The notes under the pieces were generated by a model that saw only the letters and a program-made list of their open reading frames with translations, ran no database searches and was not told where the DNA came from. A program made the translations under genes and the position numbers. 64,000 nt of DNA from Fimbriosthenelais zetlandica (taxonomy: Eukaryota). Positions 1 through 64,000 of this stretch are shown here, piece by piece (the stretch's first letter is position 1; each line of letters starts with the position of its first letter). The stretch covers positions 4,154,001-4,218,000 of the forward strand of contig OZ365116.1 of the NCBI GenBank assembly GCA_977030845.1. The letters run 5' to 3'.

Positions 1-688
1 CTCACTGATGTGGAGAAAGCCACAGTATTGTCAATGCCAGTGACAGTGGAGAGACAGACACTTCCAATCTTTTTTCTATAGATAATGGATGGCTTGAGAA
101 TTTCAAATCAAGTTGAAAATAAATGTACCTCATGTTCGTGATTCAGTATGTTGTATGTAATATTTTCATGATCACCTGAGGCTATGCTGTTGGCAGCTCA
201 TAATCCCTTCAGCTACACGTATATAATTAATCTCCATCCACGAGTGTCTTAATTAGTCGGATAATGACTGGTATTTTTGCCTCTAGTAATATGGACAAAT
301 CATCAGGACATGCGACAAAATCCCTCATTTAGGCCTACTCTCCAACAGTTTCTTCCATTTCCCCATAGATTGAAATATGGATTCATAATCAGTAAGGAAC
401 ATGTAGGATAAAAAAAGAGTTATCATTAAGTAAATAGTGATAACCAGCATGAACATTATCAGCCTTGAGTGGTCATTAAGCTTGACGAGTACCTGCTGAC
501 TCAAGTGGCATGTAATGGTAATTATCCCTGCCACTGATGATTGACACTAATTGGGGCCAACCAGGCGCTACATGGCAATGATTCTACCAGGTAGAATGTA
601 GATAAAGACTGATAACAATGGCTGCCACTGATTAGGTGTAAAATATGTCATTGACTGAGGATAAATACATCAATCCTTCCTACAAATG

Positions 689-950
689 GACCACCACGGC
701 GCTGTCAGTTTATTCCCCGTGTGTGGAAGGTCGCTTGTTCGAACCGAGGCCGAATCAAATCTTAGAATACAAAATCGGTACTAATAGCTCCCTCAGCACT
801 CAGCAATAAGATGACAGTGCTAGGATTGGTCGGCCTGGTGTCAGGATAAAGAGACTGCGATCATGTCATGTGCCTGCGACATGATACCTCAGTGAGGCAG
901 CAATATAAAAGAGCATAGGGCTTTGCCTTATTGTCACTAGTAGCAACATG
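689..950 (+). mobile_element. tRNA-derived SINE (SINE2), decayed copy; boundaries approximate
   Basis: Pol III B-box GTTCGAACC at 737-745 within a tRNA-like head whose A-box is degenerate. It is followed by a body (AAAATCGGTACT...CAGCACTCAGCAATAAG...GTCAGGATAA...TCAGTGAGGCAGCAATATAAAA) resembling, from memory, the conserved central domain of widespread invertebrate SINE2 families. Family assignment not verified. Confidence 0.7.
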
Positions 951-3900
951 TATAATTGTCTTTTCTATATTTCTTAATAATCTTTACAAGGTTTAAGAGT
1001 CCGTTATTACCTCCCTTGGTTATTTTATTTCAGAATAAGCAAGGTTGCCGATACTTTCTTAAAATAACCTTATATTCTTCAGGACAAACTCCGCTTTTAT
1101 CAAGCACTTGTGAAATCTATACAGCCAGCTTTTTCCTCTCCCAGCTCAGCCAGGAATATGTTGCACCTGTTCATTTCTGGTCCCCTTCAACTCGGGGCAG
1201 GGATCAGTCTCCTATCAACTCCCCTACTTCCCACTTAAAACATCACACTCCCCAGTATCTCAATATTTTCGCATATTTTAATCCCATATATGTTTTTATC
1301 CTTCTGTTAATACGCATCGCAGGCCTCACTGCACCGTGCATTAAGATATTTTATATTACAGAAAGGAAAAGAACAGATGTTTCTTTTCCCAGTGCATCAG
1401 CATTATTCTCAGAAGGTAAAAACATGAAAAAATCATTCTCTGCCTACTTAAAAACAAGTCTTCAACATAGGAGAGAAGACAAAGTGAATGACAGATGGGT
1501 TGTCTTGACATTTTCACTTATCTCTTTAGCGTTCGTCTTACATGGTGTGTCTGTAATTTCTATCTTTTCCCGTTAGTTATGGTTTGTTGATTTAGGCGTG
1601 ACTTTGATCAAAAACCCTTTACACTTTCTAATGGATATCTCCTTCCTCAAAATCCTCATCTGTTTTAATGGATGTGGCTGGCACAGATATTTAAAATGTT
1701 TGATAATTCTGCTGGAATCTCCCCTTTAACTGTTATTTTGTGCAATGGAATATTGTGTTTTCTATTTTCAATTTTATCCTGTGTTGTGCCTATGACATTG
1801 TCTGTCATTGTCAGAATCCTTTCATGTTTGGATCAGGCTCTTCACCCGCTGTAAATTCCTTATTTAATATTATTTTATGAATGTCATCACAAGTCTACAT
1901 TGTCTCTCAGTGTCCAGTAATGAGGAGCTGGCCCTGGCCCGCCATCTGAAGGCTGACATGCACACTGTGCCACTGCCTCGTTTGGTGTTCACTTTCCCGT
2001 TTAGAGGGCGCCTCTGTCCCCTCATGGCTCTCTCCAATCATCGCCCCTCTCCCTCCCCCTCCTACACGTCTCCATCTCCCTTTTCTGAGAGACAGATCTG
2101 CCAAAGATAATATGCAGGAGAAGGAGTTTAAAATGAGCTAAATAATTCCTTTACATTTTTACAAAGGAAGAAGTTGCAGTTGTCCCAATGATGATGAACT
2201 CAGGAGACACAGTTGGATGGATGAGGCAAAAACCTTTGGACCCGAGTTGCCAGTTTGTTTTCCCAAAAGAAACGAAATGATTGATGCAGTGGGAGTTAAA
2301 GAAGGAGATAGGGTGGGAAATTATTACCGCTCCATCCATTGTGAGGGAAAACTGATGGATCTTTCAACGAGATCTTGATTCGTTTACACCATAAATAAAA
2401 CTCCCAATTATTCTTAATTTCATCCTTTGTTATTCTGGAGCATTTCCCAACTGCCTGAGAAATATTCACATAGTTTGTTGCGAGTTTGATCGCTCAATCG
2501 GAGGTGAATATATGTAGTGTATCCTCGCTCTTGTCGAGATGCTAGGGCTGATGTTCTCAGCGATTCTGAGATATGTGGAGGGTTTTTGTCTATGATGGTT
2601 TGATTAGCCCGCTGAGCCAATGACATGAGAACGACTACATGGGGTGGCTTCTGATGGTGTTAGTCCCTCTATTTTTGTTGATTGCTTCTCTTTCTGCTTT
2701 TGATAAGAGTGGGAGAAATAATCGGACCACCTTAGAGATGATGTAGAAGTGGGATAGGAGATGGCTAGAAGTGGGACATGGAAGGGGAGAGAGGGAAAGG
2801 ACGGACCTTACATGTGAAGGAGAGAATGTGAAGGAATAGAGAAAGAGAGGAAGGACGGAGGGGTAGAATCAACGAGAGTAAAATAAATTTAGCTTTATTT
2901 CACTCTCGTTGGTAGAATGAAGAGAGGAATATAAAGAGGAAGAAGGGAAGAAAATAAGAGGGTAGTCTATATTATAAAGTGTGGAAAGGGGAAGAAGTGG
3001 AGGGCTCGTGGGGTTGGGTGAAATGTGAGGGAATGGAGGAGGGATATGGTGTAGTGGATATCACACAGCGGTAGGGTACATAAATTCACAGCAAATGCGT
3101 CATCACCAGAACCTCTGATAATGTTGTTACTAACATCATTTAGTGGAATTTCTATACTCCTGGTCTCGAGGAGGAAAAAGAAATCCCATTTCTTGGGTCA
3201 GGGAGATATCGGTGTAGAGAGGGGGAGATTCCTGACAGCTCCTGATAATGCTGGGTGATGGATATCCTAGACGCCCCTAGATAGCAAGGGGTGGATCCTT
3301 TTTGAAGATTTCTGCCCCAGCCTTGTTTTATAATCACTGATACTGGCCCAAATTTGCCCTAGGTTTTCTGGAAAAAAGCAAAACGTTTTCCACTAAGAAG
3401 ACAGACTCATAGGTCAATCGTCGTTGGTGGTTTGGTGCTTAAAGAGGTCATAAAGATTAGAATAAACAGGGCATAGCTTTGACCTCTCTGGTATGTGGGG
3501 ATTCTTACTGAGGCTTTGTCGGTGATAAAGTATTGTCTCTTATCTATGAGTATAAACACTTAGATGAGCTGGCTTTGGCCAATGAATCTTTACGAATATT
3601 ACATAACTTAGATGGTGAGATATAATCTTGCAAGAATCGTGCAAGACATTTCCATCATATCTCTTAGCGGAATGTTTGTCTACACGATGACATTATATTT
3701 CATTAAGGGTGGTGATTGAAAAAATCATTACACAGACTTAATTCACAAGCTCGCCTCATTCCGAGCTGGCGAGCTCATGAATTTTGAAGCAAGCTGGCAT
3801 GTCACACCAACCTCTACACTAATTCACGTCGACTTGGATCTCATCACCATTCTAGCGAGACTGACAATGGAAAGGCTGAACAGACGGGAGGAGAATTGGA

Positions 3901-6471
3901 CTTCCTAATTAGCTGAGCTCCTTAAACCTGCTGACCAATACAGAAACAACTACGACTGGCTTTTGCTTCCTTATGCCGATAGGCTCTACTGTCATGCGAC
4001 CATTGTATAGTAGGTCCTACAAGCTTCCCTCTCCCCCTGAGACACTCATAGAGCATAATATATACACTGAACTTTTCAAGTACAAGTAAAAGGTTACATA
4101 TTTCTCTTAGAGGTGATTTTAACACGTAAATCCACGGAGGAAATATTTGCCAACAGATGAGAATAAGTAGCCTGATCTGGTCAGTTTTCCTTATCGAGTC
4201 ATTTTACAAAAAGGATGTTAAGTCCCAGAAGAATCTCCATCTTGCAGGATTTTGGCCCAGGCCTGGCCTTTGATCTTTAAAAAGCCTGATCTCACACCAT
4301 GCCTAATGGAATTCCCTCCACTAAAACGCCACATAGCGGAAGTGTGATCTCCACCATTATAAAACCTAAGCCGATTTCTTTTCATCGGACACCCACCCTG
4401 CCTCCCTTTCTCCTGAAGCCCTGCTAGTCTTGACACATATCCCGTGATTCTACTGCCCCTTTAGCCAGATCCCCCTTTTAGTCTTGGTTGACGACATTCG
4501 GGGCAGTGCGACTTTGCAGACGTATTCCAACAGGTCAAGCAGACCAAAACGAAAGCGAAAGTGAGCATTTGAGCCTTTGGACACTAGGAAGGCTATAATC
4601 TAGACTGATGAGGCTTCTTTCAGTTGTAGAAGACCCCACAGTCACAGGCCACTAACCTCCGATAGAGAGAAAAGTTCAGTTGTTGCAGGATATATTAGCT
4701 TCAAGCTGATTGGTTTGCGTGTCAGTGTCCAGGTAGATGGCTTCTCAGCTTCTACAACTAGAAACGGGAAGTGTGGAGAGAAAGGGTGAGAGGAGAGACA
4801 AGCCGGGGCTGAGTAAAGTGAGGGTGATTTGAGGCTCTCTTATTGAGGGTGATTGATGGATTGGTGATTATACCTCAATCACAGCTTGCTCCAGCTTGCT
4901 CCAGCTTGCTCCTGTCTCCACCGCACCTGAGCACCGTCCACAAACCTCCCAACCCTCTAATGACCATTCACACTCCCTCCTTTGTTCACTGTGTTCACTA
5001 AAGTTAAAGCAATCCCATATTGTTTGCCAGAAGAAACTCGGTACTCTGTTTGATATCTCCGAGGAAAGGTACTCCTAGTTTGAGGAAAAGGATGAGTGGC
5101 AAAAAACCTGATTATCCTTTCAAAATGAGATACTTTTGATTTCCTTTTCATGTTTTCTTTTCCAAAAAGCGACCTTCGTCGCTCCTAAGAAATGTTAGGA
5201 GGACTTGACGAGATAACGTGGTTATTCTTTGATGGTTGTCTCATTGCCATCATGATTTTTGCCCTGAAGATCTCTTGACAAAAACTGACTTTTTCCCGAG
5301 TGAATGTGATGATCACAAAGGATCAGAACCTAATAGGACATGGTCCTACAGAAAGAACATGTAGCGGTAGTTCCCCTCATTCATCAAGTGAATGTTCTAC
5401 TTCTTTTACACTCTATATGGAGCGTGGGTAATCTACCTTGAATATGATGAAGCTAATGTAGCAACATTTAAAGATTTATGTTACGATAACAGCCTTTAGA
5501 TTATTTTTTACCAGTTTCCCCGTAGAAAATGTACCCAGCCAGAGGCACTGAATTGAGTAGATGGATTCCAAGCCCATCTCAGATGAGAGGAATCTTTTTG
5601 GAATCCAATTCCCGTAATATTACTTGTAACCCTCCTCGGCTGGGCACTACTCCCAAAACAGGAAGTCCATACAACAGTAGTGCGGATGAGCCCCGAACTG
5701 GAAACGAGGCCACTGAAATGAATGCGAGGCTTCCATTGATTTTCAATTGAGATAAAATTAGCTTTCCTCCAGCACTCCCGTCCTTGCTCCTGTGTCGTAA
5801 TCTGCCCATAGCAAGGAGCCAGTTTTTGGTAACGATTATAAATGCTGCAATGGTCTTGTGCCGAGTTCCGCTCAGCAGGGAAATGACGATAATTCGATTA
5901 CCTTGCTAATTGAGTATTGTTTATGAAGTTGCACTTCAGCCATTTACTGACATTCTCCCTCGAGGATTAATAGTAGCGCGTTCCATTGTCAGTTTTTGGT
6001 CGGGAACAGGAGCTGATTTCTGCCTGATTGCTAGACGAATTCGAGGCTCCTTTACAGAATACTTCTACGATAGAGGATATGTGGCTGTGCTGCAAGATTC
6101 GAACTGATGATGCGCAAGTCTATTTCCTTCAAAGGAGCTAGTTAATTGAGTTATAGCCTGCGCAGCTAGCAACAGGGTAAGAGGGTTGTATGACAGGCAG
6201 TCGTGTCTCTTCCCCTTTATATGATGCCTACACCCTCGTTATATCAGCCGCCATATTTTGTTAGTTCCCGTATGTCTATATATTTCTGTATATATGCTTT
6301 ACTAAGAGATCTTCCCTGTCCCTGTCCCTTATGGTCTCATACATACTTATATTCATTCATATATACTTAATATTCATTTGGAGAAATTATTTTTCTCAAG
6401 ATGATATTTTAGGTAGGCGCTGAATCTGCTAGTATAGAAGATCCAGATTTCAGCTGTGACTCATAATTTAA

Positions 6472-6573
6472 AATGTGAGATAGAGTGAGTGAAAGTTGTT
6501 GAGATGAATGTGAGATAGAGTGAGTGAAAGTTGTTGAGATGAATGTGAGATAGAGTGAGTGAAAGTTGTTGAG
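6472..6573. repeat. 35-bp tandem repeat, ~2.9 identical copies
   Basis: Unit AATGTGAGATAGAGTGAGTGAAAGTTGTTGAGATG starts at 6472, 6507 and 6542. Confidence 0.95.
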
Positions 6574-7617
6574 TGCAGCTCCTACCATTAAACACTCGTC
6601 TTCATTACTTGAAAGTCATTTTTGTTCCGATTCACATCCTTTAAGATGCTAATCCCAGCCGACTTGCTCTAATTAAAATTTGAATTAATTAACAACGGTT
6701 GCTAATGTCTTTCTTTACACTGACTTGAACGCCTTGTTGAGGATCAAGGTTGGTCTCACTGCTTACCAGAGAGAAGAGGAAATGTCAACACAGGTTTAGT
6801 CTCACATTCAGGGGAGGGGAAATAAATCTTTCAACAAACTGATTTTTTGCTACAACCGCCTACCTGTTTTGTGCTGGTCATCTGGCAGGACCCCATTCTT
6901 CATATTGGCCTGGCCTTATTCTATCCTTTACAGTTTGCTATCCATTATAGGAAGTTCCAACCTATAGCACAAGACCTACATCTACTATAATATTCTAATG
7001 GTATTGATGTAAAAGTCATGAGAAACATAACTATTTTTTCTAATTCATAATCCATAATGTGAAACCGTACAGGTTAAATAATTAGTGGTATTTGGCTTTG
7101 TTATACCACATTATTATACATGTACTTTAAGATGATTTATACACATGTGGGGGTATATCACTGGACCACCCTGGAGACAGGTTGCACCCCGCCAGTGTCT
7201 TATGTTCCATGAGTATACAGAATAATACCAATGTAAATAAATCAAGCTCTGAAAACGCTGACAAAAACTCAATGTCTTCTGCAGGATCTCTCCCACTCGG
7301 TACTTCAGAATGCTCCTAAGTGTGTTTCTTTTATGCAGTAGGTATATTATTGTGGAGGTGGCCTCCATGCAGTGTTGTTTGCCCATCATGAATTGTATTC
7401 TGATCACCTTCCAACGCCAAGAGAGAAATTAAGAATGGCAAATTTGATATAGCAAGCTGACAAGGAAGGACCCTTGGTTCCACTATGGTGGATCTTTTTA
7501 CCCTCCTCGGGGGTTTGAATGAGGGAGAAGGATTTGAGTCAGCCATGAGGTTGGTGGGGGCAGGGTGGGGCTCCCTCATGTATATATGCATGACCCATCT
7601 GTGTCCACTATGGAGAA

Positions 7618-7670
7618 CCCCAGCCCCCAGCCCCCAGCCCCCAGCCCCCAGCCCCCAGCCCCCAGCCCCC
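7618..7670. repeat. (CCCCCAG)n 7-bp microsatellite, ~7.5 copies; G-quadruplex-capable on the minus strand
   Basis: Perfect period-7 array read directly; the minus strand is (CTGGGGG)n. Confidence 0.95.
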
Positions 7671-10600
7671 TAATGCATCACTTGCTTAGCCCACACTAAT
7701 TCCCCCCAGCCTCTCAAAGCTTCTGTCTTTTCTTGGGAGACAAATTCAGGGACAAGTGCATACAAGTAAGACCTGATGCCAGCTGATATTGGCAGAGCTT
7801 GGCTTGTTAGTCACACCACATTGCCTGGTAAAATTGATCGTCTCTTGTGACCAATGCCAATGTTGGCTTTCTGAAGACAAGTCCTCCTCTAAGCCACTTC
7901 CTTCAAGCAGGAAATAATTGCAGTAGAAATAGTCAAGATCTGAGATGCATGTTTACAGTGATGATTGTGTAGTATGTGCCTCCTATAGGTGTAGGCTATT
8001 TATCATTGTCCAGTTAAAGGGAACTCTAACTACACTAAGTAAGTGGCCTCAGTCAGAGTGGCTCTCTTGAAGCATCAGCTGGTGTCCCATTGCTCCATTG
8101 CTCTCTCAATTTGCCTGAGATGAAGCCTCAACTTTCAATTTTCTATCAGTTGCCTGCAGCAGTTCGGTTTCATGTTCCAGTAAAGACCGCATTTCCTACT
8201 TGCTAGGCTTCACGATGAACTGACATAATATACACCTGTTATATTAAAGTTACGTGACACTGGCTTTTGGCTTAATTAACAGAAGACCTCGTATGATTTG
8301 ATATGGTAATAATCCCTGATTTCTCCATGTAATCCATGCTTAGATGAAGGTACATTAGTAATATTGATCTGAGATGATTTCTATTTCCCCTCCTGTACAT
8401 ATAAAGCGAGTACAAGTATGTGGTCTGTTGCAAGATGTACTTATTTAAACTGGCTGTATTATTGATGATGTGAGAGCATGTCAACTAACCAAGTTTCCTC
8501 TTCTTTTTGAGGGCAATTTGAACCGCTAAGATGCCTGCATAAGACGGACCTTTGTCTGAATTTCACTGTTTAATTTACTCATCAATCTAAGCCCTGCTGA
8601 CATGTTGATCAATAATGGCGCTATTATTATCATGAGGCAGACAAACTCTCTAGACCCTTTCTCTGTGTTTTCTCATTGCAGAACTTGTCTCTTCTAAAAA
8701 TATCAAAACCCACCATGGATCCAATCTGGTACGTTGAGTCTGTGCACTTCTTAGGCTTCTCTGTGTTGTGGCCTTAGATTGGTGCTATTTGGGGCCTTTT
8801 TGTGACGTCTGTTCATCCTCTCTCCTCATCCACACTTAGGAAAAAATATCAGATTTGTCCAGTGTCTGTCTCTCCTTTTTGCAATCAACCCTTCCCCTAT
8901 TTTTGGAGTTGGCTTCGCGGTTCCTCCTCTTGTTCTTGTCTGTCTAGCCTCATAGAGTGACGTTATAGCGACAAGTAGGGCAAGCTCTCTTTCTGTCCCC
9001 TTATATTTGTGCCTTAATTTTAAACAAGCTGACAATCTAGACTTTCAGGATGGAGAAGGTCCATCCCTATACTTGTAGTCAGTGTTCCCCTTGTTCACTA
9101 TAGGAATTAGATGATCTATTTCATATCTCTTGGGAGCTCTTGATTTTCTTCCAAGTTTCCATTGGTCGACTTTTCATAAGGTTGAAGCACACCATTTGAT
9201 ATGAAATATGACTCCTCGTTTATAGAATGCTGTTTTCCCCTGCTGTTTTCTGCGTAAGTTTTATAAGGTTGGCATTTTCATCAATAATTCAGTTCTTGTT
9301 TCTTTGTCTTTTTGCTTATTTTAGTGTGGCTTTTTTACATTGGCTCTCCAATCTTCTCGTTGGATGTGATTGTTCTTGCAGTTGTTTTCAGAATGTCATC
9401 TTCACGAAGTTCAACAGCAAAAAGATTCATTTTTTATTCTTTAAGCCGGATATATTGAGTTCATTTGGTGCGCATTCACAGATTGTATATCTATGTAGGA
9501 AGAGGTGAGGCAGGAGCCTCAAATAATGTTTTTTATTAAGGGAATTAAAGTGTTCAAACAACTTGCCAGTAAGACCTAAGGCTCACATGTTTTGATGATC
9601 CAACAGTGGGGACTCTCCTCCCCAAATATGCCCAAAGAATTGATAGAGATTCACAAAAAGAGCTTTATTTGCCTTCTTTCTGCCTCGGAATTCCATTGAA
9701 ATGATGGGACGCTGATCTATTGCGACTAATTTCTGACAGCCCTTTCAAAACTTGACATACTTGAAGGAGTTTTCTTGATAATAAGTAATGTATTTTTGCC
9801 ATCTCGTGCTTTTTTCCTGACATATTCTAACTGTACTCGTTTGTCTATACTGCTGAGAGGGCGGGTAGAGAGGCAGGAAAACCTTTATAAACATACATGA
9901 ATCTAAACGCTTGAGAATTGAATGTGAAAATGAGACATCTATTTTGTAGATGTCGCACTAGGGGAGCTGTTTGCCTTTTTTTGTTCAATAACCAGGGACA
10001 GCCTTAACTACAGACCCGTATGTCAGGATGAATCCTTGTCATTTGGTTTGATATCGGATCCTCTCCTATTGTCACTTTACAGTCCCATACAAAAGCTTGC
10101 TGACGATCTCTTCTGAAATGTTTGTTATCAAAGAGATATTTTAAACCATAAAAATTGCCCTTGCGCTGTGTCATCACCCCAACGGTAATTGTTCAAATGC
10201 AAAGTACTAAACTCGGCCTGTCATTCGATGTATGCAGTCACGCCAAATTTTACAGTTGGAATATGATAATTATTCAGTAATTTCGTGCATCAAGTTGCAT
10301 CTTTATGAATGGAATGATTTGATGTATAGTTGATCGGTATACCTGTGTGCTGAGCACTGGCAATAAAAGTGTTTTTTCATGAATGTGATTGTCAATTAAA
10401 TGTCTATTTCTGTTAGGACTTGCTCGGGCAGCAAGCCACCAATGTGTTGCGTCTAGCCCTTGACTTTCCCATGGCCTCAACTCTCATAGCACAAAGTTGG
10501 TCGCTTTAGAGGAGGAACACTGTATTCTACAAAGTGGAAACCGAAGAGGAGAAAAGAGGAGAAGGGATTAATAGAAGGAGCACAGGAGGAGGGGATTTTG

Positions 10601-11425
10601 AAGAGGAAACCGAGACCTGCTTGAACAGGAGCAATGTAAGACGAGATGACCAAATGGAGGAGTTTGAAGAGGAAGAAAATAATGAAATTGACAGGTCCTT
10701 GATGATAGTTGCAGAAAGTACCCCCTTGAAGTTGAAAACAAGAACGATACCCATTTTAGTTCTGAGAGGCTTATTCAGATTATTATAGGGCCTATGGATA
10801 TTCAGATTATTATTGGAAAAATATTTCTCAACCATAGGCCTATATAATTTCTCATTGCCTAAATATAATCTTAGTCCTCAAGACTTTCGCAGGAACACCC
10901 TCCCCCTATTTCCAAAATGGCTGACCCCCTCCCCACTGCTTGAGAGTAACCTGAAATATCCAAATATTGATTGGAAATCTATTTTCTCACAGTGAATTAA
11001 GTAAAGGAAATGAGGGAGGAAGGAAGGTGATTTAGGTGGAGCTATAACTGGGTGGTGAGAAGGCCTGCCGTATCTCGTCTCCAGCTCTCTGTAAGGCGAC
11101 TCTATACCTCCTCACACCAGGCCAAGGGTCACCTGGCCACGGGAGGAAATGATGGAGTGTTACACGATCCGGAATTTTCCAATCGATTACCTCCACTCTG
11201 CCTCTGGGATCCTCTCTCCTGGATACAGTGAATGATCATGTGGGAAAGCTACCTCATAGATCAGCTTTAAACAGGCCCCCATAGACTTGTCCACATCCTT
11301 TAGCCGAGGATGTCAAATTATATATTTAAAAAAACAACTATCATAATGATCATCTAAGATAGCAGTTTATGGGCTACCTCCTCTGGCCCTTTGCCTTGCG
11401 AGTGTTGCCATTTTGTTTTCCCCAG

Positions 11426-11489
11426 TGGCTGATTTTTCTACGGCTTTACCTGCCACATCTGCAACACCACTTGCAAATCGAGCACAGTT
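11426..11489. repeat. Copy of unclassified decayed dispersed repeat (anchor P)
   Basis: TTTTCTACGGCTTTACCTGCCACATCTGCAACACCACTTGCAAATCGAGCACAG aligns with 26284-26450, 38860-39075 and 54165-54285. Confidence 0.7.
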
Positions 11490-14400
11490 ACTATTCACCC
11501 CTCACAAATGTCAAAACGCCTACAGTCTAGCCAAACTTCATACTTTATCCAACTTTATACAAAGGCTTTCAAATGTGAATATATCTAAGTTGAATTTACT
11601 TCAATATGAAGGCACTATGGATTCAATGTACGCATGACATTCAATGTACGTATCCATCCATGAGCATCCCACATCCCTGCCCGTCCCATCATGAGCATCC
11701 AACATCCACGCTCGTCATTGCCATGGCAACTATAAATTTGTGTTTGACAGCATGTATACTGGAGAAATGAAATCATAGCCTTATGTAAAATCAACTTTGA
11801 TTGAGCAAAACTAGAAGCGCCATCGCTCTCTTAGCTCCTGCCATTAGATCGTATCATGATTTATAGATCCTGATTTGTGTTCTCATCTCGATGGATTGAA
11901 ACTAAATGACGCCAGCAATCATAGCCTCCATTAGCCTTCTCCGTTGGCTGATTTAGATCATGAATCATTTATTTATTTTATAGTTCTGCTTCTATCAGCC
12001 TATCTATTGACGTATGAAATAAAACCAGTTCATACGAGATCAAGCATTTGAATCTTTTATTACCGAAGCCTTGCTCACAGCAATATTACTATAATGAGAT
12101 CTTTTTTCGCTGATGATAGCTGTAGATCTCCTGGAATATATTTACAGTGTGTTATCAAGAAGCCAGCTGTATTGATGTGACTTTTACTGTGTGGCTAATT
12201 TGATTTGCCGGGATTGGATTAAATTGCCAATTTACGATTCAATCCAGGCATGCCCTCTACTAGTGAATACCCGTGGGTGTTGACCTTCTTTTTAAGGAAA
12301 ATCCCTATCGGCTTTTATTCATTTATTCCCCTCTCTCATCCACATTCAGATCTATTACTTTTTAATCCACTTTCCATATATGCGTGTTTCTTTCTGAGCG
12401 GGCACCTCAAGTTGTCAGGACCAATGGGGAATTTATCATCGTAATAGTTCCTGGATATAAAATGTTGATAAGGATGTGGAGGGCATTGTATATCGTCAGT
12501 GAAGGGCCATGTACTTCCTCTTTAGTTTGGCTGGTGGGTAAAGGGCAATGTGCTTGTCCTCTACTACTTGTTACATGATTGCTAGAGGCAGGACAAGCAG
12601 GGGAGGCCCTCCCAGGGTCGTCTGGTCACTCGTCATTCTATCACTCCCTACTGTCTCCACTTGACCACTACCTATACCAGAACACGCGAGGACAATGCCC
12701 CCTACAGTACCTACACCTTATATACCCACTCACCAATCCTCCCACTGACCAGGCTTCATCTGGCTCGATCACAATCATTTTAATGACCCATTTCCCTTTT
12801 TTTCATAGAAATTCAGTTCTAAGATATGTCATTTGAATTGCCAATTTTGGAGTTATTAGATTATTCCATTGAAAGGTCATCGCTTATAGATAAAATTTAG
12901 AAAGGGGTTGGTCCAACCTTTAAGGACATTTGTATTGGTGTGAAAGGTGTGCTTGGTGTGTCTTGTGACATTATCATATCAAATTACTGAAGGATTACAG
13001 CCTTTCCTGGTGACGTCACCACTTGACAAAGCCACATAATTCCTCTTCTCAATGATGTAGGCGTCCCGAGTAAAAATGGCGGTCGGATTGAAAGCCTCGA
13101 TGAACTATTCTTTTCTATTTGGGGGCAAAATGTCTGTATACGGTCGAGATGCATCGTGTATAGAGCTCTCTTTTTACAGGGCATTCAAGTATATAAAATG
13201 TCACGAAAGACTTAGTTCAGTTTATAAAAACGTAAAAATTATCTTTGAGAAAAAGCTAGAATTTGTTTTGGATTGGATGATGAAAATAGGCAAAGGAAGT
13301 CTCCCATATGCGGTTAAATGGTAAGCGGTGTGTCTGCCATTTTAAAAATGTTCGTAGCATTGAGTCTGATTGAATAAAACCTAAAGGTAGCCTCTCCCAT
13401 CCAGGTTTTACCAGACTTGCTTGTCATAATACGCAGCTCAATGTACAAAATCTAAGTATATATTTTCCTTTACATAAAAATATATTCCTTTCCTATTAAA
13501 GTAAACAACACCTGAACTTTTCCCAACACTGAGAAATTAAAAATATATAGTGAAAAACATGAAAGCAAATCTCGGCCCACCCTTTGACAATAGTATTTTA
13601 GACCGAAGATTTTGAATAACTTGGACTTAATTACTGTTTAAAGAAATTCATTACAGTAATTTAAAGAGGAGTTGGCCGTATGAGTCACTAGACTATATAA
13701 TTACCAGAGTTTTGTATACTGTGGAATTATATCCATTCATAACCACATATCCTGTGTCAAATAAATCTGTGGTTTGTCCTTAAGTTGGTTTTTTCATTAT
13801 TGACACTAATTGTAGGTATAGGACTCCTCATTCTGTGTGTTCCACGGGCTACTGGTGAACTGTGGAAGCTTTAATATATGATGTTCACTCATTGAAATCT
13901 TTCCTGACAAACAATTGTACTCCTTCCTTTCAAAACTCTCTTCAAAAGGGAATAGAAATGTCAGTATTCTTCCTTTTCAAGCGAGCATACAGATTATCAA
14001 GGATGGCAGTTGGGTCAAGTTCTGTTAAGATTAGTTTTAGTATTAGACACTATAAATTACTTGTAAAAACAATATACTTGGCAGATGTTATTTAGACGTA
14101 ATGTGTGGTGGAGGATTGCTTCATTAATCCTGGATAGAGAGTGATAAGGAAATATCATCTATATTCACAGAATAATTCCCAGATTAATCAGACGTCTGTG
14201 ATGACATGGGCAAATTAATTAGATCCTTGCAGATGAGATTTGGAGATGAATAGTCTCCCATAATTCTTATTCTCTTTCCTCTAGATTTGCTCTTTAATAT
14301 TCCTTCCTGGCTATACTAGGATCATCCTTCATTGTGATCTATATAATTTAAACAATAATCCTTCCCCCGTTTGTCCTTGTTTTGGTTATGCAGGAAGTAA

Positions 14401-15738
14401 TGTAAGTAAAAGGCCCGTCTTAACCTTCAACTGGTAGTCCCATTTGTCTTTGATAGACACACACTGCCTTTCCACAGTCATTGATGCTATTCTCTTGAAT
14501 ATTAGATAAAAGATTGGATTTCAATACTGTGAATTATTCAACAGACAATATAGGTCTAGAAAGGGAGAAATTGCTACGGTAGTAAAATCACTTACCCCCC
14601 GTGGAGCACTGTGTCTGCCCTTATTTACTTGCATCCTTTTAAAATCTGACCCGAGCTTGGAACAAAGACAAAATATCAGAAGAGAGTATTTTAATGCCCT
14701 GAGGGGTATCCCCAGGCTGGTTCCTTGTTCTAAGAACCAATGAAGACACTTGATTCTCACTCCTCTCCGCTCCCACCCCCCTGCAACCCACCACTCCTCC
14801 ACCATCACATACTGGAGGAGGCAATCGCTTACTATGTGTAATATTGAGCTTTATTCCCAGAGAAAAAGTAGAAGATAGCCATGCACAGCACCGAGTAGGA
14901 CACCCCGGGGGCGAACCCTTTAAAAGATGCAGTAGAACGTGGCCCTGTCTGTAGATGGACCAAGCAGCCTCCAGAAGGCCCCACCAACACCCTAATGGGA
15001 AGGAAACCCTTTGGCAAATCAGATTGCCACCCAGACTCTGATGTGTCGGAGAAGCGAAGCTCCGAGTACTTTTAATGCAATTGGCCGCCATATAGAATCC
15101 ATGGATTTTTAGAGCTGGGTCTATGTACATAGAAAAACAGTCATCTTCAGATGAATATTTTGATGGATTTCACCCAGGATTTTCAGATTATCTTTGATTA
15201 TTAATCCTTAAAGAACATTGCGATTGTAACTGTTAAATTGTCTGGCTCAGTTAATAGCGATAGATCCACTGGATTTTCTGCTGCATTCGCAACACTAACA
15301 CTCGTAAGAAAAGGATTCCCAGTGGAGCTACCCCTCAACAGCTAATCTGCAAATTCCCAGCGACATATATCACAATGACGTCTGAGCTGATGTGCCCTTT
15401 ACTAAGTGCTCTCTGTCTTCATCCCAACCAATTTAAGGCTCATTTTGTTTTGCTTTCTGGTAAAACTGAGGTCTAATTAGCCCCTGACAAGCATCTAGCG
15501 GGCACTTAGCCCGGTGAACGTTCCCAGCATCAGTCGTTCAGTGAAAGTCCCTCTATTTCCTGCAGTCACCAAGTCTCGTGGAATGGCTGCCGAATCCTGG
15601 GATATATGGCTTCATTGCACGCCCTTCAGCTGCATAAAAAAGTAGTTTGGGATTTGATAGCGTTGTCTGATTCATCCACACTCTCTGACACAGACTTTGT
15701 CTGCCTCTACGCTTGTATCTTCCCCACATAAAACCTTC

Positions 15739-15816
15739 CCTGGCAGGAGATACGTGCAAGAAAACATAATACATGTCCTGGCAGGAGATTCGTGCAAGAA
15801 AACGTAATACATGTCC
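15739..15816. repeat. 38-bp tandem duplication
   Basis: CCTGGCAGGAGAT(A/T)CGTGCAAGAAAAC(A/G)TAATACATGT at 15739 and 15777, with 2 mismatches. Confidence 0.95.
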
Positions 15817-17307
15817 AAGAGAAATTTAGGAGATGGACATCGTGTGAGGAGGCTTTAGCTAGCTAGCTAGTCTTGGATTTTATTGTATGAAGTAAATTCT
15901 TTGCTACACAACCATCTGCATGTTGTCTGGCTTCTTGTAGGTGAAGTAATGGGTGGTAGAGACATGGTGCTAACTGAAGATGATCACTAATCTATAACCA
16001 GATTATAAGCTCCATTCACTCGTCTCCCTCTGCTGATATGAATGGGCGCAGGTGGTATTCAGTACTAGATCACGCCCGCCTCTATAATCCTAGTCCATAT
16101 CTATCGTCTTTAGCTCTTGCTTTTATACAGCTTTCAAACCTGATCTGAATAGATAATCCTTCTTGCCCCCTTAGTATTTTCATCATGTGGTAGCCCTATA
16201 AAATCTTGGGTTATCCCTATAAAATGGCCTTTCTGAGATTTTCTTACGTTTTTGAAACAGAATCAGAAAATTCTCTCTCAAGTGCAACTCAGTAAACTGT
16301 CCTTGGAAGCCAAGGAATCTTTTATGGGTCTCTTAAAATCGTCTGTCGAACCTGAACAGAGTGTTCTGATGACAACTACTACAAAGGTGTGTTGAATTAT
16401 TCAGACGTCTTCCTGGCTAACTCAGAAAGTGCAAGGCTTAATAACCAACTGAAAACTGCCACTGCATCTTTTCCATAAAGTTGCCCGGAACTAAAGCACT
16501 TTAATTGCAGTCCTCTGAAAGTATGCCCGCTTTGATGAACTTCCTTGAAGGAGCCGCTGCAGCGAGTGAAGCCTGTTCGATTAGTGGGGGATGAGAGAAC
16601 TATAGAGCCTTGTTTGTTCCTTTGTACGTCTTTGGATCCCTCATCGTAAGAGAAGCCAATGGGTACCACGATAGTTACTATGAACGTCAATCAATGGCGG
16701 TATTAAATGTACATTTACCAGCTTTTGTCACCAGCTACTGTATTGGAAGTAGACTATAATTTCTGCTCGCGAGAGTAGCTCATCTTGGCTTCAAAATGGA
16801 AGCCATACACGCGTGCCCATATCAAGTACCGGTCGTCTATTGTGTCGGGCAATCTTGCTTTTGTCGTCGTGCACTGGACGCCTGGCTAGTGGGCTGCTGG
16901 CTGCCTTAATCCAGTTGGAATTGCCTCTTGGCTCGTTATAAATAGCTTTGTAATGAATCATTAAGTTGGTGTGATTAAAACCGAAGATGGTGGGTCGTCA
17001 AGTATTGATCACGTCTAATTACGATCCTATAGACGATAATCTGGGACCATATAAATTGTAGGCTGATGGAATAGTAAAGGACACTGCCTCCACTACCCAT
17101 TCTTTCACAAGACTAGACTTGTACAGGCCCGGTCCACGGCCCTTATTGATTAAATCCTTTTTTGTACTCATCAATCTCAAATAGATAATTGTCTTCCTGT
17201 CCAATGGCTGCGCTTTGCTTCATACAAGTGGGAGAAAGCTGTTGTGATTATGAACAGCATTGAAGAAAGAATTTAAAAGAAGATATAATCGGTTCCCCAT
17301 ACTCCTA

Positions 17308-17314
17308 GTACTAT
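17308..17314. repeat. Left target-site duplication GTACTAT
   Basis: Immediately precedes the left TIR and is identical to 24233-24239. P-superfamily elements make 7-8 bp TSDs. Confidence 0.9.
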
Positions 17315-17350
17315 CAAAGATTCTACTATATAAAGATGTCCGACTCGCGC
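17315..17350 (+). repeat. Left terminal inverted repeat (36 bp)
   Basis: CAAAGATTCTACTATATAAAGATGTCCGACTCGCGC is the exact reverse complement of 24197-24232. Confidence 0.97.
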
Positions 17351-17388
17351 GCGCGCGGTGTTATGCGCGCTGCAGTGGCGCCCTCCTA

Positions 17389-17407
17389 CGGCGGCTCTCC
17401 TTAACTA
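17389..17407 (+). repeat. Left internal (subterminal) inverted repeat, 19 bp
   Basis: CGGCGGCTCTCCTTAACTA is the exact reverse complement of 24130-24148. Confidence 0.92.
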
Positions 17408-17425
17408 ACGTTGTCCGCTAGCATC

Positions 17426-20400
17426 ATGGCCGCGAGCAGGTCACATTGGGCCGGGAGCGGTGGGTTTTGTGCAGCCGCGAACTGTAACAACTCCAGGAAA
17501 TGGAATGGAGAACTTCACTTTTTCCGCTTCCCTAAAGACCCTCAAAGGTATGTAAGGCTAAATGAAATTAGAACAAAGCCTTTTTTTGTGTCCATCTGAC
17601 GTTTTGAAAATGACCTTGTTGAGGCTATGTGAGCGATAATAGGCCTGGATAGACCAAGGCTCTAGATTTGAACTTGTATTAATTTTCTGTATTCTAAAAC
17701 CTTAGACATAGATGTCAGAATTGACATTAATAAAAGTATTGGTATTTATAGCTCAGTCTGGTCTGACCTAGATCTAGAGGTGTGACTATGTCCATCTAAA
17801 ATAATCAGAAAAGCCGTAAAAAAAAAAAAAACACAATGACCAATCTGATTTGGTGACGGTGGGCCAAGCTTAGCCTAAGTACCGGTAAAAAGATTCATGA
17901 GCATGGACCCCTGAACCGTGACTGGGGTCCCCTTCCCTAGATCTATGTAAATGAAACAGGTCTATCAACAATATGACATTACATTTATTGAGGCATTTCT
18001 TGAATTTTATTTATATTCTTAGATGTAAAACGTGGGTGAACAACCTTCGACGGGAGGACCTTCGAGACAAGACAGCTGAGCAGCTATACAAGAATGCCTG
18101 TGTATGTCAAGAGCATTTCGAAGACGTAATGTTCATGAATGTTGCCAAGAAGAATAGCCTGGTATGTTGAAAGCTTATATAGTTTGATTTTATAGAAAAA
18201 AAGGCACAATAGTTAGGCCTACATTCTTCTACTCATTGTCAAACTATGTGCGAAAATTAAGATGTTTAATCATCTGGACAATGTCAAATAATCTTTTTTT
18301 TCTCTTTGATTGGAAGGTCCCACTTGCTGTTCCTACATTCGTGAGTGTGACAAACCCGCCTCCACGGGTGAGCAGTAAGAGACCACCACCAAAGATGCGT
18401 GAAGTTCCCCCAAGAAAGAAGCAGGTGATTGACAGGGATGAACACCAGGGTACGTAGCTAATTAAATTATAGCTAACAGCAGGGCGTGAAGAGTTGGTAA
18501 ACATTGACTAGAGTGAAATGTAGTCCAGGCTTTAATTTTCCTAGCTTGAAATTAGAGATTATAATATTGAAAAATCCTTGAATTGGTAAAGTGTGTGATT
18601 TAAAAAAAAAATTACTGCACCCCTTTAGACCCCGGCAGTACTTCGGGATTGACAACAGAGCCAGGTGTACACCATAGTACAGGAGAAGAGACCCCGTCCA
18701 TTGAACAGCTAGGTGTGTATTAATTATAATTAGTCATCAAAATCGCGATAGTCTGGTGAACCATATTATTACCGTATTTAAAATGAATAGCATGGTTTTT
18801 TTCTGACTTTCTAATGACGTTTGATAGACTTCATCATTACTTTAGTCTGTGTAAAATTTTGACCCACATAATATAATTAAATTAAAATTAAAAACAATCG
18901 TATAAATAAACCAATTTCAGAACAAAAGATTTTTAAGCTACAGCGTAAAGTTCAAAAATTACGCATGCAGGTGCTTATACTTATAGTATCTTGGTGCTAT
19001 TTTTTAACAGATTTGTTCACTTTTATTTCCTATTTTATTGTCAGTTGAATGTTGTTATTCACTTTGCATAATGCGCCAGTCAATGTGTCGTACCTGGGGA
19101 TTCAGTCTAGAGTATATAATATCAGCTTAATGGGTTGGGGGTGTCGGGGGGGGGGGGGGGGGGGGGGGGGGGTAGGTAGGGGCATTGCACATTGAGTGGT
19201 GCATTACTTGAGGTTTTTTCGATTTTTACTTGTTAACTTTTATATGCTAGATCTATAATGCTGTATGCTACTCAATTATATTCACAGATTATTCTTAATT
19301 ATTCTTAAAAATATAGGATTATTTGCCATAAAATTACAACAATTAACCGAAAGTTAATTGTTTTCTAACCAGATCTCATAGATTAAAATAAGCTTCTTTG
19401 TGGGGAATTTGTAAGTATTATATATTATGACTAATATACAATCATATACTTATGTCATATTTAAAATGGAATTTAAGGCTCGTCGCTGGAAAGAGAAGGC
19501 CAAGAAGACCCAGGTACCACGGGCAACTCGTGTCAGCAAGAGGGCTGAGAAAGCAAGACAACTCCTTGAGCTGCGCACAAACCTCTCCAAGCATCTCACA
19601 GCTTCCCAAGTCCAGTTTGTCATGAGCCAGGTGCGTCAAGGTGGCAAGTCTTCACGAGGCCGGCGATGGACAGAGGAGGAAAAGACATTAGCCTTATCAC
19701 TCCTTCATTCAAGTCCAAAGACATACAAACTACTTCGTAAAATGTTTGCTCTTCCATCTCTTTCTACCTTGCGCAACATAGTTTCAAAGGTCGACATAAT
19801 GCCTGGTTTCAGCAAGAACATTTTGGAAGCATTGAGACTGAAGGTGCAGAATCTTCCACCAAATGAGAAGCTTGTCAGTTTAGTTATGGACGAGATGACC
19901 ATAAGACAAGCTATCACATATGACAAACATCATGATGCCATCGAAGGGTTTGTCCACACCACAGAGCGTGGTGAAGAAGTGGCTAGCCACGTTTTAGTGT
20001 TCATGGTAAGGGGCCTTCTTACGAAGTGGAAAACACCCATAGGCTATTTCCTCTCCGGTGGAACTATGAAGTCATCAGTTATGAAGGATCTCATGCTCCA
20101 GGCTATTGATGAAGTACATGCTGTTGGCCTGACCGTGACCGTGGTGGTGTCTGATCAGGGATCAAACAATGTCTCCATGTTCGAGACAAAGCTTGGTGTT
20201 GGTGTTAGTCAACCCTTCTTCATCCATCATGATTCCAAGGTGTTTGTCATGTATGATCCGCCGCACCTCATTAAGTCCATACGAAATAACTTGAAAAATC
20301 ATGGATATGAGGTTGATGGCCATGACATCAAGTGGGAGCACCTCAAGGAATTCTACATAAAGGACTCTGAAAAGGCTGTTCGTCTAGCACCACGACTGAC

Positions 20401-22154
20401 AAGCAAGCACCTAGATCTCCCTCCCTTCTCTCCACTAAGGGTGAAACTTGCGACACAGGTACTGAGTCACTCTGTGGCAGCTGGTATGACAGCCATGGCT
20501 AACTGGCAAGTTATTTCAGGTAGGAGTTAAATTGTATTTTCTCAGATTAGATTACACACTGGTTATTTCGAACGCTGTAATTTATTTCAACCACTTTAGT
20601 AATATTTCAAATTTTCCCCAGAGAATCAGATCATAGGGCAGTGTGGAAACGTAAATAATATTTACTAGATCCTCACTTTATATCTCTTAATCTAGAAATT
20701 TTAATAATATTGGATTTTTCTTTGCAGCAAATTGCATGTACACTGCAGCATTTTGCGAGGAGATGGACCAACTGTTCAACACGTTTAACAGCGCCTCACT
20801 GACCAGCACTGCTCGCATGAGGCATGCCATGTCTAACACCTCGGGCCACGTGGAATTCCTGAAGGCTAAGCTAACATGGATCGCAGGATTTAAATCCAAA
20901 GGTATTATTGTAGCAAATTACTAATCCTATATGGACTACATTCAATAAATACTGCATATTTGCACTCCCCGTATTTGGCCGGTCATGCAAATATGCACTA
21001 CCGGCAAGAAAGGGTTAAATAAGTACATCTATGTTACATTATGACATCATCTAACCTTTATTTTTTTCATTTATTTAGGTTCCCGTGCCCCTGCTTGTTT
21101 CCGGGGTTGGCAGATTTCAATCTCTGCAGTGCTGCAGCTTTGGGAGAAGTTGAACGTCAATCATGGGGTAAAGTTCCTGATGACAAATCGTCTTAACCAA
21201 GATTGCTTAGAAAATCTGTTCTCCATTATACGGTCTAAGGGAGCACAACGGGACAACCCCGACGCAAGAGAATTCCGAGCAGCTCTTCGACAGGTAGGCC
21301 TAGATGTTATAATGTTATCACACAATATTTGTTTAAATTGTTAAATCCTTTCGGGAATACAAAAGAAATCCTTTTAAAACTTATAGTGTTTGCGATTTAA
21401 AAAAATGAAATATTGTATTTTCTGACTTGGACATAATTGTATTAAATTAATTCAGTTATTAATCTCATTGAAACAGGTGATGGTCGACTCCATCATGACT
21501 CCTGTGACCAATGCAAATTGTCAGGAAGACGTTGACAAATTTCTGGTCAACCTGTCTACGCCACACCCTGTAGACCCATCACCACTTATTGAACCTGTCC
21601 CCGAATGTCCGTCTAACATTAGCCATGTACCAGAAGGTGTGCGTTCATTGCTGACGGTAGCAAACTTCACCGCGCTTGATGCTGTGGAGGAACTTGACCA
21701 CCAGGAAGACAATGTCATCACTTACATTGGTGGTTACATCATCAAAAAGCTGAAACCCGTGATCTGTGGCTATTGTGTTAGTTCCCTGTCAACAGTGATA
21801 GATCCAGAAGAGCCTACCCACGAGTTCCTCAAGGAAAAAAACTACATTGGTGCTACAACTGGACTCACTGCTCCCTCCACTTCCCTGACCAATGTACTTC
21901 AAACCATGGAGACTGAATACAGAAAGGTTATTGTAGCAAACATTTATCAATATGGTGTCCTGAACAATATCGTGAATGCTTTGAGTAAATCAGTGGATAT
22001 GGTAGGAATAACCTGTGAAACGTGTGGTGTTGAAAAGGCAGTGGTACGTTTATTTGTTACAATTAGGCTTCATCACACACTCAAGGAAAGTAATCGGGAA
22101 CTCAGTCAGGGGAAACGGAAGAACCGTAAAATGTTGAAATTAACGCATAAGTAA
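17426..22154 (+). CDS. P-element (THAP9-like) transposase, 9 predicted exons, 878 aa
   Basis: Hand-spliced exons: 17426-17547, 18023-18161, 18317-18449, 18629-18712, 18921-18970, 19478-20519, 20728-20901, 21079-21293, 21477-22154. All introns are GT..AG, phases are compatible, and the total is 2637 nt with no internal stop. THAP C2CH motif: FCAAANC..FFRFP..W..CQEHF..L-VPLAVPT. Short coiled coil: EQKIFKLQRKVQKLRMQ. Catalytic-core motifs: LVMDEM, VVSDQGSNN, YDPPHLIKSIRNN, LRVKLATQVLS, RLNQDCLENLFSIIR. C-terminal YIGGYIIKK..CGYC..CETC. Confidence 0.9.
19146..19172 (+). repeat. Poly-G tract (~27 G) in transposase intron 5
   Basis: Homopolymer read directly; the exact length is unreliable in assemblies. 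Confidence 0.85.
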
Positions 22155-22221
22155 TGTTCATTCTGAAAAGTATTCACATTCCGAGACATAAGCGTGTTAG
22201 CTGTTCTGATTAATTTTTCTG

Positions 22222-22384
22222 ATTTATTCATGTCTCAGGTGAATGTGGGAGGTATCCTGATCCTTGCCCTGCCTGGGGCATGGATCTATATCTGTAAAAA
22301 AAACTTTGATTTCAATCCAAAAATTAATTATTTATTCATATCTCAGGTGAATGTGGGAGGTACCCTTATCCTTGCCCTTCCTGG
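22222..22384 (+). repeat. 55-bp direct duplication (offset 108 bp) just 3' of the transposase stop
   Basis: 22222-22276 and 22330-22384 differ at 4 positions; each copy contains TTTATTCAT.TCTCAG|GTG. Confidence 0.9.
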
Positions 22385-23373
22385 ACATTTTAGTATCATT
22401 GTTGTAAATAAGCTTTGTACATGATGGGAAAGAAAGTACGTATGTATAAAAAAAGAAAGTGGTCGGTTCAATCAAGTACATGTAATTGCATTGTGACGTG
22501 TAGCATATATATTATGCAGGAGGAGATGTATATATAGCCTTGACATCTAATAGCTGTTACAGAAGCTCAGCTGGGTATTATTTTTGTAATTGATGTAATT
22601 CATGTATTATTATGGTAACAACTTTAGTGTCTTGAGATATACATGATCCAGATAATTTTGATTTGTCAATTATGTAACTGTGCTTTGCCATGCATTCGGT
22701 AGAGCAACAGTGACTTGAATACACCACCTTGTACTAGTGGCTTGTACCTGGCTCTCTTATTATGTCATAGGCCAATATGGCATCTTTGGTTTAATGGATT
22801 AATGTAAATAATTTTCCGGATAAGATCAATGTAAAGAAAAAAATCAAGCCTGCTCACTTTCCAGAAACTGCAGGGTCTATATGTATTTTAGCTCCTCTGA
22901 TTCATGATGAGGTAGTGGTTATGTTCGACTACAGTACTAATTTGTTACCGTAACATAACCATAAAATACCAATAATAAAAAACACTTTTTCCAGTATGCA
23001 GTATTTGTTTTTTTGACTTCATAGGTATAGGATCAAGGATCGTCAACAATTAAGTCAAGAAAATATGATGAGACCTTCTGTTCGAAACAACAAGCTTCAC
23101 ATTTATTCCCTTAATTCTATCCTATCTCAAGGAAGTGTTAATGGTGAATTTATGCTAGAAAAATAAAAAGGAAAAATAGGCCTATACTGCTATAGACAGA
23201 AAAGTGGGAAATTATTTAATCAGGGGTAACTTTGTTATGAGTCAATAGCCACCTGACAATAGGCCTACATATACTTCTCTTGGGGTTACCGGTAGCCCTA
23301 CCATACCCGGTACTTCATTGGGATATCGTGAGGGGGCGAATTTGCTATTTGTGACTGTCTCAGATGATCAGAT

Positions 23374-23672
23374 CCCACCAAAAATTGTACCGTAGGACTT
23401 GGGCTATATTCCATAATTTAGGCTTAGCCTTAGGGCCCAGGCTTAAGCCTAACCTACCCTACCGTTAGACAGAATATTCATCTCTACCCAAAATTGTACC
23501 GTGGGGCTAGGCCTCGGAGAGTAGGCCTGTATATTCCATAATTTAAAGTCTACGCCAAAACCAATATAGGCTATATTTCATGATTTAGGCCTATGCCTAG
23601 GATTACATATTCCATAATTTAGGCGTAGGCCTAGGCTTAGGGCGTAGGCCCAGGCCTAACCTAGGCTAACCT
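23374..23672. repeat. Degenerate AGGCCT/TAGGCCTA-rich tandem array inside the P element 3' region
   Basis: Repeated modules AAAATTGTACCGT (x2) and ATATTCCATAATTTA (3 exact copies plus 1 variant), interleaved with AGGCCT/AGGCTT palindromic motifs. Confidence 0.75.
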
Positions 23673-24129
23673 GCTCCACCCCGCTGGAACAGTAAGTGAG
23701 TAAGTGTCAGATTACAGATACCGGTAGGTCTACTCTAGGCCTAAACCGATTTGGTGGTTGACTGGGCCCTCCCAAACATGAAATATGAAATTGATAAATA
23801 TCGAAATCTACCATAGGGAAAGAAACATACAATAATATTTCCTGATACAATGTATGTGGATGCTTTTCAGCCCCAAACTCTCTCTCAAGTAGCGACCTAT
23901 TCGCCAATTGGGCATATTATCGCCCATTCTAAACCCCGGCTATAAATGGCTAAATCTTCCATTTAAAATAGCTTTTAGTCTCAATCATATTATTTTCCAC
24001 AAGAGCAGCTTATTTATGCCTTATAGTCATCTAATTTATTACAAGTTTCCTGCTCTTTTGCTCTACTGGTCATCAGAAAATGCTGTTGAAAGCGTCAATA
24101 GCGACCAATGCTCGGGCCTATTTCTGACC

Positions 24130-24148
24130 TAGTTAAGGAGAGCCGCCG
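24130..24148 (-). repeat. Right internal inverted repeat, 19 bp
   Basis: TAGTTAAGGAGAGCCGCCG is the reverse complement of 17389-17407. Confidence 0.92.
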
Positions 24149-24196
24149 CATGGAGCGCAGCGGTCGCGACGATAACACTCGCGTCAGTGGGCGCGG

Positions 24197-24232
24197 GCGC
24201 GAGTCGGACATCTTTATATAGTAGAATCTTTG
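24197..24232 (-). repeat. Right terminal inverted repeat (36 bp)
   Basis: GCGCGAGTCGGACATCTTTATATAGTAGAATCTTTG. Confidence 0.97.
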
Positions 24233-24239
24233 GTACTAT
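24233..24239. repeat. Right target-site duplication GTACTAT
   Basis: Immediately follows the right TIR and is identical to 17308-17314. Confidence 0.9.
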
Positions 24240-24865
24240 AGGGAACTGAAATGCAATAATAAAAACGACAAGGTTTATCTACGAATTATGTTTAAGAATA
24301 AGAAAAATAACCAGCAGCCTACTAATGCTCTATACTCTGTGTATAGTAAATTGCTGTATAAGCTCAATTTATGGGATGTCTTTGATGAGCTATTTTTTAC
24401 ATCTGCTGTCAGGGAATATAGCCTCCGAACAAAACACAAGCATTGTGGTGGAGAAGAATAGGGCAAAAATCGCAGCTGCTGTGATTCCCCACAGTGGAGG
24501 CCTCCCAAATAAGACAGAAGTTTTTACCTTATGTTGGCGAATAAGACAAATAGGAAAAAACACTGGCGATAGACATGCTCATGAATGGAGTAGTTGGGTG
24601 GGGTAGGGAAGCTTATATATGGGAGTCAATACAGTTAGAAAGATTCTCTGTCATAACTGAGTAGTTCATACATAAACCTTAAACATAAGTGATTGATTTA
24701 TAAGTCTACATCTGTAGGTTGGTCATTTATTAAGTTATCAAATAACACGCCTTTATAAAATGATAAATGGGAGATAAATGATAAATATGCTTCACTGTTG
24801 AACGTATTGCTATCAAGGACTGTAAAACATGATGTTTTTTTCTGACTATGATAAAACGACAGACC

Positions 24866-24996
24866 NNNNNNNNNNNNNNNNNNNNNNNNNNNNNNNNNNN
24901 NNNNNNNNNNNNNNNNNNNNNNNNNNNNNNNNNNNNNNNNNNNNNNNNNNNNNNNNNNNNNNNNNNNNNNNNNNNNNNNNNNNNNNNNNNNNNNNN
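24866..24996. other. Assembly gap (131 N)
   Basis: Run of N in the sequence. Confidence 1.
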
Positions 24997-26283
24997 TGGC
25001 CCTGCTTTCCCTATCATATAGCCAAGCCATTAGTCATATGTCTCTCTTACAAACATTTTATTAAGTAGATATTATTAATCCTTCCATAAGTCAAGGTTTG
25101 AGATGAATTACATATGGTATGAATATATATATAGAGAGAGATTGTAAATTGTAAAGTTGCGAGTATATATGCTCTCCTTGACTTACTTGTAATTTGGATC
25201 ATGTTTGGTGGCCCTAGGCCACCTACACGTCCCGGGGATGTTAGTTTAGACCCATGATTGATACAGGTACAGTAATGTGATATGTATAACTAATGGTCTT
25301 TATTTTATATTCTATTCCAGGTAAGTCCTCATCCTTGCCAGAATCTCCTATAAATTTCCCTGAACGTACGGTTAGTCAAATGAACATTTTCTAAAATAGT
25401 GTTTTGTTTACAATCATAAAACATTGTTGAATGCAGCAAATAATGTTAGAATAGAAAGTAGTGTCGTGTTTCATGCTGTGAAAGTACATGTTATTTGTGA
25501 TTGAAAAAATGATGGTGTATGGAGGTGATGCAAGCAGAATGTGTACAATGGTAATACTTCATTACAGGATATCACATCTCACATGTCTTCATGTGCACCA
25601 CTCACCATGTGAGCTATTCTTTCATTAGACTTGTATATTATTTACGACTACGTCAAACAGTTGGATCCATCTGAATGATTTAATTGGCCTGCCACTCACA
25701 ACTGCAACTACCTAACTCAATCAATCCAGCTTTTAGATATTTTTATGACTTTTCAAAAACGGGCCATGTATCACCGATTCTTCAAAGCTTTGATGATTGA
25801 ATCATAATTGGTAGAAATGTATTTGATTCGGTTTTGGATTAGTACACTCAAAAGGGGTTGAACCTCTTTTCCAATGCCATTCTCCAAATTAATTATATAG
25901 TGCATGCACTTACAGTGTACTAAATCGCATAGTGCATGGGGAATTTTGGCACAAATAAATTAATTGCCGGGAATGAGACACCAAACAAGTCTAATTGGTA
26001 GAAACCATAGTATGTCTATGATAGAAACATATCTGATTGTTGGTCACTGGTTTCTTGCTCGTTTCTCCATCCATCACTCCCTCTCTACACAATGTAGACA
26101 CTATTGCCCTCCATGTAATGTTTTCCACATTTTTACATCTCTCTCCGACCCTGGAACAACATGCCATGCCCTCACACAGTGTGTTATCCGTGCTAAATAT
26201 GCTCCCTCCATGCCTCGAAAACAATGCTATGTGACCATTCCACAGCCCGTCATGGGGCAGCCCCACCAGGGTTCTTTTATTTA

Positions 26284-26450
26284 CCTTGCGTGTGTTGCAA
26301 CTTTGTTGAAGCTAGCCCTTGTGTTTTTACTATGGCCTCAACTGCCATATCTGTCACACCACTCGCACCGTCGCTAATAGCAAGCCCTGTTAATGCAGTT
26401 GTACTTGCGACAGTTGCGACAGAATATCCATTGTATCTATATCATTATAC
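26284..26450. repeat. Copy of unclassified decayed dispersed repeat (anchor P)
   Basis: GCTAGCCCTTGTG..CTATGGCCTCAACTGCCATATCTGTCACACCACTCGCA.. aligns with the copies at 11426, 38860 and 54165. Confidence 0.7.
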
Positions 26451-29400
26451 TGGCCAACTCGTTCAAGGTAAAGAATCCTGGAAGATTTTGCCATGATGGA
26501 AAGCCCAACCCCATCGGAATAATTTAAATGTAAAAGCTGAAAACAAATGTTGAAATACAAGAGCCATTGCCCATACGTAATACTGTTTTACTTCAACTTT
26601 ATTTCTTCAAAATATTAAGAGGTTTATAGTCAACTACAAATTGCCATATCTTGTAACTGCTGTTTGCTGCTCCACTTGAGGTATCTGTTCCAATACAGGG
26701 CCGTTGACACTTATGATTAGAGGTAATTTGCAACGTTTACCCAGCTGAAAAGCTAGGTTTTCTAATTGCCAAATCAGTTCCTTTAAAAGCATAAACATTA
26801 GCTTAAGGTTTTGTTCCTGTGAATACAGAAGGTGGGGCTGGACATTGTCGTTGGATGGTAATGGATTATTTTTTGTCTGTTACTCTGTGAGGTCAGCCTA
26901 AGAAAAGTGGGAAAGACCACATGTGATGGTTAGTATTGTATGTCCCCATACACAGTGGTTAGTGTTAGCGATGGGCGATGGGGGAGGGGGGGGGGGGAGG
27001 CTGAGGGGGAGGCGATTGGTGACCTCTAACTCGGGAGTCGCTGAAACCTCATGGTCCGTGCTCAACTTGGATCCCTCCCAGATATGGAATCACTCATATG
27101 ACATTACCCATTTCATCCATAAAAATATCTCCATTTATTTCTCTTCAAATAACTCAGTACTGCACACAAGTGAGTCCCATGCTGAGCCCTTTGACCCACG
27201 AATTCTTTTCCTTTTAAAAATGAGTGGTACAAATGGAGACTGTATAAAAAGAGTGAGGCAGTTAAAGAGAATAGTTGGCTCAATGCCCCATCTTGCAGCC
27301 CGTTACGTTGCTTCTTGTCATATTTTTTGACATGCTGGACATGTTTCATGTTAGTGACATGCTAGGTGGAGGTATTACATGCATGCTGGCTGCTGGTCTT
27401 ATATTACATGGGAGAGACAGGGGGGTCGCTCCTGTCGCTCCTGTCTCACTATACCTACCTTTCCAGGCCATTTTCCATCGCTCCATTTCTGAATTTTTCG
27501 TTCCCATAGCGATATTTCCTCGTTTATGTGTCCTATGTCCATTCCAATAAAACATTGCATTTATAAGGAAAAGGGGGAATCTTAAAAAATATATTGTGTG
27601 TGGACAAAAGGCAGAGTATTTACTAATGTAGCCTACTTATAATATGCCACTATTTCTCTCAGTCCTATACGACACATCCACATGGAAAGTATTTGCTTAC
27701 AAAATCAACCAAATCCAGAACAGAGGCCCAAGGGCATTCTAAAATACCCACTTACATCCATAGATTGGCTCAGATTTGCTGAAGTTCTTCTGATAACATG
27801 TAAAAATCACAAATGGTCCCAGTGACCCATTTAGGGGGATGTTTCAAAGAATAATGTGCTTTGAAATTCGTTTTAGAATTGCAAGCATCCTTGATCAGAT
27901 TCAGGATGGACTCTTAAGGGTTCAAGAGGTACATCTTGTATTAGACCCACAAAGCTTGAAGTTTTAAAAATATCTTTTACGAGAGGAAAATCTCATTTAT
28001 TTTCGTGCCTGAATTCGATAATGAAACAAGTACGTACCAGATTAGATTCAGTGGCGAGGCTAATTAATTTTCTAATCGAAAGTAATTTTTAATGGACAGT
28101 TTTCAAATGGGCCTTGATCGGGTAGCAACAGAGGTTATTTTGCCTTGCGATTTTGCTGCGGCTATCCCTACAATGTGGCTGACGTTTCTATGGATTTCCT
28201 GATGTTGGAAGTACATGAGTAAGCTTGTTTGTGTTTGTAAACAGTCATAAAGAGCATTAATGTATGTGTTGGGATTTCTCTGGCTGATATACTATGAGTT
28301 AACACGCTGCCATGTTTGTGATCAGCCCTGTGTGGGTCGGCTTATCTCAGACCTTTTGTGATACATATTACACGGGCGTGCTGTTCTTGTTTTAAGGCTC
28401 TTTTTATATTTCACTGTGGGCGATAAAAGGTGCACCCTGATCAGAAGCCCTTCATGTACAGGCCCTCCTTCCCCAAAGTCACTAAAAATTCACCCTCTAG
28501 CTTCGTCCCCTCCTCTCCATTGCTTTGAATACCTCTACCCAATCTCTGTCCCTTTCTGAATCTCTATATCCTTTGTCTATCCCTCTGGAATGCCCTATCT
28601 CCCAGCCTTCTTGGGTCTGCTTGGACATTTTACCTGGGAGTATACCACTTGTTGATTTCTTATATAGCGTCACCATATCGTGACAATCGTCCCTATTGAA
28701 TGGAATCAGTCATCCCCGTATGCTTGGTTCCTATATCAAATACTTGGTGGGCAGAGATAACCTGTTCACAGTGAGTTCCTCCAAGGATCATCTTCTTGTT
28801 TGCCTTCAGGGATGGATGGCCGGGCTGATAGCCACCTTTTGTCAATGTCCTGATCACTCAAGCTCAATTTGCATGTTTTCCATTTTGAGGGCCTCCCCAA
28901 TTCGCTTCAATTGAAGGCTGGGACATTAACTGATGCACACTTTGCAGGCTGTGATTGAATATTAAGTGATAATCTTCACCCGGCTTATCTCTCCACACCC
29001 TCTCATTCTCACCCATATTAAAGCTCTCCCCGTTCTTCGCGTTCTCAGATTCTCGACAAATTTCCAACCGTTCCATCCCTTGAGGACAGAGCGTCCCAAA
29101 CGCATGTTTGGGATGGATAATGGAATTTGATTTTTCACCAGAGTAAAGTTGGGCCCTCGTGGATGGCAGGTCTGATGGATGTATGTTAAATTGATAGGGT
29201 AATCAGTGAGATGGGCATGATGTATTAGAGTGGAATGATTGGGGCAGCAGTCCTAATAATAAAACATGCAGTCAGTAAAATATTCTAGTTACCCCTATCT
29301 ATGTTCAATCCAAGCATCTGCCTCCATCCATGAACGAGTGTTTGAAAATACACAATCACTCATAGAAAGATGCTCAATACAAAGCCGTGGGCGGTGATAT

Positions 29401-31696
29401 GCCACTACAGATGCTTAATGTATGACATATTATTAATGATACTATAGTAGTACATATATTCTGGCCTCAGAAAGTGACAAATATAGCCTTTTATCATTAG
29501 GGAAATATGGATGTTTAAATGTACATGTTGGGAGGCTGGGGGATTAATCTTGGTATAGAAGTTGATCTGGACGCCTGCTAGGCATTTCTCCTCCACCAGG
29601 CCGCTGGTTAAATATGTATGTACCTGCTATGTAATTCATGCCCCAGTAGATCCCTCACCCATATCACTCATATCTACCTCTAGCCTTCCCCCTCCCGGCA
29701 GAATCATCCACCACTAGATCCCCATCATCATTCCATGGCTTGTCAATCGTTTGACATTCAAGCTTATACTTTGACATATGCCTGTGATTGTTTACAATAG
29801 GAATAACTGTCCAATATATTCTGGCTACATTGCTCACTTAGCTTTGGGCTAACAATTATTTGTCTCATCCACATTTGTGTTTAAACATGCCTTTAGTTTA
29901 ATAAATAATTGTCTGTTTAGCCATATTAAGAATATTAAGTCATTAAATGGACATGGATTTATAAAAATGAAGAGTGAAGCTCATGTGCTGATCTAATTCA
30001 GAATGTGAAATTAGAGGTTTATGGCAGACCTGAAGTTTGTTTTCTTTCTGATCATATTTGGCTGATGGTTCACCAAAACCTCAGCTCATAATATACATTG
30101 AGAACCACGTGATGGTACCCGTGCACTGTGAGCAAGGCTTCCAGGACTCGCGTCAAACCCTTGGCTCTCATTTAGGTGAATACCAGCTCTTTTGGCAATG
30201 GTTTTAATGTTGGCAGTTATATTGGTTTTGGCATGGAAATAGAGCCCCGGTAAAGGCGGGGGGGGGGGGGAGCTCATGGTGGTGCATTATATAGACCACA
30301 AGCGTGTGCAGGGTGCATGTAAACATATAAACCCACACCCTTCAATTGCTCCAGATTTTCACCTCACAAACTTGTGTAATTGTGAGTTATAAGAGAGCTG
30401 CTCTCCACCTCTCAAAACAAACAAGTACCATTCCAGAATCACTATTATCATTGGAGTCCACTATTATTTGTATTTCAGTCAAAAAGCCAACAGCTTTTTT
30501 GACTATTCATCTTTAAATAAGGAACTGAAATGTCGAGACATTCTCAAGAAGGGAAATGGTTCTGATGATACTTCAATGATCAGCTTCTTATTGGCAGCTG
30601 CCTACATTTAAGTACCGGTATATATTGCTTGGTTTGATGAGAGTTCATTGTCTCTGGTTTGATAGAGCTGGGATCAGGGGTTCCTCCACTATGTTGACTC
30701 ACACCCCCTGTGACCAGCCAAGCCTTGTTGTGAGCCCGTCTCCAGGGCTGAGTCAGTGAATCACTCGGTTTTGAGCTGCTCGCATTGTTTGAAGATGATG
30801 TCTTGTGAGATGATGAGAGATAAGGAGCAGGCTATTATAGATAAAGCTCTGAGCTTTCACATGCCTCCTGTCACCCATCACATGACCTCCCCCTCACATT
30901 GCCCCATATTCTTCATCCCTCCTATGCTCACTCCCATGTTACTCCGATACATCTCATTGTACCCCACACATCCAATCTCCAAAAACGGACAGTTTGGCCA
31001 GAAAAGCTTAAATGAAAAGGATTCATCTCTGAAATTTAATTTGAAACAAAAACAGTTCAATTACGCTGTGAATCGTAAGTGATGATGGATTGTGGGGGCG
31101 GAATGATTTAAAAATGTGTCAATTTTATTGTTCAAACCTTGTGTTTTCTAAAGCACATGGGCAGTACTCAACTGACTGCCTGTTTTTGTTATGTTTCCAT
31201 AAGCTGTATCTTATATGAAGACGTTGGAAAGCCCCTCCCCCTTGGAGATAATGGCATCTGTGTTGAGTAATCATTGAGTTATTCCCCCGTGGAATGAGAC
31301 ATAAGTAGCATGGATTGTAACTAAGAATATCCAGAGACAATACCGGACCTAGACCCACTACAGATGACCTCTTGCCATGAATGTATTTATCCTCCCTTTT
31401 TTTGGGTCAGGAGCAAACAATTCTTATCACATTCTCTGAGCAGAAAGATAAACAAACCTTTTTATATTGACCCATATCTGTGCCAACAGATACAATTTTA
31501 GTTTTGTCAATTTGATGGAATATAAAAAAGTAGATGGATTTCCAATTGCAATAATTCATTGTATCCAGAATCCTTTTTTTTTGAGTATTTATGTCCATGT
31601 TTCATTCTCGTTCCCTTGTAATATTTCTTGCTACCAATTACATGAACTGAGGTATGGAGGAGGTGGGTGGAGTCTATGGGAATAAAAAACGTACCT

Positions 31697-31715
31697 ATTT
31701 ATTATTTATTTATTT
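31697..31715 (-). repeat. LINE 3' microsatellite tail (AAAT)n
   Basis: Plus ATTTATTATTTATTTATTT reads AAATAAATAAATAATAAAT on the element strand. Short tandem tails are typical of CR1/L2-group LINEs. Confidence 0.8.
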
Positions 31716-32159
31716 GCACATACATGTGGCGTCAAGCCTGTCACCTAAATTCTCGGTTATAGCCGAGGTTTTCAATTTAAGTTGTAGTCATATAATGTAT
31801 AGAAATTCTAAATGGTGAGAATACAAATACAATATCAGAATACAAATAAAAACAAAATCTTTAACAAATATGTCTTACAGTAACAGTAACAGTAATAATG
31901 ACAAGAAGAATACAATAACAGCCTTTCATACAACTTGCATACCATTAACACTTTGACCACCCATCTCTAAATGAGTGCCGATACGAATTAGTAATTACTA
32001 TGACATAAGTAGGGATATCATTCTGGGGTAAGGAGTAGGCCTATAACCTAGCTGCTTAGGGACGACTATAGAGTGGGGATGGGGGGGTGGAGGAGGAGTG
32101 CACTTCGAAAACAAAGCAGCACAACTCATCAGTTAGTTCATTAATTGATTAATTAATTC

Positions 32160-35159
32160 TTAGAAAAAAAACATGTCTTTCAGGTATTTTAGGAATTTAT
32201 GTCTACAGGTTATTAGGTGTGCTGTTGTAACTGAGCTATTCCACCTTGACACTGCTTTAGTAATAAAACTATTTTCAAATTGTGCCGAATTAGGTCTCTT
32301 CGCTTTAAGTTGACGCCGGCCAACAGAAAAGTTCCTTGTTGTTAAATTTCTACTGTCCAAGTTATATTCTTTTGAAGCAAGTCTATGTGCGTAGCTTAGA
32401 AGGTGCATTTCTCTCCTACTTGAGAGATTAAGTATGTGCAAAGTTTTATGCCCCTTAATAATGTCTGGGTATTTGCCCTCTCTCAAGATTGTTTTTATTG
32501 CCCAGTTTTGTATTCGCTGTAATTTATGTAACATCATTTTTGGTGCAGAGTCATAAAAAATATCGCCGTAATCTAAAAGGGGGAGAATCATAACTTTATA
32601 TATATTTAATGCTGTTCTTTTTGTTAGCGCTCCCCTGACTCTGGACAATTGTTTTACCCGCAATGAGGCCATCTGTACTGTTTTAGCAATATGCGACTTG
32701 AATGACAACGTGTGGTCCAGGACAACTCCTAAATATCTATATTCATTTACATTTTCAAGGTCTGTGTTATTTACTTTAAATGGTAACATAGATGTGGGGG
32801 ACATAACAGACCTAGCATTTCCATACGCAACTGATTTTGTTTTACCAATGTTAACAGAGAGCTTGTTCTTTCTGGTCCAGAGCATGAAAATATCTAGTGA
32901 GTTTTGCAGTCTGTCATGCAATGCGCTTGGACAGATATCAGCATCAAAAAGTACAGTGTCATCAGCAAATAGAGCAAATTTAGATGAGTGTAGATATTTT
33001 TGTAAGTCGTTGATATAAATATTAAACAGGAGCGGACCCAAGGTGCTTCCCTGCGGAACACCGCAAGATAAAGGTGCTAAATCGGAACATTTTCCATGAA
33101 GGTTCACATAGTGAGATCTGTTTGATATATAGCTTCTGAACCATTGTAAGACATTCTCAGATATATTAAGATCAGCCATTTTGTTCATTAAGATACTGTG
33201 GTCTATTGTATCGAATGCTTTAGCTAGGTCGACATAAATAGCCCGACACTTTTTCTTCATATTAAGGTTTTCATAAATGTATTTTAAAACAAAACCAATG
33301 GCTTGTTCAGTAGAACGCCCATGTCTGAATCCGAACTGTTGTTCTGCTAAGAGTTCCTCAGATTCGAGGTATGACATTAGCTGTTTATGCACTGCTTTCT
33401 CTAATATTTTGGCAGGGAGTTTGATACACGAGATTGGTCGGAAATTTTTCGGCTCTTTTTTGCTCCCAGATTTATAAATTGGAGTGATCCTGGTTGTTTT
33501 CCAAGATTTAGGGAATTGATTCTTTTCTATGGATAAGTTTAGAAGATTTAGAAGTTTATGGATTAAAATACGGAAGGCTGATTTTAAAATCCTAGTTGGG
33601 AGTCCATCAAGACCAGAACTTTTATATGGGTTAATATTTGAAATTATCTGCCGGACATCTTTTTCTTCAATATTATGAAATTGAAACTTCTGACCCCTTT
33701 CCCTATCAGCAATATTTAGGGTTTCACAAGGTATGCCATTTTGGGCATTATCATCCTGGAGTAAAGAATCTATTAAAATTTGTTGTTCATTGGGTGACAA
33801 AGGAGGGACTTGGCTAGCTAACTTCAAACCGACATTAGAATAATGGAGGTTAAAAACGTTTGGTGGATCAACAATACTAGGGTCATATTCTGACGGTTCT
33901 AAGTTATACACCACATCCTCATTCAGGTTCTTTTTGTTCAATAAATTATTAATTTTATCCCAAAATTCATGCGGGCTCTTTGAATTATTCTCAATGTCAT
34001 CAGAGATGAAATTATCTTTTTTAAATCTACATAACCTATTTACTTTATGTTTCATGGCTCTCGCCACTTCCCAATCAGTAGTTGATCTTGATTTCTTTGC
34101 TACCATGTATAATCTATCTTTTTCCCGTATAAGTGTCATTAATTCAGGGTCCACCCACTCAGATTTTTTTGGCAGATTTGAGAATGTTTTTATGGGACAA
34201 ATTAAATCTAATGCTTTTCGTATTTTTCCTTCCATTATTACCCAGCGGTCCTCAGGGCTACCAGAGCTATCAAAATCATCCCAATTATCAGTTAGCAGTA
34301 AATCCCTGAATTTTTCCTCATCAAAGAACCTTAGTTGTCTGCATTTAAAGGTAGTTCTCTCTTTTTGTACTGGTTTTTTCTTGAATATACAGAAGATTGG
34401 GCTATGATCACTAATGTTGGTGTTTATAACACCTGAACATCTCACTTTAGAGGAGGAGGTGTAAATATGATCTATTATGGAAGATGATTTCTGGGTTGTC
34501 CTCGTGGGTACGGATATTAATTGTTCTAGATTACAGCAGGAAGCGAGGTCTAGTATTTTTTTCTTTGGCATAGATTTGTCTTTTGCTATATCAATATTAA
34601 AATCCCCTAACATAGTGATGTCCCCTATATCATTTGTAGATATCAGAGCGTCACTCATGGCTGAAAGAGCCTGGTCCAAATTCCCGTCTGGGGGCCTATA
34701 TACATTAAATATTTTGAAGGATTTTATATACTTAGCTCTGAATATTAGGGTTTGCATTTCAAGTGATTTGTGTACAACACCATCTACGGGCTGGAAGGGT
34801 ATATTATCCACTATAAAACCATCTTTATAATATGTGAGAAGGCCACCACCTTTCTTTTTGCCCCTTACTCTATCATTTCTGATGAATTTATAACCTGGAA
34901 TAGCTAGGCTTCTACTGCTAATAACACCAGTCAACCAAGTTTCCTGCAAACATAGGATATCAGGATTTGTGTCTGCGATAAATACCTCTAATTCAGCCTT
35001 TTTAGGCAATACACTACGTATATTCAGACTTATTAACTTAATACCTTTGATTAAGACAACATCCTTAGTCTCAAGAAAACCAGTATTATACTTATCCCAA
35101 TTATGCATAGGGTCTCCATTACGCCCAGTATGATGGTTACTTCCCATTCTATTATCCAT
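32160..35159 (-). CDS. LINE ORF2: apurinic endonuclease + reverse transcriptase (999 aa, intact, no RNase H seen)
   Basis: APE motifs: SLNIRS, ILCLQETWL, GGGLLTY, VYRPP, LGDFNID, PTR..SSIIDHIY, ISDHSPI. RT motifs: KSSGLDG, WKTTRITPIYKSG, NFRPIS, QFGFRHGRST, VDLAKAFDTIDH, GVPQGSTLGPLLFNIYIND, LFADD, KTK, YLGVVLD. CR1-group C-terminus: LLDYGD..LQRIQN..SF...WNS. Confidence 0.97.
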   Translation of the reverse strand: MDNRMGSNHHTGRNGDPMHNWDKYNTGFLETKDVVLIKGIKLISLNIRSVLPKKAELEVFIADTNPDILCLQETWLTGVISSRSLAIPGYKFIRNDRVRGKKKGGGLLTYYKDGFIVDNIPFQPVDGVVHKSLEMQTLIFRAKYIKSFKIFNVYRPPDGNLDQALSAMSDALISTNDIGDITMLGDFNIDIAKDKSMPKKKILDLASCCNLEQLISVPTRTTQKSSSIIDHIYTSSSKVRCSGVINTNISDHSPIFCIFKKKPVQKERTTFKCRQLRFFDEEKFRDLLLTDNWDDFDSSGSPEDRWVIMEGKIRKALDLICPIKTFSNLPKKSEWVDPELMTLIREKDRLYMVAKKSRSTTDWEVARAMKHKVNRLCRFKKDNFISDDIENNSKSPHEFWDKINNLLNKKNLNEDVVYNLEPSEYDPSIVDPPNVFNLHYSNVGLKLASQVPPLSPNEQQILIDSLLQDDNAQNGIPCETLNIADRERGQKFQFHNIEEKDVRQIISNINPYKSSGLDGLPTRILKSAFRILIHKLLNLLNLSIEKNQFPKSWKTTRITPIYKSGSKKEPKNFRPISCIKLPAKILEKAVHKQLMSYLESEELLAEQQFGFRHGRSTEQAIGFVLKYIYENLNMKKKCRAIYVDLAKAFDTIDHSILMNKMADLNISENVLQWFRSYISNRSHYVNLHGKCSDLAPLSCGVPQGSTLGPLLFNIYINDLQKYLHSSKFALFADDTVLFDADICPSALHDRLQNSLDIFMLWTRKNKLSVNIGKTKSVAYGNARSVMSPTSMLPFKVNNTDLENVNEYRYLGVVLDHTLSFKSHIAKTVQMASLRVKQLSRVRGALTKRTALNIYKVMILPLLDYGDIFYDSAPKMMLHKLQRIQNWAIKTILREGKYPDIIKGHKTLHILNLSSRREMHLLSYAHRLASKEYNLDSRNLTTRNFSVGRRQLKAKRPNSAQFENSFITKAVSRWNSSVTTAHLITCRHKFLKYLKDMFFF

Positions 35160-35710
35160 TGTTTCTATTATCAGTTCCTATCACACTATCATTCATACCG
35201 AAGAGTATCAGAACATTTATACATAGCATAAGTTCTTTCATCTTATGCATATAAGCAATATTATGACAGATGTTAGATTCCATAAAAGTCCTTTGGAGTT
35301 CTAAATTTTAAAGCTTAAACCCAAAGCCAAAAGCCAATCAAGCCCTGTGGTTACAACTATTACTTGAATTCTACATTTTAGACTTAAACCCGATCGATCT
35401 CTGTGATTCGATCCCTTTTCATTTTGACTATACACGCAAATTATATTCTTTATAGTTAGTATAGGAGATGAATTAATGTCAACTTGATCTGTTCGAGTGA
35501 ATACTTCATACTTCAGCGATGACGCATCATGAGCTCAATCCTGTAGTAATATCACAGTACAGTAAATTGAAATACAAACATCATAACACAGAATAGTCCT
35601 GGAAGTAGCACCATCCATGGAGTGAAGATCAGGGTAACGGTAGCATCAGGTAATTAATACATGTGAATGTGGTAAGTCTTTTTTGTAGTGCACACTTCAT
35701 ACGTGACGCA

Positions 35711-36972
35711 TCATGTTCTAAATCCAGTAGTAATAGCACAATACACTAACTTCAAATACAAAGCTTAATGTATTGGTGCGTTTATGACCTTTCATACAGT
35801 TATGATAAGGTATAATATATATATATGATGTATGATGAGTGAGAAGATCGTTCATGTTCTAAATCCAGTAGTAATAGCACAATACACTAACTTCAAATAC
35901 AAAGCTTAATGTATTGGTGCGTTTATGACCTTTCATACAGTTATGATAAGGCATAATATATATATATATGATGTATGATGAGTGAGAAGATCGTTCATGT
36001 TCTAAATCCAGTAGTAATAGCACAATACACTAACTTCAAATACAAAGCTTAATGTATTGGTGCGTTTACGACCTTTCATACAGTTATGATAAGGTATAAT
36101 ATATGATGTATGATGAGTGAGAAGATCGTTCATGTTCTAAATCCAGTAGTAATAGCACAATACACTAACTTCAAATACAAAGCTTAATGTATTAGTGCGT
36201 TTATGACCTTTCATACAGTTATGATAAGGTATAATATATATATATGATGTATGATGAGTGAGAAGATCGTTCATGTTCTAAATCCAGTAGTAATAGCACA
36301 ATACACTAACTTCAAATACAAAGCTTAATGTATTGGTGCGTTTATGACCTTTCATACAGTTATGATAAGGCATAATATATATATATATGATGTATGATGA
36401 GTGAGAAGATCGTTCATGTTCTAAATCCAGTAGTAATAGCACAATACACTAACTTCAAATACAAAGCTTAATGTATTGGTGCGTTTATGACCTTTCATAC
36501 AGTTATGATAAGGCATAATATATGATGTATGATGAGTGAGAAGATCGTTCATGTTCTAAATCCAGTAGTAATAGCACAATACACTAACTTCAAATACAAA
36601 GCTTAATGTATTAGTGCGTTTATGACCTTTCATACAGTTATGATAAGGTATAATATATATATATGATGTATGATGAGTGAGAAGATCGTTCATGTTCTAA
36701 ATCCAGTAGTAATAGCACAATACACTAACTTCAAATACAAAGCTTAATGTATTGGTGCGTTTATGACCTTTCATACAGTTATGATAAGGCATAATATATA
36801 TATATATGATGTATGATGAGTGAGAAGATCGTTCATGTTCTAAATCCAGTAGTAATAGCACAATACACTAACTTCAAATACAAAGCTTAATGTATTGGTG
36901 CGTTTATGACCTTTCATACAGTTATGATAAGGCATAATATATGATGTATGATGAGTGAGAAGATCGTTCATG
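35711..36972. repeat. Minisatellite of 9 units (141/143/135 bp) forming a 3 x 419-bp higher-order repeat in the LINE inter-ORF spacer
   Basis: Unit starts (TCATGTTCTAAATCC) at 35711, 35852, 35995, 36130, 36271, 36414, 36549, 36690 and 36833, ending at 36967. Length differences come from an internal TA run of 11, 13 or 5 nt. There is one HindIII site (AAGCTT) per unit. Confidence 0.97.
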
Positions 36973-37008
36973 GTAGGCTATAATTATGATGAGTGATAAG
37001 GGCTTAGT

Positions 37009-37731
37009 CTATGTGAATATTTTACGAAGGGAGGATTTTATCTGTAACACCCATTCTCTACGGAGCGCTTCAGAGAGATGGCACCCGTCGGAGGCCAGTC
37101 GCCAATAGTCATTAGACTTATGTTTGTGGGAGTTCCGGTGGACTGATCGGGCTAACCAGGGGGTTGGATTACCTGTAGTTGCGTTGGAATTTATAAGTTT
37201 CCTATTAAAGGTGGCTAAGCATCTATTGAACATCGTTTGTGATCTATCTTGTTCTTGTTTTTGTTCTGCGTGTAAGTTCCTTTTTTCCAGCCGGTGATTC
37301 CTCCGCCAGACACACTCAAATTTGTACATGTCCATCCCTGTTATTTGAGAAAAAATTAGCTTTGGTTTGTAACTATCACTAAGAGATGCTATGAATTGCT
37401 GGCAGTTTTGAGTTATGTCAGTGGCTCCACTAGCTGCCTCCTCTAATGTGCTGTAATTGGGTGATATTATTCCCTGTCTCCTGTCTAGCGTAGTCAAGTC
37501 ACATAAACCTGCGGCCAGTATGATTATAGAAGGTTCATGTTTAAGAATATATTGTTTGGATTTATTGAGACAGGCCAACATGCCTGCTCCTTTATGTGTC
37601 AACACTTTTATGTCGCCTATATTGGCCCTATCGAAGAGAACCTGCAGGCCTGCACCCCTGGAGTCACACATAATAAGAACCGTTTCTTGCTCGGGTAATG
37701 TAAATTGGTCAGTCGCCGTTGCCATCGTCAT
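37009..37731 (-). CDS. LINE ORF1: SGNH/GDSL esterase-like protein (240 aa)
   Basis: Block I VLIMCDSR (Ser nucleophile), block II HKGAG, block III IIILAAGLCDL and block V LASDGCHLS (DxxH). It lies upstream of, and on the same strand as, ORF2. Esterase ORF1s are known from CR1/L2-group LINEs. Confidence 0.85.
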   Translation of the reverse strand: MTMATATDQFTLPEQETVLIMCDSRGAGLQVLFDRANIGDIKVLTHKGAGMLACLNKSKQYILKHEPSIIILAAGLCDLTTLDRRQGIISPNYSTLEEAASGATDITQNCQQFIASLSDSYKPKLIFSQITGMDMYKFECVWRRNHRLEKRNLHAEQKQEQDRSQTMFNRCLATFNRKLINSNATTGNPTPWLARSVHRNSHKHKSNDYWRLASDGCHLSEALRREWVLQIKSSLRKIFT

Positions 37732-38859
37732 TAATGAGCGATAATAGGTCAGAGCGAGAATGATTTACCAGAATTACTGGTAGATAAAGTTTATATGGTA
37801 CTCCCGTTGCTATTCTTTCGCCGATGTCTCTGGCGGTGTTTGTTTCAGTGTTTTCAGCTGGTTGTTATGCTGCAATGACAATGTATCCTTCTCTTTTTGC
37901 TGGAATTTCAGCTTGATATCTCTTAGTAGGGTACCGAATCGATTGTGACCTTTTGCGAGTTCTTCCGGTTTAGGGTCACCTATATTGGTGCCATGACCTG
38001 TTTTCCACACCAGATCATGTTATACTTTACTGTAATTGATATTTCATCGGGTCTGGTTAACATGATTTATTCCCCAATCTCCCTTCAACCTGAGGGAGAA
38101 ATAACCCTGGGATGGACTGGGGAGGGGTGTAGGGGAGGCCCAGGGGAGGTGCGAATAATGGTACCAGTTGGGAAAGCCTAATGTGTGAGATAAAGGTCCA
38201 AATGGAAGAGAAAAGCCCTTAAGTTGATGGATTTACCATGTTTTGTGTGTTTGCAGACACTAATGTGCTTACTTGAGATTAGAGTATATATATCAGCATC
38301 ACTATTCAATAATATCAACCCTGTACCCTCTCCACCCCCCCCCCCCCCGTCCCCCTACCCCACCATTTACTCAACCATCCATACATACATCCAACCCCAG
38401 ACGATGGGACGCGAGTTAATGGGGCAAACCCAGACAATAACTTGGCGCGTCTCCTCTCGTAAATAAATACACAATCCAGTCAAGGATACAATTTGTTATT
38501 TTGGCTGACTAAGAGATTGGGGTGGACAAAATGAACACACACACAATAATGTGGCCTGGGATAAGTCATGTGTGGGTCTTTTTACGGCGGATGGTTTATG
38601 ATTGGGAGGTAACGTTTGTGGAGTGATGACACAGGGTTGGGGATGTGGTGGAGCATCATACCACATTGGTTCAGTCAAGGAGAAACTGGTACCTCCCCTC
38701 TCTTAATGCTATCTATAAAGACCGAAAAGACACTAAGCCGATTCCCTGACAACCACGGAACAGAACGTGACGTTATATGACCTAATTTAGTGCGTTTCCG
38801 GCGGAGCACCCAGTGCGCTAAGAATGTATCATTGCGCTAAGAAATTTCTTGTAGATTTT

Positions 38860-39075
38860 ACTTTGCAAATGGCGTTCTGCGGTCTTTAGCCTTGTGAATG
38901 TTGCGATTTTGAGGCGATTATTTGTAGGCTCTCCTTGTGCCTGACTTTTCTATGGCCTCAACCGACATATCTGCCAAACCACTCGCAAATAGAGCACAGT
39001 ATAGGCTCCCCTTGTACAGTTACATTTGTGGTAGTTGCGGCAGAAGATCCAGTGGATCTACGCCTTATATAGAGA
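38860..39075. repeat. Copy of unclassified decayed dispersed repeat (anchor P)
   Basis: GGCGTTCT..GCCTTGTG..GCGATTTT..CTGACTTTTCTATGGCCTCAACCGACATATCTGCCAAACCACTCGCAAATAGAGCACAG. Confidence 0.7.
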
Positions 39076-42000
39076 GGGTCGGTATAAGGAATGGGGGGCA
39101 GGAAGGCCCGGTTTCTACATGATTAATGTGCCTGACCATATCACTGTCCAACCTAAAGAAGATAAATCACAGACGAGACAAGACCACATGAGAGATGTCC
39201 CTACGCGTATTATTTAAATGACAGACCCATGAGATGCATGGCTTCTGATGCCATGTTTCTGATGCCACAAGATAATGGTCATAGAAAGGGACAATGTCAG
39301 GGCTACCCCCTTCCCCCACCCCTCCAGTATGGCAATATTCCCCTGGTGCACATCCCAGAGACAGTCAGTAATCGGGTTCAGATTTACAATGCCCTTCACA
39401 TGACCCCCGCGTCTAAATGAATGGCTCAGATGCAGATTGAATTATTGTAACTTATTCATCACTTTCTTCCTGCCTTATCATGAAATATTGAACTCCGTCC
39501 CCTAAACATCATTTACTGTACTCTGTGATAGGACAGAACTGCGCATCAATCTGTTAAAAATGACATGGCTTCTATACCCATAAATGATAGCCTTTGACCC
39601 CTCTCATTGTCCAGAAGACATCACAAAGATGTAGAGAATAAAATAATGAGAAAACAATAAACACAAAGGGATGTTTAACATAAAATCTCCATGCTTGTAT
39701 AGCTATTTTGTGCTGTTTATGTACCTTAATTGTGGCTATATTCTCCATATAACATGTATTACCTATTGTGGATCTGTAGACACGTTTGATGTCCCATCTC
39801 TTGGTATCACATTATAAGGTCAGTAAGACGATGGTTGTCTATAGTTAGGGATGGACCTCACGTCCTATAGTGCTTGGCCTCGCCACACTTGGCCTCCCCT
39901 TCACACAACCACCCACATGCACACTCAAGCCTAATGAAAACCTAGTGCTTGTTTTGCCTGGCCACCCTCCTGGCTTTTTCAATTACATTCACTGCTCAGG
40001 ATTGTAGCTAGGGTGTGGGATGAGAAAACTAGGGGATGGGTGATCCAAAGATCGAAGGCCGTTTCACACCGTAAATTTCATCTAGAAGTTTGTTTTACTA
40101 AGATGCGAAATTTGAGCCAGATTTGTAAAAGAGACGTGAGTGGTAGAAGAGAATAGACAAAGAAGGCAAGAGGAGACATGGTAGAAGAGAGGGGTCAGAA
40201 AGAGTTTCAAGTAGAAGGAGGTGAAGAAAGAGACAAATAATTTATGATAATGAAGCCCCTAAGGGAAGGAGAAGAGTGATTCCTATGCAAGGCTGGATAG
40301 AGGCAGAAATTGGGTTCAAATTCAGGATGAACTCGGGGAGATTGGTGTCAGAAATATGTCCCTGTGAAGGTAAGACTGCAATTTGCCACCAATTCTTCCT
40401 CCCGCCCCCTCCCCCTGATCAATATGCTGCAGTCAAGTCCCCAGCCAACGACATCCACTCAGCTCCAAACTCCAAGAGCATAAAAATAGTAATCCACAAA
40501 AAATTCTCAGGATTTCTTCCATACTTTTTGCAGAGATTAACATTTTAATCTGGAGATTCACGCTCCCCTTGATGTAACATTTCCTCTTACTTCTCCAGTT
40601 TGTTCACGTGTCCCTTCATTTGATGTTATCCTTTTTTCAATTTAGCAGCTTGGACTTCCCGATCCCTCGAGCGATTCAAGTCTGATTAAATATGACATGT
40701 TATTGTGACATTGGGAGATCATAGCATGCTGTAAACCTGGATGAACATGCCACTCAGATGTGGTACATCAGTGATGGGGTGTGCTGCTGCTCATCTTACT
40801 CATGCCTATCACAATGAGACAATCTGACTGTGAAACATGGCCACTCATGTTTGAAACATCATTATCCCCTAAAAGGCAGACTGAATTCTGTTATGTGGGT
40901 TTTACATTATGCAATTCTGACATTGTCACATAAGTATCGTATATATTTTTGCAACGGTTGACTTTTCCCCGAACCCTTTTCCTGCATGGACTATTGTTTT
41001 GAAAATTTTTCTGAAACTCCATGCACTTATAACAAAAATATGTATACATAACAAAATAAATCTCTACAGAGTGGGTTTTCATCCCCACCAATTGAGTAAG
41101 AAAAGTATCATATAGTAAGTAATCAACGAGTCTCCGAACATACTCGTTGTCTAATCAATTGACTTTCCACACTGTTTGGTTAAGGCGAGTTGATGTCACA
41201 CTTTAGGGAAGGGAACATTGCTCTTTCTCTTCCAAATGATTAAAAAGTGAAGAGAGCAGACATGGCTGTATCTTGCCACTACTTTGTCAGACATGGCTCG
41301 TGCCGTCGTTTAGTAGGGTCAGTGTGACAGGAAGTGTGACTAACATTGAATGTCTGTCATGGGTGAAAGGGTCAACCGTCCTTCCTACCTACCTCCCCCT
41401 TCACCCTCCAGCAACGAGAAGCCTTCTAAAACTATGATATAATAAAGGCAATGTTAAACACAAGACCAAGACCTTGGGACCCTTCCCTTCCCTTCGGGCC
41501 CAAGGACACCTTTGTGACCTTTAGCTACTAAGACTTTTTACAGCTCGTAAATTTGTTTCCACAGGTGCCATACGTATTGAATCTTTTTACCACAAGAGCT
41601 CCCGGATTTATGGCCAACATAAGGAAGTTGGACAATGTTCGTGTGATTATTTTTATTTCTCTTGTCAAATCCATCACGTATGGAAATAACAACTCTTATT
41701 TTTTGGCAGGGAGAGGGTTCGGGAAACAGCTGGTAAAGGTGTAGTTTCTAGTTGGCTGGAAGTTGGCCTGTTTTTAAACGACAATCTGAAGGATTGAATT
41801 TTTCGGTTAAAAATGAAAGAGTATTGGTTTGGGAAATGGTTGTGTGTCGAGGGGAAATCAAATTAATTCAAATTTGGTAAAAACTTATTCCATTGAGTCC
41901 AACTGGCAGTGAAGCCCCTGTCAGAAGTGAATTCCTACAAAAATACAGGGATTCCATAACTTAAAGCACCGGTACCAGACCTCAACATTAATTCATTTTT

Positions 42001-45000
42001 TCTGTCCATCTCTGTCCCCTTTCCTGTCTGTATCTGCCTCCTTTGATATGATTCATCTTGGGAGTAATTGACAATTCCTCCACTGGTGGAGCCACTGTGG
42101 TGTGATGCGCTCGGGCGAACGGGAGTGGGATGTGTAGTAGGTGGAGTAGGAGGAAGAATAGTAGAGTGTGGACCACAGACCTCTCCACACTACCAGCCAC
42201 TACACTCACCATCCCACCTACCACCTGATACAAACATCACTACCTTATCCTACATGGATTCTATAATGTATTGGAATATACTAGGAGATAAATAAAATCC
42301 CCTACTGTTGGATGGTTTGATATAGAACTACTGCCAATGGTGGAACATTGAGATACATATAGATCATACTTGGCTAGGTTATAGACTATACAAGTCTGGC
42401 ATGTGCCTATACATATGTGACAGGCCCTTCATGCCAATGCCTCGTGCTTGTGCCATTTGATGTAACTGGCAGGATACATGTGTATGGACATTTTGATATC
42501 AAAGTAGTTAGATATCATTAGACTTGTCTCTCATAGTGTTAGTGCCATTGACCTGGTTGGACACCAATAATAACAAGTCCACCTTAGCCATGGCTTAGTG
42601 TGGATCAAACTCAGTGCATTCAGCCTCAACGCTGGAGGATCTATTGTTGGATCCATTGCCTTGACCGGGCCTCAAGTCAGCCAGGAGGCTTCCCTTCGTC
42701 CCTCCAGGCCCTGCCGCCTACCAGGGACTGGTATATGTAGGCTGCTGGATCCTCCCCATCCCTGGTCGTATCCCATCCCACCTTGGGAAGAGGTGACCAC
42801 CTGTTAAATGAGACAGGGGTGGAAGGGAAGGAGGAACTCTCAGACACACTGGAGGAGGTATCGTCCTATACTGGAGGTGCTGAATCTCCTGTGAATGCCG
42901 TATAGATGGAACTGATGGTCTGTATTGTTGGCCCATAGTGTCCGCCACTATTTTTGAGTTAAGTAAGAGGGGGAGGTACTGCATGTGCTGACCAGACCTT
43001 TCAGTCTGTTCAGCAGGAGAAAGTGCCTTTTGTGTAAGGTGTGAATGAATGGGAAGCCCAGCTGCTGGCGGCCCATGCTAGCCTGCTATAGTCTGCTAGC
43101 CAGACAGCAGGGAATCAGTGAGTTAGCAGGATCCGTGGAGTATGGACAAGAGGCCTTCCTGCCTTCCTGCTGATGCTTGACTTGATTTAAAGACCTCAGT
43201 TTTTATTAAGGGTGGGAGGAGGAGGTTGTGTTGGTGCACTAGGTGTGTGAATGGGTGAATACACGATACAGTCCATCACCTTCTGTGTATAGGTGAACAC
43301 CTTACCTTCTCTCTTACCTCAACCACCCCATCACTGTTGTTCTTTACCATACACAACCACAAGTCTTCAATCCTCCACTGTTACCAATCCTCTGTTGATC
43401 CGTGCATTCCTATAGCTCCTAGATGGTTCATATACATATACAGAGAGGTAACTTCATACTCTATACCCGGACTGCATACTGATACTGGGCCTTACACTCA
43501 CCAACCACCACATTACAACACAGAAGCATCCCAAACCACAGACGCTACTGACTTGGCACACGCTCCTCATCCCACTCCTCCCCAGTGCATGGTCCATCTC
43601 GTGTATTGGAAAAATCTTTCATTGTTATAGTCCCCGGTGTTTCCATGTTGATGCAACAACTATTACAGTTGGTACACCACTGCACTTCCCTTCACTCCAT
43701 CCCACGAAGAGGCAACACTTGGGGGTGCATTACATGGCAATTGTTTTCTAACAATACAAGAGAGGGAAATAAACACACTGCAACTTGGAAAGAAAGTTCG
43801 CTCCTGTAAGCTGTATGAATCCATTGGATATTGGCTTGCCAACTGTATTATCAAGTGCATATCGTATTAATCTGTTGGATATTGTAACAATATTGCACAT
43901 CGCAGGTGTTTATCAGTTATTATTGGGTGCTTATCGCCTACAGGTGGGATAGATTACAGACCACCACTGGGTCTACATTTGAAGCTTATCAGTACAGTTG
44001 CACAATCTAATTTGCTAAGTGTGGAAGGTGGTGGGATCTCTCATATCAGTTGATAAGATGATCCGTATCATCAACTACCAGGAATGACTGTGGGACTATG
44101 TTTATCCTGCTTCTAAATCAACAGGCCTGCTCACCTTTACTTGGGAATGTCTATGGGAATACACAGGTGCCCCAGCGAAACAGGTGAGACATTGAGAATA
44201 CCGTCAGATGAAAAGCAGCCCTTGCCTTTGAAATAACAACCACTGAAAGGGTAGACTACTTGAACTGTCGGGGGCCATAAAACCCGGGCGATACGTTTAC
44301 CCATGGTCAATCTTGACCATCTACAGGGGTCTGTGTATATATAAACGTGTGGTCACTCTCCCAGGGTAGAGGAGCTTGACCACAAACAAGCAAATCACAG
44401 GGTCATTCAAGCCCCCCACCTACTGACCACCGAGGGGGTATTTTATCTAGCACTGCTCGGACATTGGTCAGCTGGTCATCATATATCACCCTGGTTGTGG
44501 GAAGGGTCAGAGAAGCGGAGGTGGAGACCCGGGAGCCTGGGCAGATTAACGGATACCACTGTGTGTGGATGGGACGTCTCCCATATTGTACTTTGCTTAT
44601 CAGGATTGTACTTTTCAGTCCTATTCTTCCTTAAGCTCAGCCTGTCAAAGCAGTTGGCTTTCAAAGCAGATTGTCAGCCAGATACAAACAGTTATAGGAT
44701 CTATTGGTGAAGAATTACAAGTAATATACCTGCCCTTTGGATATATTTGATCTTACAATAAGGTGGTGGTCTATTCTAAACCTTCTCCATTGTGATCCTC
44801 ACATTTAAACTGGGAGACATAGAATCAGATCCACCATTGGGATTTAAAAAGCAAGTACTTATCTGATCAACAGCATTGGATTAAACTCAACTATTATCTG
44901 GTCCTCGGCTATTCCTATAGCTTTGTATTGAAGTTAGCCCAAGTGGCTATCCCTTCTTGACAGTTTCCACCCTTTGTATCTCGATTACAAACCAAGCGAG

Positions 45001-48000
45001 ACCATTTATTTTTCTCTCTGGCCTTGTGGTACAGTCCATCCATCCAAGCCAACAATAGAGCCTCATACAGGAAGGATCTGCACTGATGATATATCAAGGA
45101 TGTTAATGTTTACCCTCGCCTACTTATAGGCTGCTACTTGTCTGCTTGATAAATGATAGGCCACCTTCACTCTTACTGACCGAATCTCCACATCTCCCTG
45201 ACTGGCCACTTCAGAAGAAGAGCCAGTATAAGGAGTCCAAACCTCTTCACTTTTACATCTCAAATCTAATCATTTTATTCCCGGGATATATTCCTCTTAT
45301 ATTGTGGTGGAGGCCCTGTTGCAAGAGGACAGATACGTGCATTGTTTGCATTGGAGAATAAAAGAAAAAGTGAGAACTGGCCTGATTTTTTATATCCAAG
45401 AGGAAGGTTTTGGTGATAAATCAACCGGTTTTTGTGATCTATGTCCGTTGTGGGGACATTTTATGGATTGTTATTCCACATAGAAGGACCTAGAGACCAG
45501 AGCTGAAGCATTTATCACTTCTCTCCTGACTTAATAGCCAGTTGCTCGATCTGTTCTCTTTTGTATGGCAGAAACAAGAGTGTGACCGCCATTCATTTGG
45601 AGGGGCATTTGCTACTACAATATAAAGCACCCTGGTACTGCCACACAGGAGGGGAAAGAGACACCCCCGAGTCTGCAGACACTGGAGAAGGACCTCAGCA
45701 GGTGAGGTACAATCCATAGACACCCCTAGTGACATCTGATGGATGTATCCTCTTAAAGATTCTACCACCTCCAGTGACCTCGACGTGAGACATCATCCTT
45801 TTCCATTCAGTCCTTGAAACAATGCCTTTATCCCACGACCATATGGTCGGTTAGCTCCCCCATCCATTACCCTAGCTTTGATGGGCCATCCGAGATGCAT
45901 TTCCATTTGTTGCCAAGAGGATTCATTTGAGCAATGTGTAAAGGAGCAGGGGAAGTGGTATATATTTTGTTTTAGGATCAGAAACAGCGGTGTTTTATGG
46001 AAAATAACCCATCTATGGTAAACATCTGTCCTTTGGCCCTGAACAGGCCTGCCACAAATGCCTTTGAATGCTACAGTTATGAACTGACTACAATACCGAC
46101 TCCCCATTGTATACAAATACAGTACACTATCCTGGATAGCATTACAAAGTGCCTTTTTTCAGGAAGAAGGTGACAAAAACCAACCGCCCCTGACTCCACT
46201 ATTTGGTGTCTGTCTGTGTGTCCGGTTTTGTAAATGCTGACTGGTTACGTTTAGCCTTTGTGAGGCGTGCTCAGAGAGGCAGAGAATACCCATTGAAAGC
46301 ATACTACATACACAAAGTGCGTTAAAAATCCGCACTCCCCCCACTCCCCAAACTAGTGATATTTTATTTACTTGAAAGTTCAACTAAGGAGAGTTAAAAC
46401 TAAAGCCGTCATCGTGAAGACATTCTGTGATGAACAAAGTGACCTTCTCACCCAAACTGTTCAGTTTCCATAGTAACCTAAACTCTTTTTAAAATGTACA
46501 GAAGTGTATATAAATATCTTTGAGGTCACCGTGTCATCTGTGTGTATGTTTTATGTATAAATATCAGTTGCCCCGAGCCTTTTGGAAGTGAATATACCCT
46601 TTTAAATCGGGTTATACTTTTTTGAAAGCTTCATGAACTATTTGGATTTACGAATGAAAAATAATTGCAGGCTGACATTAGCAATGGATTACAAAATCTA
46701 GGATATTTTCCCTGATTATTTAGATAATCTTTTTATATTTGTGAATAAACTGGCACAATATTGTTTGTAACTGTATATATATTGAGATAGTTGTGGAATG
46801 ATTGGAGAAGGGCTTTGTGTCCTTACTTCAAGGTGCTTATTGTGAGTGGATATCACATACACATTGATATACACTGGACGAGGGGCATTAGAGGGAGCCT
46901 GGCACCTTTATACCTTATAAAAGCCAAGCTTCTCTACCTCTACCCCGGATTTACTTATTACCATTGTGGATAAAACCAATCGCGTTTGGATGCGGGCTTC
47001 TACGGGACTCAGCGGGTTGGTGGGGATGGGCACTGTGGCGGAAATACTGGCCCAACACTCCAAGCAGATTATGAAAAAGACTGAGAAGAAGCGCAAACGA
47101 CACCGAAAACGCAAACTACTAAGGTACTTACGTGTCTTATTTAACTATTAATCTAGAAATTTAATATATTACCCATTGCATAAAACGTCTAGCAATCATT
47201 CGATAGATGTCAAGAAAACGTCCAGAGCTTTTTCGGAGGGAGTTTGATGAAGCACCAAGACCTTTTATTCAGCCCATCAGATGATTCTATTTTATGATCA
47301 TGCTTGTATTAAGATAGAGATCTGATTTATGACAAGCTATGATCTAACCCTACTTTAGAAGAGAACATTTAGTAGAGGCAGGTGTGGTGAAGGTAGTAGC
47401 GAGGTAAGTGTTGAAGCTCTAACTTGGCAGGGGGCTATGTGCGTGTTTCAATATACCATCTTTTTAGATACGGTCGCAGGTGTTAGTTCACTTACAATAC
47501 CAAATAGGTCATACATCATTTTTCATAATGACGTCAGTGCCTTATTAGTGCCGGATTAGAATCAGCCGGTATGTCTTTGTGCATCTGAGATAGTTCTAGT
47601 CATTTTATGACCTTCTTAACAACTCCTATTCAAATTATACCTCCTTGGAAATCTTTTCATCTAGCCTCTATAACAATTCATATGTTTGTTTCTTGTACAC
47701 CAGTGTATCCCCATAACCATTTCTGGAATTCTGTTAATTATTATTTGCTTATTTATGCCTCTGTACATATAAATAATGCCAACATCCATTCCTCTGTCGA
47801 TATATCCTCACAGTTACTTTTCCGCACTAAGGATGCCCTGTCGGGATGGTAAAAAATACTCAGTACTCAAGTGAAGAGAGGAAATTGATGCTCCCTAAAC
47901 ATATCCATCTGAAAACCTTAACACTTGCCATTACATAACATCTTCCTTGACAAGCTGCCTTGAAATATAGTCAAACAATTTATACAGTGGGATATGGTGA

Positions 48001-48941
48001 GGGTAGAGTTATGTTTTTACCATACGGTGGCCGCACAAACATATCACTCAGACGTCCAATACTCACAGTGGCTAATGCTTCTTATAGTACAGGCTAAACA
48101 CACTCTCACTTCAAACAGTTCCCCGTGCCTGTCCCACAAGAAGCATCCACAAGTTGACGACTGTCCATGCCACAATGAATGACAGAAACTAAATGCTTTC
48201 CCATCCAGTTTACCTCTGGGAAAAGTACTTTGTTTTGCTGATTAATTTCAAAATGGACCTAGCAAATAAACCTTAAATTTTGTCAAGACTAGGGACCACC
48301 CCTTTCTACTGGATGAATAAAGGGAGGCCGTGGAGTGTAGGAGCCTAGATTTGCCTTTATTCCCTGGAGGATGTCATAGAGACTAGTACTAGTCTATAGT
48401 AGCTCTTCTATAGACTGATTGGTTCCTAGATAGAGTTTCACAAGATCTACTTCCTCGTAACTTGTCCCAAAGAAAGGAATCCCTAAACGCTGCCCGTCAG
48501 CCCCTTCCCCTCTCTAAAGCCCCATCACATTATATGCTGGGTGACATTTCAGCTAGAGAAACTTGATAAAATAGAAGCAGAGGTTTTTGGCCTCTCGTGA
48601 AGGTTTTTAGAAAACCTTTTTTCACAGAAATTGCTGAGTCACTCATGCCCTGGAGGATGGCAAATAGTAAATGATAGAGAATACAAGCTTCTGAGGGGAT
48701 CACAGGAGGGACTGTGTCCTCTGTGCCAGGAGAGTGGAGCAGACGATGCTTCGTTCCCTCTGAGATGTGGGGGTCTTGTAGAGTGATAGCAAGGCGATGA
48801 TTATACAGAGAGAGATGAGAGAGAGAGGTTGATGTAAGACAGCTACTGTATATCAGTCTAAAACACATCCATGCTGTCTGTATAACATCAATACCGAAAT
48901 ACAGAACTGATGCCCTATTTATTTCGACTGAACACTTTCCC

Positions 48942-49388
48942 TTATTTCTCTCTCCTCCAATATGCATCGTAACGTTCGTACTTTTTGTATTCTGCTTGTA
49001 TTCCTACATTTTTCACTTTCTCTACCTTCTCCAGTTTGTCCACTGTTAAAGCTCTTGCTCTCTGTGTCTCCGGCCATTCGGCATGGAACACTCCTAACCC
49101 CTTGGCCTGCACGATTAAAGGGACTTCCCTGCGGACATTCGACTCTCGTCCAATGAAAACCATTAATTTATTTGCTCCTGCGGACCCTCCAGCGTTCGCG
49201 TGGGAAGCCACAGGGGAGAGGGAAGAGGGAGGCTTAACAAAGGGAGATGTAGTGCCCTTTTGGGATGAGGTTTGGTAAGTGACGAAATCCCATTCATTAT
49301 TTGGGGATACTAAGGATAGTGTTGGGCACTCTTTCAGCCAATTACCCTCCAGGCTGTCAGGGTGGATAAATGTCCGATCACCCAGCAT
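48942..49388 (-). pseudogene. Fragment of a decayed coding sequence from an unclassified repeat family
   Basis: Hydrophilic 148-codon frame whose VDKLEK..KKYER segment recurs as VNKLEK..KKYGR at ~40510-40607, on the same strand, with 17/18 nt identity over the hexapeptide. Product not recognised. Confidence 0.35.
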
Positions 49389-52300
49389 ACACGTGCTGAA
49401 ATGGTGCAGTCACCATGGTGCAGCCCCACTATTCCCCTCACACCACCACCTCAAACCCTAATGCCTTCCACAGACCAGAGCGTGTTTTGCAGTCGTGTTC
49501 ATGACACATGCGACCTTTTATACATGTACCTTGATTTGTCTCTTTCTGCACCTCTAGCCAAGAGATCGTGCCTAAATCAAATGAACGCCTCTGCAACTCA
49601 ATTGGAAAATCTAATCAGTGCGTGTTTGAGTGCTGACGTTTTCTCTGAAGTCGCCAGAGAAGAAAAGCGCAAGCAACCAGAGGCGTTCGCAGTGTGTTCC
49701 AGCCATAATACATATTTATATTGAATAAGGCTCTACATTAGTGGACGTGACAGCTCCCCATGAACTAAGTAAATGTCCTAAGGTATTATGAGAGCTGTTA
49801 GAGTAAGTGATAGATATGTATCTACTATAGGTATTGGGCATGATTTGCCATCTAGAGCAGGGAAAGTGGACATATGGTCCAGCACAGGCCCAGCTGGCTC
49901 TCTTGGTATTGGCTCCATCCACCTCCTGGGCCTTGGACATTTGCCTAAAGCCCCCTCACACATTATAGTGATGGGTGTAATCACTAGCTCCCTTCTCACC
50001 CTTCACAAGGTGTCTACAACACCAATGATTGGCCTTCTGCCATCTCTCATTTAGATATGATAATCTTACCGGCCATAATGATGTTATATGTAATAACTAT
50101 CTCACATGTATCCCATGGGAATATTTTAAATCTAGGCCAGTTATTTCCGCCACCCTTATAATGGAATCTACCAACTTGGGTATGTCCCAAGTTGTGTTTC
50201 CTATTTTGTTATTTTCAATGGCAGGTTGCAGTGTTAAGAAAGGCCTAGTAATTCCTCATTCTTTTAGCCAGAACAAACCTGTGTCTAGCCTCATTGATTC
50301 TCTGTATATGTAGCCTTGTACAGAGAAAAAGCACTTCTTGCCCACCACTCCAATATGTATGGAGTCCCGGCTGCCACTAAGGCTATTTACTCTTAACTTA
50401 GCTATACTGGTGGCTGCCCAGTGAGTGAGGGAGATAAATATGCACATATTTTACTCTGAAATTGGTTGGTGTACATATGTATGTCTGACGTGATGCTTGA
50501 TCATTCCCAAGCCTAAACTTGTCACATCTTATCAGCATTTGTCATAACTCCCTGAAGCTGCCAGGAAATTGGAACTGGAAACGAAATAACCCTCCTCAGC
50601 TCGGCATTGTGTTATAGCTTTTTGTTTCAAGTTCACTCTTGAAGTGGACATAGTAGATATAGATTTATTTGATAATTAGTTCATCAGCTATTGACTGATC
50701 TGAATTCATTTTTTCAGTAATACTATAGGGTAAACATATCACTCCTGTTCGTCCTTTCCAGCTGGAGATTATTAGTAATCATTCAAAATGGCCAAAACAT
50801 ATACATATCTAATGGCCAGCTGCCCAACGATGGTTTTTTGATAACGCATATATCTTCAATCGCAAGTTCTCTAAACATCCATTTGATTTCCTGTGTCATA
50901 AAATCAACTCATGACAAGCTTGCGTCAGATTCTATTTCTGAAAACGTATTTCATTCTCTTTGATATAACATATATGCTGGCAGTGAGAGGGAAAACAGCA
51001 CTTTAATGTAATAGACCATTGATGGTCGGTGTATGTCATTGTCATGTTGGGGAATGGCTGGGTATACAAGAAGCCTCCACTGACAAGCGATTAGAGATGA
51101 ACCGTAAATAGATCATATGTATTCCCTTGTGTTCTTACCCTGCCTTTCACTGGCGCTAGACGCTTATAGCCCACACTGTGGGTTCACACCATTATCATAT
51201 CCCCCTGGGCTTCCCCATCATTACATATTGCTACCATTTTCCATTATATTGGTTCCATTTCGCTCCTATTCCGCCATGTTCTCCCCTCAAACCATGGTCT
51301 TAAATCATTTTCCTTAATTCATGATAATGTGGCAAGATTATCTTCAAAATTTATGTCATCATTAGGACAACTTGAGTCCTATATCGTCCCGCTTCCCTTT
51401 GTGAAGTCATAAAGACACTCAATTCTGTGCCTTTAAACTGAAGGCTGGCATTTTATCTGCCTCAAAGTATGTACAAAATGAATGCTTATCGGAGCATTTC
51501 AAGACAAAGTCGTCTGGACAAAGACTAGTGATTATTTCCATTACTTCCCTCATATATGTCCACATTAGGCAGTTTGAGTGAAGGAAGGCTTGTCCCTAGA
51601 TGCAATAGGAATTCCATCTGGAAGCAATAACTTGTCGATATCAATTTCAACTTCAATATGAATGTCAGAAGAAATGTGACAGGCGCATAATTTGAAGCAT
51701 TGCCTTGGTACATGGCTGGCTGCTTGTGCTGTCACTCATTCAATAACTCAGTGACGATCATCCTTATTGAGGCAGCAAATACACGCCCCTATACCTACCA
51801 GTTAGGAGCCAAATCCATGGATGTACTGAGCTTATATATACCACCCCGGAGCTTTATTTGCCCTGATCTCCCATTGTTATAGCACTCTGGGGACGTCTCT
51901 ATGTTAATCTTATGCCTAATTGCATTCCTATGTCTACCGGGGTTAATGATTTACATATATACTCCCTGGAGTATTGAATGAGCATTCACCACTCATACAT
52001 AATGATGAATAAACACCGTGTGTAATAAGTGAGCTGTGTCACACCAATACATAGAATGGTGTCAGCCTCGCTCCCCCAACTCTCATGGTGTTGACCAAAA
52101 GGTCACGGGTGGTGTCGCATGTACGGGATATTTGCCAATGTCTTCAATGTTGGATTCAACCATCTCTACCATAGACACTGACAATGTTGAGTAATACATC
52201 TGATGCATCAATGTATGCTGAATGCTCTATTCCATGTAATATATTGGACTTTGAAAGTTTCCTTATCTTGGAGTAACTGTCTAGCTATTGTAAATGGGTT

Positions 52301-54164
52301 GAGGACTAAGACTAACTGAGTCAGTGGTCACCTGCCGGCCTTCCCTGACCCTGTCCATCACCCTGCTGACCCTCACCATTAGCATTTCCCTCCGGTCAGA
52401 CTTCTCCACTGACCAGTCTGACCTTCACTTATAATGGCTGGGGGTATCCAGGGATCTGCTTCCTTCCCCTCATCCCCCACTGCAGTCAATATTCCAAGCC
52501 TTCCCATTGACTACTAGGCTTAGCGCTCAATTGCCTTGGTTAGTCTGTCAAACCCTCTTGATTCTACACAAATGAAGGGAATAATTGATCTCAGACTATT
52601 GCATTGATTCATGACCACGATCCTAATCTGCTATTCATTTTTAGGTTCACATAATGAGGTATTGAAGCATTATGCCAACCTTGATATATGATATTTTAAA
52701 GCGGGTATTCCCCAAACATTTACCCCCGCTCTCTGTCAATGATATATAGAGTGACCCTCTGATTGATAGTAAAGGACTTGGCTGTATGGAGGAGCTTGTC
52801 GATGATATATTTTCCACTATATTTGTCTTTGATCGGGAGCAGTAATGTGTGAATGATAGTGAATGGAGTTTGAGTTAGAGCTAAGTTCCCATGACTAATA
52901 CTTGTAAGCTGGGATACTTGGCAGTACCTCAGATATACATCCTGCTTCTTTACTTACCTCATTGCACATCATAGCACTGTAGGCTGTACATAGATGGAAA
53001 CTACAGCCTTGCATGTCCAGGCAATGATCTATGGTTTGTGGATGAGGGAGTGACGCTGGAGCTCCATACGTATTCTAAACACACATCCATAGGGAATCAA
53101 TGATCAATTTGATGATCCTTCCAACAGCTTCAGCCCAGTGCTTCCAGCCCTTGCCCCACATCCCATCCTCATCCCCCATTCACTGCACTTTAGATTGAGT
53201 TACTCGATCGAAATAAAAATCTATGGCTGGCCAGCAGTGAATAAATTGCTTTATGTGATCTCTAGTTTGACCCCATTCCCCCATTGTCACACATTTTACA
53301 TCGGTTCCCGTGTTTGCCTCCAAGTACCTATGGAGCCCAAAACGGTCAATAAACAGGGATCAAAGCAAATTAACCCCAACTTTAATCGTTTCCCATCTCT
53401 GACACTGACCTGGCCAGGAGGTAGACTTTATATGTTAGATATTTCATCGATTATATCCATGTTATCTGCTCCATATTCATCGTAAGATTCAGTCCATGAC
53501 TGGCATCTATTCTGATCATTACATCTATTGTAGAGATAAAGCAAACGCTCTTCATTGATGTCCACATTTATCTGCTTGTGATATCTTGTTATGCATAACC
53601 ATCGCCGCCTATGAATTGTCTATTTATACCGTCTTACTGATGGTTTTGCAATATCCTCACATATAAGCAATTCCTTGCAAAAACACATTTGGAGTAGCCA
53701 TCACAGCCGTCCCCTCTTAACTGAAAACTCTGTTAGCGTGCTGTATTTTAGAAGCATTATCTTCCCATCTTGAATGTAGCTTCTCAATCTAAAAAGCTGC
53801 ACCTCAAATGTAACCTAGCTTTAAAAATCCCCTCAGCACGCTTAATAGCTTGTGTTATGGTGGAGTCGCACGTGCTTTTAAGCTTTCCTGCCATGCATCC
53901 TGAGAATGATAATGTAAAAACGGTTGGGGGTCTTGTCGAGGGAAGCTGGTGATGTACTTTGGAATCCTGTATAAATGCTATTCCTTCCTCCCATCCATGT
54001 TTCGGCATTAAAGCAACCAGTTCAGGCAAAGCAAATTGACAATCCGATTTACCATCAACTCGGAACTGCTATTTGCATTCTTGTGGAACAAAAGCTGTAA
54101 TGCAGACCATCCACTACTGCGTTCAGAAAAATTCGGTCCAGGTCTTTCTAACGGGGTAGCTCCA

Positions 54165-54285
54165 CTGGCGTTCTATTGCCTTGCGACTTTCGCGATTTTC
54201 ATTGCGGCTAGCCCTTGCGACTGACATTTCTCCATCTCCAACTGCCATAACTTCCACGCCACTCGCAAATAGATCCCAATATATA
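54165..54285. repeat. Copy of unclassified decayed dispersed repeat (anchor P)
   Basis: GGCGTTCTATTGCCTTGCGACTTTCGCGATTTT..GCTAGCCCTTGCGACTGAC..CAACTGCCATA..CCACTCGCAAATAGA. Confidence 0.7.
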
Positions 54286-57200
54286 GGCACCCCTCGCAAA
54301 TAGCTAAACTTGCTGAAGAAAATCCGCGGGAGCTGTCCTTTGAGAAATGAAATTTTCTCCCAGCTCCAGCTCAAACGGTTTGATGGAGCCAGGGATCGGT
54401 TTATAACGGGGGACTATGGATGGTATACATACAAGCCAGTACTGAAGCACTCAGCTTCAAGGATAGCAATAAAAGCTCTATGTCTGGCTCTCCCTTATTG
54501 CCCAGTGGATGTGAAATAACTTGGATATTGCATGCACAGACTGGGGTAACATGAAATTACATAGAGTGACTTGGGAATTGATACACACTGGAGATATCTA
54601 TATAGTGGCTTATGAAACATGGATTTCTATAATAAATCCGCATCACATTACTTCATTGCTTGGCCGTCTAATCAAGGGTCTTATAATATACAGTATCTGA
54701 AAGATATAAGCAAATGCTTAAAGCTTTTGAATGAGGTCGATTTCTGGCATGAATTTTACTTAAGGGTATGGTCTTCACTATATATTATATAGTATCTTAT
54801 TGGATGGACGGATAATTTTTATCCTATAATCAGTTACATTGAATGACAGGTTGGATGGATTATGAACCATCTAATCTCATCGTTTTCCAGGTGTTGTCTG
54901 CTCTTTACCTGGTCGTTCAGTGATCTGATATTCTACTACATGTGTAAAGGGACCCCCAGAGGGTGAAAGCATTTACCCTTGATGGGATAGGGGCGTGTGT
55001 ATATATATGGGGGTGGTATACAGTGACAGCGAGCCTGACTCACATGTTAATGCGCCTGCATGATATGGCTCCACACACCTTACCTCCAAAAGGTTAAAGT
55101 TTATGTCCATCGGGCCTTGTTTGACTAGCAGGTGAGTGTGCATCAGATTGCCGCTCAACAGTCATGAATTGAATGCTGACATGTTGCTTGTTAAAAACCA
55201 TCTTTTACTATTACCCTTAAAGAACTCCCATAGTAAATATTACATGGCCGTGCATCATGCTCATATCAAATATGATAAATACAGAGGTCATGGTCTAGAG
55301 GTGGCCCAGATCATTATTCCTTTATGTACACGGATTGCCACTTTAAACACTTCAATCTCTTGATATCTCTAATGGGATCTTAAGGTGATAAATTGTTTAC
55401 CTCTGACATGAATTATGTTTTCCGTCCGTATAACATTACAGAAATAGGTCTCACAAGCAATCATGATGCGCAAAGACCTTGACATAATGAAATAAAGGTT
55501 ATAAAGGCAATTAGTATAATATCCCAATTGGGAGAGTCGGCGAGTTTTCTCTATAGAATTCAGTGAATGGGAGAGGTCCATGTCCATCTGGAAATGTCAG
55601 GGAAAGATTGCTATAGTAAGCTGTACGTGTTTCCTTGTTCGGCTGGCAGCAGGAACAGGGGAATGGTTGCTCTTTTCAAAAGATCCTTCTATAAATAGAT
55701 GGGTCTTTTATGGTCTTTTTCTCTGATAGACGCCAGCAGTTGGGGTCTAGTCTCCAGGTGTAATCAGGCTGGTAGGAGCAAGCATTCCCTGCCTTATCAC
55801 TGCCTTATCTCCCACCGTACCGCCTGGCTATCTCGCATGGCCAAATCTCCCCCACGACAATATCTTTGGCGTCCGATCTGCTGTAGGATCGATGTAGATC
55901 GGCAGAGCTGGCCTATAAGTTGGGAGCCTGGAGCCAGCGAGGTGGAAAAAGTCCTCAGGTTTGGCAGAGAACGGGAGCACCCTTCAGTGAACAGGCAAGA
56001 CCCAATGGTGTCAGTTTGGGGAATAAATATCTATGTTTACCACGGGTATTGGTTGGTCCTGTGAGGGTGTCCAGTCGCTGAGGACCCTCCCTCTACCTCC
56101 AACACCTGACCCCCACCCATCTTCACCTCCCATGGCCATGGTCTTGGATTATCTGGGAATAAATCTTTCAAGAACTTTCAAGAGTTGAGGAAGTCTTGAG
56201 AAGCGTTGGCATCACCTGTCTGAGAAGTGATGAGATATCTTATCTCTTTTATCCAATGACATCTCAATTCTTTTTCCTTTCGATTGTCTTCTTCCATTGG
56301 TCCCAAACGTGCTTTTATGCGATACTTGATTCGATATCTTGGGCAGGAATTTCCATGTTTTCTGACCCAAACTGTAATAAAAGCCTGATGGTTGTTCTGG
56401 TATTGATGACCCTGGTGAACTCGTTGTATGGGTTAGCTATATGAAGGTGAGGGGGTGCCTTTGACCTTTTATGCTGTATGAATCTGATCATTGGGCTTGG
56501 AGCCAAAACATACACGTGCGGCCCAAACAAATATTACCCTCCACCTCCCCATCTTGCCAGACCAGGAAATGTACTTTCCATGTCAACCATGAAGAGGCAA
56601 CACCATTTCTCTGTCCTCCCAAAGGCAAAACTGATTCATAATTCTTAGCTGCATTATGCATGGAACAGATTGCGAAAGCCTCCAGTTTCTTATGATTTTC
56701 GTCTCATGCATAACGAAAAACGCCAGCAATCGAGCATGCAGATAAGATTTTCTAATCGAGTCACAAAGGCCATGATTTATATTAGGCACTTCTAGGCTAG
56801 CGGTTGCTTTAAGACACCAAGGCAGGTCCATCTAAATCAAAATCGCCTATGCCTTGACGCGACCACAAGAACGCTCTAGTCTGTACCCGGCATGATGATT
56901 GATAATTGTGGTTCCATTTCATGGCGTGGCGGTGGTTTTCTGGTGGTAGGACCGTGTATGACAGTTGAGCAGTCTTTATGAGACTGGTTGTGTGTACGGG
57001 GACAGTTCCTTACCCTATCCTTCCTCCTCTGCCCACTCCAGCCCTCTCCACTATCGACCTCTAGCCAGCCAACAGATGCCTCAGCTGCCCACCACTCCCA
57101 AAGCCCTTAGACAACTTTCGATTTGTCTCCTAAAAAGATAAGTTAGGAGAAGTAAAAAAAAGTTGACCCTTGTGAAAATCGATAGTGAAACTCGGTATAC

Positions 57201-59802
57201 TGAGGTCCACAAAAGGCCGACTAGGAGGGATTTGAAGATGTAAAACCTTCTCTGTTGTTTGCATGGAAAACAGAATTTGAGCTGCTTACAGGCTATTCCA
57301 TCATAGGGCCTGTCACCTCATGTCGTTCCCCAAATGTTATCGTCCCTTAGGAGAATCCATCAGTTCTCCCTTGTCGAGACTGGTGTCAGATAGAGAGGAT
57401 CCCTGACTGAATCTGGCAGCAGCTAGCCTCATTCCCCAAGATAAGCCTTCCCGCTGCCTTCTAAGCCTCCTTTTCTATGCAGGATTGTGTGATATGCTGA
57501 TGTCAGGTTAGTTTTTAACCCCGGGTGTCAGGGTTTGAATGGCGCGCCACATTTCTCACTCACTTGTCTTTCACCACCTTCCTTGCTTTTAACCCGGGAC
57601 GGTGGCAGGTCAGGGACAAACAAGGGGCTTTGTGTTGAGGGCTGAGCTCACATGAGGTGGTCAATGCTGGGATCTACGTCTGCCTGTCCTCACAATCCAC
57701 CAACATTACGATATTCTAGCCCGGGATTTGACCTTTACCAGCCCGGCATTAAAGACACATCAGGCATGTCCAGCACACTCATTCACACTCTCAGGCTAAC
57801 CACTGCCTCACTTTTGAACTGACAACAGTGATGTGAATATCTGAGACATCATCTAACTGAGATATAACCGAATGTCTGACAAATTGGGCCATGCAATGCA
57901 ATTCATATTCCAACCTTTCAGCCTTATAATAAGATGGCCACTGTGAAAGGCCAGGCTCAAAAATTGCATATTGATTTTCAGTGATGTCTGTTTTATATCA
58001 CATGCTAAGCATGGTTCGATACATATTAAATGATGTGCAGAACTGATTGCCCAGCAGATGCTGAAAATGCCCTCACTGCCCTCTGTTCATCCTTCTCTCA
58101 TCCTCCTCAGTAGTTTGTGTGACCCAGGACTATGTAATTGTGTGTAAAGGTAATCTGTGTAGGCTGATTTGGTGGAGCACTGAGGCTTAGTAAGAGCTTG
58201 TTCTCGGATCACAAGATTGAGTATTACCCTTGAGTGGTCCCAGGCAGGACGACTTGGCCTTCGGTCACGCCCTCTCTCCTGAAGCCACTAAGGCATACAA
58301 GGAAGCCATTACCACTCCCAGTCTACTGCCCCACGGTCACACCCAAACCTATTGTCTATCATGATGTAAAGATAGGTTAATACCTACTATAACATCCATC
58401 ACGTAGACCAGGCATCTAGGTCAGAATATGCCCACATATCCCTCATCATACGAGGAGGTCTTTTTTACGATAGAGCAGTCCATAAGGAAGCCCCTCCATT
58501 ATAAAGTACTAGGAAGAAGCGAATCCCTAGATCTTACTTCTTCCCGAAGAAGTGATAAGTGGAAAGATGGAAATGAGCAAGAGCAGGTGATGAGACTCTA
58601 GTTCATGATAAATGTGTGATAATTCGATTCTTTCTATGCTCAACAATTTCCCAAAGGCATAAACAGTAATTATTCCTGCCAGGCCAGACCAGCGGGAGAT
58701 GGACTGGTTCACTGGTTTTTATCCTTCTTCAAGAACCTTTCTTACAGCTCCTCACAATGTTGAGCCTATTTTCTCGGCAACCTTTCTTCAAAATGTGATT
58801 TCTTTTATGTTTTCCTAATCGATCGGGGTAAATGAAAGTGTGATAAAAGCGAGGTGAGGGATGGCCAATCTCTGCCTTCCCAGTCTGTCTGTGAGCTCGG
58901 CTGTTTGAAAAATCACACTCGGTCAAGAAATAAATTAGCAAATGGTGTCCCTACTCTTTATCAACAAGACCATGCATGCATCTTTAATTCAAAAGTTAAT
59001 TATTTACATTCAGTTATCTTCTTTTTCATACTGCATGGTGAAAACCTTTTACGACAATAAACCAAGGACTGAGGTATAATTTATGATTTTTTTTAATAAA
59101 GAACTATTACATTTTATGATGCCTATACACTTAATGTATGTTTGGAATAGAATTAGATCTAGTACTAAGCCTCCCCCTGCGTTATTTCTTTTTCAAAAAC
59201 GAAACAAAAAATTCATATATCAAAGCCTTTCCATTGGTGTAGTCTGCGCACGACATGGGAAAGAATCAAGTTGTCTGCAATCCATTGTTGCTACTTTCTA
59301 TTGAAAGAGGCAGTCCTAGAAAAACGAGCAAGAATCCACAGGAAGTGTTTCTTTGTTGACCTTTTGCTAGGGAGATGAGACTGGCAAAGGTGTAAGAGCG
59401 AAAAAATAGCCCACACATTGTTGCGATTAGCTTTGCAAGAGTCACAGCTCATTACACGAAGACAGAAACTAAAATACTGCTGAGCAATTCGCTGTCAAAA
59501 TCTCTGTGAAAAATACTAAATCAGAAGTCAGTTGGGTGACTCGAGCTGTCATGGGTTTTACATTGCTACATAAACAATGATGAGTGTTTATTATAATAAA
59601 CCTCACACTCATCATATAGGATTTACATGTATAAAATGTCCACCCAGATTACTTTCTGAATTGAAAGAATGTTCGGTTGATTGCCTCCGCTACAATAGAT
59701 GCCCATATATCAGTAAAGGACATGAATATCAGTGCTTAAAGTTGCGTGGCCTTTAAACTATTGATATGTGTTTATTGCTGGATAATATTGTATTGGAGTA
59801 AC

Positions 59803-59894
59803 ACGTCAACTGATTTGAACGTCAACTAATTTGAACGTCAACTATTTTGTACGTCAACTAATTTGAACGTCTACTTATCTGTACGTCTACTATC
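59803..59894. repeat. 16-bp tandem repeat, ~5.7 copies, degrading toward the 3' end
   Basis: ACGTCAACT(A/G)ATTTGA-type units at 59803, 59819, 59835, 59851, 59867 and 59883. Confidence 0.9.
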
Positions 59895-62800
59895 AGCCTC
59901 CATAATGATTCTTTAAAAGTTTAAAATAACTGAATGGCGCCATTATACTTAGAGTCGGACTTGATGTTAACATGGAATAATATGCTTCATTTCAATAGAT
60001 GTAGTTGGCTTTTATTCCAATTTAATAAAGAACCTTTTTTTCTGTCGGCCCTTTTCACTCTGGCCTGCAAGCAGAAGGGCCAAGCTTTAAAGCTTGAATT
60101 TATCCTCATCCATCACCCTTTGTAATACCCAGTGCTCAGCCCAATACAGCCTTCATTCTGGCCCGGTTTACTGCCATGTTGACCAACAGGACATAAATCC
60201 CCGGCCCTATCCCCGGCCCTTGCTGCCTCAGCTGGAGACCCAACTCATCAAGTTCAAGCACTACAGTAAAGTCTGAAAATACCTCCTTCACCCACTCTCT
60301 GGATTTTTACATACATCATTCACCTTTATCTTACCATTCCCTTTCTTAAATCCTCCTCTGCAGCCAGACAATTTATTACCAGATCTTATTTAAGATTTAA
60401 TTATTAGGATGGTCACATAAGCTGGTGATCTTCTGATTTGTGGTAGTTAAAATGATAAATACACTCGGGCAAAATGTTATATTCAATTAGAGTTTTTGTG
60501 AATGAGCACAGTTATCTTGATAGGAAATGATATGTGACTCGGGGAAACAACAGAAGGACCGAACTAATATAAAAAAATCTCATTTACTCTTGCATGAGAT
60601 ATCAAAGGAAGAAATGAAATTGAAACGTGGTGATCAATAGGGACTCCATTATTAATGCTGTTTAAATAGGTCGGTAGTTCGATCTGACTGGGGACTTTTT
60701 TAACTTACTTTTCTTTGAAACAAGAGATGCTCGGGTAAATGAGATGGACTTTGAGGGGGAGGGAGTGATGGAGGGAATACGGTATGGAACGCGGGTGTGT
60801 TCCAATAAACAGACTAATATCATGACATCCACCAATGAAATGTCAGACCTTGATCAAAGCCAGTGACACTAATATCCTGCTTGTTGGGCCTTTGTACACT
60901 AATACCAGGCCTGAAAAGCCAGGCTATCTCAGGGTCAGGCCGGGTGATGACTTCAAGCCACCAGCGACCTACACTACTGAGTCAGTGGTGAGCTGCTCCT
61001 GAACAGAACGCGTCCACTCTCACTTACAAAATGGAACATGACATCATTTTCAGAATCATCTTATTAGATTCTCTGCTGGGTTTTTATACCCCTGCTAACT
61101 CTATAGTGGATTGTGCTGTTTCGGCTTTCGCAAGTCCTTGAAGCTGTCAGGCAAGAGTTAATACTTTGCTGTAAGATTATGAAGGTTTGAAAGCAATGCT
61201 GTAATGTACCTCCTGTGTATGGAGCAATCTGTGCAATCTTTTGGCCGAATGAACGCGGTGATGAAAACTCCCATTCACAATAGTGCACCCTGCTAAGAGG
61301 CTGAAACTTGACAAGGGAGAAATCAGGAGGCATGAGGCAGACAGATGTGGAGGTTTGAGTATGTGGAGAGGGTAGTTGGTGTTAGAGTTAGTCGTGGATT
61401 GATCCATTGGATTGCCTGTCAGCATGTGCTTTCCCTGCTTGTCAGTGACTGCCATATCTGCAGGAACAATCCATCAAACCTGCCCTGATAGAGAAGTTTT
61501 CACCGTTATAATTCTACCACCCTACAACAATCCAATCTATCATGGCCTATTTCATACAACTGAAAACGCCCTCCAAAAACACTTTTGTTCATTTCAAAAC
61601 CAGCTCCTTGATTTTAGGCTTTGCATTGAGTTGAAGAACAGCGAGTCATAAAAAACAATAATGCAATCACTACAATGCGTGACCGGCGTCCCACAGGCAT
61701 GCTTCCTCCGCTCCATTACGGTTTTCATTAATATTCCCCGTCAGGAAACCACAAAAAGCACAGCTTATATTAGCACCCACGGTAATTTCCAGCCCGTTCT
61801 GACTGTGTGTGGGATGTACATCCCCAGAGGTGATGAAGATGTGGCGTTGTTATGAGTTGTGAGTGATTAGCTCATGCCATCTCCTAAAGACAATTGAGCA
61901 ACTCCTTTAAGTTGTGATGGATGGTTCTGCTCGCTTCACACAGCCCCCAATGGGTCAACCACACTAATTGATTTGCTGAACTTCTTCCCCACATCTCCAA
62001 TTTGTTACCCTCATGAAAAACAATCACAGCCTCCTTTGAGCTTCTGCAGGAACTGCTTTTCACGCTTGACACTTGTGAAAACTTTCGGTTTGATCCCAGA
62101 GACACTGTTCATCAGTCAACTAGGGAATCTGAGAAGATTTTCATGAAGAAGCCAATTGTTGTACGGTATTAGAGATTACCGAAACAATACTTGATGTTTC
62201 CTCCTCGTTACATTGCTGGTGGATTACTCTGTGTAGATCGACAATGAGGGATAATATAATGCCATGCTTCCCATCTCACTTATTAAACCACCGTCAACCT
62301 CAGTGTCTCTTCTAAGCTCATTGCTGAATACCAGAGCATCACCGGAGACCCATTCAATAGAGATCGCGAGGACAGGAATATGATGAATGGCAAATTAATT
62401 TGGTCTGTGGTCCCAGATATACCCTCCCCTGTTAGCTTATGTATTGTATTGAGTCCAGTGGGTATTGGCGAGGACAGAAGAATCAATTCCACCCTTTATG
62501 AACGAGCCTTAGAAGCAACATTCTTATACCACAAGGGAAGCCAGGCACCAGACCAACTTAGAATAACCCCATAAGTAGTAGACATTGAGTGAATAGGGAG
62601 GTGGGTTATGGGTAGGCGGCCACCAGCCAATGCTATAATCCAACCCTGGAGACTATAGCGTACAATGCCATACATCATTACACATAATTTACTACCTACC
62701 TCGCCTTGAAGCTTTTATAAGCTATGATTATTCATATATAGGATGGTCCTTTGTCTATATGGCCTTCACTTGCTAGTGCTTCCCTTACAAAGCCTCAGCC

Positions 62801-64000
62801 CATAGAAAGGGTAAGCCACTCTAAAAACCCTGGCTACTACATCCCTCCAAGAAAAAGAATGCCATTGGCAGGCAATTCACTAAAGCATAGGGCTATGCAA
62901 AAGGCTGTTCCATTAATGGAAGCAGTGAAAAGTGCTGTGAAATCCTTTTTAGCCAGGTTGTTTTTTCTGGTTGGCAATCAGGTCTCTGACAAAAAGAAGC
63001 TCACCCTACGACCCCTTCCTGATCCCCTCCCACTGCGGATCTCTGTCAGTGCATCAATCAATGATCAACAACTATTCATGTCAACTCAAAGGAACCCCTT
63101 ATAGCCAGAGTTCCCCTCAGCTGTTTGTGGCTTTCTTTTGTGGCCCACATGAAGATGTTCCTAGCTTGGATAATAAGCCCCTGATTTTTGCACCAATTAA
63201 GCTTCTGTGGTGTGGGCTTGCCGCCAGAAAGTCGCCCGTGATGGCAACATGTCCCACAAACACTCCCCGCCATGAATAAACGCCAGCAGTTATTTATACT
63301 CATTTCACATTCACTTGCTCTTCTTTGGGGGATAAAAAACTTGAAACACAGGAGTACTTAACTCATCACAATATCATATTGCGTTATTACGCCTGTAGTT
63401 CTTAGATTTATGTCCATATTAATACAAAATATGCTGCTTTATAGGGGGATGCTTCTGTATTGAAATTAATGAGAAGTCAGCAATATTCTTGTCTACTGAT
63501 AATTGAGCTTGTACAAGCCGTTTCAGGTGAAGGCCCTCCACTTCCCATTAACACATTCATATATATACACTCCTCAGAGATATTTGTAACATATAATTAT
63601 GTGTCTGCTTCAATGCCTCCTTTAAATATAGAAAAACAGAACAGCAATTAAAAGAGGACAAGTTACTGGATATATATCACTTTGAAGTATGAGGAAAATC
63701 CTTATTTTTAATTGCAAGAGGAACAAAGCATTTGAGATAAGTATTTGGTCTGCAGAATGTTTTCTTCGAAATAACGACGGGTGTTCCACTAGTATGCTTC
63801 TGCTCACACTAAAACCAGCACTCCGATGCTGTGATTAAGCATACTGCGACAAATATTATGTTGATGTCCCAATGGAAAATGTGCCTTTGGTGGAACGACC
63901 TTGACCTTGGGCACCACAATTTATATAATTCATTGCGACACAAACGTCAACTTTGTGACAGTAGTGTCGCAAGCTAAATCGCAGCAGTGGAGTCCGGGCT

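What the first reader, a model, noticed from the sequence alone, without database searches (positions are those of the whole stretch)
17315..24232. Intact, intron-rich (9-exon) P-superfamily transposon that looks recently mobile
Seen: perfect 36-bp TIRs, an unmutated 7-bp TSD, and eight GT-AG introns that splice into an open 878-codon ORF. The ORF keeps the THAP C2CH residues and the three acidic catalytic positions (DEM, SDQG, DCLENLF). CpGs are retained at both ends, whereas the flanks look decayed. Known: the Drosophila P element has 3 introns, and vertebrate THAP9 is a domesticated gene without TIRs. Inference: this is a candidate active, non-drosophilid animal P family with an unusually fragmented gene. 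Two tiny exons (84 and 50 nt) encode the linker and coiled coil.
Basis: partly seen in the sequence, partly recalled or inferred. Interest (0 to 1): 0.7.

Follow-up and report, generated by a model that had tools for sequence, protein, structure and literature searches.

The report
Young nine-exon P-element transposon
This is a complete, very young copy of a P-element-type jumping gene in an invertebrate genome, with an open nine-exon transposase gene and an identical twin on another chromosome, so it moved recently; it is a new family of a well-known kind, not a new kind of element.

Summary
Window 17315-24232 is a 6,918-bp element with perfect 36-bp terminal inverted repeats. It is flanked by a 7-bp duplication (GTACTAT). 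Nine GT-AG exons give an open frame of 878 codons.

Scanned exon by exon, the product has the full P-transposase architecture: THAP, coiled coil, HTH, an RNase H domain split by the GTP-binding insertion domain, and a C-terminal domain. D314, D402 and E626 align with D230, D303 and E531 of the Drosophila enzyme.

The genome (447 Mb) holds only eight copies with ends. Each paired copy has its own 7-bp duplication. One copy on another contig matches the window copy at every base except the length of a poly-G run. No MITEs were found.

No sequencing run was listed, so splicing is not shown by RNA. Comparison supports all eight introns. Relatives from marine metagenomes share introns 1 and 4-8, including the 50-nt exon. 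Uninterrupted homologues, one in this same genome, run across introns 2, 3 and 6-8 without a gap.

Verdict: a recently mobile, apparently autonomous P-superfamily family. It is a new member of a known kind. Present-day activity is unproven.

The parts
17308..17314 (.). left copy of the 7-bp target-site duplication GTACTAT
17315..17350 (+). 5' terminal inverted repeat, 36 bp perfect; holds a TATA-like TATATAAA at 17327-17334
17389..17407 (+). 5' inner (subterminal) inverted repeat, 19 nt, 75-93 nt from the end
17426..17547 (+). exon 1 (122 nt): start codon and first part of the THAP zinc finger (C15, C20)
18023..18161 (+). exon 2 (139 nt): THAP continued (C69, H72)
18317..18449 (+). exon 3 (133 nt): AVPT motif at the end of THAP, then a basic proline-rich linker
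18629..18712 (+). exon 4 (84 nt): acidic/Ser-Thr linker; the least conserved exon
18921..18970 (+). exon 5 (50 nt): start of the heptad (coiled-coil) segment; same length, phase and splice sites in L031
19146..19172 (+). poly-G run (27 G) in intron 5; its length differs between copies
19478..20519 (+). exon 6 (1042 nt): coiled coil, HTH, RNase H N-terminal half (D314, D402) and most of the GTP-binding insertion domain
20728..20901 (+). exon 7 (174 nt): end of the GTP-binding insertion domain
21079..21293 (+). exon 8 (215 nt): RNase H C-terminal part with D623 and E626
21477..22154 (+). exon 9 (675 nt plus TAA): C-terminal domain
22155..24129 (+). about 2 kb of non-coding 3' part, present in all full-length copies; no Pfam or Rfam match; AATAAA at 22974 and 23162
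24130..24148 (-). 3' inner inverted repeat, 85-103 nt from the end (10 nt further in than at the 5' end)
24197..24232 (-). 3' terminal inverted repeat, 36 bp perfect
24233..24239 (.). right copy of the 7-bp target-site duplication GTACTAT

Best explanation
This is a full-length, apparently autonomous DNA transposon of the P superfamily that inserted here very recently by cut-and-paste transposition.

Shown: its nine-exon gene can encode an 878-residue P-type transposase. The domain order is THAP zinc finger, heptad coiled coil, HTH, an RNase H catalytic domain split by the GTP-binding insertion domain, and a C-terminal domain. The acidic triad is intact.

Inferred, by analogy with Drosophila P transposase: the THAP domain binds sites inside the roughly 100-bp imperfect inverted ends. 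The 19-nt inner repeat, set 10 nt further in at the 3' end, is the best candidate site. The protein then pairs the two ends as an oligomer, excises the element with GTP as cofactor, and inserts it with a 7-bp stagger. The observed target pattern is nTnnnAn. The promoter must lie in the first 111 nt, and the TATATAAA inside the terminal repeat is a candidate TATA box.
For: Structure: 36-bp perfect terminal repeats, a 7-bp duplication and an open 878-codon frame over nine GT-AG exons.

Domains, exon by exon: THAP (exons 1 and 2), Tnp_P_element HTH plus TNP-like RNaseH_N (E = 7.6e-37) plus GBD (exon 6), GBD tail (exon 7), RNaseH_C (exon 8) and Tnp_P_element_C (exon 9). Exons 6 and 8 match Drosophila P transposase 6p5a (E = 2e-25 and 2e-7). 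D314, D402 and E626 lie on D230, D303 and E531 (PMC7776569).

Mobility: there are eight 5' ends and eight 3' ends in the 447-Mb genome. Six copies have perfect 7-bp duplications, each different. A seventh matches at 6 of 7 bases. Copy L002, on another contig, differs only by two extra G in a poly-G run over 6,918 bp. The flanks are unique. In the nine target sites, position 2 is T in 8 of 9 and position 6 is A in 9 of 9. This resembles Galileo's GTANTAC (PMC4168063).

Introns: L031 (73% aa identity) shares introns 4-8 in position and phase, including the 50-nt exon, while its introns are unalignable. L033 shares intron 1 and reads straight through junction 2. L031 reads through junction 3. The uninterrupted homologues P0014 and P0060, and a same-genome paralogue L034, cross junctions 6-8 with no indel.

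Selection: in older copies, introns diverge more than exons and third codon positions more than first and second (L007, L016).
Against: There is no RNA evidence. No sequencing run was listed, so transcription, the eight splices and the transcript ends are all unobserved. Exon 4 has only weak comparative support, because the linker is divergent. Other in-frame donor choices in exon 3 exist.

No insertion polymorphism or empty-site allele could be tested. Copy number is low (eight), and four of the eight are interrupted, deleted or truncated. One of the four full-length copies has a frameshift at codon 581. Nothing shows that the protein is made or active today. The roughly 2-kb 3' part has no assigned role.
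Confidence: 0.85

Rival explanations
1. The family jumped recently but is now silent or non-autonomous. The window copy only looks intact. Its real transcript may differ from the model in the unverified part (exons 3-5), or the host may silence it. Any movement would then depend on transposase from elsewhere.
For: No RNA data could be obtained. Copy number is low and there are no MITE offspring. Half of the copies are damaged. The genome holds at least 113 matches to the P-type RNase H domain from other families, which could in principle act in trans.
Against: Two copies match at every base apart from a poly-G length. Three of the four full-length copies have open frames. The catalytic and zinc-binding residues are intact. 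Exon-biased conservation in older copies points to selection on the protein.
Confidence: 0.25
2. It is a domesticated THAP9-like host gene, not a transposon.
For: THAP9 genes share the whole P-transposase architecture and have introns (PMC7776569).
Against: It has perfect terminal repeats, a target-site duplication, and eight dispersed copies in unrelated unique flanks, each with its own duplication.
Confidence: 0.01
3. The identical second copy is a segmental duplication or an assembly duplicate, not a transposition.
For: 100% identity over 6.9 kb is also what a collapsed or duplicated assembly region would give.
Against: Identity ends exactly at the terminal repeats. The two copies have different 7-bp duplications (GTACTAT and CTTTCAC in element orientation). 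The window's flanks occur once in the genome.
Confidence: 0.02

Closest known systems
Drosophila melanogaster P element (canonical P; transposase structure 6P5A/6PE2)
   Same: Same six-domain transposase order and the same catalytic D, D, E. Terminal repeats plus inner inverted repeats with unequal spacing at the two ends (PMC7776569). The transposase gene starts about 100 nt from the 5' end.
   Different: Terminal repeats of 36 bp, not 31. A 7-bp duplication, not 8 bp. Eight introns, not three. A length of 6.9 kb against 2.9 kb. Detectable sequence similarity is limited to the catalytic part (E = 2e-25), and the host is not an insect.
Galileo and 1360 (Hoppel), P superfamily of Drosophila
   Same: A 7-bp target-site duplication and a palindromic target with T at position 2 and A at position 6 (GTANTAC in Galileo; PMC4168063, PMC3698922; here).
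   Different: Those elements have no introns (PMC3698922). Galileo has very long terminal repeats. Here the repeats are short and the gene has nine exons.
P element of the Drosophila repleta group (D. buzzatii), seven exons
   Same: An intron-rich P transposase gene in a mobile element. The introns lie at positions unrelated to those of D. melanogaster (PMC3698922).
   Different: That element has six introns confirmed by RT-PCR, 3-bp terminal repeats, 8-9-bp duplications and an abundant MITE (BuT5). Here there are eight introns (comparative support only), 36-bp repeats, 7-bp duplications and no MITE.
Zebrafish Pdre2 / zfTHAP9 and human THAP9
   Same: Homologous over the whole transposase. Pdre has terminal and subterminal inverted repeats (PMC10983969, PMC7776569).
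   Different: Human THAP9 is a single domesticated gene without ends. Pdre has 13-bp terminal repeats and 8-bp duplications. zfTHAP9 excised but did not integrate in assays (PMC10983969). The present family has left fresh integrations with duplications.
Unnamed relatives on marine metagenome contigs (L031 from ERZ23498486; L032/L033 from ERZ25084518)
   Same: 56-73% amino-acid identity exon by exon. Introns 1 and 4-8 are at the same codons and phases, including the 50-nt exon.
   Different: Intron 3 is absent in L031 and intron 2 is absent in L033. The linker is diverged. The ends of these relatives were not recovered, so their terminal repeats and duplications are unknown.

Membership tests
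P superfamily of DNA transposons | Transposase with an N-terminal THAP (C2CH) zinc finger | tested here: met
   Pfam THAP matches exon 1 (profile positions 1-30) and exon 2 (29-62). C15, C20, C69, H72 and AVPT are present.
P superfamily of DNA transposons | RNase H-like catalytic domain split by the P-type (GTP-binding) insertion domain | tested here: met
   PF21787 (E = 7.6e-37) and PF21788 in exon 6, the PF21788 tail in exon 7 and PF21789 in exon 8. Exons 6 and 8 match 6p5a.
P superfamily of DNA transposons | Catalytic acidic triad equivalent to D230, D303 and E531 of Drosophila transposase | tested here: met
   D314, D402 and E626 align with them. Residue roles come from PMC7776569.
P superfamily of DNA transposons | Terminal inverted repeats with subterminal inverted repeats | tested here: met
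   36-bp perfect terminal repeats and a 19-nt inner inverted repeat, both also seen in the diverged copies L007 and L018 with 1-2 substitutions in each.
P superfamily of DNA transposons | Target-site duplication of 7-8 bp (up to 9 bp) | tested here: met
   Six perfect and one 6-of-7 paired 7-bp duplications. The 7-bp length is known for Galileo and 1360 (PMC3698922).
P superfamily of DNA transposons | GTP used as cofactor; cleavage leaving long 3' extensions | not testable with these tools
   Only the presence of the GBD fold family is shown. GTP binding and cleavage chemistry need biochemistry.
Autonomous, currently active element | Transcribed and spliced into the predicted mRNA | not testable with these tools
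   No sequencing run was listed, so read laying could not be used. Support is comparative only.
Autonomous, currently active element | Insertion polymorphism or very young insertions | tested here: inconclusive
   A copy matching at every base except a poly-G length sits at a second locus, and further copies have about 99% aligned identity or more. These show recent insertion. Polymorphism itself could not be tested, and no empty-site haplotig is present.
Domesticated THAP9 gene | Single-copy host gene without transposon ends | tested here: not met
   Terminal repeats, duplications and eight dispersed copies.

The most novel reading that the evidence does not exclude
The family is alive today in a lophotrochozoan host. 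Other agents' unchecked notes call the host an annelid worm. If so, its cDNA plus about 250-bp ends could give a P-type transposase outside Drosophila that does the whole reaction, both excision and integration with 7-bp duplications. In the papers I read, human THAP9 moved only Drosophila P elements and zfTHAP9 excised but did not integrate. A second point: its eight introns are old. Six are shared with relatives of 56-73% identity from other organisms, among them a 50-nt micro-exon that sets the frame. Splicing may therefore be a built-in control of transposase supply, as intron 3 is in Drosophila.
Probability: 0.35. Interest if true: 0.55.

Novelty: new member of a known kind. Interest (0 to 1): 0.35.

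Why it matters
P elements are among the best-studied eukaryotic transposons, but mechanistic knowledge rests on the Drosophila enzyme. Human THAP9 was shown only to move Drosophila P elements. Zebrafish THAP9 excised but did not integrate in assays (PMC7776569, PMC10983969).

A natural element from a distant animal phylum with open frames in three copies, perfect ends and fresh integrations is a ready candidate for comparative biochemistry. Questions it could address include 7-bp versus 8-bp stagger, GTP use, and end pairing with offset inner repeats. It might also serve as a new gene-transfer tool.

It also shows that intron positions in a transposase gene can be kept across hosts while an intron-poor P family lives in the same genome. 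That bears on how transposon genes gain and keep introns. None of this changes the classification: it is an ordinary, well-preserved member of a known superfamily.

Tried and rejected

2. MITE derivatives. Searches with both ends found only the eight known copies, plus four internal or subterminal fragments that lack the terminal repeat.

3. Empty-site allele or haplotig. Both 400-bp flanks occur once in the assembly.

4. Same family elsewhere. An exact scan of metagenome contigs with the first 30 nt of the terminal repeat found nothing. The nearest protein relatives have 73-75% identity and are unnamed.

5. A second gene or RNA in the 2-kb 3' part. There was no Pfam hit in its ORFs, no Rfam family and only a small 34-nt tandem repeat. 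The region is element-specific, not a nested high-copy repeat.

6. An apparent exon-specific divergence of the C29 copy turned out to be several internal deletions, not substitutions.

7. Steps not done. The joined 878-residue product was never assembled or sent to any tool. All searches were made exon by exon, by reference. So there was no whole-protein search, fold or tree. The large representative-protein search was not used, because the family scans already settle what the protein is. Repbase and Dfam are not available here. The host's identity was not tested.
Full report
**What is there**

Window 17315-24232 is a 6,918-bp element without any N. Its ends are inverted repeats that are perfect for 36 bp (CAAAGATTCT...CTCGCGC). 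With one mismatch they run on to about 42 bp. Directly outside lie two copies of GTACTAT, at 17308-17314 and 24233-24239.

Further in, both ends share GTGTTAT and a perfect 19-nt inverted repeat (17389-17407 / 24130-24148). The 3' end carries an extra 11 nt between the terminal repeat and these motifs. The inner repeat therefore sits 75-93 nt from the 5' end but 85-103 nt from the 3' end. This is the layout known from P elements: terminal repeats, inner inverted repeats, and unequal spacing at the two ends (PMC7776569).

**The gene**

The check covered the phase of each exon, stops within each exon, and the split codons at each junction. The exons are:

- exon 1: 17426-17547
- exon 2: 18023-18161
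- exon 3: 18317-18449
- exon 4: 18629-18712 (84 nt)
- exon 5: 18921-18970 (50 nt)
- exon 6: 19478-20519
- exon 7: 20728-20901
- exon 8: 21079-21293
- exon 9: 21477-22154

All eight introns (155-507 nt) are GT-AG. No exon has an in-frame stop. The total is 878 codons plus TAA.

Every search was made exon by exon, by reference.

Pfam finds the following:

- THAP in exon 1 (profile positions 1-30) and exon 2 (29-62)
- the P-element HTH, TNP-like RNase H N-terminal domain (E = 7.6e-37) and GTP-binding insertion domain (profile 2-80) in exon 6
- the tail of that insertion domain (profile 88-114) in exon 7
- the RNase H C-terminal piece in exon 8
- the P-element C-terminal domain in exon 9, just under its cut-off

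This is the six-domain order of Drosophila P transposase (PMC7776569).

Exons 6 and 8 match the solved Drosophila enzyme 6p5a (E = 2e-25 and 2e-7). The D of VMDEMT falls on D230, the D of VVSDQG on D303, and the D and E of QDCLENLF on D528 and E531. In the model's numbering these are D314, D402, D623 and E626. The THAP ligands are C15, C20, C69 and H72, with AVPT at 91-94. Exon 5 and the start of exon 6 carry hydrophobic residues in a 3-4 heptad rhythm at the place of the P leucine zipper. This is my reading of the sequence and was not tested.

**Are the introns real?**

No sequencing run was listed for this element, so there is no RNA evidence and read laying could not be used. The comparative evidence is good.

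- **L031**, a marine metagenome contig, carries a relative with 73% amino-acid identity in exon 6. Similarity is confined to the predicted exons and stops at the predicted splice sites.
  - Introns 4, 5, 6, 7 and 8 are at the same codons and phases, with GT and AG in place. The intron sequences themselves cannot be aligned.
  - The 50-nt exon 5 is again exactly 50 nt, with 10 of 17 residues identical.
  - Exons 3 and 4 form one continuous frame that ends in the same ...EL-G donor. So intron 3 is simply absent there.
- **L033**, from another assembly (56% identity), has intron 1 at the same codon and phase and reads straight through junction 2.
- **Uninterrupted homologues** P0014 and P0060 align to exons 6, 7, 8 and 9 with no residue missing or added at the junctions.
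- **L034**, a different P family in this same genome, has its catalytic half in one 755-residue open frame. It also crosses junctions 6, 7 and 8 with no indel.
- **Older copies in this genome** show selection on the coding parts. In L007, introns have diverged by 7.6%, against 3.1, 3.4 and 5.5% at codon positions 1, 2 and 3. In L016 the figures are 9.6% against 2.3, 2.3 and 4.4%.

The weakest part is exon 4, a poorly conserved linker. An alternative donor in exon 3 (after ...AVPTF) would also keep the frame if spliced directly to exon 6. Exon 3's later residues are conserved in L031, L033 and a Priapulus protein, which favours the model as given.

**Mobility**

The 447-Mb assembly holds only eight 5' ends and eight 3' ends of this family.

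- Four copies are full length: the window copy, L002, L003 and L004.
- Three further copies have both ends but are interrupted or internally deleted.
- The remaining 5' end and 3' end belong to two truncated copies on different contigs.

In element orientation the duplications are:

- GTACTAT (window)
- CTTTCAC (L002)
- GTAATAT (L003)
- AGTTGAT (L004)
- CTGACAT (the C11 copy)
- GTCATAT (the C29 copy)
- ATAGTAC / ATAGTAG (the C1 copy at 11.48 Mb)

The one-ended copies show GTAGCAC and CTCTTAG. All are 7 bp. Position 2 is T in 8 of 9 and position 6 is A in 9 of 9. This gives a palindromic nTnnnAn that recalls the GTANTAC target of Galileo. Galileo and 1360 are the P-superfamily members that make 7-bp duplications (PMC4168063, PMC3698922).

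L002, on another contig, differs from the window copy only by two extra G in the poly-G run of intron 5, over all 6,918 bp. The window's flanks are unique in the assembly. This is therefore transposition, not segmental duplication.

Zero substitutions in 6.9 kb puts the 95% upper bound on divergence at about 4e-4 per site. With an assumed 1e-9 to 1e-8 substitutions per site per generation, that is at most about 2e4 to 2e5 generations. This is my inference and the rates are assumed.

L003 and L004 each differ from the window copy by a few dozen substitutions and short indels over the 6.9 kb. L003 has a 1-bp deletion at codon 581 and a 12-bp duplication in its right terminal repeat. L004 has four amino-acid changes and stays open. 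There are no short non-autonomous (MITE) derivatives.

**The CpG argument**

CpG observed/expected is 1.18 and 1.32 in the terminal ~200 bp, against 0.46 for the window and 0.45-0.58 for the flanks. But the interior of the element is as depleted as the flanks (0.38-0.71). The contrast reflects the CG-rich ends, possibly a promoter or binding region, rather than youth. Youth is shown by copy identity.

**How it most likely works**

Shown: architecture, catalytic residues, ends, duplications and fresh copies.

Inferred from the Drosophila mechanism (PMC7776569):

- The THAP domain recognises sites in the subterminal region.
- The coiled coil and the flexible linker let an oligomer pair two ends with different spacing.
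- The RNase H domain, with GTP in the insertion domain, cuts and joins the DNA.
- Integration is staggered by 7 bp.

The start codon is 111 nt from the 5' end, so the promoter must overlap the end. TATATAAA inside the terminal repeat (17327) is a candidate TATA box. Its mirror image at 24213 would point inward from the 3' end. The 2.08-kb 3' part is kept in all full-length copies but matches no protein or RNA family. Its role is unknown.

**Comparison with what is known, and novelty**

P-like elements are documented in Diptera, Trichomonas, Ciona and zebrafish. THAP9 is their domesticated vertebrate descendant (PMC3698922, PMC7776569, PMC10983969).

Intron numbers differ between families. D. 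melanogaster P has three and D. buzzatii P has six, which its authors called 'quite unusual'. Galileo and 1360 have none (PMC3698922). Eight introns is the largest number among those I could read about, and the positions are shared with relatives in other organisms. It is a difference of degree.

The genome also carries at least 113 matches to the P-type RNase H domain from several other families, some in identical copies with long open frames. P elements are thus a normal, diverse part of this genome's mobilome.

Other agents' notes call the host an annelid worm. I did not test that. The nearest named protein relatives are from Priapulus and a sea slug, at 44-54% identity.

I could not compare the element with Repbase or Dfam. 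The paper searches I ran found no description of this family.

**Verdict**

This is a well-preserved, recently mobile, apparently autonomous P-superfamily element: a new member of a known kind. Present-day activity and the splicing pattern remain to be shown by experiment.

Noticed in passing
window 19146-19172: A run of 27 G in intron 5 is the only difference between the two otherwise identical copies (+2 G in L002). It is 6 G shorter in L003 and 11 G shorter in L004. Relatives on metagenome contig L032 also carry long poly-G/poly-C runs.
   Followed up: partly
window 20605-20701 (intron 6): A stretch of about 97 nt has many dispersed matches of 84-90% identity on other contigs (element coordinates 3291-3387). 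It is probably a short interspersed repeat nested in the intron. Two truncated copies (C19 and C21) break at element coordinates 3277 and 3279, right beside it.
   Followed up: no
window 22215-22285: A unit of about 70 nt, present twice in the element's 3' part, also occurs as a tandem array of roughly 100-bp period at G000:C13:23320290-23320555 and singly elsewhere.
   Followed up: no
G000:C29:14632516, C29:15719163, C31:35370 (L034 = C29:14628500-14637500): Another P-type family in the same genome has equal-scoring copies with a 704-755-residue uninterrupted frame. The frame covers HTH to C-terminus, and only the THAP part is split (two introns). In all, at least 113 matches to the P-type RNase H domain were found in the genome.
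   Followed up: partly
window 17327-17334 and 24213-24220: The terminal repeat contains TATATAAA. Because the repeat is inverted, both ends could in principle start inward transcription. Transcription from the 3' end would be antisense to the transposase gene.
   Followed up: no
G000:C11:32301519-32318988 (L008, L009, L015): One copy of the family is split by an insertion of about 10.8 kb whose borders overlap by 8 nt of element sequence (2747-2754). That overlap is presumably the duplication made by another transposon. The copy also lacks 228 bp of the 3' part.
   Followed up: no
window 32160-37731, minus strand: A LINE with a 999-residue ORF (endonuclease plus reverse transcriptase) and an upstream 240-residue ORF without a Pfam match. 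It is the subject of another note of this scan.
   Followed up: no
L033:10791-11472: In the 56%-identical relative, the exon 9 equivalent is in two frames (residues 1-67 and 73-224). That copy is therefore probably frameshifted or has an extra tiny intron.
   Followed up: no
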